Source: an uncultured Spirochaetota bacterium (GTDB lineage: Bacteria; Spirochaetota; Brevinematia; Brevinematales; JAOACQ01). Taken from it: a stretch of DNA of 64,000 nt. The stretch is taken from assembly GCA_963783575.1 (NCBI GenBank), contig CAWAOD010000005.1, positions 576,001 through 640,000 on the forward strand. The letters are read 5' to 3'. Both the position numbers and the translations under genes were made by a program. This document shows positions 1 to 64,000 of the stretch, piece by piece; the stretch's first letter is position 1; each line of letters starts with the position of its first letter. The notes beneath the pieces were generated by a model. The model was given only the letters and a program-made list of their open reading frames with translations, was not told the origin of the DNA and made no database searches.

Positions 1-1
1 C

Positions 2-835
2 CTTCAATTCGGAACTTTACCTTCTGAATCGGCTATTCCAATAATAATTGCCGGGGAAAAGGGCTTTTTTAAAAATGTGGGCGTTGATATTAATCTTGTA
101 CCTTTCAACTCTCCCGATGACCGTAATATCGCCGTACAGGCAGGGAAAATTGACGGTATTATCGCGGATGTTATGACTTCCCTGACTTTCATTGAGGCCG
201 GTTTCCCAATGAAAGTCACATCAGACATAAACGAAGACTTCAAACTGCTGACATCGCCGAAATCCGGTATCGACACTTTTCAAAAACTGAATAATAAAGA
301 TATTTCTATAGTTCCCAACTATGTGCTGGAATACATTATGGATAAAATGGCACAAAAAAATAATATAACTTACAAAATTGTAACAATTCCCTCAATTTCT
401 GCCCGGTTTGAAGCCCTGCTGGCCGATAAAATCAGCGCTGTAGTTTTCACCGAACCCCAGGCAACGCTTCTGGCTTCAAGGGGAGCAAAGGTTCTCGCAT
501 CCGCCCGGGAGTATGGCTTGAAGGCCGGTGCAATCCTGTTCAATGATAAAATCCTGGTTTCAAGGCCGGATGCAATAAAGGCTTTTTACAAAGCTTATAA
601 TAAAGCTGTAGAGTACATTGTTAAAACCAATGCGGCGGAATACGGGGGAATTCTGAAAAAATACGGTTTCCCCGATGCTGTTACAAACTATCTAAGCTTG
701 ACCTCCGCATATAATAAGGCCGGTAAAATCACAGACGAATCATATAAAAGTGTACTGGAATGGTCAAAGTCAAAAGGTCTGATAAAAAAGGATTATAAGT
801 TTCAAGACATTAGTAATTACAAATTCATTGAATGA
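2..835 (+). CDS. ABC transporter substrate-binding protein, SsuA/TauA/NMT1-like (5' partial)
   Basis: Frame is open from the window start (LQFGTLPSESAIPIIIAGEKGFFKNVGVDINLVPF...); AVQAGKIDG and FTEP motifs; followed by ATPase and permease. Confidence 0.85.
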   Translation, partial: LQFGTLPSESAIPIIIAGEKGFFKNVGVDINLVPFNSPDDRNIAVQAGKIDGIIADVMTSLTFIEAGFPMKVTSDINEDFKLLTSPKSGIDTFQKLNNKDISIVPNYVLEYIMDKMAQKNNITYKIVTIPSISARFEALLADKISAVVFTEPQATLLASRGAKVLASAREYGLKAGAILFNDKILVSRPDAIKAFYKAYNKAVEYIVKTNAAEYGGILKKYGFPDAVTNYLSLTSAYNKAGKITDESYKSVLEWSKSKGLIKKDYKFQDISNYKFIE

Positions 836-859
836 TTTTGATGAAGGATATTTATAATA

Positions 860-1594
860 ATGATAAATGTCGAGGGATTAAAGGTTAAATACGGCAGTGA
901 AACTGCATTGAATGATATTGATTTATACATTCCGAAAAACACAACCTGCGCTGTTATAGGGCCTTCAGGATGTGGAAAAACCTCTTTGGTCTATGCTCTT
1001 GCCGGGCTTATAAAACCTTCGGAAGGCTTTGTCCGGATCAATAATAAACCATTAACCGGTATACGAAAAGAGACCGGGATTATTCTTCAGAATTTCGGGC
1101 TCCTGCCATGGAAAACCGTCTGGAATAATGTTTCGCTTGGTTTATCCTCAAGGAAACTAAATAAATCAGCAGTAAAATCAAAAGTCGATTCCATACTGAA
1201 AGACCTTGGTATTCCGGAGCTTAAGCACAAATTTCCCGCACAGTTAAGCGGAGGACAGAAACAGCGTACGTCCATTGCCAGAACACTCGTGGCCGGGCCG
1301 GATATTCTGCTTATGGATGAGGCCTCTTCGGCGCTTGATGCCATAACGAAAGAACATATTCAGGACCTAGTCCTCGATATTTATAGAAAGAGTCCGATTA
1401 CGCTTGTCATCGTGACGCATAATATCGAAGAAGCTGTTTTTTTAGGCCAAAAAATTGCCGTAATGGGAAAGGCAATGATCAGGCGTATTATGGATAATCC
1501 CTGTTTTGGGATTGAAAATATAAGATTTAAACACGATTATCATAACATGTGCCTTGAAGTTAGGAAGTGTCTTCAGGAAGGAAACATCTTATGA
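860..1594 (+). CDS. ABC transporter ATP-binding protein (NitT/TauT type)
   Basis: Walker A GPSGCGKT, signature LSGGQ, Walker B LLMDE, H-loop VTHN. Confidence 0.93.
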   Translation: MINVEGLKVKYGSETALNDIDLYIPKNTTCAVIGPSGCGKTSLVYALAGLIKPSEGFVRINNKPLTGIRKETGIILQNFGLLPWKTVWNNVSLGLSSRKLNKSAVKSKVDSILKDLGIPELKHKFPAQLSGGQKQRTSIARTLVAGPDILLMDEASSALDAITKEHIQDLVLDIYRKSPITLVIVTHNIEEAVFLGQKIAVMGKAMIRRIMDNPCFGIENIRFKHDYHNMCLEVRKCLQEGNIL

Positions 1595-2361
1595 AACTGC
1601 TTAAAAGAATAATATTAAACAAAACGCTGTTTGGTGCGCTGATTGTCATCCTATTCTGGCTTATCCTGCATATTTTTGTAAATTCAAGAATAATCCCCGG
1701 TATATTTGAAACAGCGGCTGCCTTTTTTAAGCTAATGAGCGGAAACCTGATTATCCATATTTCCGCCAGTCTTTTAAGGATTATTCTGGCAGTTGTGATT
1801 TCGATTTTTATTGGAGTACCGCTTGGTTTATGGACTGGAACAAATAAAAATGCCGATTCTGTAATATCTCCGGTGGCATATATCCTTTATCCAATTCCGA
1901 AAATAGCCTTTCTTCCCGTTTTAATACTGCTTTTGGGTCTCGGGGAAAGTTCAAAGATTATTTTGATTATAACAATTATTGTTTTCCCGATACTTCTGGC
2001 TGCAAGGGATGGAGTCAGGGAAATACCTCTTGAGCTGTTTTATTCTGTAAAATCGCTCGGATTAAATGACCGGCAGATTTATTCAAACTTAGTCTTTCCT
2101 GCCGTCCTCCCGAAAATCTTATCATCCCTAAGGATTAGTATAGGGATAGGTATTTCTGTTTTGTTTTTTGCGGAAAATTACGCAACGTCATATGGAATAG
2201 GATATTTTATTATGAGAAGCTGGACGGCGATGAACTATGTCGAAATGTTTGCGGGGATCCTGGCCCTGAGCCTTACAGGAATGATGATTTTCCGGCTAAT
2301 GGACCTTCTGGAAAGAAAACTCTGCCCATGGATTTTCATTATTGATCAAGTAGATGAATAG
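1591..2361 (+). CDS. ABC transporter permease (SsuC/TauC-like)
   Basis: YPIPKIAFLP motif, EAA-like loop and multiple TM segments; ATG at 1591 overlaps the ATPase stop (ATGA). Confidence 0.9.
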   Translation: MKLLKRIILNKTLFGALIVILFWLILHIFVNSRIIPGIFETAAAFFKLMSGNLIIHISASLLRIILAVVISIFIGVPLGLWTGTNKNADSVISPVAYILYPIPKIAFLPVLILLLGLGESSKIILIITIIVFPILLAARDGVREIPLELFYSVKSLGLNDRQIYSNLVFPAVLPKILSSLRISIGIGISVLFFAENYATSYGIGYFIMRSWTAMNYVEMFAGILALSLTGMMIFRLMDLLERKLCPWIFIIDQVDE

Positions 2362-2441
2362 ACGAACTCTTGTTATTTTTAAAAATTGTGCCCCTTTGGT
2401 TTGACCGGGCTCATAACCGCGGCATGCTTGTGAAGGCCTTC

Positions 2442-3185
2442 TTATTCCAGTATGTCAATGAATTTATCCATATCATAACTTAATAATATACCTTCTCTGG
2501 ATAATTTCATAGGGTCTTTCAATCTGGTGTTAAAGCCTCCATTTGTTGTAAAAGCCAGCTTAAATCCAAGTTCTTTAAGCCATTCTTTTATTTTGTCCGT
2601 TGCAATTCCAAATGGATAAGCAAAGGCTCCTCTGGAGCCGGTAAATAACTCACATTCTTTAATATCTTCAATAAAAGTTTTTCTATCAACCTTTTGCAGT
2701 GCTGTAAACCCGTTTTTCCTGGTATGAAGGGCTTTTGAATGATTGGCACATTCAAAGACATCATTCATTTCAGAAAGTTCTTCCGTTGATAAACATATTG
2801 ACTCTTCAGTCGAATATTGTACTGGTTCGTCGAAAAGCCAGTCCAATACTACAAAACCGACAGCGTTAAAACTATATTTTTTCAATACCGGATAGGCATA
2901 AATCATTACGGATTTATACATATCGTCAAATGTTATCAATACAGATTTTTCCGGGAGTCCCTTACCTTTGTAATAGAAATCTACAATATTTTCAAGTTTT
3001 AAAGTAATGTAACCGTTTTTGTATAAATAATCCACCTGTTTTTCAAACTCTTCTAAAAACACAAAAAGTGTTTTAGGTAGTATATCTGTATAATTCTGTT
3101 TAACTTTTATATTTGAAACATTATCGGCATTCCAGTCTACACGTTTAATAATTTCATGATACATCAGGGTATGAAAACCTTCCAA
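2442..3185 (-). CDS. Polysaccharide deacetylase (CE4/NodB family), no signal peptide
   Basis: LMYH, ITFDD, NHSKALH and FAYPFG motifs; AGGGAG RBS before a TTG start. Confidence 0.88.
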   Translation of the reverse strand: MEGFHTLMYHEIIKRVDWNADNVSNIKVKQNYTDILPKTLFVFLEEFEKQVDYLYKNGYITLKLENIVDFYYKGKGLPEKSVLITFDDMYKSVMIYAYPVLKKYSFNAVGFVVLDWLFDEPVQYSTEESICLSTEELSEMNDVFECANHSKALHTRKNGFTALQKVDRKTFIEDIKECELFTGSRGAFAYPFGIATDKIKEWLKELGFKLAFTTNGGFNTRLKDPMKLSREGILLSYDMDKFIDILE

Positions 3186-3264
3186 TTATTTCTCCCTAAA
3201 AAACTTTCAGCTTTTTTTGGATAAGCTTATATTATAATAAATCCTGCTGAAATAGTCATTTCTT

Positions 3265-4743
3265 TCAATCAGGGTTCTTCAGGGTCTGGTTTAATATTTG
3301 TTTGATAATAAGATACAAAATGGTGACACATACTATTAATAAATTTAACCAGCAAAACCAATTCCCGTATTTTGAATAAAATGTATTTATTTTTTTTACC
3401 CGGAATCCGGCCGTTAAAAAATTTTCATTGTTATCTATTTTAAATGTGCTCTCTTTTACAATCCGTCCATAAGGATCGCTGATTGTCTGATCCCCTTCTC
3501 TGGCTGATCTTATTACGGTAAAACCGTTTTCCACTCCTCTCATAACAGCCATTCTTGAATGCTGCCAGTTATCAATTTGAAAATCCCAGGCCGGAACAAG
3601 TAAGATATCTGCGGTTGAATACTTCCTTATCCAGCCCGGAAAATCCATATCTTTACAAATGGCCACACCCAGTTTCAATTTTTTGTAATCAAAAATCAAA
3701 ATACTGTTTCCTCTTCCGAAAGTCCTTTCCCAACCGCCGACCAGGTATTTTTTTTGATATTCAAAAAAGGTTTCGTCATTTGGTAAAAATACCGATGCTA
3801 TATTTTTATCCGGATTATTTTTTATCTTCCATCCGGCAACGATAAGGCAATTATTTTTAACGGTAAGAGCTGAGAAATTACTGTAATAAGCAGTTTTTTC
3901 ATCCTGTTTTAATTCTGTAATTTTTTCCGGCAGCAATATGCAGTCTAAATTCTGAGAATTACTTTTATCAATTAATTCGTCATACATATGTATAACAAGA
4001 TCCCTGTTTTTCGGGTTGTTAATGTTTGAATGAGCCGGTAAGTGTTCGACATCAAGGCAAAGCACATTAAAATATCTTAAATTTTGGTCTTCGTTGTTAA
4101 CATTTTCTCTAATATTTGCGATCCTGAGAATACCGAATATAAAAATAATTATAAGGATTACTGAAGGAAAAATTAGGTCAGAAAACCTTATTTTTTGATC
4201 CTTTAAAGTTAATAAAAATGCCGATAATGATGCAAATAAAGATATTGTAAATGTGATTCCATAAATTCCGGTTATTGAAGCAATCTGGATTAAAATAACA
4301 TTATTTGCCTGAGTATATGCCAGGCTTCCCCAGGTTCCATCCGGAAATGTTATACTCATAATAAATTCAACGACCATCGTTAAGACCGGAAAGATCAAAA
4401 TTCTCAGTGGATTTTTTATTTTTGAGATTAAAATCTTGTTTAACAGAAAGATACAGGCAAAAATTAAAGCCCAAAAGAAAATCATAATTACAGCGATAGC
4501 AGGAAAGAAAATCTGGTTACTCAAGAAGAAAAAAATATTTATCTTTGACAGCACGATGGCAATTAAAGCTGCAAAAAAAGCCGCAGCTTTTGTATTATAA
4601 AAACCATAGATCAAAAGTGGAACAGGTGCAATCCAGAGTAAAAACCAATAATCTCCGCTTAAGCCGGTTGAAAAATAATACAATGCTGCTGAAAAGAGAA
4701 TCACCGGGATAATAGAATACTTTTTCAGGAAAAAATGGCTCAT
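3265..4743 (-). CDS. Membrane-anchored carbon-nitrogen hydrolase (apolipoprotein N-acyltransferase-like)
   Basis: About 7 N-terminal TM segments (WGSLAYTQ, ITGIYGITF) and a nitrilase triad E (LPEK), K (YQKKYL), C (AICKD); RGVENG motif. Confidence 0.8.
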   Translation of the reverse strand: MSHFFLKKYSIIPVILFSAALYYFSTGLSGDYWFLLWIAPVPLLIYGFYNTKAAAFFAALIAIVLSKINIFFFLSNQIFFPAIAVIMIFFWALIFACIFLLNKILISKIKNPLRILIFPVLTMVVEFIMSITFPDGTWGSLAYTQANNVILIQIASITGIYGITFTISLFASLSAFLLTLKDQKIRFSDLIFPSVILIIIFIFGILRIANIRENVNNEDQNLRYFNVLCLDVEHLPAHSNINNPKNRDLVIHMYDELIDKSNSQNLDCILLPEKITELKQDEKTAYYSNFSALTVKNNCLIVAGWKIKNNPDKNIASVFLPNDETFFEYQKKYLVGGWERTFGRGNSILIFDYKKLKLGVAICKDMDFPGWIRKYSTADILLVPAWDFQIDNWQHSRMAVMRGVENGFTVIRSAREGDQTISDPYGRIVKESTFKIDNNENFLTAGFRVKKINTFYSKYGNWFCWLNLLIVCVTILYLIIKQILNQTLKNPD

Positions 4744-4760
4744 TTTAAATCCTCCTGGTT

Positions 4761-5627
4761 TTATTTAATCGGAATATAAATATCCACTTCCGGCTCAGGC
4801 AGATTAATTCGTTTATCTTCATAAACTTCGAGGTCCTCAGCATTGCCCCTTTCATAACCGGATTTATTAAACCATTCACCGTATATGTAGCGGGTTACTT
4901 CATGTATCTTATCCGGGATTTTTCCCTTAGCTGTAAAAACGGCATAACTGCCGGCCTGTATAACTTTACCTGTCATTCCCTTCGGGATATTTTCCAGTGA
5001 TGTTACTTCATTGGCCGCAATATATTTAAAACTGCCGTCCGGGTTAATGTCCGTACAAATGCCATAAAACTTTCTTTGATCAACCTTGTTTGGAATTTTC
5101 TCCCAATATTTGAGTTTAATACATTTTTCCCAGAATTTTGGTATCTGGATAGAGTTCTGCCCGTTTTCCAGGGTAGACCGGATGCCCGGACCAATAACCA
5201 TAAAAGATTCTTTGTTAATTATCATTGGCTCCATAAATATCCCTCCGACATAAAATGATAATTTCCCATCAGGAAAGATTTTTCTATCGTATAATTTCAA
5301 TCTTTCCCTGTTTTTGCGGCATTGACCCGGAGTGATGCCATAGAACTTTTTAAATGCACGGGAAAAAGCCTCCTGTGACTCGAACCTATATAAAAAAGCG
5401 ATTTGAATAATGCGTTCATCGGTAAAAATAAGTTTTTGCGCAGCAGCGGACAGCCGTCTTTTCCGGATATATCCCATAACCGAATCGCCGACCATTATTT
5501 GGAATATCCTATGAAAATGATAAATGGAAAGATGACCCTCACGGGCAACATTCTCAACGGTAATTTTTTCAGTTAGGTTATTCTCAATAAAATCTATAGC
5601 TTTACCGATTTTGTCCAGGTAATACAA
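4761..5627 (-). CDS. AraC-family transcriptional regulator with C-terminal GyrI-like effector domain
   Basis: AIDFIENNL...HFHRIF...FESQEAFSRAFKKFYGITPG; C-terminal YAVF...IYGEW...DIYIPIK. Confidence 0.92.
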   Translation of the reverse strand: MYYLDKIGKAIDFIENNLTEKITVENVAREGHLSIYHFHRIFQIMVGDSVMGYIRKRRLSAAAQKLIFTDERIIQIAFLYRFESQEAFSRAFKKFYGITPGQCRKNRERLKLYDRKIFPDGKLSFYVGGIFMEPMIINKESFMVIGPGIRSTLENGQNSIQIPKFWEKCIKLKYWEKIPNKVDQRKFYGICTDINPDGSFKYIAANEVTSLENIPKGMTGKVIQAGSYAVFTAKGKIPDKIHEVTRYIYGEWFNKSGYERGNAEDLEVYEDKRINLPEPEVDIYIPIK

Positions 5628-5873
5628 GGCTTATACCTCCAGGATTTGTTTCAACAAAGAGGAATATTATAACATATTATAATTAATTTTTTATGACAGG
5701 AATTGCTATTTTTTTTCTATTTTCTTCAATTTGATATTTTTTCAAAGAACAAATAATTTGAAAGATACTTTTGTACAAATTTTATAAAAAGATGCAGATC
5801 CATAAAAACAATTGATTTTTATTTATGTTTTTGATATGCTTTAAAAAGAGCAGAAAAACTTGTGGGTATTCAT

Positions 5874-5942
5874 ATGGCTCTTGATTATTTGATGCCTAAT
5901 ATGGATGGCAGAATCTGTAGTGAATTTTTAAGATTACGGTAA
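5874..5942 (+). pseudogene. Receiver-domain fragment
   Basis: MALDYLMPNMDGRICSEFLR contains the D-x-x-M-P-x-M-D-G phospho-acceptor motif; only 22 codons. Confidence 0.4.
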
Positions 5943-6054
5943 AGATCTGGAGTTTAAATTTTAAAGAGGAGGCATAATAGATGTATAGACTTCCCGGAAA
6001 AACCGGGGTGGTAGGTTATTACTCCCGGCTAATTGAATGGTCATTATGGTACTT

Positions 6055-6186
6055 ATGAAACTGAATAATAAGATTGCCATTGTCACCGGCGGCGGAAGAG
6101 GTGTTGGGAAAGCTATCGCCGAAGCATTTGTTGCTGGCAACTGTAATTGTAACTGCCGCCCGCCAGACAAAAGGTCTCATTTATAA
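6055..6186 (+). pseudogene. Truncated SDR oxidoreductase N-terminus
   Basis: MKLNNKIAIVTGGGRGVGKAIAEAFVAG (TGxxxGxG motif), continuing after a frameshift as ATVIVTAAR; truncated by the convergent ABC gene. Confidence 0.7.
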
Positions 6187-7154
6187 AGTTCCTTAATAAC
6201 ACTCTCAATTGGCAGTTCCTGGATGGAAATATCTCTGATGCCGCAGGTTTCGCTCGCGGTCTGGATAAAGTCTTTGAGCGGGATGATTGAAATATCGATC
6301 TCAAGTTCCAGATCAGTTGGAGAAATAGTCTGCATGACTTTCACACCCGGAATGCCATTTCCTTCCCATTTCCGTTCAGCGTTGAGTGTAACAGTTTTCA
6401 TTGTTCCGAAATAATTCCGGAGTTTTTCCATCGATCCCTCAAAAACTATTATACCGTGGTTGATCACAATTACCTGACGTGCAAGGCGTTCCACATCATT
6501 GAGATCGTGGGTTGTGAGAATGAAGGTGACACCCTTTCGGTTCATTTCCATAATAAATTCCCGGATTTTTTCCTTTGCGATCACATCAAGCCCAATGGTC
6601 GGTTCATCGAGAAAAACAATCTTAGGAGAATGGAGCATGGCCATTATGAATTCACATTTCATTCTTTCACCAAGGGAAAGTACCCGGGTTGGTTTACGGA
6701 TAATGTTTTTCACATCCAGAAGTTCTACCATTTCATTCAGGATTTTTTTAAACCGGTCTTCCGGAATATTATAGATCGCCTTGTTAAGCACAAAAGCATC
6801 CAGGGGCGGTATGTCCAGGAGAAGCTGGGATTTCTGTCCGAACACAGCGCCGATGTTCCCCACGTAGCGTTTCCTGTCTCTCCATGGGATGTAACCGAGA
6901 ACATTTGCTTCTCCGCTTGTCGGGAAAAGGATTCCTGTGAGGATTTTAAGCGTCGTAGATTTTCCGGCTCCGTTCGGTCCAAGGAACGCTGCGATTTCAC
7001 CCGGTTCGATATCGAAAGAAATGCCTTTGAGCGCTTCCACAGGAATCATTTTCCGGTAGAATAGGCTTTTCAGAACTTCCAGAAAATTTTCCCCTCTTTC
7101 ATAGGTTTCAAATACTTTTTTCAAATCCCGTACGCGGATAATAGGTTCTTGCAT
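6177..7154 (-). CDS. ABC exporter ATP-binding protein
   Basis: GPNGAGKST, LSLGERMK, FLDEPTIGLD; GGAGGT RBS supports ATG at 7154 (MQEPII). Confidence 0.92.
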   Translation of the reverse strand: MQEPIIRVRDLKKVFETYERGENFLEVLKSLFYRKMIPVEALKGISFDIEPGEIAAFLGPNGAGKSTTLKILTGILFPTSGEANVLGYIPWRDRKRYVGNIGAVFGQKSQLLLDIPPLDAFVLNKAIYNIPEDRFKKILNEMVELLDVKNIIRKPTRVLSLGERMKCEFIMAMLHSPKIVFLDEPTIGLDVIAKEKIREFIMEMNRKGVTFILTTHDLNDVERLARQVIVINHGIIVFEGSMEKLRNYFGTMKTVTLNAERKWEGNGIPGVKVMQTISPTDLELEIDISIIPLKDFIQTASETCGIRDISIQELPIESVIKELYK

Positions 7155-7158
7155 AAAA

Positions 7159-7941
7159 CTAACCTCCGGCACTGGTGTAATATTCGAGCATCCTTTTCCA
7201 GTAATATAGGCTGAAAACACAGAACAGGACACTCATAGCGGACGCTATAAGGCTTTCCGGAGCGGGACGGGACAGCAGGGCGGAAGCCGGGAAAAAGCCG
7301 ACCATGGCGACCGGGATAATAAAACTGATTATAAATTGGAACGGTTTGGAAAATATCGAAATAGGATAAGTACCGAAAGCCGTTACAGCCTGAAAAATCT
7401 CATAAACACGAAAATTGCCGACCCAATAAATACCTGTGGCTGCCATAAAAACAGCAAAACCGAAAAACAGGATCATTGCAAAAAAATACAGTATAATAAA
7501 AGCCACCCATGCTTCCGGTTTCAGTGGTCCAATATGTGAGAGTGCAATTCCTGTAATGATAAGCCCACTCAATAATTTGCCCAAATCATCGGAATCGAAG
7601 CCTGTTACTACGGCCATGAGGAGTGTTGAGCGCGGTTTGATTAAAAGCAGGTCGAATGTGCCTTCGCGAACACGGGTTATGGTATTCCCCACAATCCCGA
7701 AGAAAAATGGGAATGAAATCCCCTTTGCGAGCAAAAATATACCCTGTATCAGCAGGGCTTCATACAGGGTCCAGCCGGGAAAAGCAGTTCCTGAACCGTA
7801 GATCAGGAAAGTAACAAGTGGCGCGACCAGCTCAACTGCAAGCATTATAAACAGGCTGAAAAAGAAATCCGCTCTGTAGGCCATCCTGGATGCAAACGCT
7901 GTCCGGATACCAAGCCAGTAAATCCTGAAAAAATCCTTCAT
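7159..7941 (-). CDS. ABC-2 family permease (DUF990/ABC2_membrane_6)
   Basis: MAYRADF, GTFDLLLIKP, YPISIF and C-terminal YTSAGG. Confidence 0.88.
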   Translation of the reverse strand: MKDFFRIYWLGIRTAFASRMAYRADFFFSLFIMLAVELVAPLVTFLIYGSGTAFPGWTLYEALLIQGIFLLAKGISFPFFFGIVGNTITRVREGTFDLLLIKPRSTLLMAVVTGFDSDDLGKLLSGLIITGIALSHIGPLKPEAWVAFIILYFFAMILFFGFAVFMAATGIYWVGNFRVYEIFQAVTAFGTYPISIFSKPFQFIISFIIPVAMVGFFPASALLSRPAPESLIASAMSVLFCVFSLYYWKRMLEYYTSAGG

Positions 7942-8744
7942 GCGCCAACCCCTGTAAAGTGCTTGATCGCTGCACGGTACATGATTTCAGAAACTCCCAA
8001 CATAACGAGAACAGCAGATGACTGTATCGCAACGATCTGCGGAATGGGCATTGTTATCCCGGCCATTTCATAATTCCCAAGAAATACCCGGATCGGTACG
8101 TAGGAAATAAACTGGAAGGGCAAAAACAAAAAGAGCTTCTGGAAATAATCCGGAAAAAAAGCAAGCGGGATAAACGATCCGGCAAGAATGTCACGGAAAA
8201 GCAGGAAAACCCTTCTTAAACCCTCCGCCTGGGTCAGCCAGAAACCGGTAATCCCGATACAGTAATTTACAAGGAACATCATCATAAATCCCAGAAAAAG
8301 TGATATCAGAAACCAGAAAGGGTAGGCCGGAGCCAGTTTAACTTTAAAAACAAAGATAAATAAAAAATAAACCGGCAGGAATTCAACAAAAAATCCCAAA
8401 GCCCGATGGCCGAATTTCTGGGATAACGCGTAATACCGGTGCGAGATCGGACGGAGAAGGAAAGTTAAAAATTTTCCGGTTCTGATAAGCATCTGTAAAT
8501 TCCAGTCTGCAAAATCCATGGTTATATAATAAATGAGCGATGCAACCGCGAAATAAATAAGCATATCGCTCAAAGTCAGACCTTTCAGCGACACTCTTGA
8601 GCCGTAAACCGCTTTCCAGATGGATATCTGGATAAAGTACGTCACCGGTCCCACAAAAAGCGAAACCAGAGCATGGGAACGGTAAGCCGCCCATTCTTTG
8701 TATGTGGCGGCTGCCGTTGATAGTAAAATCCTGATTAAACGCAT
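7938..8744 (-). CDS. ABC-2 family permease (DUF990/ABC2_membrane_6)
   Basis: AYRSH, GKFLTFLLRP, GSFIPLAFFP, LPFQ and C-terminal TGVGA. Confidence 0.88.
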   Translation of the reverse strand: MRLIRILLSTAAATYKEWAAYRSHALVSLFVGPVTYFIQISIWKAVYGSRVSLKGLTLSDMLIYFAVASLIYYITMDFADWNLQMLIRTGKFLTFLLRPISHRYYALSQKFGHRALGFFVEFLPVYFLFIFVFKVKLAPAYPFWFLISLFLGFMMMFLVNYCIGITGFWLTQAEGLRRVFLLFRDILAGSFIPLAFFPDYFQKLFLFLPFQFISYVPIRVFLGNYEMAGITMPIPQIVAIQSSAVLVMLGVSEIMYRAAIKHFTGVGA

Positions 8745-8751
8745 AAAATAC

Positions 8752-9876
8752 CTATTTTAAACCCGCCCAGATAATATTTCTCGGTGCGACTACGGAATCC
8801 ATCGACCAGATTCCGTAATTAACGGCTATATATACCGCTACCAATTGTTCCGACGGATCGATATATAAAGCGGAAGAACCGTATCCTTCGTGGTTATATG
8901 TTTCCTGAGATGCAAGAGACTTATCACCGCTGTAACTCCAGCATAAACCAACCTTCCAATCCGGGTCTTTCCGGCCCCAGGAGAATCCGAAAGCCCCTTT
9001 AAGCTGATACATAATCATAGACTCCACGGATTTGCGGGAAAGTATACGAATTCCATCAAGTGTCCCATTGTTCAGCATCATATTTCCAAAACGGCTCATG
9101 TCCATTAGAGTGGATAGTATTCCACTTGAAGGTAAATTTTTATTGGTGCTAAATCCTGCCTTCCGGATTACCATATTTCTTTCCCAGTTATCCATTACAC
9201 AAACTTCTTTTTCCAATTCCTCAGGAACCTGGAAATAAGTATCATTCATACCGAGCGGCCGGACGATTCTGGATAGGATGTAATCCTCAAAACCCATCCC
9301 TGATTTTCTTTCGATAATTTCTCCTAATATATTGAATCCCATGGAACAATAATTCCAGCATTCCCCGGGTTTCGACTGAAGCGGACCCTGAAGGATTGCT
9401 TTTATCCAGTCCGGATTATTTTCAATTTCATTATAGATCCTTCTCTGGTAAGGCTCATTAAAATATCCTGGCTCTGCCACAATACCAGAAGAATGGGTCA
9501 GAAGATGAAAAATTTGAATATCTTTATGAATAGGGGTGTTGAATTCAGGCAGGATCGTGGAAATGATCTGTTCCAGGCAAATTTTTCCGTCCTCGATCAA
9601 TTGCATGATCGCCGTCGCTGTAAAAACTTTGGTGATAGAAGCCATTCTCCGGAGCGATTCCGGCTTGAATGCCGATTCAGGCTGATCGTATGCGAGCTTT
9701 CCGGAAGTACGGTGTGCGAATATTTTATTATTCCGGGTTAACAAATACCCGGAAGCCATGACTTTACCGCTTTCAATCAGACAATCGAAATGCCCTTCCA
9801 GTTTATCCAAATATTCCGGGAAATAACCTGCATCTTCCGGTAAACAATCCGCTTTTCCACTGTACCACATGATCAT
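8752..9876 (-). CDS. Serine hydrolase, beta-lactamase class C-like family, cytoplasmic
   Basis: SxxK (MASITK), LLTHSSG, PGECWNYCS and HEG; no signal peptide. Confidence 0.9.
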   Translation of the reverse strand: MIMWYSGKADCLPEDAGYFPEYLDKLEGHFDCLIESGKVMASGYLLTRNNKIFAHRTSGKLAYDQPESAFKPESLRRMASITKVFTATAIMQLIEDGKICLEQIISTILPEFNTPIHKDIQIFHLLTHSSGIVAEPGYFNEPYQRRIYNEIENNPDWIKAILQGPLQSKPGECWNYCSMGFNILGEIIERKSGMGFEDYILSRIVRPLGMNDTYFQVPEELEKEVCVMDNWERNMVIRKAGFSTNKNLPSSGILSTLMDMSRFGNMMLNNGTLDGIRILSRKSVESMIMYQLKGAFGFSWGRKDPDWKVGLCWSYSGDKSLASQETYNHEGYGSSALYIDPSEQLVAVYIAVNYGIWSMDSVVAPRNIIWAGLK

Positions 9877-10151
9877 TCTCCATTATTAACTTAAAATATA
9901 TTCTAATTTAAAAATTGAGGAAACTGGGAAGAATTATAATAAAAAGAATAATAAACTGCAAAAAAAGAAGTAAAATATTTAAAAGAAATTATTAACCACA
10001 TTCCCTTTTGTTTGATACCAGTATTTACAGAATTTCTCACCGAAAAACCTGAGATGGGCGGTAAGCAGGAGGACTTTATATCTTATTTGTGATAATTTCG
10101 ATTTTTTATAATAATTGATTAACTGAATCAAGTGCTAAAAACTCATTTATG

Positions 10152-12350
10152 TTATAAAATAAATGTACCGAATGCCTGCAGGTGTTTTTCAAAAGTTTCC
10201 AGCATTTTCCATTCAATTATAGGAATATTTTTTAGCGCTTCGATTGGGATGGCCATAATTTCCGCAGATGTTTTTGCGACAGCTGTAAAAATGTTGGACG
10301 ATCCTATCAGGAATTCCTCTTCTCCGAAGAAATCACCCGGAAGAAGAAAATCGATATACTTATTTTCAGCATAAATTTGTGCTTCTCCGCTCTTCAGCAG
10401 GATAATCCTTGGATTATCGGCCTGAATCAATGAATCGCCGGGCTGGACCGATTCAATAACAATTTTTTTTGCTATCCAGTACTGAATAAGGCTGGAAACC
10501 ATTTCTCCAAAAAGTTCCGTGCTTTGTAAAAAACTAATAATCTCGTAAATTCTTTTTAATTCTTCTTGATTTACATTTCTGCTGATAAATTCATTATAAA
10601 TTTCAATGGGTATTTTTAAAACTTTAATATAGCTGACTGCACGATAGGTTCTTCTGGAGGGTTCCCGAAACAGTGCGGAAATTTCGCCTAGAAAGGACCC
10701 TGGAGATAGTTTATAAGAAACCTTTTTTTCGGAATCTATATATTCAGCTACACCGCCCAAAATAAGATAAATATGCCGGTTTTCATCCCCTTTTTTAATA
10801 ATTATTTCACCGACACCGCATGTTATTACACTGCAATTTAGCAGCATATCCAAATCAAAGACGGGAGCCTTTGGAAAATATTCTCTCAGGAAAACATAAG
10901 CCGATTGCATATAATAATCCTTGTTAGACTTTATAAGAATGTCTTCCTGCCCGAAAGTAGCGTTTGATCCGATTTCCTTCTCCTGGGGCGTCAGTTCTCT
11001 TGAAGTATGGCTTAAAATAATCTTTAAAGATTGATCTTTCGAAAAATCCGCTGCTTCGCCATGAATCATCCCGCCGCCGATATCTATTTTTTTCTCATTG
11101 ACAGGCAATAAAAGACTGGTTTTAAACCGTTCATAGAGCATTTTGGCTGCAGGATTGCTTTCAGATTCTTTCAGCAATACCGAATCCAATACTTTCAAAG
11201 AAGGGATATCGGCAAAATGTGCATAGGTTTTATAACCGCCTTCCCAGAATGCGCGGAAAAACATAATGGAGTTTTCAACAGGATGAGGTGAAAATATCGG
11301 CATTACCTCCAGCCCATTAATATTATTCCATTCATCGAATTGTAAGTCATGAATGATAAAGGTGTTTTCAAAGCGCTGTTTCGATATTGACATAAGTGCG
11401 GACAATTTTTTTGATATTGAAGCCCTAACAAGCGGGGTAGCATAATAATTTATTTTATGATCCGATCGGACAAGGGATGTCAGGCCGGCAAAATGGTCGT
11501 CATGGGCATGAGTATGGAAAATTCCTTCAATCTCATTTACGCTGATGCCCAGCGCTATTAAGCTTTGTAAAATATTAGGACCGGTATCGATCAAATAAAA
11601 TTTACCCTGAAAATTAATGATACTTGACATGCAGGGTTTTGTGACATCCCAGCCGTCACCTTCGCCAATATGGATAACAGAGAAGTATTCGCGGTTGATA
11701 TGGTGATAATCGAGATTTACAGGCGGTTTATATTCCTCTCCTTTTCCCAATGAAAGATCTACCGTCAGACTTATATCTTTATATTTAAATTCATATATGT
11801 TCAAACCTTTTCTTTTGACGGTTACATCGTTCTTAATTTCAACCGGGGAGGATTCTACAGCCCGGAAGTCAATCAATTCCTCGGTTTTTTTGATTTTGTC
11901 AAAAGCGAATTTCAGTTTTAACTTAAACATTGCTTCTGCAATATCTCTGGATATACCGGTTTCCAGAATTTCATCTAAACTTGTCAATCCATAATTTCCT
12001 CTCAGCAAGTACTCACTTTGAGCTGTAACCTGAATCGGATGACCGATCAATATTGGCTTTTCCCCTGTATTATTCGGGTGGCCGGGCAGAATCATTCCCT
12101 GCCTGTACAGCATCTGTAGTATTGGAAATTCGGCCAGATTTGAAAATTGACCGTTTTGTATTGATACATCCGATAAAAGGATGGCATTAGGGCCGGTTTC
12201 ATATGAGATGCCGTTTTTCATTTTCGGCACGATAAAACCTCGAATCATTAAGTGTTTAACTACATCGGCCGGACATCCGCATAGAATGTAGAGATTTTCC
12301 TCGGGAATTTCAACCCAAAACACACCATTTGTAATTTTAATTTTATCCAT
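10152..12350 (-). CDS. MBL-fold metallohydrolase with two C-terminal cyclic-nucleotide-binding domains
   Basis: HTHAHDDH metal motif and SPHPVE; cNMP motifs GSFLGEISAL...RRT and GDFFGEE; AGGAGA RBS before ATG at 12350. Confidence 0.82.
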   Translation of the reverse strand: MDKIKITNGVFWVEIPEENLYILCGCPADVVKHLMIRGFIVPKMKNGISYETGPNAILLSDVSIQNGQFSNLAEFPILQMLYRQGMILPGHPNNTGEKPILIGHPIQVTAQSEYLLRGNYGLTSLDEILETGISRDIAEAMFKLKLKFAFDKIKKTEELIDFRAVESSPVEIKNDVTVKRKGLNIYEFKYKDISLTVDLSLGKGEEYKPPVNLDYHHINREYFSVIHIGEGDGWDVTKPCMSSIINFQGKFYLIDTGPNILQSLIALGISVNEIEGIFHTHAHDDHFAGLTSLVRSDHKINYYATPLVRASISKKLSALMSISKQRFENTFIIHDLQFDEWNNINGLEVMPIFSPHPVENSIMFFRAFWEGGYKTYAHFADIPSLKVLDSVLLKESESNPAAKMLYERFKTSLLLPVNEKKIDIGGGMIHGEAADFSKDQSLKIILSHTSRELTPQEKEIGSNATFGQEDILIKSNKDYYMQSAYVFLREYFPKAPVFDLDMLLNCSVITCGVGEIIIKKGDENRHIYLILGGVAEYIDSEKKVSYKLSPGSFLGEISALFREPSRRTYRAVSYIKVLKIPIEIYNEFISRNVNQEELKRIYEIISFLQSTELFGEMVSSLIQYWIAKKIVIESVQPGDSLIQADNPRIILLKSGEAQIYAENKYIDFLLPGDFFGEEEFLIGSSNIFTAVAKTSAEIMAIPIEALKNIPIIEWKMLETFEKHLQAFGTFIL

Positions 12351-12779
12351 AAAATCTCCTTTACCAAAAGTCAAGTACTTCTGAATAAAAAATTCCAAAT
12401 CTATTAGTCTTAACTTTTTACCCGATTGTGTTTTTCCTTATTTTTCTTTCTTAACTAAAATTATCTCATATTATAAAGCTGTTGCAATTTTTTGCAATCA
12501 AAAAAGAATTTATTTTTTCATTTTGTTGGATAGTTTTTTATAACATATTTTCTTTTTAAACTTTTATAGAATAAACCTTTCTTAAAGGTAAATTTAAATA
12601 CAATTATATTATTTGACTTTTATAATTTATAATATTATGTTATGGAACAATTTAATAATAATAAGTAATATTGTTAATAGATGTATGAAACGTCAGTGTG
12701 TCTTAAGTTATAATTTCCTAAGCCGATTTAACACGCTATTATCAGAACTTTATTTATAAAATTTTTATGGGGATTCATT

Positions 12780-13271
12780 TTGAAATACAATGAATCTATA
12801 ACAATTAGAAATGATATTAAGCCTGGAGATTTGGGTTATATTACTTATTTCCATGGGATAATATACAATAAAGAATACGGATTTGATATTACTTTTGAAA
12901 GGTATATAGCAGTACCTTTATCCGATTTTATTTTCATCAGAGATCCTAAAAGTAGAATCTGGATATTAGAAAGAAAAGGTAAAATATTAGGAAGTATAGC
13001 AATAGTAAATATTGATAATATTCAAGCGCAATTGCGATGGTTTTTAATAGATCCATCACTCCGAGGGAAAGGACATGGAAAGAAATTACTGGAAGAATCG
13101 TTAACGTTTTGCAGAGAGATGAATTTTAAAAAAATCATATTGTGGACAATAAACTTTTTGGATGCGGCAATTCATTTATATATAGAATACGGTTTTGTAT
13201 TTGTGGAGGAAAAAAAACATGTTATTTGGGGAAAAGAAATAATAGAACAGAAATATGAATTAATGTTATAG
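12780..13271 (+). CDS. GNAT family N-acetyltransferase
   Basis: AQLRWFLIDPSLRGKGHGKKLL acetyl-CoA motif; AAIHLYIEYGF. Confidence 0.88.
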   Translation: MKYNESITIRNDIKPGDLGYITYFHGIIYNKEYGFDITFERYIAVPLSDFIFIRDPKSRIWILERKGKILGSIAIVNIDNIQAQLRWFLIDPSLRGKGHGKKLLEESLTFCREMNFKKIILWTINFLDAAIHLYIEYGFVFVEEKKHVIWGKEIIEQKYELML

Positions 13272-13292
13272 AAAGAATTATTTCCGGCTTTT

Positions 13293-13769
13293 TCAGGTGT
13301 AACGTTTTTTCATATCATTGAGGATTGTATAATGCTTTCTTTCCTCTTCAATAATCTTCTCAATGGCTTCATACTGAGTCTTGGGAATAAGATTCTTTAT
13401 TTCATGATAATAAAAAATGGAATCCAGCTCCCGCTGCAATGCGAAATTAAAAGCATCAACCGTATCCTTTACCTGCGCCAAGTGTTTATCCATAACTTCT
13501 TTTGTAAAAATAATGTTGTTATCCACATAACTGCGAAGATAAGCGCTATATTCACCGGCATAGTTTTCCTGCGGATTGTAGTTTTCTATATTGGCAGATA
13601 TAGATTCAAAAGTATCTTTATGCTCTGCTTCCGCTTTGGCAAGAGAGGCAAAAAGCTTTTTTGCTTCCTCTTGCTTGGCAAGTTGCTCTGCAAATTTATA
13701 AAAATTAATACCATTCTCTTCAATCCGGATAGCAACTTCCATTATATCGCTTGCTGAAAAACTCTGCAT
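13293..13769 (-). CDS. Ferritin-like/rubrerythrin-domain protein
   Basis: AIRIEENG...AEAEH and ALQRELDS...EEERKH diiron ExxH motifs. Confidence 0.88.
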   Translation of the reverse strand: MQSFSASDIMEVAIRIEENGINFYKFAEQLAKQEEAKKLFASLAKAEAEHKDTFESISANIENYNPQENYAGEYSAYLRSYVDNNIIFTKEVMDKHLAQVKDTVDAFNFALQRELDSIFYYHEIKNLIPKTQYEAIEKIIEEERKHYTILNDMKKRYT

Positions 13770-13848
13770 TCTATAACCTCCTAAAGAATTACCCTTTTAC
13801 AAACATTTGCATTCACTTAGAAAGCAAAAAATACCAATATAATCAAAT

Positions 13849-14913
<1,065 letters not shown>

Positions 14914-15185
14914 TTAAGTAATTTAAACAGCTGTACCTATAATGTCAAATCATAACGGAAAATAGATAATTACTTATTAAGAATAATAATAATAAAAAGA
15001 ATTTAAAATTCAGTACACAATATTTCATTACCAAGTAATTACATTTAAGCATTGGCTGAAAGTAAGTATCTTCAACAGTCAAAGAAAGAAAATGGTTCGC
15101 TTGGAAAAATAGAAAAAGCTCTTTCTAGTTATGAAGAAATAAAAATGGTGTATTAAAAATTTGAAAATATTATTTTTTATTGATC

Positions 15186-15874
15186 TTAAAATAATTCATT
15201 CATATTAAATGGTTTTCCATGTCCGGGATATACTTTGTTAATTTTTAACCTCTTCAGTCTTTCCAAGCTTGCATTTAATTTGTTTAAGTCTTCACCCTGC
15301 GGGCTAACAGCCGGTTTCCCATAATTTCTGAGAATGTCTCCGGAAATTAAATCGTTGTTTTCTGTCAGAATTCCTATAGAACCTTTTGTATGACCGGGAA
15401 TGTGAAGCACAATTGCATTGAATCCATATTTATTAAGTTCCTGTCCATCCTCTAAATACAAATCCGGTTTAAAACCATCATAACCAGACTTTATTTTATT
15501 TTCAATAAATTTAATCCCTGTAATTAACCCGCTAATTTTCAAAATAATCCTGGAAATAAGCAGATTAGCCTGCCTGTTCTTTAAACTTTTCGCATGTTCT
15601 TCAAAACTTTCTGTCATAATCGAATCATTTTATGCATAACTATTATTGTTTTATATCGATTGCGGATATACAGTGCGTTACCGGTATGATCAGCGTCTCC
15701 ATGTGTCAAAATTATTAATTTAAGATTTCCGGGAATGCAGCCTGCTAATTTCAATTCATTTTCAAGCTTGATACGATTGCCTGAAAATCCTGTGTCTATT
15801 AAAACAAACCCGGTATCAGTTTTTATAAGGAAGCTGTTAACAACACCTAATTTAATTGTTATAATTTCCTGCAT
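15186..15874 (-). pseudogene. MBL-fold metallohydrolase split by a one-base frameshift
   Basis: 5' part has LTHGDADH; 3' part has PGHTKGS, SGD and YPGHG; one extra A in the A4 run (+ strand T4 at 15628-15631) restores VMHKNDSIMTESF. Confidence 0.85.
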
Positions 15875-15898
15875 AACATTTTATCCTAAATATTTGAG

Positions 15899-16720
15899 TC
15901 AGGCTGAAAACTTTAAATGAACAATATTAATTGACTTCCATTTATCAATAATTTTTATTGTCTTTATTGTATTTTGATCCCAGCTGTCTTCCATTTTAAT
16001 TTTTGAAAAAATTGGATATTGTTCCAATATCACTATTCTTTTATCCCATTTTTTTATTTTATTTATATTGTTAATTTTCCATTTTCCGGCTTCCGCTTTT
16101 TCCATTCCTATGCGTTTCATTGTAGTATATGCTATAAATGTAGTTACAATATTTTTACGTATTGTATTAAATATAATTTCACTTTCCGGAAAATTATCAG
16201 CTAAATCCGAAAAAAAATTTTTGACAATATTTTTATTAAAATAATCCAGAACACCGCCTGAAATAAACAGTACTCCATCTTTAACATTATCAATATATTT
16301 AATCCACCGTAAATCAAAAATAGATCCTTCAATGCAGTGAGAATTTTTTGTCTCGGGAATAAGTTTTTTTCGTATTTCAATAACATCAGGGAGATCAATA
16401 TCATACCAATTCAACTGTCCGTTATCAACTCGATAAAAAGTCGTGTCAAGGCCTGCTCCCAGATTTATAATCGCTGCTTTCGGATGATTTATCAAGAATT
16501 CATTTACGGTATTTTCAAGCATTTTTGCTCTTACTAGATGCATTATGTGAAGAGATTCGGGATAATATTTTTCTATTTTACTAAAATCATATTGTATTTT
16601 ATCAACGATATCAATTGCTTTTAAATCAATGAGAATAGAATTTTTTTCCCTGCTTAATTTTGCGCGGCTCCATAAAGGTAATAATAACGTTTCCTGAATA
16701 CCATCCAAATTTATTTTCAT
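15899..16720 (-). CDS. Class I SAM-dependent methyltransferase (leucine carboxyl methyltransferase/TcmP-like)
   Basis: ETLLLPLWSRA, NLGAGLDTTFYR, WYDIDLPDVIEIR. Confidence 0.88.
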   Translation of the reverse strand: MKINLDGIQETLLLPLWSRAKLSREKNSILIDLKAIDIVDKIQYDFSKIEKYYPESLHIMHLVRAKMLENTVNEFLINHPKAAIINLGAGLDTTFYRVDNGQLNWYDIDLPDVIEIRKKLIPETKNSHCIEGSIFDLRWIKYIDNVKDGVLFISGGVLDYFNKNIVKNFFSDLADNFPESEIIFNTIRKNIVTTFIAYTTMKRIGMEKAEAGKWKINNINKIKKWDKRIVILEQYPIFSKIKMEDSWDQNTIKTIKIIDKWKSINIVHLKFSA

Positions 16721-16970
16721 ATAGCAATTCCTTCAAAATTCTCTAAAAAAATCATTTTACTTTAATATTGTTAAAATAGAATAATCAGATATTCTAATAC
16801 TTCAATCTGAATTAATCAAATTTTAAATAAAATTCCAGGAATAAGATGTGAAGATTATAAGGATTGGCTTTATCTTTTTAAATAACAAACTTAATATTAT
16901 CTTTTCAATTTGATGAGTTTTTTAATCAGTTAAATTATAATTAGTTAAATTAGTAAGAAGGCAAAAGATT

Positions 16971-17846
16971 ATGATGCAAAAAAGACATTTAAGTATATTT
17001 TTAAAACTTTTGCCTCTTCTGTTCCCTTTTCTGGCACTTGTAGCAACAGGTTTATGTTTTACCGTATTGCAGTCTTTCGGAATAGGAATGTTCGGGTACC
17101 ATTATTCATCGCCATTTTTTGCTTACAAAACGGTATTTTCAGAAAAATGGTTTGTTAATTCTTTCTTTTTTTCATTTTATGTGGCTATTGTATCCGCTTT
17201 GATCGCTACTGCTCTGGGGATACTTTTTTCCTGCTGGGTCTGGTCCTTACCAATTAAAATACGGCAATTTGCCGTTTTACAACGCATATTTCTGATCCTT
17301 CCGCATATTTCGGTAGCTTTCATTATCGTGATTCTTTTCAGCAGGACAGGGGTCTTATCCTCAATATTTTACCAGCTCCACCTGATCCAAAGAGCCGAAC
17401 AATTCCCTTCTTTTGTCTATTCAGGAAACGGGCTGGATGTTATCGCCGGTTACATATTCAAGGAAGTGCCGTTCGTTATGGTTATGGTTCTGGGAATACT
17501 GGCTAAATTGGATGTCCGGCAGGTCGAAACCGCCAGGATGCTTGGCGGAAATAACCGGATGATCTTTTTCCGCATTATACTGCCTTTTATAATGCCGGTT
17601 ACAAATACAGCCTTCCTGATAATTTTCATTTACAGTTTCGGCGCTTTTGATTTACCGTTTGTTCTTGGCGGCAGCTACCCCGGAATGATTTCTTTGAGGG
17701 TATACGAATACTATTTTCAAAGGGATTTATATTACCGGCCAATCGCAATGGCCATACTTACGCTGCTTTTCTTCTTTTCCCTCTTTTTTATATTGCTTTA
17801 TTCCCGGCTTGCGGAAAGACTTGAGAATGATGTGAGGAAGATATGA
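16971..17846 (+). CDS. ABC transporter permease (YnjC-like, N-terminal half equivalent)
   Basis: KEVPF, ETARMLG (EAA loop), FGAFDLPFVLG. Confidence 0.82.
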   Translation: MMQKRHLSIFLKLLPLLFPFLALVATGLCFTVLQSFGIGMFGYHYSSPFFAYKTVFSEKWFVNSFFFSFYVAIVSALIATALGILFSCWVWSLPIKIRQFAVLQRIFLILPHISVAFIIVILFSRTGVLSSIFYQLHLIQRAEQFPSFVYSGNGLDVIAGYIFKEVPFVMVMVLGILAKLDVRQVETARMLGGNNRMIFFRIILPFIMPVTNTAFLIIFIYSFGAFDLPFVLGGSYPGMISLRVYEYYFQRDLYYRPIAMAILTLLFFFSLFFILLYSRLAERLENDVRKI

Positions 17847-18640
17847 AAAAAGGATGGGCTGAAGTATGGATTCCCGTTATTATTTTTAACGCTGTCTTTA
17901 CCTTTCCGGGACTGGTACTTGTCTTTTATACCTTCTCCTCAATGTGGAAATTCCCGGAGATAATACCGGGGCGTTATGATTTCCACAGTTTCAATTATCT
18001 ACTGAAAGAAGCCCCGGGAATAATAAAAAGCCTCGCCTCTTCTTTAATTTATTCGATCTGTTCAGTTGCAGCCACATTTGTCATATCTGTTTTACCGGCA
18101 TCTGTTTTTGCCCGCTACAGCTTTCCTTTCCGCAGACTTCTCGAAGGATTATTCCTTGCGCCGGCATTGATACCTTCCATGGCTTTTTCTATGGGAATCC
18201 ATATCTTATTCATTAAAGCGGGACTTTCCGATACTCTAACCGGAGTTGTAATTGTATTGTCGATTGTTAATTATCCTTATATGCTGAGGGCGCTGACAGC
18301 CGGTTTTCAATCTTATGGATTCTCTTATACCGAATGTGCTGGGAATCTTGGAGCCGGCTTTTTCCAGACCCTCCTTGAAGTGGAAATCCCTCTTTTAATA
18401 CCGGCCATTGTTTCCGGCGGATCTGTTGTTTTTCTTATTTCCTTCTCTGAGTATTTCCTTGTATTTCTTATAGGCGGGGGCAGCGTTCCTTCCTATACGG
18501 GTTATTTATTCCCTCTTCTCAATTCTTCGGATAGGAGCACGGCTTCATTATTAACTTTGATCTTCCTCATTCTTCCCGTTATGCTTTTTTTTCTAATTGA
18601 TTTAATGGTAATGCGGATTTATAGAAAAAAAGGGATATAA
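17843..18640 (+). CDS. ABC transporter permease (YnjC-like, C-terminal half equivalent)
   Basis: WKFPEIIP, YPYMLR, ECAGNLGA and SFSEYF; ATGA overlap with the upstream gene. Confidence 0.82.
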   Translation: MKKGWAEVWIPVIIFNAVFTFPGLVLVFYTFSSMWKFPEIIPGRYDFHSFNYLLKEAPGIIKSLASSLIYSICSVAATFVISVLPASVFARYSFPFRRLLEGLFLAPALIPSMAFSMGIHILFIKAGLSDTLTGVVIVLSIVNYPYMLRALTAGFQSYGFSYTECAGNLGAGFFQTLLEVEIPLLIPAIVSGGSVVFLISFSEYFLVFLIGGGSVPSYTGYLFPLLNSSDRSTASLLTLIFLILPVMLFFLIDLMVMRIYRKKGI

Positions 18641-18655
18641 TAAAGTCTCCGGCCC

Positions 18656-19858
18656 CTATTTTCCAAGGACTTCCCGGCTCCAGCCATCCTCGAGTTTTTC
18701 AACATAAGCCGAAGGTATTTCAGGAACGCCGTTCTTCGCCAGTATTTCAAGCGGAAGCGTTGCCTCTCCGAGATCAAGCTTATGGAAGTTATTCTGCCAT
18801 TCGCTAGAAAGCCGCTTAATATCGAGGACGGTAAAATCCCCCCAATTTTTAGGTTCATTCTTGGAATACTGGGCTTCGGGAGACATTAAAAAATTAGCGA
18901 CCATCATGGCACCCGCTTTATTCCGCGCGTTATAAGCGATCGCGGTAAAATGAGTATTGAATATGGAACAATCCTGCATTACAGTAGTCCTGACTGTTGA
19001 AGGATAACGGCCTTCTATAATCCGGTTCTGAGCATCGGCCTGGTGGTACGACATATTGAAATCCACTTCTCCCCTTTCAAAAAGAGTATCGAGAGCGGCT
19101 ATATCCTTCGGATATGTTTTTCCCTCCTGCCATAGGAAGGGTTTCATATCGTTCAGATATTTCCAGAGGCTTTTTGTCTTTTCTTTAAAAAGATTTTCGT
19201 CATAACCCTTCATATATTGCATAAATCCCCCGGTCGAGGCGTAAAAAGCCTGCCGGATAAATGCCGAGCCCGTGAAGTCCGGAGGCTGGGGATATGTAAA
19301 ACGGCCGTGGTTTTTCTTAACCCATGCGAGCAATTCCGAAAAATTTTTTGGAGGATTCCCGATCTTTGCCGAATCGTACTCAAAAACGAATTGCGCCCTT
19401 CCATATGGAGCTTCAAAGCCTTTAACAGGATAACCGAAATCAAATTCAACCGATACGGGATCAACATAATTTTTGAAATTTGGCAGTTTTTGAGTAAATG
19501 GCCCAAAAAGAAGCCCGTTTTCCATAGCATCGCGAAAATTTTCACCGTTAATCCATACCAGGTCGATCGTACCGCTTGATTTTCCGGCCTGTTTCTCACT
19601 TAGAAGCTTATTTACAAATACTCTTGCATCAGCAGGAACCCTGACAAGGTTAATCTCATAACGCGATTTTACTTCCTTCGTAACATATTCGTCTATCCAT
19701 AGATTAATACTTGCGGATCCTCCCCACATATAAAAATTTACCGTAGTATTCCTGGCTGCTTTTTCAATTTCATCATAATTCTTTGAAAGCCAATCGGTGT
19801 CAAAATGCTTAGAGCAGGAACCGAATAAAACCAATAATAAAACAAAAAGTTTTTTCAT
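18656..19858 (-). CDS. ynjB: ABC transporter substrate-binding lipoprotein, YnjB-like
   Basis: Lipobox FGSC; FYMWGGS, DLVWINGENF, GRFTYPQPPDFTGSAF, NTHFTAI. Confidence 0.85.
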   Translation of the reverse strand: MKKLFVLLLVLFGSCSKHFDTDWLSKNYDEIEKAARNTTVNFYMWGGSASINLWIDEYVTKEVKSRYEINLVRVPADARVFVNKLLSEKQAGKSSGTIDLVWINGENFRDAMENGLLFGPFTQKLPNFKNYVDPVSVEFDFGYPVKGFEAPYGRAQFVFEYDSAKIGNPPKNFSELLAWVKKNHGRFTYPQPPDFTGSAFIRQAFYASTGGFMQYMKGYDENLFKEKTKSLWKYLNDMKPFLWQEGKTYPKDIAALDTLFERGEVDFNMSYHQADAQNRIIEGRYPSTVRTTVMQDCSIFNTHFTAIAYNARNKAGAMMVANFLMSPEAQYSKNEPKNWGDFTVLDIKRLSSEWQNNFHKLDLGEATLPLEILAKNGVPEIPSAYVEKLEDGWSREVLGK

Positions 19859-19886
19859 ATTTCCTCCCGACTCACCCCCATAAGCG

Positions 19887-20087
19887 CTAACTTGTTAAGG
19901 AAAAATATTCCACAATTTGCATTTTTCTTCTTCTCTTTTTATTAATAAGTCCTCTGGAAATTCTTATCCAATTTATAAAAATACCGGTAAGCGAAAGGCA
20001 TGGAATAATTACTCTCTGCATTTCATGAAGCATAAATGCAAATTCACGCCAACGGCTTACTATCCCTGCCCTGATTAATAATATCAT
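19887..20087 (-). CDS. Small overlapping IS ORF, possibly a frameshift extension of the transposase
   Basis: 66-aa ORF in the +1 frame overlapping the transposase 3' end, ending inside the terminal inverted repeat. Confidence 0.4.
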   Translation of the reverse strand: MILLIRAGIVSRWREFAFMLHEMQRVIIPCLSLTGIFINWIRISRGLINKKRRRKMQIVEYFSLTS

Positions 20088-21162
20088 AACCCCAGGGGGA
20101 AAAAGTCTGGGCTTGCCAGATAAGTTTGTCGTTTAACAGGGCCACAAACAATTTGCCATACAGCCAAGCCTTGGAACTTTCATCTGTATATTTAGGCAAA
20201 TGCCCAAGTTCCGCAAGTTGCTTAAAACGTTTAAATACTAATTCAACCTGCCATCGTAATCTATACCATCGCAGTATTTCTGCCGGCGGAAAACTTGACT
20301 CTTCAAAAGTTGTGAATACAATCACAAACTCCGCATATATTAGTGTCTCCGGTTTTAACTTCTGACTCTTTTTTATAGCATGCTTTTTAATACGTTTGTG
20401 AGCCTTAAGAATAGCTTGTTCAGATTTTCTTATAACACAAACTCTACCGGAAACAGTGGTTTTATCAGGGCATTGTAAATGAACATTCCATGAACATGCT
20501 TGTCCCGATTTCGAAACTTCTGATAATCTATCCAGCCAATTAAATGGCTTACCGGATGAATCGCTAACTACAACATGATGAGGGCTGATGCGGACCAATA
20601 GAGAAGCTTTCTGCTCAACGGCAAACTTTATTCCCGGAGCCTGACCATAACCTCGATCACCTATAATATAATCACCCGGTTTCAAATCAAATTGTTTAAA
20701 CGACTCACCCGTCCCTATACCGTTCATTTGAGTTACGCGAAAGTAGTCACACTTGAATGTAGGTAGTCTAAGACTGTAATGAACCTTCCATAAACTTCCC
20801 GTCCTTCCAGGTTCTTTAACTACAGTAGCATCAAGAAGGCGAACTTCAAATCCATCTTTATTTTCCAGTTTCACACCTCGCTCCTCAAATAAACCTTCAC
20901 ATAATGACGCCAACCAATCCGAACTCTTTCTTAATCGCTTCAGCAAGGCAACATCAGATAAATCTGCTAAATTGGCTTCACGAGCCCTTACTACTGTTTC
21001 TCTTAGAGAAAACCCGCCAGCCAGATGAATCAAAAGGGTTCTGAGCAAGTCCTCCTCAGATTTGCACTTACGCAATCCCCTTAATGCACCCGTTTCCTTT
21101 GCCTTTTCACGCCAACCTATTGGAAACATTGAAACTAAAATATTCCAATCTTCATTAATCAT
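20044..21162 (-). CDS. IS4-family DDE transposase
   Basis: LLDAT, GDRGY and YRLRWQVELVFKRFK (YREK motif); GGAGGT RBS before ATG at 21162. Confidence 0.93.
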   Translation of the reverse strand: MINEDWNILVSMFPIGWREKAKETGALRGLRKCKSEEDLLRTLLIHLAGGFSLRETVVRAREANLADLSDVALLKRLRKSSDWLASLCEGLFEERGVKLENKDGFEVRLLDATVVKEPGRTGSLWKVHYSLRLPTFKCDYFRVTQMNGIGTGESFKQFDLKPGDYIIGDRGYGQAPGIKFAVEQKASLLVRISPHHVVVSDSSGKPFNWLDRLSEVSKSGQACSWNVHLQCPDKTTVSGRVCVIRKSEQAILKAHKRIKKHAIKKSQKLKPETLIYAEFVIVFTTFEESSFPPAEILRWYRLRWQVELVFKRFKQLAELGHLPKYTDESSKAWLYGKLFVALLNDKLIWQAQTFSPWGYDIINQGRDSKPLA

Positions 21163-21229
21163 AGCCACCTCCATATAAATATTATAGCTATGATTTGTAA
21201 AAATATCAAGAATCAAGTTAGCGCTTATG

Positions 21230-21276
21230 CCCCCCTTCCCCCTCTCTTTGGTAAAGAGAGGGGGAAGGGGGGTGAG
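21230..21276. repeat. GC-rich REP-like perfect hairpin (IS target); leftmost bases remain at 19871-19878
   Basis: Reconstructed empty site CTCACCCCCCTTCCCCCTCTCTTT-GGT-AAAGAGAGGGGGAAGGGGGGTGAG, a 24-bp perfect stem. Confidence 0.9.
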
Positions 21277-21280
21277 AATT

Positions 21281-22225
21281 TCAATCCTCTATATTAAGCC
21301 TCAATTTTACGCGATCACCGGCCCTGATCCCGCCATGAATACGGTAAACTGTGCAAATCCAGTCTTCAATTGAAACACGGTATATGATAAAATGACCTGC
21401 AAAACGCACTTCCTCGACAATGCCGGGTCCCATGTCATCTTTTTCTATGGTAAATGACTCGGCCCTGGCATAAATTTCCGACCGCTCTTTCAAATTGCTT
21501 TTATTAATTCCAAGGATATTATGAAGTTTTTCCGGTATGATATTTACATGTCCTAGAAAATCCGCCACTTCTAGGGACACGGGACGATTATAGACTTCAT
21601 AAACGGAATCATACTGGCAAAGCACTCCTCCTATCATAATACCAATCCTATCCGAAATCATAAAAGCTTCCTGAAGGTCATGCGTAACAAGGAGAGTGGT
21701 GATTTTAAATTCCTTCTGAGTTTTCCGGATAAAATCCGCCATTTCGAACTTAAGGTTTTTATCCAGGTTGGCAAAAGGCTCATCTAAAAGTAAAAGCTCA
21801 GGGCTTAGCACCATAGCCCGGGCTATGGCAACCCGCTGCTTCTGCCCGGCAGAAAGCTCGGCAGGATATGAGCTTGATTTTTCAAAAATTCCAAAATGCT
21901 TGAGGATCTCTTGCACCTTAATCCGAATATCTTTTTTGTTTTCATGCCGGGCACGAAGGCCGAACGAGATATTGTCAAATACGTTCATGGTAGGGAAAAG
22001 AACATAGTCCTGAAAAACAAGTATCGCCGAAAAATTATTTTGTTTTTCAATGCTTCCGGCATCAGGATTTTCCAATCCCGCAATAATTTTAAGAAGCGTG
22101 GTTTTCCCTGCTCCCGAAGGGCCGATAATTGAAACCAGCTGTGCTTCATCTACGGCAAAACAAATATCTTTTAAAACGGACTTTCCATTATACTGCTTGC
22201 AAAGTCCTTCTACTTTAAGAACCAT
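21281..22225 (-). CDS. ABC transporter ATP-binding protein (PotA/YnjD-like, C-terminal TOBE-like)
   Basis: GPSGAGKT, LSAGQKQR, LLLDEPF. Confidence 0.9.
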   Translation of the reverse strand: MVLKVEGLCKQYNGKSVLKDICFAVDEAQLVSIIGPSGAGKTTLLKIIAGLENPDAGSIEKQNNFSAILVFQDYVLFPTMNVFDNISFGLRARHENKKDIRIKVQEILKHFGIFEKSSSYPAELSAGQKQRVAIARAMVLSPELLLLDEPFANLDKNLKFEMADFIRKTQKEFKITTLLVTHDLQEAFMISDRIGIMIGGVLCQYDSVYEVYNRPVSLEVADFLGHVNIIPEKLHNILGINKSNLKERSEIYARAESFTIEKDDMGPGIVEEVRFAGHFIIYRVSIEDWICTVYRIHGGIRAGDRVKLRLNIED

Positions 22226-23208
22226 TCAGCCTCGCTTAAGTAAGACTTTATTTTCTTAAAAGTCGCTTCGTTTTTAATAGGCCTGGGAAGATGGACATAT
22301 TCATAATACGCCATATAACACCAGGACATAGCCCTCAAAAGAATTACGCTTTCTGTCAATAATGTCCTCTCCTGTAAAATTTCAAGACTGACACCAGGTA
22401 AAGCCCGTGAATGGTAACTTTTCAGGAAAAGCCTCTTTTCATCATCCGAAAAACGGTAATTTATTTTCCAGAGCGTTGTCGTTGCAACAAGAAAATGAGC
22501 AAGATCCAGATATCGGTATGAAAACACCGCCTTTTCCCAGTCGACCAGGCAGCTTTTATTTTCCCCGATTATAAAATTATGAGAGTTTACTTCCGTATTC
22601 ACAACACATAAAGATTCACCCTCAAAAATTCGGCCCGGATCCTCAAACCTCTTAACCAGCCGGTCATGATAATTAAGAAGAAGGTTATAAACACCGGGAT
22701 ATTCTACGGCCGGGTATTTTTCAAGCATCCTTATGCTCTCGGACATAACTTCATCAAAAGGATCACTCTGAATGATCAATTCTCCTTTCCTCAGGACGCC
22801 GTGGATTTTTGCGAAAATAAAAGCCGCCCGGTCAACGTCTTTTGTATAATCCAGGGGCCTTCCCTCAATATATTCCTCCAGTAATACGCCATTAAACACT
22901 ATGCCATTGTTCATTGTTCCAATAACTGCTTCAGGGTTTTCAGTATTAAATTCTTTATCATAATAAAAGGCGCGAGGCGTCACGCCGGTTTCTTCAATGA
23001 GTTTTAATGTCTTAAACTCGTATTCAATCTGGCTTGAAAGTCCAAGCTGGCTTCCCTGGTTTATCCGGAAAACGTATATTCCCGATTTATCAATGATGCG
23101 GTAATTAGTGTTGTACTCGCCGGAGGCTAAAAATTCCACATTCTGTATGGCCGATAGCCAGCCTTTCCTTTCGGCAAATTCTTTAATCGATTCCGGAATA
23201 TCAGCCAT
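22210..23208 (-). CDS. Aminoglycoside phosphotransferase/choline kinase-like protein
   Basis: LASGEYNTNY P-loop-like start, variant catalytic loop NTEVNSHNF, LVDWEK, DLAHFL. Confidence 0.78.
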   Translation of the reverse strand: MADIPESIKEFAERKGWLSAIQNVEFLASGEYNTNYRIIDKSGIYVFRINQGSQLGLSSQIEYEFKTLKLIEETGVTPRAFYYDKEFNTENPEAVIGTMNNGIVFNGVLLEEYIEGRPLDYTKDVDRAAFIFAKIHGVLRKGELIIQSDPFDEVMSESIRMLEKYPAVEYPGVYNLLLNYHDRLVKRFEDPGRIFEGESLCVVNTEVNSHNFIIGENKSCLVDWEKAVFSYRYLDLAHFLVATTTLWKINYRFSDDEKRLFLKSYHSRALPGVSLEILQERTLLTESVILLRAMSWCYMAYYEYVHLPRPIKNEATFKKIKSYLSEAEWFLK

Positions 23209-23335
23209 TTTTTATTATGCCTCACCTGAAATTTTCTTATTATAGTTTTCATAAAAATTAATTGCAAAATTTATTGATGTTCAATTATTGAATGATTACT
23301 ATTTAATATAGAATTGGCAATAAAGGAGGTATTTT

Positions 23336-24073
23336 ATGCCAAAAGATAAAGTTTCTTATTGGATTACATTACCGGGTTTTATTGTGGCTGTCATTTCCGC
23401 GCTTATCTCACTCATGGCGGGGATAGGAACGAGATTTGACTGGTGGTTTTTCCGAACGGGGCTCACTATCATCGCCGCTTCTGCATTTGTAGGAATAGCG
23501 GGCATTGTTATTTCACTCATAGGAATAATAGCCGTGATTTTTTTGAAAGTAAAAAAGGGTTTAACATATACGATCTTGGGGCTTGTTATCAGCCTTTTAG
23601 TAGCTGGAGGTCCCTGGTCTATGATGAAAATCGCGAAATCTGTACCCCCCATTCATGACATTACCACAGACATGGCTAATCCTCCCCAGTTTTCGGCGGT
23701 ATTAACTCTTCGGAAAAATGCCGTAAATCCGCCCGAATACGGGGGAGCAGTAATCGCGGCTCAGCAGGAAAAAGCCTACCCTGATATCAAACCATTGATT
23801 CTGAATATACCGGCGGACCAGGCTTTTGATAAGGCGCTGAAAACGGCCCAAAAGATGAAATGGAGTATTGTCTCGACAAACCGGGAGGGTGGGATTATTG
23901 AAGCGACAGCAACAACCTTCTGGATGGGCTTTAAGGACGATATTGTCATCCGGATCGCGGTAAAAGACACAGGCAGTCTCCTTGATATCAGGTCCGAATC
24001 CCGTGTCGGAAAGGGAGATTTCGGTGCAAACGCGAAAAGGTTAAGGAGATTTTTAAAAGAAATGCAGAAATAG
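23336..24073 (+). CDS. DUF1499 domain membrane protein
   Basis: 3 TM segments; PPIHDITTD, GFKDDIVIR, DIRSESRVGKGDFGANAKR. Confidence 0.88.
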   Translation: MPKDKVSYWITLPGFIVAVISALISLMAGIGTRFDWWFFRTGLTIIAASAFVGIAGIVISLIGIIAVIFLKVKKGLTYTILGLVISLLVAGGPWSMMKIAKSVPPIHDITTDMANPPQFSAVLTLRKNAVNPPEYGGAVIAAQQEKAYPDIKPLILNIPADQAFDKALKTAQKMKWSIVSTNREGGIIEATATTFWMGFKDDIVIRIAVKDTGSLLDIRSESRVGKGDFGANAKRLRRFLKEMQK

Positions 24074-24092
24074 AAATCTTAAAGGATGTAAA

Positions 24093-24800
24093 ATGACGAT
24101 TTCTGTTATCATTCCGGTTTATGGGGAAGAAGATAAAATCAATGAAATAATAAGCAGACTGAAGGAACAGGCGAATTATTCAGCCTGCGAAATTGAGGTA
24201 GTTTTTTGCAGAACGGATGAAGGAGTAGAACTTAGCGGGCTTGAATCAACCGGTTCACAAATGAAGATCAGGTTTGTTATGTCGGGAAAAGGCCGGGGGT
24301 TACAGATGAATACAGGAACGAAAGCCTCGGCAGGCGATGTTCTGCTTTTTCTGCATGCGGACAGCGTTCTGCCAGATAATGCGTTTGGAAAGATAAAATC
24401 TGCGCTTTCCGATACTGCGATATCCGGGGGTGCTTTCTCTCTCAGGATTGACGTAAAACATCTTTTTTTAAAAGCAGTATCCGCTGTTACAAACCTTCGC
24501 TGCCGGTTAAACCGTATTCCTTACGGCGATCAGGCTTTTTTTATAAGAAAAGATATCTTTGATAAAATCGGCGGATTTAAAGAAATACCGATCATGGAGG
24601 ATGTGGAGCTTATGCGCCGTATCAGAAATGCAGGGTTAAAGATTGCAATACTGAAGGATAAAGTTACGACTTCTGCAAGGCGCTGGGAGAAAGAGGGCTT
24701 TTTTTACACAACAATACGCAACAGGTTTCTTTCGCTTCTTTATACGTTTGGAGTTAAGCCGGAAAAGCTTGCAAATTATTACAGGCCGCATTCGGATTAA
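24093..24800 (+). CDS. GT2 glycosyltransferase, TIGR04283 (rSAM/selenodomain-associated transferase 2, arsenosugar-associated)
   Basis: ISVIIP, GRGLQMN, LLFLHAD, PYGDQAFF, IMEDV, TSARRW. Confidence 0.88.
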   Translation: MTISVIIPVYGEEDKINEIISRLKEQANYSACEIEVVFCRTDEGVELSGLESTGSQMKIRFVMSGKGRGLQMNTGTKASAGDVLLFLHADSVLPDNAFGKIKSALSDTAISGGAFSLRIDVKHLFLKAVSAVTNLRCRLNRIPYGDQAFFIRKDIFDKIGGFKEIPIMEDVELMRRIRNAGLKIAILKDKVTTSARRWEKEGFFYTTIRNRFLSLLYTFGVKPEKLANYYRPHSD

Positions 24801-24810
24801 GGCAGGAATT

Positions 24811-25485
24811 ATGAAAGATAAAGGGATTATACTATTCCTGAAATATCCCGAAGCAGGAAAAGTCAAGACCCGGATAGGGGCCGAGCTTGGGGATGATTTT
24901 ACGGTAGTTCTTTACAAAAAATTTGTGTCGGACATTTTAAAAAAGATTTCATCACTTGAGCCGGATTTGATTATTTATTTTACACCCATGGAAAAGCAAA
25001 AAGAAATCGCTGATTGGCTCGGTTATTCCTTACCTGTTATTCCCCAGTCCGGGAATAATGTCGGTGAAAGGATGCGCAGCGCTTTCCGTGAGCAATTTAT
25101 GGCTGGTTACAGCAGGCTGATCCTTATAGGAAGCGATATTCCCCATATTCCTTCAATATACCTGTTAAACGCATTGAATTTTCTGGAAAATAAGATCCCG
25201 GTTATCGGACCGGCTTCCGATGGGGGATATTACCTGATCGGGTTTAACCGTAATAATTTTCTGCCTTCCGTATTCGAGGGCATCAATTGGAGCACCGGTT
25301 CGGTCTTTACAGAAACTATTACGGCTTTTGAGAAATATGGGTTTAAACCCTCGGTTTTACCGGTATTGAGCGACATCGATACGGCGGACGATTTAAGAAA
25401 AATCCTCCGTGAATATGAAATGTCGGAACTGCCCGAAACTTCTCGTTTCTGGAACCGGGAAAAAGGAAGAATTTATGGACCCTAA
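24811..25485 (+). CDS. TIGR04282/DUF2064 transferase (rSAM/selenodomain-associated transferase 1)
   Basis: KYPEAGKVKTR, QSGNNVGERM, IGSDIP, GPASDGGYYLIG, DIDT. Confidence 0.88.
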   Translation: MKDKGIILFLKYPEAGKVKTRIGAELGDDFTVVLYKKFVSDILKKISSLEPDLIIYFTPMEKQKEIADWLGYSLPVIPQSGNNVGERMRSAFREQFMAGYSRLILIGSDIPHIPSIYLLNALNFLENKIPVIGPASDGGYYLIGFNRNNFLPSVFEGINWSTGSVFTETITAFEKYGFKPSVLPVLSDIDTADDLRKILREYEMSELPETSRFWNREKGRIYGP

Positions 25486-26272
25486 AACTTTATCCGGTAT
25501 TATCTCATTTTTTTCAGTATTTATTCTGGAAAGGTCTTTTCCGCATTATTCCGGAAGACTTCACCATTCGCGCCACACTTTGTATAATCTCTCTATAACA
25601 CTATTGAATGGAATCCTGGGCCGGTTTATTTTTTTGAGTGTGAATATCCTGATCTTCAGTTTTATTGGATTGAAGCGGGCCGGTTTAATTTATTTATTTC
25701 CTCTGCCATATCTGCCGAGGGCGGCAATTGCGTTGCTCCTGTTTGATCTCTGGATGTACTTCTGGCACCTCGCCAATCACCGTATACCTTTATTCTGGCT
25801 TTTTCACCGCGCCCACCATAATGATCCAGAGATGGACGCCTCGACAAGCCTGCGCCTGCATCCGGTTGAGATATGCTTTTCATCGGTAATCCGGCTGCCG
25901 GTTTTTTTGTTGATAGGTATGGATGTTTCAATGCTTGCCATTTATGAATCCGTACTCATGGTCTCTATTTTATTTCATCACAGTAATATTTCATTACCGG
26001 TAAAGGCAGATAAGATTCTGAGGATTTTTATCGTTACACCGGATATGCACCGGATGCATCATTCTATTAATCCGGATGAAATAAACTCAAACTATTCGTC
26101 GATTATCTCCATCTGGGACAGAATATTCAATACTTTTACAAAATGGGGGAACACAAAAGCCATGCCGCTGGGGCTTCGTGTTTTCAGGGAGAAGAAGTGG
26201 CAGACACCCTTGGGAATCCTGGCGGTACCTTTTATGGGAGAAAATAACGGAGGGAACAATGGAAAAGAATGA
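25475..26272 (+). CDS. Sterol desaturase/fatty acid hydroxylase family protein
   Basis: His boxes HLANH, HRAHH, FHHSN, HRMHHS; NYSSIISIWDRIF. Confidence 0.9.
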   Translation: MDPKTLSGIISFFSVFILERSFPHYSGRLHHSRHTLYNLSITLLNGILGRFIFLSVNILIFSFIGLKRAGLIYLFPLPYLPRAAIALLLFDLWMYFWHLANHRIPLFWLFHRAHHNDPEMDASTSLRLHPVEICFSSVIRLPVFLLIGMDVSMLAIYESVLMVSILFHHSNISLPVKADKILRIFIVTPDMHRMHHSINPDEINSNYSSIISIWDRIFNTFTKWGNTKAMPLGLRVFREKKWQTPLGILAVPFMGENNGGNNGKE

Positions 26273-27749
26273 TTTTGATGTCATAGTAATCGGGGGAGGG
26301 GCGGCGGGCATTTCTGCCGTAAAAACGGCCCACGGGTTTGGAAAAAAAACCGCGATAGTTGAGAACAAAAAACTCGGAGGGGAATGCACATGGAACGGAT
26401 GTGTTCCGAGTAAGGCGCTGATTCATGCTGCCGATAAAGCATTTTCCATCAAATCTGAGGCAATAATGGCTGGCAGGAATGTCTCCGAATTTATATCCGC
26501 GGAGGGTTTAACCAAAGGAGGCATGGCCTCTGAAGAAAAGGTAAAAAAAGCCCTGAAATATGTGGAAAAAGTAATACAAAATGTCTATTCCGAAGAAAAT
26601 CCTGAAAGCTTTGAAAAAGCAGGAATCACCGTAATAAAGGGGAAAGCCGTTTTTATCGACAGCCGGACAATTTCAGTTGATGGAAAAAAGCTTAGGGCAG
26701 CCAGGTTCATAATTGCGGCGGGCTCTTCTCCATTTATACCTCCTGTTGAAGGTATAGATAAAGTCCCATATTATACCAATGAAAGCATTTTTGAAATGAC
26801 TGAAATACCTTCCTCGATGATAGTCCTTGGAGGCGGCCCGATAGGGATTGAGCTGGCGCAGGCTTTTGGCCGACTGGGCGTAAAAATAACTGTCGTTGAG
26901 ATGCTTGAGCGCATACTTTTCAGGGAAGATCCCGAACTTACCGGTCTTCTGGAATCACGCCTGCGTTCGGAAGGGATCACACTCCTGACGGGAACGAAGG
27001 CTCTTAAATTTGAGCCGGGTGACGACGGTGTCTCATTGATCATTGAAAATAAACAGAAGGAAAAACAGATGATCTCAGGCCGGGCCGTACTTGTGGCGGT
27101 GGGACGAAGGCCGAATATTGAAGGGCTTAATCCGGATAATGCACGTATAAAATTTACAAAACAGGGAATATTGGTAAACGCTTATCTCCAGACAAGCCAG
27201 CCTAATATTTATGCCTGCGGCGACATTGTCGGCCCGTATTATTTCAGCCATGTGGCCGGGTACCAGGGCATTACGGCCGGAATAAACGTTTCGATCCCCT
27301 TCCGCAGGAAGGCCGACTACAGCCAGGTTCTCTGGACTACTTATTCCGATCCTGAATTGGCAAGGGCCGGGTTGACTGAAGCCGAGGCTAAAGAAAAATT
27401 TGGAAAATCCGTTAGGGTATACAGGGTGCCTTACTCCAAACTCGACAGGGCTAAAACCGAAAGCAGGGAAGAAGGTCTTGCCAAATACATCCTCAATAAA
27501 AAAGGCAGGCTGATCGGGGCCCACATTTTTGGCCATCTTGCCGGTGAATTGATCCACGAGGCGCAATTGGCCCGCGTTTTGAAATTCAATTTTACCCGCC
27601 TTCAATCCGTTATGCATGCCTACCCGTCTTATTCTGATATCATACGGCAGGCCTCTAGGGACGCTTACCTGTATAGAATCCGCAGCAACCCGGTTGTAAA
27701 ACTGGCAGTCCGGCTGGCAGGTCTCTTTTCCGCAAAAAAGGAGAAATAA
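26259..27749 (+). CDS. Pyridine nucleotide-disulfide oxidoreductase (LpdA/MerA-like, lacking MerA C-terminal CC)
   Basis: GGGAAG, GGECTWNGCVPSK, GGGPIGIE, HAYPSY; GGAGG RBS before ATG at 26259. Confidence 0.88.
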   Translation: MEKNDFDVIVIGGGAAGISAVKTAHGFGKKTAIVENKKLGGECTWNGCVPSKALIHAADKAFSIKSEAIMAGRNVSEFISAEGLTKGGMASEEKVKKALKYVEKVIQNVYSEENPESFEKAGITVIKGKAVFIDSRTISVDGKKLRAARFIIAAGSSPFIPPVEGIDKVPYYTNESIFEMTEIPSSMIVLGGGPIGIELAQAFGRLGVKITVVEMLERILFREDPELTGLLESRLRSEGITLLTGTKALKFEPGDDGVSLIIENKQKEKQMISGRAVLVAVGRRPNIEGLNPDNARIKFTKQGILVNAYLQTSQPNIYACGDIVGPYYFSHVAGYQGITAGINVSIPFRRKADYSQVLWTTYSDPELARAGLTEAEAKEKFGKSVRVYRVPYSKLDRAKTESREEGLAKYILNKKGRLIGAHIFGHLAGELIHEAQLARVLKFNFTRLQSVMHAYPSYSDIIRQASRDAYLYRIRSNPVVKLAVRLAGLFSAKKEK

Positions 27750-28445
27750 ATGAAACGCTGGGCAAAACCCCTGATCTTTTTCGGTATTTTAATTGTGATT
27801 TTTATCTTAATCCGTTTTACAAAAATCGGCGCTATCCTGACCTTTGAAAATCTAATGCATTCAAGAGAAGCTGTTAAAAATTTCGTTTCTTTTCACTACT
27901 TAATTTCGGTTTTAATTTTCATTGCCATATACATTATCGTAACGAGTTTTTCCATACCCGGCGCGCTTATTCTGACATTGTCCGGAGGATTTCTTTTCAG
28001 CACCGTTCCCGGTGCTTTATTTGTGAATGTCGGAGCGACAATCGGGGCCTGCAACGCTTTTCTTGCCTCACGCTATTTTCTTGGGGATTTTGTTCAGGAA
28101 AAATATGCTGATAAATTATCCGGTTTTAACTCAGAGATAAAGTCAAACGGGGCAGGCTATCTTCTGACATTACGTTTTATACCGGTTTTTCCATTCTTTC
28201 TTATCAATCTTCTTGCCGGATTGACAAAGGTCCGATTTTTTACATTTTTCTGGACAACATCGGCAGGCATTTTACCCGCTTCACTGGTCTATACTTACAC
28301 GGGCAGCAACCTGGCCGAATTGAAATCGGTTTCAGGCATATTTTCATGGAAAATATTATCCGTTCTCATCCTGCTTGGGGTTTTCTCGATACTTCCAGGT
28401 TTTTTAAAAAAGATTTTCCGAAAAAATAATTTAAGGAGTAATTGA
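27750..28445 (+). CDS. TVP38/TMEM64 (DedA/SNARE-associated, YdjX/Z-like) membrane protein
   Basis: SIPGALILTLSGGFLF, LRFIPVFPFFLINL, GILP. Confidence 0.9.
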   Translation: MKRWAKPLIFFGILIVIFILIRFTKIGAILTFENLMHSREAVKNFVSFHYLISVLIFIAIYIIVTSFSIPGALILTLSGGFLFSTVPGALFVNVGATIGACNAFLASRYFLGDFVQEKYADKLSGFNSEIKSNGAGYLLTLRFIPVFPFFLINLLAGLTKVRFFTFFWTTSAGILPASLVYTYTGSNLAELKSVSGIFSWKILSVLILLGVFSILPGFLKKIFRKNNLRSN

Positions 28446-28455
28446 GGAGGTTTGT

Positions 28456-28905
28456 ATGCGTAAAATTTTGTTTAATATTTTAGTTGGGGTGGCGGTCACA
28501 TCTCAAAGCCAGGGTAAGATAACCCTTGGTGTTGTTGACGGAAAACTTGCCCCCTGTCCTGCTTCACCGAACTGCGTTTCCACACAGGCCGATCCTTCGG
28601 ACAAGGAGCATTATATTCAGCCTATACATTATGCAACAGCCCGTCAGCAGGCGAAAGAAACCCTTTTATCGGCAATTATGGAAATAAAAAAAGTCACCGT
28701 CATAACAAACACCGATGACTACATTTACGCTGAATTCCGGACGGCCCTGATGAATTTTACCGATGATGTGGAATTTTATTTTCCCGAGAATGAGCCTGTG
28801 ATCTATTTCCGTTCCGCTTCCCGCATAGGTTACGGGGATATGGGCACAAACCGTAAAAGAATGGAAGATGTCAGGAAACGCTTCATGCAGAAAATAAAAT
28901 TATAA
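28456..28905 (+). CDS. DUF1499 domain protein
   Basis: LAPCPASPNCVSTQ, FTDDVEF, RSASRIGYGDMGTNRKR. Confidence 0.9.
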   Translation: MRKILFNILVGVAVTSQSQGKITLGVVDGKLAPCPASPNCVSTQADPSDKEHYIQPIHYATARQQAKETLLSAIMEIKKVTVITNTDDYIYAEFRTALMNFTDDVEFYFPENEPVIYFRSASRIGYGDMGTNRKRMEDVRKRFMQKIKL

Positions 28906-28971
28906 GAAAAAACTATCAGACACGTTTCTTTTTTATTATCTGATAATTGATGCTATTCAAAAAAATCTATT

Positions 28972-29009
28972 AATACACCACACTGTCACTAAAAACAGTG
29001 TGGTGTATT
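28972..29009. terminator. Probable bidirectional terminator hairpin between convergent genes
   Basis: 15-bp perfect stem AATACACCACACTGT / ACAGTGTGGTGTATT, 8-nt loop, A/T tracts on both sides. Confidence 0.7.
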
Positions 29010-29039
29010 TTATTGTTTTTTTATACCTGAAGAAATATA

Positions 29040-30098
29040 TTATTTGCTGAACCTTGCCCTTTCATCAAGAGGCACAAGCAGTATTACAATTCTCCTGTTC
29101 TGTGCCCTGCCTTCCTCAGTATCATTTGAAGCGATCGGGTTGTATTTCCCATACCCCGTCGCTTTCATAAGTGAAGGATTTACACCCTGCGATTCCAGGA
29201 ACCGGACAATGGTCGTTGCCCTGGCTGTTGACAATTCCCAGTTGGATGGATATTTCCATTTATATTTATCCGCAATCGGCACATTGTCAGTGTATCCTTC
29301 CACCCTGATCTGTTTATCTGTGATGTTCTTCAAATCTTTTGAAATTCTCTGCAGTACTTTTTCTCCGTTTTTCTTGATATCGGCTCTCCCCGAATCAAAG
29401 AATATTTTATCGAGAAAATCGATGCTGAGCTGGTCGCTCAACTGTTTGATCTTGACATCGCCGTTAGCGATTTCATCTTTAAATTCCGCCGTTAGATTGC
29501 TTGATGTTGCTGTTAATCTTGCTATTTCGGCGTCCTTCTGCGCCGTGATATTGGAATTTTCAGTCGAAATGGATTCCAATCTTTTTTCCAGCCCTGCTAT
29601 CTCATTGTCTTTTGAATTGATCTGATCCTGCAGGGCTTTCATCTTCTGATCGTTATCCTTCATGGTTGCATTCAGGCTGTCGATCTGTTTTCCGAGTACG
29701 CCTTTTTCGTTATTAACAGTGTTTTTCATACTTAAATAATCGTTACTCAGCTTTGATATTGTTTTCATTAAAGCATTATTCTGAACCTGCAGCGTGCCAA
29801 GCTGCTCCTTATCCAGATCCCTGTCTTTATTCAGGCTGTCAATTTCAGCAGCCGAATTGGAATAATCATCCTGAAGCTTGGCAAGCTGATCTTTAAGCCC
29901 GGCGTTCTGAATCAGTGAATTAGAATAGTCGCTCTGAAGACCGGCAAGCTTCGAGCTCAGGTCCTTGTTCTGTGAGGCCAGGCTGGCGTTTTCTTCCTGC
30001 AGTTTTGCCGATTCATCAGGCTTCACAGCGGCCTTTGAACATCCTATAAATAGTATAAGTATTAAAGTTACAATAATAATATACAATGATCTTATCAT
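29040..30098 (-). CDS. Coiled-coil lipoprotein with C-terminal OmpA/MotB-like peptidoglycan-binding domain
   Basis: Lipobox FIGC; heptad-rich middle; FFDSG, VEGYTDNVPI, NWELSTARA, RAQNRRIVI. Confidence 0.88.
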   Translation of the reverse strand: MIRSLYIIIVTLILILFIGCSKAAVKPDESAKLQEENASLASQNKDLSSKLAGLQSDYSNSLIQNAGLKDQLAKLQDDYSNSAAEIDSLNKDRDLDKEQLGTLQVQNNALMKTISKLSNDYLSMKNTVNNEKGVLGKQIDSLNATMKDNDQKMKALQDQINSKDNEIAGLEKRLESISTENSNITAQKDAEIARLTATSSNLTAEFKDEIANGDVKIKQLSDQLSIDFLDKIFFDSGRADIKKNGEKVLQRISKDLKNITDKQIRVEGYTDNVPIADKYKWKYPSNWELSTARATTIVRFLESQGVNPSLMKATGYGKYNPIASNDTEEGRAQNRRIVILLVPLDERARFSK

Positions 30099-30181
30099 AT
30101 AAACCTCCTATGATAAAAATTTCATATAAAAATCATGTTTTGTTCATTATAATCTCATTTCCAAATTAAATATTGTTCCAA

Positions 30182-31018
30182 TTATTTATTCTCGATCTCA
30201 CTCAATTGATAAACCTCTTTATCAACTATTACAATCTGTATCCTTCTGTTCCTTGACTTTCCTTCATCTGTATCATTTGGAGCAATCGGCCTGTATTCAC
30301 TGTAAGAGATTGCTGAAAGTCCGCTGGGATTCAGGCCCTCTTTTTCCTGCAGGTACCTTACAACATTAATAGCCCTTGCCGCGCCTAATTCCCAGTTTGT
30401 AGGATATTTAGCCCTCAGTTCCGATCTTATCGGCACATTGTCAGTATGCCCTTCTATTCTTATGACCTTACCGGTCAGCTGTTTGAAAACAGGGGCAATT
30501 TTATGAAGAAATGTTTCCCCGGCTGGTTTTATGACCGCTTCACCGGAATCAAAAAATATCTTTTCTTTAATGTAAACTGTAATAGCGTTATTTATCACAT
30601 CAAGCTGGATATCTCCGGAGGCTATTTCATCCTTCATTTTATTTTTCAGGTCATTGTAAACAACATCTCCGCGGTAGGCTTTCTTCATTAAAATATCTTT
30701 TTCCGCCTGATCCGCGTCTTTTAACCTTTTGATCTGGTCAATAAGAGAAGCATTAGCTTTTGACAACCTTTCCAGATCAGCGGCAGCAGCCCCTGACTTG
30801 GTAAGCCGGTCAAGCTCAGCCTGGCTGTTGCTCAGATCAGTTTCAAGTTTTTGAGTGTAAGCCTCGAGATCGGCGATCCTTTCCTGCGCCTTTGTGTCCT
30901 CATTTGCCGCAGGCGGATTTGCGGTTACAACCGGTTTAACCTCGGGTTTCTGCGTTCCGCATCCTGCGAATGTCAGTATTCCTATAATACCGGCAACTAG
31001 AACTAAATACTTCTTCAT
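30182..31018 (-). CDS. Coiled-coil lipoprotein with OmpA/MotB-like domain
   Basis: Lipobox FAGC; FFDSG, IEGHTDNVPI, NWELGAARA, NRRIQI. Confidence 0.88.
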   Translation of the reverse strand: MKKYLVLVAGIIGILTFAGCGTQKPEVKPVVTANPPAANEDTKAQERIADLEAYTQKLETDLSNSQAELDRLTKSGAAAADLERLSKANASLIDQIKRLKDADQAEKDILMKKAYRGDVVYNDLKNKMKDEIASGDIQLDVINNAITVYIKEKIFFDSGEAVIKPAGETFLHKIAPVFKQLTGKVIRIEGHTDNVPIRSELRAKYPTNWELGAARAINVVRYLQEKEGLNPSGLSAISYSEYRPIAPNDTDEGKSRNRRIQIVIVDKEVYQLSEIENK

Positions 31019-31681
31019 AATCAATTACCTCCAAATTATTTTTGTATTATTTGATTATATTCTTTATCAGTTTCCATAGATTACTGCCTTTCCAATAATC
31101 TATTTTTAATATTATTAAAAACTTGTCAGAAAGGCAAGTAAGTAATATGAAATATAATATATTTATCCATCCCTTAATATCTGATAATAAATAATTGATA
31201 ATCATAACAGCTCCTCAATGAATCAATACATTTCTTATAATATACAGTATTCCAATTATTCCTATTAAAAATAAAATTGAATTCAGCAGGAAATAATCTC
31301 GAAGAATCATAGCAATAGTTAATAAGAATACAGATAAGATTAAAATAATAATTTTATTCGGATTCATCTTAAAAACCTTTTTTATTTTAATACGATAAAA
31401 AAAGTTAATTAAAAAGAAATAAATCGACATCAGGTTAAATCACTGAATTTTGAAAATTCAGTATCGGGAAAATTCACTTAATTTAATTTCAAACATCAGG
31501 GATTTCCTCTGATAGCAGTAGAAATTTATTATTATGATTTGACGGAAATAATTACTATGCTTATAATTGACACGAATATGACTGATTAATAAAATTATTA
31601 TGATAATAATTATTCCTTATTTTATTTGATTTGATTTTTTAGAAGAATCTTATTAATATAAAAATTGACGGAGGCGGGTTT

Positions 31682-32617
31682 ATGAAAAATATTATTATTC
31701 CATCTATTATAATAATTGTCATGAGTTTTGCCGGATGCGGCGTTAAACCTGAAGAATACGCCTTGGCAACCAATGATATCCGGATTCTGGAAGGCAAAAA
31801 TCAGAATCTTGAATCCGATTACAGCAATAAAATTATGGAATTTGATAATTTAAGCAATGCTTATGCTTTTCTGTCAAATAATCCGCCGTATATAACTGAT
31901 ATAATTATCTCCAATACTATCCAGACTGATTTTGCGACCAATGTGGAAATCTCAAATATTTATTTCACCAATATAGAAGTGTTGACCAACACTGCTATTG
32001 AAACCAATAACGACGAACTTAATAAAACAATTGCCGGATTAATGGTTGAAAATTCATCAATATCAAATGAACTGGAACTCCTAAAGATCAAATATAGCAA
32101 TGATACCAAAACATTAGAAGAAAAATCGGACCGTACTGAAAAAATTTATCAGGATCTTAAAGCTTCCTTCAAAAGGGATATTGATGCAGGAAACTTGAAA
32201 ATAAGTAAAATTTATAATCTGATCTGTTTTTCAATTCAGGAAGAGGTGTTCTTTGATTCAGGTAAGGCTGCCGTTAAATCGAATGGCCGTGTATTCCTGA
32301 AAAAACTGGGTAAAATTTTATATAAAATGAATGATAAATTCTTTTTTGTCGAAGGACATACGGATAATGTTCCGATCGGCGACGCGGCTTTTACATCAAA
32401 CTGGGATCTTGGTGCGGCTAGGGCAATCAGCGTTGTCCAATATCTTCAGGAAATTACCGGCATTCCTGGTAGCCGGCTTGCTGTCGTGAGTTATTCAAAA
32501 TACAGGCCGTTAGCATCTAATATCACTGAATCCGGAAAAGCTAAAAACCGACGTATTCAGATAAGTATCGTTGATAAAACGGAATATGACATGACAAGGA
32601 TGGACCATTCAGAGTAA
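31682..32617 (+). CDS. Lipoprotein with [ST]N-rich linker and OmpA/MotB-like domain
   Basis: Lipobox FAGC; FFDSG, VEGHTDNVPI, NWDLGAARA, NRRIQI. Confidence 0.87.
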   Translation: MKNIIIPSIIIIVMSFAGCGVKPEEYALATNDIRILEGKNQNLESDYSNKIMEFDNLSNAYAFLSNNPPYITDIIISNTIQTDFATNVEISNIYFTNIEVLTNTAIETNNDELNKTIAGLMVENSSISNELELLKIKYSNDTKTLEEKSDRTEKIYQDLKASFKRDIDAGNLKISKIYNLICFSIQEEVFFDSGKAAVKSNGRVFLKKLGKILYKMNDKFFFVEGHTDNVPIGDAAFTSNWDLGAARAISVVQYLQEITGIPGSRLAVVSYSKYRPLASNITESGKAKNRRIQISIVDKTEYDMTRMDHSE

Positions 32618-33060
32618 TTATCCATTTGCCGGAAGATAATGGTATGATCCTTATAATTGCGCTTCCGCCGGGAACAAATAACTGGTCATCCAATGGGAAT
32701 TGACATCGAAAAACCGGCTGCCAGGATATCGAATGCGTGGTATAATAACTTCAATTCCAGGAATGAGTCTTCATTATTTATATTTATATTGCTGATATCG
32801 AAATTGTCAATATTATTTGCTCTATTATGCTTCGTTTATCACAATTTTTGTTGTTGATACAAGATCATTCCCATTCTTTAATGAGATCATCTGACTTTTA
32901 CCGGCTTCTACGCAGGTATTTTCAATTCTACGGTACTGTCCGATTTACCGGTAAAGTCCCGTTCAAATATACATCCGTTCCACTATCCATAGTTTCGAGA
33001 AACCCTCCATTTGAAAATATTATAGATTTATTTTTGAAATTAACCAAATATTTTATTTGC
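32618..33060 (-). pseudogene. Degraded PEGA-like domain gene remnant
   Basis: Minus strand reads ETMDSGTDVYLNG, then after a frameshift FTGKSDSTVELKIP, followed by stop codons. Confidence 0.35.
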
Positions 33061-33179
33061 TTTTGATAAAAATTTATTCCCATTCATTTGCAAAGAGACT
33101 AGATTTCTAACCAATTATTTATAATTTCTTAATAATAAAATTTTATAATTACGGAAATTATTTGGGGTAATATGGAATA

Positions 33180-33464
33180 ATGGACTATAGAAAGTATAAA
33201 AGAGAAGAATTTAATATCTCAGTTAGTGTGATTATTAACAATAAAAAAATTGATAGCACATCTGTGAATATATCTGCAGGTGGCGCTCTTTTAAGGATAG
33301 AAAATAAGGATGCACAGATAATAACCGGGGATGATGTCGGAAAACAGGCCGAATTTGATTTTAATAGTTTATCCACAAGCGGCAAGATTTCAGGTAAAAT
33401 TATAAGGTTATATGAAAATTTGAATGAAATATTAATTGCAGTAATATTTTTGAGAATTTATTAA
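33180..33464 (+). CDS. Stand-alone PilZ domain protein
   Basis: RxxxR (RKYKR) and (D/N)xSxxG (NISAGG). Confidence 0.82.
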   Translation: MDYRKYKREEFNISVSVIINNKKIDSTSVNISAGGALLRIENKDAQIITGDDVGKQAEFDFNSLSTSGKISGKIIRLYENLNEILIAVIFLRIY

Positions 33465-33581
33465 AAGTGATTAACGATAAGAGCTCTCAATTTGTTGAAA
33501 TAATTTCTGTTTTTTTTAAGATGTCTGAAGTGATTTCTTTCCTGTTTTTTCATATTAAGTTATTATTTCGGAGAATTTCTA

Positions 33582-33911
33582 ATGGAAATAAATGCCCGGA
33601 AAAAAGATGCCATGCTCATCTTTGATTTGATAGGAGAACTGGACCTATATTGTTCTGAAGATGTAAAAGAGATGATAAGAAAACATATTGATGCCGGCGA
33701 GATTCATATTCTTTTAAATCTGAAAGACCTCACTTATCTGGATAGTTCTGGATTGGGGGCATTGATATGGAACCTTCAATATGTAAGAAAGAAAAATGGT
33801 TTTATCCGTCTGTGCAATCTCAATGGAAGCCCTAAGCATATACTGGAACTTTCAAATGCGATCAGGCTTTTTTCCGTATTTAATAATGAGGAAGAAGCAA
33901 TGATTATATGA
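33582..33911 (+). CDS. STAS-domain anti-sigma factor antagonist (RsbV/SpoIIAA-like)
   Basis: GELD, YLDSSGLG phospho-serine motif. Confidence 0.9.
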   Translation: MEINARKKDAMLIFDLIGELDLYCSEDVKEMIRKHIDAGEIHILLNLKDLTYLDSSGLGALIWNLQYVRKKNGFIRLCNLNGSPKHILELSNAIRLFSVFNNEEEAMII

Positions 33912-33942
33912 TTAATTTATTTGTAACCGGAAGGGGAATAAA

Positions 33943-34476
33943 ATGTATATTATTAAAAAACTTGTAGTCGATGAGTTTAATGATATTTTTCAGACTGATG
34001 AGATGGAATACATTGTATTCAACTCTAATTATAATAAAATCAGGGAATATACAAATTTGATTATAGACAAAGCTCCTGTTAAATTTAAGGAAGGAAATCT
34101 CCTTTCACAACAATTCTCTGAAATAATTAAAAACGCGATGAAGCATGGAAATCTGCTGGATGAGAATAAAAAAGTCCATGTCTGGTATTCATTCCACAAA
34201 AAAGCAAAGTTTATTGTTGAGGATGAAGGGGAGGGCTTTAGTAACCTTGATGAATGGAATAAATATTATTATCAAAGGCAAACAGCCTTATATGAAGAAA
34301 AATTTGAACATTTCCTGGAGCTGGCTTCTTACCATGGACCTAAAAGCGATTCTAATGACGGCGGTAACTCTTTAATTGCGGCTCTCGAATATTGGAACGG
34401 CGGAATGATTTATAATAAAAAAAAGAATAAGGTTGGCGTTGTACGCTGGTACAGCGGTGGTTCAGCATTAAATTAA
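33943..34476 (+). CDS. RsbW-like HATPase (anti-sigma/serine kinase-like)
   Basis: N-box EIIKNAMKHGN, G1 box VEDEGEGF; divergent G2 (DGGNSL). Confidence 0.72.
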   Translation: MYIIKKLVVDEFNDIFQTDEMEYIVFNSNYNKIREYTNLIIDKAPVKFKEGNLLSQQFSEIIKNAMKHGNLLDENKKVHVWYSFHKKAKFIVEDEGEGFSNLDEWNKYYYQRQTALYEEKFEHFLELASYHGPKSDSNDGGNSLIAALEYWNGGMIYNKKKNKVGVVRWYSGGSALN

Positions 34477-34490
34477 GAAAGGAGTTAAAA

Positions 34491-35822
34491 ATGGCTATAG
34501 TAAAACATCCGGCATATTTGTCAAAATATTTGCATACCGAAAAGAATATAAATGAAAACACTGCAAAACTGCCTGAGGCCTTAAAAGAATCTTTGATATT
34601 TCAAGTTGCGCCTGTTAAAGAGAGGGGAGAGATGATTTCAAAACTTATAACAAGTACTTCCTGTGTTTATGAGAATGCTTTTGTTAATGAAGTTGCCGAC
34701 GCAATTAGTCATGATGAAGAGATTTTTGCTGTGGCAGTTGTTGACAGTACACTTCATCCTAAGGGAATCATACTCCGGAAAGATCTTTTTGATATTCTGG
34801 GGAAACCCTACTGCAGGGATGCTTACCATCGTAAACATATCAATAAACTCATGAAAAAGGCTGAGATTTTTCAGGATAATAACAGTATTTTTACTGTTAT
34901 CGATCATGTAAGCTCAGAACTTCAAAAACCTTCAAATACCTTTTATCTTGTTGTTGATTCGACAGGAAAGATACAGGGAATAGTTTCAACCCGCAGAATC
35001 CTTGGTTATCTTTCAGATATAACACAGAGGGATATTCATCTTGCCAAGAAAGTTCAGACAAGTATCGTTAAGGAACAGACCCACATCAATCGGGATTGTT
35101 TTGAATTATTAGCTGTTTCACGTATGGCAAAAGAAGTTGGGGGTGATTTTTATTACATACGGGAATATAAACCCGGCAGATGGATTATAGCAATATGCGA
35201 TGTCAGCGGCAAGGGAATCTCTGCTTCTCTTATTACAACAGCCCTGAGTGGCATATTCAGCACTTTTGATTTTAACCGAGGTATTAAATCTTTTGTTAAT
35301 AATGTCAACCAATTTTTCATTGAGACATTTTATATGGAAAAATATGCCACGGCTGTGATAATGGAATTATATGAAGAAACCGGAGAACTTCTGCTGTGTG
35401 ATATGGGGCATAAACAGGTCTTTATTGAAAGAAATGGACAGATTATTAGACTTCATACGAATGATATCAATTTGCCCATAGGAATTATTCCGGAACAGGA
35501 TGTGGTGTTCAACCGCCTTCATCTAAAAAAAGATGAGACGATTATGCTTATGACTGACGGCCTTTGCGAACAGAGAAACACTTCGGGAAAAGAATATCAG
35601 ATAAACCGATTTGCAAATATAACTAAAAAAGAAAGCAAAAACGGTCTATCAGCCATCAGGGACATGATCCTGTATGACTTAAATCATTTCAAGGGAGATC
35701 GATCACAGGGGGATGATATTACTTTATTGATGATTCGTTATAAAGGTATTATAAAAGCCGATGAAATAATTCCTTCATTCAGAATATATCATGAACATGC
35801 AATTGAAAATGCGATTATTTAA
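34491..35822 (+). CDS. CBS-domain + PP2C (SpoIIE/RsbU-type) phosphatase
   Basis: CBS-like N-terminus; VGGDFY, CDVSGKG, MTDGLCE, DDITLL. Confidence 0.87.
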   Translation: MAIVKHPAYLSKYLHTEKNINENTAKLPEALKESLIFQVAPVKERGEMISKLITSTSCVYENAFVNEVADAISHDEEIFAVAVVDSTLHPKGIILRKDLFDILGKPYCRDAYHRKHINKLMKKAEIFQDNNSIFTVIDHVSSELQKPSNTFYLVVDSTGKIQGIVSTRRILGYLSDITQRDIHLAKKVQTSIVKEQTHINRDCFELLAVSRMAKEVGGDFYYIREYKPGRWIIAICDVSGKGISASLITTALSGIFSTFDFNRGIKSFVNNVNQFFIETFYMEKYATAVIMELYEETGELLLCDMGHKQVFIERNGQIIRLHTNDINLPIGIIPEQDVVFNRLHLKKDETIMLMTDGLCEQRNTSGKEYQINRFANITKKESKNGLSAIRDMILYDLNHFKGDRSQGDDITLLMIRYKGIIKADEIIPSFRIYHEHAIENAII

Positions 35823-35953
35823 ATTGAAATTTAGTCTTTGATTAATAAAAATTTGCATTTGTCTGATAGTTTTCTTATAATTTATTAATGTTAACTGGCT
35901 GTGCAGTTTGACCGGCTCATAAAAATTATTTTAAAAAACTACCGGGGCATATT

Positions 35954-37282
35954 ATTATTAATATTAATAACAATAAAATCTTTGTTTTGGATACGAATGT
36001 TGTTCTTTACGACTACCGCGCCATTTATTCTTTTCAGGAACATAATGTTATCATACCGATTACTTTGCTTGAAGAAATTGATAATTTTAAAAGAGGTAAT
36101 GAGATCATAAACTTTAATGCCAGGGAATTTTCAAGGGAACTGGACTGTTTAATGGGAAACAGGCTCTTAAACGAGGGGATTATTCTTGATGACGGAGGAG
36201 TCATCATCGTAATGACAAACACTCAGGTTGATCCATATTTAAAAGAAATATTCTGGGAAGATAAGCCCGACCATCGCATCCTTTCCGTGGCTTTTAAACT
36301 GGCAAATGAGTATGGCAGGGAAAGGGTTATTCTTGTTTCAAAAGACATTAATCTAAGGATGAAGGCAAAAAGTGTGGGAATCTTCGCCGAAGATTATGAA
36401 ACTGGAAAAATTAAAAATATTGATGACCTTTATACAGGTAAAAATTTAATTGAAAATGTTGAAAGCGCAAAAATTGACATAATCTATAGGCAGGGTTCGA
36501 TTAACCTGGAAGATTCGAATATAAATATCAATCCCTATCCAAATGAATACTTTATACTCAGGAATGGAAATAAAAGCGTCCTGACCTGCTTTCAAAAAGA
36601 CAGAAATGTATTAAAACTTGTCGAGAAAAAGAAGGCGTTCGGAATACAGCCGCGCAACGCCGAGCAGGTTTTTTCCCTGGATGCTTTAACTAATCATAAT
36701 ATCAGCCTAGTCACTCTGTCCGGAAAGGCCGGAACCGGTAAAACATTGATGGCTCTCGCCGCAGCGCTGGAAAAAAACAGGGACTATGCCCAGATTTTGC
36801 TTGCAAGGCCGATTATCCCACTGTCAAACAGGGACATCGGGTATCTTCCCGGCGATATAATAAGCAAGATAGACCCATATATGCAGCCGCTTTATGACAA
36901 TCTTTCGGTAATAAGGCATCAGTATGATGAAAGCTCTCCCGAATCAAAAAAAATAACCGATATGCTCGGCTCTGAAAAACTTTTAATTATGGCGCTTGCC
37001 TTTATAAGGGGAAGAAGCCTGTCAAAGGTTTATTTTATTATAGACGAAGCGCAAAACCTAACTCCCCATGAGGTAAAAACAATCATCACAAGGGCCGGGG
37101 AGGGGACAAAAGTTGTCTTTACAGGCGACCCTTATCAAATCGATACGCCGTATCTTGATTCCAGAAGCAACGGATTGACATATCTTATTGACAAAATGAA
37201 GGGACAGGATGTTTACGCGCATATAACCCTGGAAAAAGGCGAGCGTTCATACCTGGCCGAATTGGCTTCCGATCTTCTTTAA
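35954..37282 (+). CDS. PIN-PhoH (PhoH2/YlaK-like) protein; start uncertain (ATT at 35954/35957 or TTG at 35987)
   Basis: KIFVLDTNV PIN start, DHRIL, VSKDINLR; GKAGTGKT, IGYLPG, IRGRS, DEAQN, TGDPYQID. Confidence 0.9.
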   Translation: MININNNKIFVLDTNVVLYDYRAIYSFQEHNVIIPITLLEEIDNFKRGNEIINFNAREFSRELDCLMGNRLLNEGIILDDGGVIIVMTNTQVDPYLKEIFWEDKPDHRILSVAFKLANEYGRERVILVSKDINLRMKAKSVGIFAEDYETGKIKNIDDLYTGKNLIENVESAKIDIIYRQGSINLEDSNININPYPNEYFILRNGNKSVLTCFQKDRNVLKLVEKKKAFGIQPRNAEQVFSLDALTNHNISLVTLSGKAGTGKTLMALAAALEKNRDYAQILLARPIIPLSNRDIGYLPGDIISKIDPYMQPLYDNLSVIRHQYDESSPESKKITDMLGSEKLLIMALAFIRGRSLSKVYFIIDEAQNLTPHEVKTIITRAGEGTKVVFTGDPYQIDTPYLDSRSNGLTYLIDKMKGQDVYAHITLEKGERSYLAELASDLL

Positions 37283-37377
37283 GAGAATTCTGTTAAAAAA
37301 ATCAAAATTAATTGAAAATTAACTTAAAATTCAGTGTTTTTTAATCATTTAGCGTCATACTTAAAATGGAGGATTAT

Positions 37378-39033
37378 ATGATGTTAAAAAAGAGATATCT
37401 TTATACACTTTTGGTATTATTTTTTGCAGTTTCTACCGGTATTTTGTTCGCGGATTTTGATGGAAAACAAATAAATGCGGATTTAAATGCGACCGAAAAG
37501 CCAGATCATATTCTATTAACCTGGTCCGGCAACCCGATGACAACCCAGACAATTTCATGGCGCAGCAGTATTAGGGTAGAAAACGGCCTGATAAAATTCA
37601 GAGAAGCCGATAATTCAAACGCAGTTTATAAAACAATCGGCGCTTCTGTTAAAAAGTTTACTGCAGTTTACGGTGACAGCACCGGAAGTTTTAATCTCTT
37701 TTCAGTAACATTGACAGGCCTAAAACCCGGTACACAATATGAGTATATAGCCGTTTCCGGAAATATTGAAAGCCCTTTATTGCATTTTACAACAGAGCCT
37801 GAAAATACTGATTCTTTTAAATTTCTTATATTTGGGGATAGTCAGAGCGGCGAAGCGGATAATCCGAATTATGCCCCATGGCATGAGACAATTACAAAAG
37901 CATATGCAAGAAATCCGGACGCCAGGTTTTTAATTAATATGGGGGATCTTGTTGAAGTCGGGCAGGATTATATCCACTGGAATAACTGGTTTGATGCTGC
38001 GAAAGATGTTATAGAAAATATTCCCGAAATGACTGTTGAGGGAAACCATGAAACCTATTTGGTCTCTCCGGCTAATGACTCATCAAAACCTATCTATTTT
38101 ACCGAGCAGTTTCCTGTTTTCCAGGATGGCCCCGATGGGCTGAAAGGCCAGGTTTATTCCTATGACTATGAAAATGCTCATATTATCGTTCTCGACAGCC
38201 AGGAAGATGAAGAATCCCCTAAATACGGCGACATTCTTAGTAACCAGGCTGAATGGCTCGATAATGACCTGTCTTCTGCAAAGGCCGACTGGAAACTGGT
38301 ATTTTTCCATAAAACTCCTTATTATAATAAAGGCGCAAGGGCGAATGAAGTGGTAAAAGCAATATTTTGCCCTGTAATTGAAAAATACCATGTTGATATT
38401 GTGTTCAATGGGCATGATCATACACTTTCAAGGACATTTCCTATAAAAAATAATAAGTTTTATTCCAGCCCTAAAGACGGAACGGTTTATTATGTTACTG
38501 GAAGAAGCGGTGCGAAGTATTACAGTGATCTGACGCAAAAGATCTGGGATGCATATTTCTATGACCCGCAGGATCAACCCTGTTATGAGTTTGTTTCCGT
38601 ACAAAAAAACGTATTAACGATTAAAGCTTTTAAACAGGATGGAACATTGATCGATTCTTATACAATTGATAAACAGAATGACTCTAACAGTTCCCTAACA
38701 CCCGCGCCTTTCCGGTTTAATATAGTCCGGGCGGCGGTTTACGGGAATTTTCTTATCGGGCAGTCCATTAACAGCCCATCCATTACTAAAAATACAAACG
38801 GTGAATGGTATATTGATGTTTCTCCTTTTATGAACTATATTGGCGGTTCTATAGCGGTCAGTAATAATAAGGAATACTTAATACTCAAGGATAAAACGCT
38901 GGAAGTACCTGCGGATAAAGTACAGGTCAATAGTAAGAAAATAACCCTTGTTTCTGCAGGGGCGTTAAAATCTCTTCTTGGTTTTAACTTCAGTTATAAT
39001 GAATTCCTTAATGTTATTGAATTTGTTAAATAA
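37378..39033 (+). CDS. Secreted purple acid phosphatase-like metallophosphoesterase (FN3-like + calcineurin-like)
   Basis: Signal peptide; LTGLKPGTQYEY; GDSQ, GDLVE, GNHE, FFHKTPY, GHDH; GGAGG RBS. Confidence 0.88.
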   Translation: MMLKKRYLYTLLVLFFAVSTGILFADFDGKQINADLNATEKPDHILLTWSGNPMTTQTISWRSSIRVENGLIKFREADNSNAVYKTIGASVKKFTAVYGDSTGSFNLFSVTLTGLKPGTQYEYIAVSGNIESPLLHFTTEPENTDSFKFLIFGDSQSGEADNPNYAPWHETITKAYARNPDARFLINMGDLVEVGQDYIHWNNWFDAAKDVIENIPEMTVEGNHETYLVSPANDSSKPIYFTEQFPVFQDGPDGLKGQVYSYDYENAHIIVLDSQEDEESPKYGDILSNQAEWLDNDLSSAKADWKLVFFHKTPYYNKGARANEVVKAIFCPVIEKYHVDIVFNGHDHTLSRTFPIKNNKFYSSPKDGTVYYVTGRSGAKYYSDLTQKIWDAYFYDPQDQPCYEFVSVQKNVLTIKAFKQDGTLIDSYTIDKQNDSNSSLTPAPFRFNIVRAAVYGNFLIGQSINSPSITKNTNGEWYIDVSPFMNYIGGSIAVSNNKEYLILKDKTLEVPADKVQVNSKKITLVSAGALKSLLGFNFSYNEFLNVIEFVK

Positions 39034-39074
39034 AATTGAGAATATTTTTATATAAACGAAAGCCTCTTGACTAA

Positions 39075-39128
39075 AAGGATTAATAAATCCAAGGATTAAT
39101 AAATCCAAGGATTAATAATCCAAGGATT
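39075..39128. repeat. Tandem repeat of a palindromic 16-bp unit (about 3.4 copies)
   Basis: AAGGATTAATAAATCC x2, then AAGGATTAATAATCC, then AAGGATT. Confidence 0.9.
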
Positions 39129-40033
39129 TATAAATTAAATTCCAGGATAACTTTTGTTCCGTTGTCACGTTCAATGCAAACAGATCCATCGATCTGTATC
39201 ATCAACATTTTTACAAGTGAAAGTCCAAAACCGCTTGATTTTTCAAATTCTATGGATTCTGGAATACTGATTCCGTTATCTTGAACAGAAAATACTGCAG
39301 TTTTACCGTTTAATGCAGCAGAAACTATTATTATTCCCACATTTCCAATCGTAAACGCATATTTCATAGCATTTGTAATAAGCTCATTAATGATTATACC
39401 GATCGGATACATTTTTCCAATATCAAGAACAAAATCATCTATCTTTTTAACAACTTCTATATGATCTTTATTTGGGAAAATAGAGAAAATCTCATCAATC
39501 AGAGGTATTAGATAATCTTTGACTGATAAATTACTAATATCCTTTGACCTGTACAGCCTGTCATAGAGATGAGTCATAGTCTGAATTCGTCCTGCGGCAT
39601 CATTTATCACTCCTGCCGTAAAAGGATCATTTATGTTTCTGGCTTGCAATCTTAAAAGAGAGTAAACAGTGTTCAAATTGTTCTTGACACGATGATGAAC
39701 CTCTTTAATTAATATTTCCTTTTCCTGAAGAAGAATTTTTATATTTTTGTTTGCGCTGATGAGCATGATATTTTCATCAATTATCATGTTAATGTAATAT
39801 TCACGGCGTTTCATTATAATAAATGTTATTACAACTGAAAGAAAAGAGGTAACACAAATAGTCATAATATGAGATTGCCACTTTGTAAAATAAGAAAACT
39901 GATACTCCTTAAGTAATTCATAGAAGAACATAACTGTCGCTGTTAAAAGAGCAGATAATGCAGGAATACGGAAATTATCGGCAAAGGCTGCTTTTCTGAC
40001 TTTGATCATAGAAATTCTTTTAACTTTAATCAT
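39128..40033 (-). CDS. Membrane sensor histidine kinase, HisKA_2 type
   Basis: 2 TM segments; EVHHRVKNNL H-box, NELITNAMKYAF, VQDNG, GFGLSLV. Confidence 0.9.
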   Translation of the reverse strand: MIKVKRISMIKVRKAAFADNFRIPALSALLTATVMFFYELLKEYQFSYFTKWQSHIMTICVTSFLSVVITFIIMKRREYYINMIIDENIMLISANKNIKILLQEKEILIKEVHHRVKNNLNTVYSLLRLQARNINDPFTAGVINDAAGRIQTMTHLYDRLYRSKDISNLSVKDYLIPLIDEIFSIFPNKDHIEVVKKIDDFVLDIGKMYPIGIIINELITNAMKYAFTIGNVGIIIVSAALNGKTAVFSVQDNGISIPESIEFEKSSGFGLSLVKMLMIQIDGSVCIERDNGTKVILEFNL

Positions 40034-40303
40034 ATCATACTCTTAATATCCTGGTAAATTATAAATCTATTTTTACAAACCGCCTTAAAATGATGATAAG
40101 TATACCAATTAAATAAATCTTTATCAACTTAAACAATAGTTTTCATCTAATAATAAAATGATCTTCCAATAGTTAAGCGCACTGTATCAAATTAATAATA
40201 AAAGATGACTTGAGTTTGGAAATCCAGCACAAACGATTAATGAACAAAATTCAGGTTGTTTAATTTCTGTATTTTGTTGATAAGGATAGATGGAATATGT
40301 AGT

Positions 40304-41191
40304 TTAATTTGTAGATACAACTACAGAATAATTTGAAATAACTGTAATTCCGGCGCCGATAGCGACTTCAGTACCAAGCTCAACAGTACATACATAATCA
40401 GAGGGATTCAGTACTCCCTTATTAGTAAGATACGACAGAAAAGGCGTGATATCGAAAGCTGCCGCGTTAAAAATCTGAGTACCGGACCCCGCGCTGAATG
40501 CGGCGTAAATCCAATAGTGGGGCGATCCCCCCTGGTTTGTAGCATAATAATAATTAAAGTTGTAACCGTTGGCGCTCAGTGAACCGGTAGGACTAATCCC
40601 GTCGGGGATAGCGTTAGCACTTGCGAGCCATATCATGACTTCACATTTGATATCCGTAGATGTGAATGCCGCCGGGTTGCTGTTATTGGATATTATCCAG
40701 ATGTCGTATGCAAGGTCGTAAGTGTTTCCTCCGAAAGCCTGTGAAGTTGTCTGGCTGATATTAAATGAGGAAGTCAACTGATGGCCGGCAATTATGAAGG
40801 GAAAGTCCATCGGGTGGTTTGTTAAGGGTGCCCAGGGACTATCTCCGCAGAAAACTTCAGGATATGCGAGTACTGTATACTGATTGTTATTATTCCAGGA
40901 CCACTGCCAGCCGAAGAAACCGGTTCCGTTGGTGCTGCCGTAAAAGATGGTTTCACTGAATGGCGTCTTGGCGTACTGAACATTCCATTCGTTATTATTT
41001 ACCTGATATCGGCTGTTAATGATTATTTGATCGTTATTATTGGTTTTGAAAGCGGTAACTCCGGCTGGCAGGCCTCCGGAAGTCGAATTGGTTCCTCCAC
41101 CTCCTGAACCTGGTTGAACCGTGGAACAGGCGTATAAAATAAAAAAGGATATTATTATAATATACAATAAAAGAGGGTGTATTCTTTTCAT
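40304..41191 (-). CDS. GH12-like endoglucanase lipoprotein
   Basis: Lipobox LYAC; YPEV, DLAYDIW, CEVMIW (nucleophile), ELGTEV (acid/base). Confidence 0.82.
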   Translation of the reverse strand: MKRIHPLLLYIIIISFFILYACSTVQPGSGGGGTNSTSGGLPAGVTAFKTNNNDQIIINSRYQVNNNEWNVQYAKTPFSETIFYGSTNGTGFFGWQWSWNNNNQYTVLAYPEVFCGDSPWAPLTNHPMDFPFIIAGHQLTSSFNISQTTSQAFGGNTYDLAYDIWIISNNSNPAAFTSTDIKCEVMIWLASANAIPDGISPTGSLSANGYNFNYYYATNQGGSPHYWIYAAFSAGSGTQIFNAAAFDITPFLSYLTNKGVLNPSDYVCTVELGTEVAIGAGITVISNYSVVVSTN

Positions 41192-41321
41192 ATTCAGGCT
41201 CCTTCCGGATTTGTTCAGGGTTTGAGGATGTTCGAACCAGAAAAATTATACAGAAGAATTCATAATAATTCAATAAACATATTTAAAATTTTATGCATTT
41301 TTTAATATGCAATTCGGTATC

Positions 41322-41351
41322 TTGACTTTATGACGGGTATGGTTATATAAT
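41322..41351 (+). promoter_or_regulatory. Putative sigma70 promoter of the amr operon
   Basis: TTGACT-N18-TATAAT. Confidence 0.55.
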
Positions 41352-41394
41352 AAAAAAAGATCCTCAAGGAGTCATTAATGACAGAGGAAATGGT

Positions 41395-42930
41395 ATGAAA
41401 AATAAAATCAACAGATTCTGGTTTTTATCAGCATTAATTATTTATGCCCTGTTCAGCTGCAGTTTAAAGGGGGATTACAGGCATGCTGCCAATGCCGGAT
41501 CTTTTTATCCCTCCGATAAGATAGAGCTGAGGAAGATGCTGGATTATTTCTTCAGCCATGTGACTGTTAATACAGATGTGAAACCTGACGCAATTATCGT
41601 ACCGCATGCGGGCTATGAATACAGCGGCGGAACGGCCGCGTATGCTTATAATACGCTTAAAGGGAAGAATATTAAAAGGGTCATACTGCTGGCGACATCG
41701 CATTATGCCTATGTGAACGGGATTGTAATCAATGAGAAGGCTTATGAGACCCCTCTCGGGGTTTATAATATGGACAGACAGGCAATTGATATATTAAAAA
41801 GGGAGGATTTCGATCATGTTAAAAATGAGATTGAATCCACCCGTGAGCACAGTGATGAAGTCCAGATCCCTTTTCTGCAGGAGGTTCTGCCGGATGCTAA
41901 ACTTGTACCTCTTATCGTTGGAGAATTATTTGAAGATGAATATACAAATGCCGCAAAGGCATTGAATAAAATTATTGATGATAAAACAGTAATCGTGGTG
42001 AGCTCTGATTTTACCCATTACGGTGAACGATTTGAATATACGCCGGACTTCGGCGGGAAAAGTATAAAAGACGGTGTGACTGAACTGGATGGAAAAGCCA
42101 TCGGGTTAATAACTAACCGCGATTACAGGGGATTTGTGGAATATATTAAAAAAGTCAGCGCAACTATCTGCGGCGCTCATCCGATAGCCCTGCTTTTGCG
42201 GATTCTGGAGGAAAGAAATTATCCCTTCAAAGGCAATCTGCTGAAATATACTATGAGCGGTGAATTGACAGGGGATTATTCAAATAATGTGAGCTATTCC
42301 GCCATCCTTTTCGGGGATGTCAGGTCTATTCAGGATATAAAGTCCGATAAGCCGTCGATAGACCGGAAGCTGATCGGCGATGATGACGAAAAAACCCTGT
42401 TAAAGCTTTCAAGGAACGTGCTGGAAACTTTTGTGAAAAAAAACAGCTCGGATTTTCCGCCGGATAAACTGAAGGATTATAATATTACTGAAAATCTGAG
42501 TCAGAAACTGGGCGTATTCGTTACCCTGACAAAGAAGGGTGATTTGAGAGGCTGTATAGGATACATTACGGGGCGGGATGAGCTTTATAGGGCTGTAATT
42601 GCCAATACCATAAATGCGGCCGCGAATGACCCCCGTTTTCCGCCTGTCGCTGGCGATGAATTGAAAAATATCAGTATAGAAATATCCGTTATGACACCGA
42701 TGGTAAGGATCAATTCACCGGAAGAAATAAGGATCGGAAGGGATGGGCTTTATCTGGAAAATAACGGAAATGCGGGGGTCTTTCTGCCGCAGGTCCCTCT
42801 GGAACAGAACTGGGACAGAAAAACATATCTTGAGGAACTCGGGATGAAAGCAGGTCTTACTGCAGATGCCTATAAGGATAGAAATACGGTTCTTTACCGT
42901 TTTTCTGCACAGGTCTTCGGTGAAAAATGA
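41395..42930 (+). CDS. amrB-amrA: AmmeMemoRadiSam protein B (Memo) - protein A (AMMECR1) fusion with lipoprotein signal
   Basis: Memo motifs AGSFYP, PHAGYEYSG, EHSDEVQIPFLQ, SSDFTHYG, TICG; AMMECR1 motifs GVFVTL, LRGCIG, DPRF, FLPQVP; N-terminal ...IIYALFSC. Confidence 0.92.
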   Translation: MKNKINRFWFLSALIIYALFSCSLKGDYRHAANAGSFYPSDKIELRKMLDYFFSHVTVNTDVKPDAIIVPHAGYEYSGGTAAYAYNTLKGKNIKRVILLATSHYAYVNGIVINEKAYETPLGVYNMDRQAIDILKREDFDHVKNEIESTREHSDEVQIPFLQEVLPDAKLVPLIVGELFEDEYTNAAKALNKIIDDKTVIVVSSDFTHYGERFEYTPDFGGKSIKDGVTELDGKAIGLITNRDYRGFVEYIKKVSATICGAHPIALLLRILEERNYPFKGNLLKYTMSGELTGDYSNNVSYSAILFGDVRSIQDIKSDKPSIDRKLIGDDDEKTLLKLSRNVLETFVKKNSSDFPPDKLKDYNITENLSQKLGVFVTLTKKGDLRGCIGYITGRDELYRAVIANTINAAANDPRFPPVAGDELKNISIEISVMTPMVRINSPEEIRIGRDGLYLENNGNAGVFLPQVPLEQNWDRKTYLEELGMKAGLTADAYKDRNTVLYRFSAQVFGEK

Positions 42931-43997
42931 ACTTCTTCAGGAAAAACGGTTCTTCTATCATTTTACTGATTTGCTTAACGGCTTTGTCGTTCACGCTTTA
43001 TCTGTACATGTGGCAGTTATTGGTTCCATCGATTCTATGGTCGATGTTTATCGGCTTTATCCACAACAGGATTCTCTCGACAGGAAAGGTTTATTCCTAC
43101 CGCTCAATATATTTTATAATACTGGCGGTTTCCTTTATTGCAGGTTTCCGCCTGACTTCCGTTGAGGTTACTCAGACACCTTACTGCCATATAGGTATAG
43201 CGGGAAACTTAATTCATACTTTATATAACCAGATTCTGGCTATTACAAATTCATCCTGGGGCAGGTTCGGAGCTTTAAGCGCAGGCCTGCTCTGGCTGGC
43301 TGTTATTTTAATTAACGGCGGCGGTTTCTGCAGTTATGCCTGCTTTTTCGGGGGAATAGACGAGGGTTTTTCCGGAATCCTGAAAAAGCCGCTGATAAGG
43401 CTTCCGCAAACAAAAAGGTTCCGTGAGTTTCAGATCGCATCCCTTTTATTTTTCGCTTTTATCTCATTTACATCAGTTGAGGCTGTTTTCTGTACCTGGC
43501 TTTGTCCATTGAAAGTTACAAACCATATCCTGAACCCGGAAGCCCCGGCCTGGCTGATTCAAAACATCCTTTATATTTCAACCGGCGCGGTATTTCTTGT
43601 TGGCCTCCCTCTGCTGACAAAAAAAAGGACCTTCTGCAGTATCATATGCCCGTTCGGGGCACTGCCGCCTTTATTGTACCGGATAAATCCCTATAAAATG
43701 AGCGTCGATGATACAAAATGCACGGGATGCAAAAAGTGCCTTGCGGCATGTCCGTCGTTTGCGATAGAAGAAGCCGGTGATAAGGTAAAGATAAACCGGT
43801 ACTGTACTCTCTGCGGAAAATGTTTGGAAACCTGCTCCGGCGGGGCTATTAAGACTACGCTGTTCCATAAAAGGGAATCTTTTTTAATGGCCACGGTATC
43901 TCTGGCTATCGGCGGCGGAATATCGCTGTTTATTTTTCCGGCAGCGGTCATGAATCTTGTGGAATGGACTATAAAGCTGGCAGGATGGAAATTTTAA
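42927..43997 (+). CDS. Membrane polyferredoxin (NapH/RdxA-like 4Fe-4S binding protein)
   Basis: Many TM segments; FCSYAC, FCTWLCP, FCSIICPFG; CTGCKKCLAACP and CTLCGKCLETC. Confidence 0.85.
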   Translation: MNFFRKNGSSIILLICLTALSFTLYLYMWQLLVPSILWSMFIGFIHNRILSTGKVYSYRSIYFIILAVSFIAGFRLTSVEVTQTPYCHIGIAGNLIHTLYNQILAITNSSWGRFGALSAGLLWLAVILINGGGFCSYACFFGGIDEGFSGILKKPLIRLPQTKRFREFQIASLLFFAFISFTSVEAVFCTWLCPLKVTNHILNPEAPAWLIQNILYISTGAVFLVGLPLLTKKRTFCSIICPFGALPPLLYRINPYKMSVDDTKCTGCKKCLAACPSFAIEEAGDKVKINRYCTLCGKCLETCSGGAIKTTLFHKRESFLMATVSLAIGGGISLFIFPAAVMNLVEWTIKLAGWKF

Positions 43998-44021
43998 AAA
44001 TAGTAATAGGTGTAAGAACTT

Positions 44022-44630
44022 ATGATAAAAGAAACCTGGCAGATTGTCATTGAGGGTTTTGTGCTCGGGCTTTCCACGGGCGGGTATTGTTTTATGACAT
44101 GCGTTCCGTTTTTCATGCCTTATATCCTGGCGGCAAGGCGGGCATCGGCATTTTTAAGCTTTATCGCCGGCAGGTTTCTGGCTTATGTAGCCTTCGCAAT
44201 TATAGCAGGCTTCATTGGGGTTTACCTTACAGGGGTTTATAAAAATATATCCGCTGTCCTTTTGATAATCACATCCCTTATTCTTATGTTTTTTTCTATA
44301 TTCAACCTGTTTCCGAAAAATCCGTTCTGCAGGCGTTGGATTGAAAGCGGTCGTCTGAACAGCTATCCATTTATTGCCGGCGTTCTGCTGGGCTTGAACC
44401 TCTGCCCGCCGTTTCTTACCGGAATGGCCAGGGTTATTCAGATGGGAAGCGTATGGAAAAGCGTTTTTTTCTTCATCAGCTTTTTCATGGCCACAACACT
44501 GTTCCTGGTTCCGATGGTTATTCCGGTTCCTTTTTTGAAAGGGGGTTTTTTTAAGAGGCTGGGTTCCTATCTCGGAATACTGGCCGGAATATGGTTTTTA
44601 ATTCAGGGAATAATTTCCTGCTTCACGTAG
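44022..44630 (+). CDS. DsbD_2/TauE-like membrane protein with intramembrane cysteines
   Basis: About 6 TM segments; GLSTGGYCFMTC, GRFLAY, GLNLCPP. Confidence 0.75.
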   Translation: MIKETWQIVIEGFVLGLSTGGYCFMTCVPFFMPYILAARRASAFLSFIAGRFLAYVAFAIIAGFIGVYLTGVYKNISAVLLIITSLILMFFSIFNLFPKNPFCRRWIESGRLNSYPFIAGVLLGLNLCPPFLTGMARVIQMGSVWKSVFFFISFFMATTLFLVPMVIPVPFLKGGFFKRLGSYLGILAGIWFLIQGIISCFT

Positions 44631-44640
44631 GAGTTTTTCA

Positions 44641-46798
44641 ATGATGCTTTTTGTCCTGGGGTTTGTTTCTGTGATCACACAGTCTGTATTATTGAAGGAA
44701 CTGGCTGTTCTTTTCCGGAATAATGAGATTGTGATAGGAATTCTTTTTTTCTGGTGGATGGCCGGGTCTGGTATAGGCAGCGTACTTTATAAAAATCTGC
44801 CGGATAAATTTAAACGTTCCGGATATCCGGCGCTTGTCATTGCGGTAATACTGCAGATCATAATGATTTTTGCGGTCCGTATTACCTCCGGATTTTATTA
44901 TATCAGGGCGGAATTGGATTTGATTGTTTTGTTTTTGTTATCCGCGGTGTTTCTGCTGCCCGTATCTTTATTAATCGGCCTTGCGTTTCCTGCGCTGACC
45001 GGCAGTTCTTCAACGGGCAGAACAACAATCTCATATTTTCTGGAGACATCCGGCTTTTTCGTTGGAGGCATTATATTTTCCCTCCTGATTACCGGTAATT
45101 TTGACGCTCTTCCGGCTTCCGGTATGGTTTTGCTGGTTTGTATTATATCTGTATTTCTGTCCCTGAATCGGAAAATTCAGAGAAGAGAAGCCGTTCTTTT
45201 ATCGGTGATGTTTTTTCTGTGTTTTATTTTTATAGTTTTTAATAGAAATTTTATTGACTTTTCCAGGCAGATGGAATGGAGGGGCGGACTGTTAATAGAA
45301 AGCCGGGAATCGAAATATGGAAATATGGCCCTGCTGGATGACCGGGGGAAAACCCTTTATTATAACGGCAAAGTCCTTGCTTCTGAAGCGTACAATCTGA
45401 CCGAGGAGAAAGCTCATATACCCGCAATGATTAAAGGAAGGCTGGAAAATATTCTTATCATCGGGTATGCCGAGCCCGGTCTTATTACAGAATTGGTTAA
45501 ATATAAACCTCAATCAATTGTAAATGTATTCCTGGATGAAAGACTGGCTGATTTTTCCCAAAAATATTACGGAGAAGAAAATCTTTTAAAAAATATATCC
45601 ATGGACCCCATTATCTGGGTCAAATCGCATCAGGAGAAGTTTGAACTCATCATTCTCAATTTGCCTTTCCCGGATACACTTGCCGGCAGCCGTTTTTATT
45701 CTCTTTCTTTTTTAAAACAATTGAAAAATTGTCTTTCCCTGGCCGGTTTACTTGCCATGTCATTTTCCTATGAGGAGAATTACCTGCCGGAAGAAACCCT
45801 GAACAATTTCAGCCTGCTGTATAATAAATTAAAAAACGTTTTTCTTGAAACCGAAATGCTGCCAATGGAACACTTTTTTCTTCTGGCCTCCGATGCTAAA
45901 ATGACAGCATCAGAGAATTTCCTTGAGAAATCTGTTTCCAGGAGTTTCAGGGAGATTCAATCTCAAAAAGTTAAACCCGTCTTATATCAGTTATTATTTG
46001 AATGAAAAAAGGACCGCCGGCATAACCGGATTGATTACAAACCGCCCATCTCAGAATGAGTCCGGGAATAATTTTGATTTCCGTTTTTATCGGAATACCA
46101 TGAAAAAATGGCTCAAAATAAGTTTTCAAGACAGGTGGATTATCATTTTTGTCATCCTTCTTGCTGCCGGTTATTCGGTATACCGGGGCAGGAGATATTT
46201 GGCAGGTTTTTTCCTGTCCGGAAAATTGGGAATAATCATATTTTTCACTGCCTTTTGCGGAATTGCCGGGGAGCTTCTTCTCATTTATCTCTATCAATAT
46301 CTATATGGTTATATTTATTCTGTTTTCGCACTGCTGATAGCTGCATTTATGCTGGGAATGAGCCTGGGCGCCGGATGGATGGCCGGGAAAAAAAAGGTCA
46401 ATACGGGGGATAATGTGCCGATTATTTTATTTATAACCTGGCTTATTTTAACCGGCGCCTATTTTCTTTTAAATCAAAATATTACAGAATTTGTACCGGG
46501 AATGCCAATATTTTTTCTTCTTTTTACAGACGGTTTTCTCAATGGGTGGATTTTTAATCATTATGCCGGCATGGAGGAAATAAAAGCGGACGCCGCTGTG
46601 ACAGCCGCCAGGACATACTCATACGACCTTTATGGTTCGGCGGCCGGGTCTATTCTCAGCGCTTCGGTATTGTTCCCGTATTTAGGGTTTACCGGCAGTA
46701 TTACAGTTATGGCGATAATTTTGCTTTTATTGCTTTTTTTATTAATAATATATGAAAAGGAGCATGAATGGAAAAAAATTCAAAAAACTTATCATTAA
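44641..46798 (+). CDS. Membrane protein fused to a spermidine-synthase-like domain, split by a +1 frameshift near 45935-45954
   Basis: LKELAVLFRNNEIVIG TM repeat, ESKYGN, EEKAH, LIIG, NLPFPDT...RFYS; second TM repeat YLYQYLYGYIY...AFMLG...YSYDLYGS in the next frame. Confidence 0.78.
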
Positions 46799-47934
46799 TG
46801 GAAATATTTTCATTTACCATATCGTTCCTGGTTTTAACCCTCTTTTTGGCTTTATTTTTCTTCCAGAAGACTCCTTTGATATTTTCTTCCGTTACCGCTA
46901 ATAATTTATATGCCAGGGAGGCCATGTACTGGGAAAGGGCGGATTCGGGAGTGAAATGCAATCTATGTCCGTCATACTGCTATCTGACAGAAGGGGCCAA
47001 AGGTAAGTGCAAAGTCCGGATGAATAAGGACAGCACGCTTTATACTGAAGTTTATGGACAACCGGCCGCTGTCCATATCGATCCGATAGAAAAAAAACCG
47101 GTTTACCATATGCTCCCGGGGAGCATGATCTTTTCCATTGCGACGGTCGGGTGCCCCTTGAAATGCTCATTCTGCCAGAACTGGACTCTTTCGCAGGCCT
47201 ATCCGGAGGAACTGAAAGAGGGTAATAATGGAACCGGCATGATTATCAGTCCGGAGCAGATCGTTCAGTCGGCCATACAGAACGGCAATAAATCCATAGC
47301 CTTTACTTATAGCGAACCGGTAATTTACTATGAGTACATGCTGGATATCGCAAAGCTCGCTAAACAATATGGCCTCCGGAATGTAATGGTCACGTCCGGG
47401 TATTTCAATCCGGAGCCTATCAGTAACATTGCGCCGTATTTTGATGTCATCAAGGTTGACCTTAAAGGGTTCAGTGAAAAATTCTATACTGAAGAGGTCG
47501 GCGGCCATCTGACCAATGTCCTGAAGGTCTTGAAAATTATTAAGGAAATGAATAAGCTGGTTGAAATAGTGAATCTTGTAATACCGCAAAGGAACGACAG
47601 CGATGATGATTTTAAAAGTCTCTGCCTGTGGGTTATGGACAGCCTGGGGCCTGATACTCCGCTTTTCTTCACCCGCTTTATGCCTGATTACAAGCTGAAC
47701 AACCTTCCGCCGACACCGCTGGAAACGCTTCTTCGGGCTAAATCCATTGCTGATAAAACGGGCCTGCACTTTGTATATATCGGCAATGCGCCGGAGGCGA
47801 AGGGGGAAAACACCTATTGCCCGGATTGTCATACTCTTTTAATAGAAAGGGAAGGGTACTGGATAAAAAAGAATATTATTAAACATGGGTGCTGTCCGGT
47901 CTGCGGAAGATCAATTCCGGGGATCTGGGAGTAG
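46768..47934 (+). CDS. amrS: AmmeMemoRadiSam radical SAM enzyme with N-terminal hydrophobic segment
   Basis: CNLCPSYC...CKVR, DPIEKKP, GCPLKCSFCQNW (CxxxCxxC), FTYSEP, VDLKGF, TYCPDC...CPVCG; AAGGAG RBS. Confidence 0.93.
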   Translation: MEKNSKNLSLMEIFSFTISFLVLTLFLALFFFQKTPLIFSSVTANNLYAREAMYWERADSGVKCNLCPSYCYLTEGAKGKCKVRMNKDSTLYTEVYGQPAAVHIDPIEKKPVYHMLPGSMIFSIATVGCPLKCSFCQNWTLSQAYPEELKEGNNGTGMIISPEQIVQSAIQNGNKSIAFTYSEPVIYYEYMLDIAKLAKQYGLRNVMVTSGYFNPEPISNIAPYFDVIKVDLKGFSEKFYTEEVGGHLTNVLKVLKIIKEMNKLVEIVNLVIPQRNDSDDDFKSLCLWVMDSLGPDTPLFFTRFMPDYKLNNLPPTPLETLLRAKSIADKTGLHFVYIGNAPEAKGENTYCPDCHTLLIEREGYWIKKNIIKHGCCPVCGRSIPGIWE

Positions 47935-47941
47935 AAGGATA

Positions 47942-49159
47942 TTATTTTATCTCATTCAGCCAGTTTTTCCATACCGGATCATTTCTTAGATTTATTAAAT
48001 CAGGATCTTTTTCCATATAATTAAAGTTTTTATAACCGTTTTTTACCGCTGATTTTAATGTACCGTATGCTTCCTTAATCTTTCCTGTTTTGCTGTAGGA
48101 ACAGGCTATATTGTAATATGCCAGGTCTTTCTTTTCAAAACCGTTATCAATGGCTTTTTGGTATGCAATAATTGAATCTCCGATTCTATTCTTTAAATTT
48201 GATAAACTATTTCCATAATCATAATAGATTTCCGCCATGTATATCATCATTTCAGATCTTTCTCCCGTCCCTAACTTTATAGCTTCTTCATACTTTTTAA
48301 CAGCCTCATCATCATTTTTTAATTGATGAAAATACAATGCCTGAGAATAAAAATTGTCATATGCGGCATAATCATTTTTTACAGCATCATTATAATTTAC
48401 TAAATTTAAATCATAATCTGCTTTTAATTGTAAGATTGTGGTATTTACAATCCCATGTTGAATATTAAAATAATCGACTCCTTTAGAATTGTTTTTCTGA
48501 AATATATTTTTACTTTTGTCTTCGCTTATAAATTGTTTCCCTTTACCATTTATTATCCATTTTATATCCCTGGCTGAATTTTCTAAATAAACAGGCAGGG
48601 TAAAATAAGAATTATCTCCCATATCAACACTAATATCTATTACGTCGATCTGATTATTTGACCATCTTTTACCTGTACTTAGACGGTATGGGTAAATTTT
48701 ATTGATTAATTTACTCCATCCTTTAAGTTTATAAGTATGAACAATATTATTTAATCCTTTTTTGAAATCCGCTGTAAAAGTATAAACTACAGGGTTATTG
48801 TCTTTGCCGATTTCCATTTTATATTTAACAACTTCATCATTGACGGTGACATTGAAATCTTCAATGCCGGAAGTATTTCTTATTGTCCCGTTTTCATTCA
48901 TTATTTTTTCCGGCGGCGTCTCAAATCCAATTAATCCTTCCTGTTCTTCTTTGCTGTTGCTTAGTTCCAGATATGCCTTAACTAAAACACCGTTATTTGT
49001 ATCGGATTTAAATTCCAGTTTTTCATAAGTTAGGGCAATATTGTAATTCTGTAAAGGAAATAAATTGTCTCCGCTGGCATAAAAAAAACTATCATCAGAA
49101 TATAAATAAGGACTTAAATAAAATAAAAAACAAAGCAAGAATAATTTTAATTTGAACAT
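47942..49159 (-). CDS. Secreted protein with DUF4424-like N-terminus and C-terminal TPR repeats
   Basis: Signal peptide; IALTYEKL, IGF, YRLSTGKRW; TPR AYYNIACSYS...AVKNGY...DPDL. Confidence 0.7.
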   Translation of the reverse strand: MFKLKLFLLCFLFYLSPYLYSDDSFFYASGDNLFPLQNYNIALTYEKLEFKSDTNNGVLVKAYLELSNSKEEQEGLIGFETPPEKIMNENGTIRNTSGIEDFNVTVNDEVVKYKMEIGKDNNPVVYTFTADFKKGLNNIVHTYKLKGWSKLINKIYPYRLSTGKRWSNNQIDVIDISVDMGDNSYFTLPVYLENSARDIKWIINGKGKQFISEDKSKNIFQKNNSKGVDYFNIQHGIVNTTILQLKADYDLNLVNYNDAVKNDYAAYDNFYSQALYFHQLKNDDEAVKKYEEAIKLGTGERSEMMIYMAEIYYDYGNSLSNLKNRIGDSIIAYQKAIDNGFEKKDLAYYNIACSYSKTGKIKEAYGTLKSAVKNGYKNFNYMEKDPDLINLRNDPVWKNWLNEIK

Positions 49160-49431
49160 AACTATATCTCCTTAAACAAAAATCTTTAAAAATTCTATTT
49201 CACGCTCCATAAATTGTCAAATTACCAGCAGGAAGATGCTGAATTTATTATAATATGCCGCCTTCTGTATAAATATGAATATCTCCCATACTTTCTTTGC
49301 CTGGAATTATAAAATTCTGTCTGTTAGAATCATTTTGTTATTGCATAAATTTTTGAATAAGGTTAAAATATCGAACTCATTGGGGCTTGTTATCAAAGGT
49401 AGAGCAGTTTAGTATAAAGGGGTGATACATT

Positions 49432-51406
49432 ATGAACCCGCTGATTGTAGCGCCGCTTATAATGGCTTTTATCTGCTTGTATGCCGGAATTTATCATTTC
49501 AGCATGTTTATTCGCCAAAGAGATGATAAACTTAGCCTGGCTTTTTCTTTATTATGTTTTTCAGTCGCTCTTTACGATTTTTGTTCATTCGGTCTGTATT
49601 CTTCAAAAAGTATTAATTTTGGTGTTTTGTATCAGAATTTACAACTAACGGTAGTCAACCTTATATCTGTATCCATGCCTCTGGTTTATATATTATCTAA
49701 CCAATATGCGCCGAAAAAGGGTGATATTGGTTTTATCATTTATATTCGCGGCTTTTTTTATCTATAGTGTTACTTTATTCTTTAATGTGAACGCTTTAAT
49801 GCAAAATACTAATATTAAGTTTTTGGAATTATTTCGGATAACCTATTATGAAACGGCTCCGAATGCGATAACAAGTCTGGAATTAATATTTATTCTATTC
49901 TGTTTTATTTTCATTATTTACTTATTGATACGGAATTATAAAGAAAATAAAAATAATCACATCCGATGGATCTTTATATCTTTAATCCTGTATTTTGTTT
50001 CATTTATTAACGATTCGTTGGTTTATATCGGATTCTACAAGTTTTTTTACACTACTGAATACTCTTTTATGCTGATGATTCTGGCCATGGCGGATTATCT
50101 GCTGCATAAATATGTCGATTTGAAAGAAAAAATATCCATTCAATTGTACACCGACATGTTGACTTCTATGCCAAACCGCCGGAAACTATTATCTGAAATG
50201 GAGAATACTGAACATCCTTTTCTTGTTCTGATTAATATCGATTCTTTCAAGGAAATTAATGATTTTTATGGTAATGATATTGGGGATTTTGTATTGATGG
50301 AATTATCAAAACGACTAAAAAATCTTTCTTTTCAGAATCGGCACCAGATTTTTAAAATGCACGGGGATGAATATGCCATATTAATGGATATGGAAATTAT
50401 TCCGGAAGAAACCGCGAAAAAAACATGGTTCGGCATAATCCATTATATATTTGAGGAAATCAACGATCATAATTTTAAATACCAGGATATTGAAATCAAT
50501 ATACGTGTGACTATTGGAGTCTCCTACTATAATCCAGATATAAATGAAAATGGAGATATCGGATTGTTAAAAAGCAAAGTTTTAAATAATGCAGATATGG
50601 CGTTAAAACACGCAAAAAAATTGGGGAAATCCTTTCTGGTTTATGATAATTCTATGCAAATACATAAGGAATTTGAAAACAATCTTTTTTGGACAAAAAA
50701 AATAAAAGAAGCGATTAATAATGACCGTATAAAACCATTCTTTCAACCTATAATCAATAATTCTACCGGTAAAATTGAGAAATATGAATGTCTGGTCAGA
50801 ATGCTGGATGGAGATGGAAAACTGATCGGACCATATCAGTTCCTTGGTATATCGCAAAAAGTCAGGCTTTATAATAAAATAACCGCGACCATGCTGAGGA
50901 AATCCTTTAATACCTTTGCCGGTACAGATTATGAATTTTCGATTAACCTCTCTGTCAATGATATCCTTAATGAAGAAACCAACCGTTTGATTCATACCAT
51001 TCTAAAGCAAAATGAACTTCTTGCCCCGCATGTGGTTTTTGAAATTCTGGAGTCGGAAGGCATCAGCAATTATGATATTATGTCCGGTTTTATCCATGAG
51101 ATCAGGGAATATAGATGCAAATTTGCCATTGATGATTTTGGTTCCGGATATTCCAATTTTGACCACATCATAAAACTGAATGTGGATTATATTAAGATTG
51201 ATGCCTCTATTATCAAAAATCTCGATCAAGATTCCAATTTAGTTATCATAGCCAGGATGATTGCAGAAGCAGCAAGGGCTCTTGGTATTTCCACCATCGC
51301 TGAATTTGTTCATTCCGAAGCGGTTTTTTTGAAGTGTAAAGAGATCGGCTTCGATTATTCGCAGGGATATTATTTCAGCGAACCAAAAGAAAACATAGAT
51401 AGATAA
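49432..51406 (+). CDS. Membrane-anchored GGDEF-EAL protein split by a +1 frameshift at about 49678
   Basis: About 7 TM segments; DMLTSMPNRR, HGDEY (degenerate GGDEF), YECLVR, AIDDFGSGYSN, IKID, QGYYF; deleting one C in ATGCCTCTGG restores SMLWFIYYLTNMRR. Confidence 0.85.
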
Positions 51407-51417
51407 ACAGTAAATTG

Positions 51418-52377
51418 TTATCCCTCAAAAATTGCCTCTATAATTTCCAGTCCGGCTCTTTTACCGGTATCTTCGAAAATCAAATTGTTTGCTTTACCAT
51501 ATAATTTGACAACAGCTTCAGAATCTATGCTTTCCTTTATTTTTCGGGTCATACTTCCCTGAACAGGAGCGATGAGGTCCGATGATTTGCTTTTTATTAT
51601 TTTTACATCCATTATATGACTATTGTTTTCTAATGTAATATCAAGGGCTTTCCCATCATAGTTTAAATTCTTAATTTTGGAACGGTTATAAGTCGAAAAG
51701 AGCTGGAAACTTCCATGTATATAAAGATAAGAGATAAAACCGGTAAAATAGCTTCCAAGCCATGGGATATTTGCTATTGAAATATGCAAAGAAGCGTCGC
51801 TTTTTGAAAAAGTATTGCACTGGGCCCAGATCCATGATTTAGGAAATGACCTTCCCCAATCTTTTTCAATATAACCCTTCCCTCCGCTGAAATCAATTTT
51901 CCTGTTATTTATATTCAAAATTCCATTTAAAGAATGATTAACAGAAACCACACCATGTTTACATTCCATAAAAGGAACAAAAGTATATAACCCCATAATT
52001 CCGGGAGACAGTAATGATTTCGGGTATTTAATCATGTCTTTATATTCAATTTCCCCTTTAATTTGAATTTCACCGCTGTCTATATTTAATTTAATACCGC
52101 TGAGAGAAAATTCCGAGGTGCCTATCTTTACATCCAGTTTTTCTGTATTTGTCCTGAATGTTTCAAGGCCGTATCTGACATAATCTGTCCTGCCGGTAAT
52201 TCCGTCAAAAATCTGAATAAAGGCATGCGGATCGTTTTTTGATAAAGATACACCGGGAATAAAGGAGTAGACCTGCGATAAATCCCTTGAAACATGCTTA
52301 AAATACCAACCTTCAAAATAATTCTTTTTTGAAAGGTTTCCCTGAAATAATTCCGGATTTAAAATCTTAATAGTCAT
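51418..52377 (-). CDS. Tocopherol cyclase family protein
   Basis: YFEGWYFKH, MECKHGVVS, GYIEKDWGRSFP.WIWAQ. Confidence 0.85.
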   Translation of the reverse strand: MTIKILNPELFQGNLSKKNYFEGWYFKHVSRDLSQVYSFIPGVSLSKNDPHAFIQIFDGITGRTDYVRYGLETFRTNTEKLDVKIGTSEFSLSGIKLNIDSGEIQIKGEIEYKDMIKYPKSLLSPGIMGLYTFVPFMECKHGVVSVNHSLNGILNINNRKIDFSGGKGYIEKDWGRSFPKSWIWAQCNTFSKSDASLHISIANIPWLGSYFTGFISYLYIHGSFQLFSTYNRSKIKNLNYDGKALDITLENNSHIMDVKIIKSKSSDLIAPVQGSMTRKIKESIDSEAVVKLYGKANNLIFEDTGKRAGLEIIEAIFEG

Positions 52378-52471
52378 AGATTCAATAATCCTTACCGTTT
52401 GGTATACAAAAGTGCTAATTTGCTTAAATTTCTCTTTTTGAACTATCTTTAACTATATAATTTTTTTTATT

Positions 52472-53299
52472 TTATATTGAATTGAAAATCTTGTCCAGAA
52501 TTAAATCCTGAATATTTTCAGGAATTAATTGCATTATCCGGACGGCGAACCGGTTCCTGGCGATAATATAGCGGCGTCCCGGTTTCTTTTTATTAATGAT
52601 TTTAAAAATCTGCCGGGCGGCATTCTCCGGGCTGATACCATGATTTCCACTGTCAATCATCCGTTTCGCGCCCGATTCGATGGATTTCCGGTATGATTCC
52701 CTGATTTCTGCCAAAAGACCTGATTCGGCTTTTTTCCAGGTAGAATTCCAGATGGGTGTTGCCACATTCCGGGGAGCTAAAATAACGACGGGGATTCCTG
52801 AACGGGACAATTCCCGCCGGAGAGAATTGGCATAAGATTCTGCAGCCGCTTTGGAGGCGGAATATAATGAGAAATAGGGCATAGCGATTTTCGCGGCTGT
52901 CGATGTGGTAATATAGATCCCTGCATGATTTTCCAGGCAGACCGGAATCAGAAGCCTGTTGATTTCGGCCATTCCGAAAAGGTTTACGGAGAATACTTCC
53001 CGGAACATTCTGGAAGTACAATTTTCCGCCGGTGAAATTGCCGCAATTCCGGCACAGTGGATCAGGGATTTTAATGAATATTTACCGGCCAGGCGAATTG
53101 CATGATCTGTGAAATATCTAATGGAATCAGTAGAACACAGGTCCAGCGCACAGGGAATAATTCCTTGTTGTGGGCTTGATTCCGGAGGATTCAGATATCC
53201 GGCTAATACTATTATGCCTTTCAAATTTAATAATCCCGCCAGACTTTTTCCGATTCCGGAATCACATCCGGTGAGTATGCAGAATTGTTTTCCGGTCAT
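52472..53299 (-). CDS. SDR family oxidoreductase
   Basis: TGCDSGIG, CAGI, YSASK. Confidence 0.9.
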   Translation of the reverse strand: MTGKQFCILTGCDSGIGKSLAGLLNLKGIIVLAGYLNPPESSPQQGIIPCALDLCSTDSIRYFTDHAIRLAGKYSLKSLIHCAGIAAISPAENCTSRMFREVFSVNLFGMAEINRLLIPVCLENHAGIYITTSTAAKIAMPYFSLYSASKAAAESYANSLRRELSRSGIPVVILAPRNVATPIWNSTWKKAESGLLAEIRESYRKSIESGAKRMIDSGNHGISPENAARQIFKIINKKKPGRRYIIARNRFAVRIMQLIPENIQDLILDKIFNSI

Positions 53300-53589
53300 A
53301 TTAAAAACTCCTTAAGTATAGATTAATGGGTGTTTTCCCGGCAATTCAATTACTGTTAAAAAATTATAATGAAAATATTAAAAATATACAATACCCATAT
53401 ACAAAATATTATTTTACTTTACATTTAAACTAAAATAAATAATTATAAATTTGACGGAAAAATGAATAAAGATCCTCTTCATAATCCTAAGCTGAGACAA
53501 GCATCCTTTTTTTGATTTTTTTTACAAATTTTATTATAATTATTTTCAGCTTTTAAATAAATTCAGAATAATATGGAGGTTATAAATAT

Positions 53590-54147
53590 ATGAGAAGAAG
53601 GTTAATATTGACTGGATTGATTACAATGTTCGCTTTGGCTGTTGTATTGAATGGATGTGCCAAACCGCCGTTACAAGAAAAATCAGCGGCCTCTGATGCA
53701 ATGAGTGCTGCGGTTACTGCTGGTGCTGATAAGTATGCTTTGAATGATATGGGGGCTGCTGAAAAGTTATTGGACCAAGCCGAAGCAAATATGGCTCAGA
53801 AAAAGTATACCGATGCTAAAAAAAGTTATGAGGACGCCAAAGCAGCTTTCGAAAAAGCAGCTGCTGGTGTAGATGCCGGGAAAAAAGCTATGATAGACCA
53901 AAATAATGCTGATCTTGCTACGATTGGAAAACAATGGGTGGATGTTACTACTGCTGCCAAAAAACTTGGCAAAAAGATGAAAGCCGAAGATTTAAAAGGT
54001 ATTAACGCCGATGGTAAAGTTATTGCTGATGATCTTAAAGCCGCGAAAGATTCTAATGCTAACGATCCAGCTACCGCCCTAGCCAAATTGAATGAAGTTA
54101 AGTCCTTAATTGGGAAGTGGAATACACAGGTTTCTGCAATTAAGTAA
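53590..54147 (+). CDS. Ala/Lys-rich helical lipoprotein (DUF4398-like)
   Basis: Lipobox LNGC-AKPP; AGADKYA...YTDAK; GGAGG RBS. Confidence 0.72.
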   Translation: MRRRLILTGLITMFALAVVLNGCAKPPLQEKSAASDAMSAAVTAGADKYALNDMGAAEKLLDQAEANMAQKKYTDAKKSYEDAKAAFEKAAAGVDAGKKAMIDQNNADLATIGKQWVDVTTAAKKLGKKMKAEDLKGINADGKVIADDLKAAKDSNANDPATALAKLNEVKSLIGKWNTQVSAIK

Positions 54148-54158
54148 TAAATCAAGTA

Positions 54159-54187
54159 AAGAGGCCATCGTTTTTAGATGGCCTCTT
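54159..54187 (+). terminator. Intrinsic terminator
   Basis: AAGAGGCCATC-N7-GATGGCCTCTT directly after the stop codon, T-tract downstream. Confidence 0.72.
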
Positions 54188-54658
54188 ATTAAAAATTTTT
54201 TTTTGTTTACAAATTCAAACAAATCTAATAATTCAAAGTGTCATTGTAGATATTCTTATAGCACCACCTTATTCCAGGACTTCTAATCTTCGCGAATAAC
54301 CGCTGAAGCAAATTAAACCTTTTTTACAGTAAAAATAGTTTTTTTGTGTTTACCGGAATCAAGATGATAAACAAGCAATGTCGCCGAATTGAAGTAAGTG
54401 TTAATCTTATTGCTAATAAAAAATTCTATTCCGCCGACTCAAAAAAATAGGGTTTAGTCGGTGACATTTTAGATTTTTTGATTATTGTATTTCCTCACAG
54501 TCCTTGAAGATGGACTCCTCGGGAATACAAATTTTACTTAAAGAGTACCAAAAAAGGGAGAGATCGGCATAATGCTGTATTTTCTTACATTTTATAGGGT
54601 TAAATACAATAAAAACGAGAACTTTTGACATTACGATGAAAAAGAATGGGAGTAAAAA

Positions 54659-55540
54659 ATGAAAATATTATTTTTTGTATTTGCGGCTGTTTTAATGGCA
54701 GCCTGTCAAAATCAATCCATATCAACATCATCCACATCATCCACACAGATGGCAGTACTTCCAGATTTGCCTGACGGTGTGACTGAGGTCAATGATAATG
54801 ATTGGGGAATAATGGCCGATGATGGTTATGTATTGAACCGCAATCCATGGAACATAAAAGCAGCTTCCAAGCCCTATGCGCAAAATGTCTTTAAGGGTGT
54901 TTCGAATAGCATATCTTTCTTCGGTTGGCAATGGTACTGGAACAATACCAACGATTATACGGTACTTGCATACCCAGAGGTCTTCTGTGGTTGGAGTCCG
55001 TTTGGACCGATGGGTACTAATGGCCATACCCCTGGATATCCCTATATAATTGGCGGGCATGGTTTCCAATCTACATTCGATATCACGATGGCAACCTCCC
55101 CAGTGAATGGGAAGAACACTTGGGATCTGGCATATGATATCTGGGTGCTGAATAGTGCATGTAATCCAACTAATTTCGGACGCAGTGATATCAAAGCCGA
55201 GATCATGGTCTGGCTTGACAGCCGGAATTCGCTTCTTCCTCTATGGTTAGGACAGCCAAATGATACTCTGATTGCAAACGGATGCACCTTTGATTATTAC
55301 TATTATCCAAACCAGGCTGATGGGAACGGTCCAGGAGGCACACATATTTATGCGGCATTCAGTAGTCAAACTCCGATCTATTTCTCTACAAATTTTAACT
55401 TAACCATTTTTATAACCTATTTGGTAAATCATGGCATTATTACCTCAAATGATTATATTGCAACTGTCGAGCTTGGAACTGAAGTTGTAATTGGTTCTGG
55501 ACAAACGGTTATCAAAAATTACTCTGTTATTGTTAACTAA
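54659..55540 (+). CDS. GH12-like endoglucanase lipoprotein (paralog of 40304-41191)
   Basis: Lipobox MAAC; FFGWQW, YTVLAYPEVFCG, DLAYDIW, AEIMVW, ELGTEV. Confidence 0.82.
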   Translation: MKILFFVFAAVLMAACQNQSISTSSTSSTQMAVLPDLPDGVTEVNDNDWGIMADDGYVLNRNPWNIKAASKPYAQNVFKGVSNSISFFGWQWYWNNTNDYTVLAYPEVFCGWSPFGPMGTNGHTPGYPYIIGGHGFQSTFDITMATSPVNGKNTWDLAYDIWVLNSACNPTNFGRSDIKAEIMVWLDSRNSLLPLWLGQPNDTLIANGCTFDYYYYPNQADGNGPGGTHIYAAFSSQTPIYFSTNFNLTIFITYLVNHGIITSNDYIATVELGTEVVIGSGQTVIKNYSVIVN

Positions 55541-55632
55541 TAAAACTGGGAAATATTTCTTCCGGATACTTTGTTTGGTTGGAATCTATCATTTAAAAAA
55601 AAGGCAGGAAATAATATCCAGCACTTTTTTAA

Positions 55633-56769
55633 TTACTTCCCAACAGTCTGTTTGCCGGTTATAACAAAAGCTAAAATCATAACAGCGGCTATAAAAACCA
55701 GAAATCCGATGACAATTGCCCATGTTAAAGGCCTGCCGAAATTGAAGGTCCAGCCGATGCCGAAACGTTTTTCCACAAAGAGGGCTGGGTCTTTAGGATT
55801 ATAATAATACTGCCCGAGGACCCAGAATTGATCTTCATTACGACTGATCGTTTTTTCTTTAGGGCTTTTTTTGTCTTTAATTTTGACATTGCTTCCGCCC
55901 TGTCCCGTTGTGATGGAAAGTACGATAGCCCAGACAATAATAACAAAAACAGGAATTAAAATTACAACCGTCATTAATTTTAAATTATTCATAGAAGTCA
56001 AAATAAACCACTGTACCAATCCGAACAGTATTACAAGAAGCAGTCCGCTAAACACAATGAATGCTGACCAGCGGTAACGGAAAATCCTGCTTTGTTCAAT
56101 TGAAATAACTGCTTTTGAAGGATCCAATAGCTGTTTTGATTTTTTAATCACAATAAAAATCAGAATATATACCAGTGAAATAAATAATTGTGTTCCCGGA
56201 AGGTAGAGGACACCCATTAATGATTTTTCCATCCATCCGTTAACATTACCGTTAAGGTCCCAATGCATGGGCATTCTGGGGGGCAGGGAAGGGTATAAAT
56301 AATAAGTAAAAATCAAGGTGCCGAAAATCACGACAGCATACAGAATGAACCACAGCGGAGAAACTCTGATCATCTTCGAGCGGAATGATGTATCTATTAC
56401 CACGAATTGTTTGAATTCCCGGGTATAATTTTTTTCCGCTTTCAGCTTTTTCATTTGAAAATGCTTAATTAGATAAATTACAAAAAATATTAATAGCTGA
56501 ACAACGTATGCTTCCAGAAATAAATACAGGCCCAGGTTTTCCGGAAGCTTCAAAACCGCCGGTACCATTAAAACAGTAATCACTAAACCAGCAATGACGC
56601 TCTGTAATGTATAATCCCTGCGCATTTTAGCGATTGCTTCATCATGAAAAACCTGCTCGGGAATACTTACCCCAAAGCTGTCCGTTTTCCGGATAATATA
56701 CGGCATAATGCTGAAAAATAGAACTGAAATAAATTGCATGAATAATAAAATTAATAAAGTAAATAACAT
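55633..56769 (-). CDS. DUF1648/DUF5808 membrane protein (SdpI-like)
   Basis: FGVSIP, LPPRMPMHWDLNG, YYNPKDPALFVEKRFGIGWTFNFG. Confidence 0.85.
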   Translation of the reverse strand: MLFTLLILLFMQFISVLFFSIMPYIIRKTDSFGVSIPEQVFHDEAIAKMRRDYTLQSVIAGLVITVLMVPAVLKLPENLGLYLFLEAYVVQLLIFFVIYLIKHFQMKKLKAEKNYTREFKQFVVIDTSFRSKMIRVSPLWFILYAVVIFGTLIFTYYLYPSLPPRMPMHWDLNGNVNGWMEKSLMGVLYLPGTQLFISLVYILIFIVIKKSKQLLDPSKAVISIEQSRIFRYRWSAFIVFSGLLLVILFGLVQWFILTSMNNLKLMTVVILIPVFVIIVWAIVLSITTGQGGSNVKIKDKKSPKEKTISRNEDQFWVLGQYYYNPKDPALFVEKRFGIGWTFNFGRPLTWAIVIGFLVFIAAVMILAFVITGKQTVGK

Positions 56770-56854
56770 AAACTACTCCAAATTTTTACTTGAAAATCTA
56801 ACAAAGCATTCTGCGGCCAATGCATGAAATGCTATCGAGAGCAGCAAGATTTTG

Positions 56855-57253
56855 TTAATTCAACTTACTTGATTCCTTTTGGTAATCTTGAAATATCTCA
56901 TGGCATATCTTGATAAAATCTTTTTCCTCCATATTCCGGCATACGGCTTCTGCGATAAATGGACGAAGGCTTTCTTTCAGAGTTTTCTGAAATTTTTCAT
57001 CGCTGTACGGAATGATATTCGTCTGAACCACTACTCCCTTCTGCCGGTGGACCTGGACAAAACCGTCTTGCTTCAGAAGATTATAAGCCTTATTGACTGT
57101 ATGTAGATTAATGCCCAGATCTGAAGCCATCTGGCGGATGGAAGGCATCATTTCGCCGGGTCTAAGCTCATGAGAAGCAATTGCCTGGATAACTGCCGAT
57201 CTTATCTGTAAATAAATAGGCACATCACTTTGAAAATCAATCCGGATAATCAT
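56855..57253 (-). CDS. GntR family (YtrA subfamily) regulator
   Basis: PIYLQI, LRPGEMMPSIRQMASDLGINLHTVNKAY; short C-terminus. Confidence 0.92.
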   Translation of the reverse strand: MIIRIDFQSDVPIYLQIRSAVIQAIASHELRPGEMMPSIRQMASDLGINLHTVNKAYNLLKQDGFVQVHRQKGVVVQTNIIPYSDEKFQKTLKESLRPFIAEAVCRNMEEKDFIKICHEIFQDYQKESSKLN

Positions 57254-57271
57254 GATAATCTCCTTGTCCTA

Positions 57272-57314
57272 TCTGTTATACATATAATATAACAGACAAT
57301 ATTTATAAAGTCAA
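57272..57314 (-). promoter_or_regulatory. Promoter and autoregulatory operator of the GntR operon
   Basis: Minus strand TTGACT-N17-TATATT, overlapped by the perfect inverted repeat TCTGTTATA-N7-TATAACAGA (57272-57296). Confidence 0.8.
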
Positions 57315-57529
57315 TATTAAAATAAAAATTTTAAATTCTTTTATTTTTAACGGGAAGCGGGCATTTTTAGCAGAAGAAAATGCAGACGGCTGTGTTAAAC
57401 AAGATATTTTTTCCATTTACAAATAAGTAAAAAAATCATATTTTTTGTAATATTTGTATCTTTCCGGTACGCTATCTTTGGTTGAAATTATAAAAATTCC
57501 TATCAATTAACATACCTTGGAGGTATAAA

Positions 57530-58216
57530 TTGAAAAATATTTTTAGAAAAATGATGGTCTTAAGGGTTATATTGATATCTTTTGCTCTTTTATTATCGCT
57601 TGCCCTGAATGGTGAAAATATTAAAGTCTTAGAGCAAAATGGGTCTACTAATCTTAATCCTGTTTCTTTAACAACTAAAATTGTTTTTTATACTCCAACT
57701 AATCAAAGTGTCAGCATTTATAGTGTTTATTATCATCATCACCATGATGATTTGCTCAATATGCAACCGATTTGTACCGCACCGGCGGTGCTGGAAATTT
57801 CTAACGGTATATATGATTTTAATACCGGCGGCGCGTTTTTTTCACTTAACGCAGCGGGTGGCACACAGTATTGGAAAGTCCGGAATGGAAGATCTTGGGA
57901 ACAGGGTTTCGGGCTTTGCCTTTCCTTAGGTGGGCCTATAGTGGGGGTATATGGGCTGATTGTATATGGTGTGGGTAATACCACAATAAAAAACAACGGT
58001 CCCTTAAGTGCACCTACGATTACTACTACTCATGATGCTAATATGTTGGTATTGGGTATTGTGGGTTTAGTAAGTTTGGTACCGGGCTTCATCTTGATTT
58101 ATGATGGAAGACCTTATGCTGACCTCATAAATATCAAATTTAAAGAAAAGTTTTTTATGCAGAAAATGGCTGCCGGCAAAACAGCAATGTTTACGGAACA
58201 GGCTCTTGCTGCGTAA
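57530..58216 (+). CDS. Hypothetical exported/membrane protein
   Basis: GGAGGT RBS with TTG start, signal peptide, HHHHDD, two Gly-rich hydrophobic segments. Confidence 0.6.
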   Translation: MKNIFRKMMVLRVILISFALLLSLALNGENIKVLEQNGSTNLNPVSLTTKIVFYTPTNQSVSIYSVYYHHHHDDLLNMQPICTAPAVLEISNGIYDFNTGGAFFSLNAAGGTQYWKVRNGRSWEQGFGLCLSLGGPIVGVYGLIVYGVGNTTIKNNGPLSAPTITTTHDANMLVLGIVGLVSLVPGFILIYDGRPYADLINIKFKEKFFMQKMAAGKTAMFTEQALAA

Positions 58217-58378
58217 TTGAGGACAAAAACGGTGAATACTGGCTGCTTTATCACCAAAAGGATTCGGCTGCAACTGGTTTTGATCGTTCGATTTGCTTGG
58301 CTTTGGTTTGGCGAATCCCGCATCCTGCATGGAAAAGCAACACGTAAGACTATATTGACCGGCCCGTCTGTTAAATAG
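58156..58378 (+). pseudogene. GH43-like glycoside hydrolase C-terminal fragment
   Basis: NVYGTGSCCVIEDKNGEYWLLYHQK...FDRSICL, then after a frameshift LWFGESRILHGKATR; resembles the last blade of GH43. Confidence 0.6.
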
Positions 58379-58528
58379 TGGTATTTTCTAAATTTTTTAA
58401 CGGATTTTATAGAGTATTGTTTATGAGGAAAGCATTTACCTATATCATATCCGCCAGAACGGACAACGGAACGAGCAGGGTCCATGTGCTGTCGATATAG
58501 TGTATTAATTATTTACAGCGCAATAAGA

Positions 58529-58729
58529 TTATTTATTAAACTTTATCAGGACTTTATTCCCCCAGGCTCCCGATCTCCATCGGACCAGCATGATTCCCCT
58601 GATCCATTCATCCGTAGCCATCGCAATCCATATTCCCATCAAACCGAGGCAAAGTTTGATGCCCAATAAATAAGCCCCGGCAACCCCAACAATCCACATA
58701 AATATCATGCCCATATAAACCGGCTCAAA
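58529..58729 (-). pseudogene. MATE efflux transporter C-terminal fragment
   Basis: PVYMGMIFMW...AYLLGI..LGLMGIWIAMATDEWIRG...RWRSGAW. Confidence 0.75.
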
Positions 58730-58915
58730 GCGGCAGCTTGCAGTTTTTCTTTGCAGGGACGCGTGCATACACCACTAAAAGAAGCCTTGTAAAACCTTAA
58801 GCATTTCGAATAAATAGCAGGCAGTTGGGCTTGCATAATATTACCCGGATAAATATAATATTTCAAATTCTTAGATATCTTCAATAGTAGCCAGGTGGAT
58901 ATTCATAAAATTTTA

Positions 58916-58945
58916 TTGACATGGTTAATTATCTTATTCTATAAT
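58916..58945 (+). promoter_or_regulatory. Consensus sigma70 promoter
   Basis: TTGACA-N18-TATAAT upstream of the SH3 gene. Confidence 0.65.
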
Positions 58946-59004
58946 AAAATAGAGTAAAAATACCAATATTGATTTTTAAATGCAATATTTTATTGGGGGA
59001 AAAG

Positions 59005-59751
59005 ATGAAAAAAATACTGTGTGGTCTGATTTTTGTATTTACTATCTTGATTTTTACGGGAGCCTGGGGGCGTATGCCTTTCAAAGATGGAAATACACTC
59101 TATATCCTGGCTTCTTCAGGGCTGAATATGCGCGATCAGCCGTCGAAAACCGGAAAAGCGGTTGTTTTAGTTCCTTATGGGGGTTTTATCAAATTAACGC
59201 ATACAACGCAAAAAAGTGAAGTTATTGACAACATCAGCGGAAATTGGATTGAAGCCGATTTTAACGGCAAAAAAGGTTTTCTTTTTGACGGTTATCTGAC
59301 CACTCTCAAACCGCCGGTTAAAGACGAAACTTTGGTCGTTTATGCTGACAGGCTATTCGAAAAAAGTAAATTTGAAACAGTGGAAAAAGACAAAGACGGT
59401 GAAATAACAGTTCAGCATTATAAAAACGGAGCTAAGCTGACTAAAAACTACAGCAGTATCTCGTCTATAATCGAACTTGTTGTACCGGACATTTCGATCG
59501 AAGAGGGTTTTCTGATTCTCAGGCTTGTGTCGGGGATTCAATTTGAAAAAGACCCCTATCCAAGTGAGAGCAAGCAATATAAACAAACAATTGAAGGTTT
59601 TGAATGGGATGTGGATGTGAATGTTGATAAGGATTCATCCGGGGACATTACCAATATCGGTGTCATAAAAGGACCGGGCGTTAGCCTTGGCATCAAGGTT
59701 TCTAAGGACAACCAGGGAAATGTCTTATTATCGAAAAGTTCAGTAGATTAA
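59005..59751 (+). CDS. Secreted bacterial SH3-domain protein
   Basis: Signal peptide; SGLNMRDQP...VPYG...GNW...GFLFDGYL. Confidence 0.8.
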   Translation: MKKILCGLIFVFTILIFTGAWGRMPFKDGNTLYILASSGLNMRDQPSKTGKAVVLVPYGGFIKLTHTTQKSEVIDNISGNWIEADFNGKKGFLFDGYLTTLKPPVKDETLVVYADRLFEKSKFETVEKDKDGEITVQHYKNGAKLTKNYSSISSIIELVVPDISIEEGFLILRLVSGIQFEKDPYPSESKQYKQTIEGFEWDVDVNVDKDSSGDITNIGVIKGPGVSLGIKVSKDNQGNVLLSKSSVD

Positions 59752-59884
59752 TAGTCGGGTGTTTTCTTATTGGATGCCGGTTATTGTTTTAAAAAATAGC
59801 TTTGAGTAGTTTGTCAAGAATTAGAATATATTTGAATCAGAAAACTGATTGAATCATCAGACAGGAGGCTGTTTTTAAGAAGAA

Positions 59885-60005
59885 ATGGCTGGCAGTGGAA
59901 TTGGAAATCTGAGCACTGTAAAAGCATTGATCGATAAGCATGCCGATGTCAACATAAAATACAAAGGGTATAATAACAGGACGGTTTTAATGATGGCGGC
60001 CTCCC
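59885..60005 (+). pseudogene. Ankyrin-repeat fragment
   Basis: GNLSTVKALIDKHADVNIK...TVLMMAA, then the frame runs into the antisense of the neighbouring ORF. Confidence 0.6.
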
Positions 60006-60013
60006 TCCTTGAA

Positions 60014-60769
60014 CTAGTTACGCCCATTAAAATATTTGTCTATCTCCGGAATCTTAGGCGGTTTAAAGTTAAAAGACTTATAATTAACAGTTATTTTAGT
60101 CGAGATGTTTGTCTGGATATTATACCCGATATAAAAAGGGCCGTTATAAGTAGTACTGTTTGTAGCCATATAAACATACAACACATTGCAGAATCCTGAA
60201 GGCGGGGCAGTCACTGTCTCTGTAAAATTATATGCGCCGCCCTGCGAAGGATATTCTGTCACCCCGTTGTTGGAGCAGTTATTATTATTTGAATCCCAGT
60301 AAAAAAGCGTAGAAGCGTATTCATTCGGGGCTGAATAAACGAAATCGTAATTGGAGCCGATTGTAAGATCGCCCTGAAGCGGTGACATGAGGGAAAAATC
60401 CCCTGAATAAACAGGCTCGTATTCATATGGGAAAGGATCGGGCGTAGGCGAAGAGCCGCTCGCCTGAACAAGGAATGCCGCCAGCAGGTTGGTGGGGCTT
60501 ATGCAGCTGTCCCATAACTCGACTGTTGCGTAACCAGGATTTGCGGGAAGCATTTGTATGACGGCTGATTGCCCATTCCTGGAGAAAAATGTCCGGTTAT
60601 AATATTCGTTTGTATATGTTGTCCAAGTGCATGTCCAGGGCGCCGATCCGGCCGGGAGATTGATCTGCAGTGACGCGGCGTTAATGCCGGCCTGGTAAAC
60701 TGGGGAGACAGTCCCTGAAAAAGTATATCCATCCGAAAAAAAGCGCTTGTCAGGCTGGACAGGCCAAGA
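60014..60769 (-). pseudogene. 5'-truncated secreted-protein gene, C-terminal Ig-like part (weakly resembles transglutaminase/KY-type C-termini)
   Basis: Frame is open from 60769 without a start or RBS; LMSPLQGDLTIGSNYDF. Confidence 0.4.
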
Positions 60770-60815
60770 TTATATTATCTATTACATTAATAATCATATA
60801 CTTTAATAAACGTGA

Positions 60816-60866
60816 CCTGTCTGCCGTCTACCTGCCGGAAATCCCGGCGTAGGCAGGCCAGGCAGG
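60816..60866. repeat. GC-rich imperfect hairpin (REP-like) upstream of the lipoprotein gene
   Basis: CCTGTCTG...CTACCTGCCGG-AAAT-CCCGGCGTAGGCAGG...CAGGCAGG in an AT-rich intergenic region. Confidence 0.5.
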
Positions 60867-60909
60867 CTGCTTGACCCGGTTTAATTCAATTGAAGAAATG
60901 GAGGTTATT

Positions 60910-62136
60910 ATGATTTTTAGTAAAACATTTAACAAGGCAATATTCAGTCTCATCGGTCTAGCATTAATGGCCGGTCTGACCGCCTGTGCCAACAGTCCTT
61001 CCGGGACCAGTTCCAGCAAAACTTCTTCAGGTAACTTAACCAGTTCCAGTTCAACCGGCACGGTATTAAATGGAGTTCCGGTGGATTTAAAGCTCAAGTG
61101 TGTTGGTACTAGTAACTTAAAGTTAAAATCCCTATTATTCAGGGACAGTCCGGCACCGTCGGGGCAAACCATTACAAATGGAAACGGATGCGGGCTCACG
61201 AACGGCAATGTTTTCGCTTTTACTCCGTCGTCCATGAAGTGCTCGATTGACTCTATATCGCTTTACGAAACAGTAACCACCGACAGCCAGGGCAATGCCG
61301 TCACTGCCGGTAAACAAATTACCGTTACAAACTCAACTTTTACTGTGGACATAGCTGGGGGAAGCGACTCAACTCTAATGACCTTCAGTTTCACTGTCCC
61401 GCCGGAAAATTTCGGTAGCTACCATGTGGTTAACTTTCAGTTCCACGGGCCTATACCTTATTCTGTCAGCGGAAATGTTGTGGCCAATGGTATTACTTAT
61501 AATTTTACCGATATACCGGTCACTATGAACAACGCGGGGAGGATGTTTGTGAGATCTTCACCTATTATAATCGACTCTAACAGTTCCCCCACCATTCAGG
61601 TTTACTTTGATACTGGCGACGGTGTCTATCTGACTTACAACAGCCAGGTAGCCAATTCAGGACCGGATTGCTGTCAGCTTACGAACACCAATGGTTTGGC
61701 GCTGTCGAATACTTATATCGCCATAGGAAAGAATGAAACCTTCCTGATGTACGCGGGAAACGGCCAGCCAACTGTTAATCGTTATCTGGTCCAACTGGCG
61801 GCCGGTGATAATTCATGGGGGGATCCTACAAGTTTCGGAATAAAAATGACGGTAATTCAAGATACTGACGGATCGCTTGCGGGAGTAAATTGGCAGGAAA
61901 TGTTCTTCTCAAACTATAATGATGATAATTCTCATTTTGCTATAGCGCCATTATATGCTCCTTATTGTATTAGCAACATTGACGGAAGCTGGCAGATTAT
62001 GGAGAATCCTTCCGTTCCAACAGGAATCACCGGCATAGATCTTTCTTTTCCAGCTTTTCAATTGGGAAACCATACAGGAGTTTTGCATTTACCATCTAAT
62101 ACGAACCACAACTATATCTGCACAAATATGGATTAA
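60910..62136 (+). CDS. Hypothetical Ser/Thr/Asn-rich lipoprotein
   Basis: GGAGG RBS, ATG at 60910, lipobox LTAC, S/T linker, beta-rich body. Confidence 0.75.
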   Translation: MIFSKTFNKAIFSLIGLALMAGLTACANSPSGTSSSKTSSGNLTSSSSTGTVLNGVPVDLKLKCVGTSNLKLKSLLFRDSPAPSGQTITNGNGCGLTNGNVFAFTPSSMKCSIDSISLYETVTTDSQGNAVTAGKQITVTNSTFTVDIAGGSDSTLMTFSFTVPPENFGSYHVVNFQFHGPIPYSVSGNVVANGITYNFTDIPVTMNNAGRMFVRSSPIIIDSNSSPTIQVYFDTGDGVYLTYNSQVANSGPDCCQLTNTNGLALSNTYIAIGKNETFLMYAGNGQPTVNRYLVQLAAGDNSWGDPTSFGIKMTVIQDTDGSLAGVNWQEMFFSNYNDDNSHFAIAPLYAPYCISNIDGSWQIMENPSVPTGITGIDLSFPAFQLGNHTGVLHLPSNTNHNYICTNMD

Positions 62137-62330
62137 GAATGTTTCAGGGATTACGGCTTATGTAATCCTCGCTTGGATTGGGTGAGACAAATTTGTTTTC
62201 AGGTTTTTTAGTTTTCGGACAGGAGAATTAAAGCTTGTCCCAATCAGGTGCTTCCTGTGTTTTGCAAAGAATTTCCCCTGAGGTGAGTCATGCAATCAAT
62301 TTTCATTATTCTGATCCGGCGGTCAATATT

Positions 62331-64000
62331 ATGAAACGCGCTGGAGGTTTTACTATAGGCCTTGCTATCTGCGGCCTTGCAGAAGGTTATCAACGTATTT
62401 TTATTCCGGTTATTCAAAAAATGGCGAAAGAAGAAAATTTTCGTCTGGTTATTTATTCCGGGGGGCCTCCCGGTTTTATGGCTGAGAAAATGCCCCATAC
62501 GGCATCAGTTTTCCGGTATATCGATAGGGGACAGTTGGATGCTCTGATCATGGCATCAGGGAATATTAACATTTTTCTTCAGGATTCGGAATGGAAACAA
62601 TTTTACAGCAGGTATATGTCCATTCCAATGATCAGTATCGGTATTCAGATAGAAAATATTCCCAGCATCCTGATTGATAATAAAACCGGCATAAAAGAAG
62701 CGGTCCGGCATCTGGCGGAAGAACATGGCAGAAAAAGGATTGCGTTTATCAAAGGGCCGGATAATAATCCGGAAGCAATTGAGCGTTTAGATGGTTTTCT
62801 GGAAGAGATGGAATTTCTGAATATCCCGGTTAACCGTAACTGGATTATCAGAGGTGGATTTTGGGAAAAATTTGGGCATGATGCGGTTAATATAATCTGG
62901 GACAGGGATGGAAAGAAACCTGAAGCCCTTATTGCCTGCAACGATGATATGGCAATCGGAGCTTGTCTGGAACTGGAAAGGCGGGGAATATCAGTGCCGG
63001 ATGAAGTGGCTGTAATTGGGTTTGATGATGTTATTGAAGCCAGGAACCAGGCTATACCAATATCGACAATCCATTTTCCGATATTTGAACAAGCCGAGTT
63101 GGCAGGCCGGTTAGCCTTGGATCTTTTAAAGGGAAATAGGGTTCCTGCTTTAACAGTTCTTCCAGTCCGTTCTGTCCATCGTGATTCATGCGGTTGCGTC
63201 AGCCGGAATTCAATAAATAAAATCCTGGATTCAGTAAAAGGGAAACCTTTGATTCATCTCCAGTCTGAAATGGAAAACAGTTTTATCCGGAAAGAACAGA
63301 TCCGGAAATTTTTGGAAATAAACAAAGGTGGAACATCTTCTTCTAAAATGGATACTATAAACCGCTATCAAGGATTCTTTCAAGAACTGTTGAGTGAACC
63401 GGATAAATGTTTTGAAACAGTTTCTCTGTGGAAAGATTTCCTGTTTAAGGCAGAATACCTGTATAAGGGTATGGAGGATGATACCATTTCTTTTTCATTA
63501 ATGAAAAATGTTTTTTTGGAAACAGCATTTTCATCAACCAGCCATTATTGGTGTGAGGAACAGCACTATTCAATATTGCTGGGATATGAAATGTCGGCCC
63601 TGGATTCTGTTTTTGATTTTGAATCCGTATTTCAGATTCTGGAAAACGATCTGCCTTTGTTCCATGTGAAGGAATTGTTTTTATTCCTATTCCAGAAACC
63701 ATTAGTAAGAGACTTTCCGGATTACAGTTTAATTGAATCAGAAGAAATTGAGCTGGTTTTCAATTTTAAAGACGAAAAATCTCACGAAATCAAAAGCTCC
63801 AGCCGTATCTTTAATATTCCGGAGCATATCCTTCCGGAATCATTATTAAATAAAAGCGGTTCTTATGTTCTTCAGACCCTTCATTCCGGAAAAGACTTGT
63901 ATGGGTATATGATTATGAGTATGACAGCATCCAATGATAAATATTATAATTCTTTGGCAGGGAAGTTGAGCTCTGTTCTTAAAAGTATAGGGTTATACCG
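62331..64000 (+). CDS. LacI-type sugar-binding sensor protein without HTH (3' partial)
   Basis: Frame is open from ATG 62331 to the window end; IDNKTG, HGRKRIAFIKGP, ACNDDMAIG, VPDEVAVIGFDD, RDSCGC; absent from the ORF track because it has no stop in the window. Confidence 0.87.
   Translation, partial: MKRAGGFTIGLAICGLAEGYQRIFIPVIQKMAKEENFRLVIYSGGPPGFMAEKMPHTASVFRYIDRGQLDALIMASGNINIFLQDSEWKQFYSRYMSIPMISIGIQIENIPSILIDNKTGIKEAVRHLAEEHGRKRIAFIKGPDNNPEAIERLDGFLEEMEFLNIPVNRNWIIRGGFWEKFGHDAVNIIWDRDGKKPEALIACNDDMAIGACLELERRGISVPDEVAVIGFDDVIEARNQAIPISTIHFPIFEQAELAGRLALDLLKGNRVPALTVLPVRSVHRDSCGCVSRNSINKILDSVKGKPLIHLQSEMENSFIRKEQIRKFLEINKGGTSSSKMDTINRYQGFFQELLSEPDKCFETVSLWKDFLFKAEYLYKGMEDDTISFSLMKNVFLETAFSSTSHYWCEEQHYSILLGYEMSALDSVFDFESVFQILENDLPLFHVKELFLFLFQKPLVRDFPDYSLIESEEIELVFNFKDEKSHEIKSSSRIFNIPEHILPESLLNKSGSYVLQTLHSGKDLYGYMIMSMTASNDKYYNSLAGKLSSVLKSIGLY

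Follow-up and report, generated by a model that had tools for sequence, protein, structure and literature searches.

The stretch of DNA analysed here (the window, 64,000 nucleotides) carries a gene cluster which, from profile searches and open reading frames, runs in the order Memo-AMMECR1 lipoprotein (AmrB-A), NapH-like ferredoxin, DsbD_2 protein, spermidine-synthase-like membrane protein (hereafter the carrier) and the radical SAM enzyme AmrS. The features are:

41322..41351, + strand: sigma-70-like promoter candidate, TTGACT-18-TATAAT, 11 of 12 matches, top site of the scanned region, by consensus match only
41395..42930, + strand: AmrB-AmrA (Memo-AMMECR1) fusion, 511 aa, predicted lipoprotein; TIGR04336 223 bits (curated cut-off 26), TIGR04335 166 bits (cut-off 99)
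41395..41460, + strand: predicted lipoprotein signal peptide, last residue Cys22, from the sequence and a lipobox pattern, with the Cys kept in an orthologue
42927..43997, + strand: NapH-like membrane ferredoxin, 356 aa, 7 predicted transmembrane helices (TM); PF12801 and Fer4
44022..44630, + strand: DsbD_2 (CcdA-like) membrane protein, 202 aa, 6 predicted TM; PF13386 58 bits (cut-off 24.9)
44641..46005, + strand: N-terminal part of the carrier, 454 aa, 7 TM and most of a SAM-fold domain, out of frame past about 45936
45937..45955, + strand: interval of a +1 frameshift, one extra base relative to the intact 731-aa orthologue
45923..46798, + strand: C-terminal part of the carrier, 291 aa, end of the SAM-fold domain and 7 TM, 54% identical to orthologue residues 456-714
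46768..47934, + strand: AmrS, 388 aa; TIGR04337 361 bits (curated cut-off 220), PF04055 67 bits

The three AmmeMemoRadiSam components thus all exceed their cut-offs and lie together. The first-pass annotation had described five tightly coupled genes behind one promoter. The order and spacing hold, with an ATGA overlap joining the amrB-A fusion (ending at 42930) to the ferredoxin gene (from 42927), 24 nt between the ferredoxin and DsbD_2 genes, 10 nt between the latter and the carrier gene, and an amrS start overlapping the carrier reading frame by 31 nt; the count does not, the fourth gene being split by the frameshift to give six ORFs. The single promoter is retained as a candidate, and the assignments of the Memo-AMMECR1 fusion with a lipoprotein signal, of a NapH/RdxA-like polyferredoxin, of a DsbD_2-like protein with intramembrane Cys and of an AmrS with a long hydrophobic N-terminal extension were all borne out. 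The same genome also keeps separate leaderless AmrS, AmrB and AmrA, the cytoplasmic amrB likewise being split. Genes flanking the loci included no recurring substrate gene, and their families (dxs, polyprenyl synthetase, LOG, lpx genes, pilins) reflect lineage synteny.

The AmrB-A N-terminus has a positive n-region, a hydrophobic core and a lipobox Cys, as defined by our own pattern, which in a control matched 137 of 2981 genome ORFs of at least 200 aa and 13 of 19207 internal-Met sites. Orthologues other than the Cys-bearing one have signals without the Cys. The RGC[IV]G and LPQV motifs are nearly invariant, and the Memo motifs, which we take to be the metal-site residues, align with human MEMO1. 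The AMMECR1 motifs RGChG and DxRa, as defined in parts of PMC2034487, are also present.

The predicted topology of the ferredoxin places two [4Fe-4S] motifs and C135/C139/C237/C241 on the inner side of the membrane and C87/C189/C193 plus H88 on the outer side, and across an alignment of 116 sequences 15 Cys are invariant and H88 is kept in 93. Its structure model (pLDDT 92.4) retrieved ferredoxin domains only with Foldseek and generic helical bundles with VIA (best Z 8.4), which is no proof of a new fold, whilst an Atlas search returned uncharacterised 4Fe-4S clusters only. The protein works like NapH-type wires yet is not NapH, scoring 48 against a cut-off of 234 for NF007013 and 44 against 213 for TIGR02163 and having no napG/nap context. 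Ferredoxin and DsbD_2 genes are also adjacent at 10 of 13 spirochaete loci without amr genes; as most spirochaete copies adjoin a different protein, the pair is modular rather than dedicated to the amr system.

The carrier had been annotated as a double-TM-bundle spermidine-synthase-like protein, of which the two bundles and the SAM fold stand but not the single intact gene. Fourteen TM are predicted, K/R counts alternate and residues 204-498 are placed outside, so that the SAM-fold domain would sit outside, between two extra helices, within one chain. A model of the intact orthologue matches the MFS protein SotB (Z 26.4, rmsd 4.0, 340 aligned) and, in its SAM-fold domain, SpeE (Z 25.3, rmsd 3.4, 271 aligned), and the two bundles form an internal repeat (hhalign probability 96). 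The orthologue gave no MFS_1 hit; from the models, the membrane part probably has an MFS transporter fold, transport itself being a prediction. The SpeE profiles are missed by a wide margin (TIGR00417 38.7 against 249.6; NF002956 57.6 against 472). The positions that we take to be the Gly-rich dcSAM loop and catalytic Asp of spermidine synthase read GYAEPG, which is degenerate, and NLPFPD, both variable across 29 rows; the Asp is Asn or another residue in the operon's clade, and the loop is intact in the relatives L045, L047 and L050. The sequence thus suggests that the outward SAM-fold domain is catalytically degenerate.

Both carrier halves are 53-54% identical to the orthologue, and the frameshift lies outside any long homopolymer. 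Frameshifts affect 3 of 95 orthologous genes in the source assembly and, with the test reversed, 2 of 155, so a single indel in a gene of 2.2 kb is nothing unusual. Programmed frameshifting was rejected, since the site has no slippery run and the orthologues have a single ORF. One public read run held 6% of sampled words and yielded three 151-base contigs at 45207-45827, short of the frameshift; no RNA run was listed as holding sampled words in the public run search.

Contact between AmrS and its membrane partner was predicted with a complex score of 0.77 for the orthologue's outer domain with AmrS, against 0.53 for the best of three controls. Contacts agree by at least 83%, with a partner pLDDT of at least 89. 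Of solved complexes, 116 of 157 attain the mark used for this score, as do 2 of 215 mismatched pairs; with the alignments used here this mark is valid only roughly. In the model a conserved ENY loop of the SAM-fold domain contacts AmrS active-site residues; interface residues are no better conserved than the remainder (0.46 vs 0.48 and 0.72 vs 0.69).

In AmrS 63 residues precede the first Cys and include a hydrophobic anchor at about 13-31, where the leaders of cytoplasmic-type AmrS are mostly 12-29 residues and non-hydrophobic. The CxxxCxxC motif (C129/C133/C136) is invariant in 99 of 99 sequences, further Cys groups lie at C64/67/71/81 and C351/354/376/379, and the closest solved relative is the pyruvate formate-lyase (PFL) activating enzyme (E 2.9e-13). 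A second structural disulfide was considered as a mark of export but could not be established: 27 of 38 AmrS with a leader and 0 of the 61 others have an extra Cys59, yet it is absent from the operon's AmrS. In 31 of 39 cases the residues ahead of the anchor carry a higher net charge than those behind it, and most members of the same clade have positive N-regions, but the bias is neutral in the operon's AmrS and its three closest relatives, so that the orientation of this AmrS rests on relatives. Sister clades bear cleavable Sec-like and Tat leaders. Natural fusions would likewise, from their sequences, put AmrS outside: P0156 and P0157 hold a signal and S-B-A in one chain, P0164 joins the carrier to AmrS by an extra helix after KRKK, P0158 and P0167 combine FMN_bind, NapH-like, helix and AmrS (P0167 also DsbD_2), and P0170, P0172 and P0173 comprise carrier, NapH-like part, internal twin-arginine motif and AmrS. 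P0159 has a signal, propeller repeats and AmrS, the 110 residues preceding AmrS being without a helix, and P0140-P0147 are carrier, FMN_bind and NapH-like fusions.

Among 77 classed genome loci, the operon's membrane genes have counterparts near 33 of the 37 AmrS whose leader is hydrophobic and near none of the 40 that lack one, and at loci of at least 9 kb they accompany 29 of 31 leader-bearing and 0 of 29 plain AmrS. The specific co-occurrence proposed earlier is therefore upheld, although in a quick tree the AmrS with leaders fall into a single clade (SH-aLRT 93), as does the ferredoxin/DsbD_2 subtype (99), so these counts reflect few events.

The DsbD_2 Cys motifs in TM1 (CxxxC) and TM4 are conserved in an alignment of 23. 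The operon is without a thioredoxin-like gene, and no solved relative was found by sequence. Its distribution follows the export route of AmrS. No twin-arginine motif occurs in the operon's AmrS or across the 58 loci classed Sec-type (though L068 and L151 among these probably belong to the Tat type), whilst Tat signals are clear on related AmrS at 32 loci. Where at least 1 kb was available on both flanks, a DsbD_2 gene adjoins AmrS at 26 of 31 Sec-type loci (with none nearby at the other five) and 0 of 15 Tat-type loci, and none of the 32 Tat-type or 21 split Tat-peptide AmrS has one beside it. The genes beside Sec-type AmrS come from two distinct DsbD_2 groups, the second going with Sec-type AmrS without the ferredoxin; no carrier gene was found in the DNA fetched for the 11 Sec-type loci with this second group. 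The Sec-DsbD_2 contrast amounts to four independent pairs, never opposite, and is not significant (median p 0.5). The probably Tat-type genome G274 has DsbD_2 genes elsewhere. Searches for TatC found none in 9 of 14 genomes with Sec-type AmrS, but the protein is present in the source genome of the operon. As DsbD_2 tracks Sec-type export of AmrS and not export as such, thiol reduction or metal loading fits better than catalytic electron supply, and the protein probably acts in loading clusters once Sec has exported AmrS, and not in catalysis. CcdA keeps exported cysteines reduced ahead of cofactor loading. The earlier proposal that ferredoxin and DsbD_2 supply electrons across the membrane accordingly probably loses its DsbD_2 part, and the modular pair is not, as first described, the system's own.

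We consider it somewhat likely (roughly 60%) that the operon encodes a membrane-bound radical SAM machine facing outwards from the cytoplasmic membrane. Families, motifs, co-occurrence and fusions are directly observed, topology, folds and AmrS contact are predicted, and the solute moved, the direction of electron flow, the role of DsbD_2 and the substrate are inferred. AmrB-A would be exported via Sec as a lipoprotein and AmrS via Sec, the latter retained by an N-in, C-out anchor. Since Sec exports unfolded protein, AmrS would have to acquire its clusters outside, and DsbD_2 most likely keeps its cysteines reduced or brings metal for cluster loading. The degenerate outward domain of the 14-helix MFS-fold carrier may dock over the AmrS active site, the carrier most likely supplying SAM, or removing 5'-deoxyadenosine and methionine. 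The NapH-like wire, with inner 2x[4Fe-4S], inner Cys4 and outer Cys3-His sites, would deliver low-potential electrons, AmrS would generate a 5'-deoxyadenosyl radical like PFL activase, and the AmrA cysteine and AmrB metal site may process its product. The full combination, in which unfolded AmrS receives clusters outside via DsbD_2 (as thiol reductant or iron/cluster shuttle), SAM via the docked carrier and electrons via the Cys-ligated wire, is put forward tentatively. Our best guess at a target, which we hold at a little under even odds, is an envelope protein or peptide that is damaged or awaits modification, since the source genome has a separate cytoplasmic set as well, like two-compartment repair systems. 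The first-pass annotation had already placed the system in the periplasm or at the membrane surface and had the SAM-fold protein moving SAM or products; the predicted export signals and outward domain, together with the fusions, agree with the former and the predicted MFS fold with the latter, whereas for its suggested chemistry on envelope proteins, lipids or glycans the analysis identified no substrate.

The neutral anchor charge and lack of a twin-arginine motif in AmrS would also suit a split arrangement, in which the anchored catalytic domain stays cytoplasmic, takes electrons from the inward-facing [4Fe-4S] domain of the ferredoxin, and has its membrane substrate flipped by the MFS-fold protein to exported AmrB-A; Fe-S assembly outside would then no longer be needed. 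We regard this as improbable given the predicted binding of AmrS to the outward SAM-fold domain, the single-chain signal-S-B-A fusions and those behind an in-to-out helix, the cleavable leaders of sister clades and the positive N-regions within the clade. If everything is outside, the wiring first annotated, with ferredoxin and DsbD_2 as the catalytic electron path and no maturation role, would explain why the two genes adjoin in the operon's clade and at most of the non-amr spirochaete loci and why P0167 fuses both to AmrS. Tat-type and split Tat-peptide AmrS also need electrons, however, yet have no DsbD_2 beside them, and the second DsbD_2 group is found with Sec-type AmrS but no ferredoxin; moreover, thiol-disulfide relays transfer electrons in pairs, at a potential ill matched to the reduction of a radical SAM cluster, which leaves this path decidedly improbable.

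That the SAM-fold domain is instead a methyl- or aminopropyl-transferase, or a protein substrate of AmrS, with a surface small molecule or lipid as the product, appears very improbable: its spermidine-synthase fold is complete, three relatives keep the Gly-rich loop and the ENY loop meets the active site in the model, but the loop (motif roles as assumed above) and catalytic Asp have degenerated in the clade and scores fall far under the SpeE cut-offs. It is, lastly, unlikely that the carrier gene is a true pseudogene and the operon inactive in the source organism. The position of the frameshift outside a long homopolymer and the split cytoplasmic amrB would fit such decay; against it stand the assembly's frameshift rates, the four other intact genes and the identity of both carrier halves to the orthologue. 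Such inactivity would leave the family-level function unaffected.

An outward AmrS machine would matter in several ways. To our knowledge, the cytoplasm is regarded as the place of radical SAM enzymes and of Fe-S cluster assembly, there is no precedent for Fe-S assembly following Sec export, and no reaction is known for the Memo/AMMECR1/radical SAM trio; Memo and AMMECR1 have human homologues. If true, an outward, Sec-routed AmrS would break two rules, that of cytoplasmic radical SAM and Fe-S assembly and that of Tat as the exported Fe-S route, and would imply two routes not yet described in bacteria, one for extracytoplasmic Fe-S maturation and one for SAM export. Memo/AMMECR1 chemistry would then be possible without an RNA substrate. 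The exported version would narrow the substrate to the envelope or medium, making the long-open question of the trio testable, and the operon names parts for reconstitution: SAM carrier, electron wire and maturation helper. No paper describing an exported AmmeMemoRadiSam system was found in our literature search; Burroughs et al. 2019, said to be the main paper on Memo contexts, lay outside that search and may mention one.

Fe-S proteins are described in parts of PMC5449189 as receiving clusters in the cytoplasm before Tat export. In the portion of 10.1101/2023.11.02.564894 available, a radical SAM gene is named only as a neighbour. The main text of PMC8238504 mentions no radical SAM, AMMECR1 or Memo, and its gene-cluster table could still hold amr loci.

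Compared with known systems, the operon resembles AmmeMemoRadiSam (TIGR04335/TIGR04336/TIGR04337) in having all three components over cut-off, with motifs intact and in one operon, but both of its soluble parts bear predicted export signals and it adds three membrane partners; an outside location would be at odds with the modification of RNA bases that parts of PMC2034487 propose for AMMECR1. The PFL activating enzyme shares CxxxCxxC with AmrS, but is itself cytoplasmic and unanchored, whilst AmrS has two extra Cys groups and the operon no glycyl radical enzyme. The NapH, PceC and NosR systems, whose NapH-like proteins with FMN_bind domains are treated in parts of PMC8238504 as modular extracytosolic electron-transfer units, share the PF12801 membrane protein with inner clusters, and relatives of our ferredoxin are fused to FMN_bind; the operon protein, however, has no FMN_bind, an invariant outer Cys3(-His) site and a radical SAM partner. 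The CcdA/DsbD relays of cytochrome c maturation share six helices, Cys in TM1 and TM4 and the proposed cysteine-reducing job, but the operon protein matches DsbD_2 and not DsbD_TM, has CxxxC in TM1, and lacks a thioredoxin-like or cytochrome partner in the operon. The carrier matches the folds of both SpeE and MFS transporters, differing from them as one chain with an outside SAM-fold domain between two extra helices and degenerate catalytic motifs. In the HXS antiphage system radical SAM enzymes are likewise tied to a periplasmic product, but HxsB and HxsC have no signal peptides and are presumed cytoplasmic, the substrate alone being exported (parts of PMC13128918), whereas here the radical SAM enzyme itself carries the predicted export signal.

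The first-pass annotation had described an envelope-targeted AmmeMemoRadiSam operon of five genes; its gene calls, junctions and promoter-like site were all re-found and its family assignments proved correct by profile matches, except that the fourth gene (hereafter the carrier), although of the family named, is not an intact single gene in the window sequence. The operon and its surroundings are:

40304–41191, minus strand: glycoside hydrolase family 12 lipoprotein, divergent, its upstream region common with the operon
41395–47934, plus strand: operon of AmrB-AmrA (Memo-AMMECR1) fusion, NapH-like ferredoxin, DsbD_2 protein, carrier (MFS-fold membrane protein with a spermidine-synthase-like, SAM-fold domain) and the radical SAM gene amrS
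45937–45955, plus strand: one extra base, relative to a 731-amino-acid ortholog, splitting the carrier gene
47942–49159, minus strand: secreted TPR protein (TPR_END_plus), convergent with amrS and 7 bases from its stop codon, in DNA of low GC content
49432–51406, plus strand: EAL/GGDEF-like membrane protein (domains named from reading the sequence), apparently split into two overlapping ORFs of 111 and 566 amino acids

The carrier's overlapping ORFs (454 and 291 amino acids) align end to end with the 731-amino-acid protein of the closest relative at 53–54% identity, and an assembly error is a plausible cause of the split since 3/95 orthologous genes are frameshifted in the same assembly. The apparent split of the EAL/GGDEF-like gene is possibly another indel. 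Leaderless AmrS, AmrB and AmrA are also encoded in this genome, the leaderless amrB (contig C9, L025:5845–6773) being likewise split into ORFs of 237 and 76 amino acids. A second AmrB-AmrA fusion (contig C18, L022:7301–8860, minus strand) is 58% identical and has a weak or atypical leader; amrS is absent from its vicinity, and a DUF362 gene is encoded there on the other strand. Among 40 related genomes only one, G011, encodes a close ortholog of the window AmrS or of the full-length carrier.

In order to survey neighbourhoods, the best 80 of 240 related stretches were taken from species genomes and 77 classed, leaving out three broken or partial loci (L043, L075 and L104). A hydrophobic leader was present on 37 AmrS proteins and absent from 40, and the expectation that the membrane genes accompany signal-bearing AmrS was borne out in this sample: at least one of the three lay in 33/37 leader-bearing loci (ferredoxin 22, DsbD_2 24, carrier 31) versus 0/40 leaderless ones. 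The loci span Spirochaetota, Lentisphaerota, Omnitrophota, Planctomycetota and Elusimicrobiota, with differing gene orders. Because leader-bearing AmrS (SH-aLRT 93) and its ferredoxin/DsbD_2 subtype (support 99) each form a single clade in a quick tree, the association is read from these sequences as having arisen once and spread afterwards, rather than as many separate events. AmrB-AmrA fusions adjoining membrane genes carry signal peptides and, where the fusion is non-adjacent, 4/5 Omnitrophota genomes encode a signal-bearing one elsewhere. The C-terminal zinc-ribbon motif of Elusimicrobiota AmrS (e.g. L084:9926–11155) has lost its final Cys, and these proteins, like those of Omnitrophota, have gained a Cys five residues ahead of the first CxxC; many homologs (P0160, P0161, P0163, P0165, P0166 and others) contain inteins with LAGLIDADG domains.

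The window AmrS anchor is charge-neutral, and 31/39 AmrS leaders have more positive charge ahead of the helix. Natural fusions, each an individual metagenomic protein, agree with a position outside the membrane: carrier, one additional helix after a strongly basic stretch, and AmrS (P0164); FMN_bind, NapH-like domain, helix and AmrS (P0158 and P0167, one also with DsbD_2); signal, propeller repeats and AmrS (P0159); signal and AmrS-AmrB-AmrA (P0156, P0157); and carrier, NapH-like domain, internal twin-arginine motif and AmrS (P0170, P0172, P0173). Across 80 further metagenome loci many AmrS relatives bear plain Tat signals, and in all five split loci examined (L160, L180, L189, L197, L206) amrS is directly followed by a gene of ~45 codons. 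This short gene encodes a Tat signal together with the first strand (EAMFW-like) that the neighbouring AmrS lacks, an arrangement suggestive of piggy-back export.

The carrier has 14 hydrophobic helices (average of 48 sequences), and K/R counts alternate between its short inside (3.8, 1.7, 2.1, 4.5, 3.6, 1.9) and outside (0.2, 1.8, 0.5, 0.7, 0.9, 0.1) loops; residues 204–498 are therefore predicted outside. When the unbroken ortholog was modelled (pLDDT 88.7), the structure matched MFS transporters at Z 26.4 over 340 aligned residues (rmsd 4.0) and spermidine synthases at Z 25.3 over 271 (rmsd 3.4). The Gly-rich loop and the position of the catalytic Asp are degenerate, and acidic residues are kept at the adenosine-binding positions. 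The predicted complex of the SAM-fold domain with AmrS scored 0.77 (best control 0.53; contact agreement at least 83%, partner pLDDT at least 89), the score mark used being reached by 116/157 solved complexes and 2/215 mismatched pairs. In the model the carrier's conserved ENY loop and R461 contact the invariant HxDP motif, N138, Y179 and R301 also taking part; because conservation of the interface residues is no higher than background, the prediction supports binding without showing it. A carrier profile search returned 10,067 representatives at E ≤ 1e-30, many of which probably belong outside the AmrS system.

The ferredoxin has 15 invariant Cys in 116 sequences, placed by predicted topology in the inner ferredoxin domain (8), at the inner face (4) and at the outer face (3, joined by His88 in 93/116), an anatomy consistent with a trans-membrane wire; NapH-like proteins are treated as modular units for such use in PMC8238504. 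It occurs at 15 places in 14/251 genomes of the phylum, two adjoining amr genes; of the other 13, 11 lie next to a Glucodextran_C protein with a membrane anchor and 10 have a DsbD_2 gene no more than 1.5 kb away, so the pair is not dedicated to the amr system, and the Glucodextran_C neighbourhood looks like a separate envelope redox module. The window's genome holds a second DsbD_2 and ferredoxin pair (contig C14, L023:5594–10890), which has a secreted helical protein on one side and a Glucodextran_C/TPR protein with a membrane anchor on the other.

Both proteins had been proposed to supply electrons, a role we keep, as a probable one, for the ferredoxin; DsbD_2 follows the AmrS export route, pointing instead to maturation. 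Among 129 classed of 160 loci it lay beside AmrS in 34/58 Sec-type (leader lacking a twin-arginine), 0/32 Tat-type and 0/21 split-type loci, or 26/31, 0/15 and 0/6 where each flank extended for 1 kb or more. Sec-type loci carry two distinct DsbD_2 groups, and on the tree the link recurs in four independent pairs, never the opposite, which is not significant. TatC was present in 5/14 Sec-type genomes and not found in nine, one of these a single-contig chromosome; most are incomplete.

The best reading, to which we give a probability of about 0.62, is that AmrS and AmrB-AmrA would act at the outer face of the membrane, with the carrier supplying SAM or clearing its products, the ferredoxin providing electrons, and DsbD_2 readying Sec-exported cysteines for cluster loading or bringing metal. 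It draws on observed families, motifs, co-occurrence and fusions, and on predicted topology, folds and AmrS contact; the solute carried, the direction of electron flow and the part played by DsbD_2 are inferred. As to substrate, a protein or peptide is tentatively favoured because of the activase-type AmrS fold and the parallel cytoplasmic amr set; a scavenged nucleoside-like molecule is somewhat less likely and a lipid less likely again, and no substrate-indicating gene was found among the flanking families of the loci. RNA base modification, the role proposed in PMC2034487, fits an exported copy poorly.

A literature search, which did not reach Burroughs 2019, found no description of an exported AmmeMemoRadiSam version; the implied extracytoplasmic radical SAM chemistry and Fe-S loading would, if measured, be new in kind. 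By family tests the window operon belongs to AmmeMemoRadiSam; its carrier did not test as a spermidine synthase, its ferredoxin as NapH or its AmrS as a Tat system member. The radical SAM enzymes of the HXS system (PMC13128918) are without signals, unlike leader-bearing AmrS, and the operon is a variant of the known but unexplained AmmeMemoRadiSam system.
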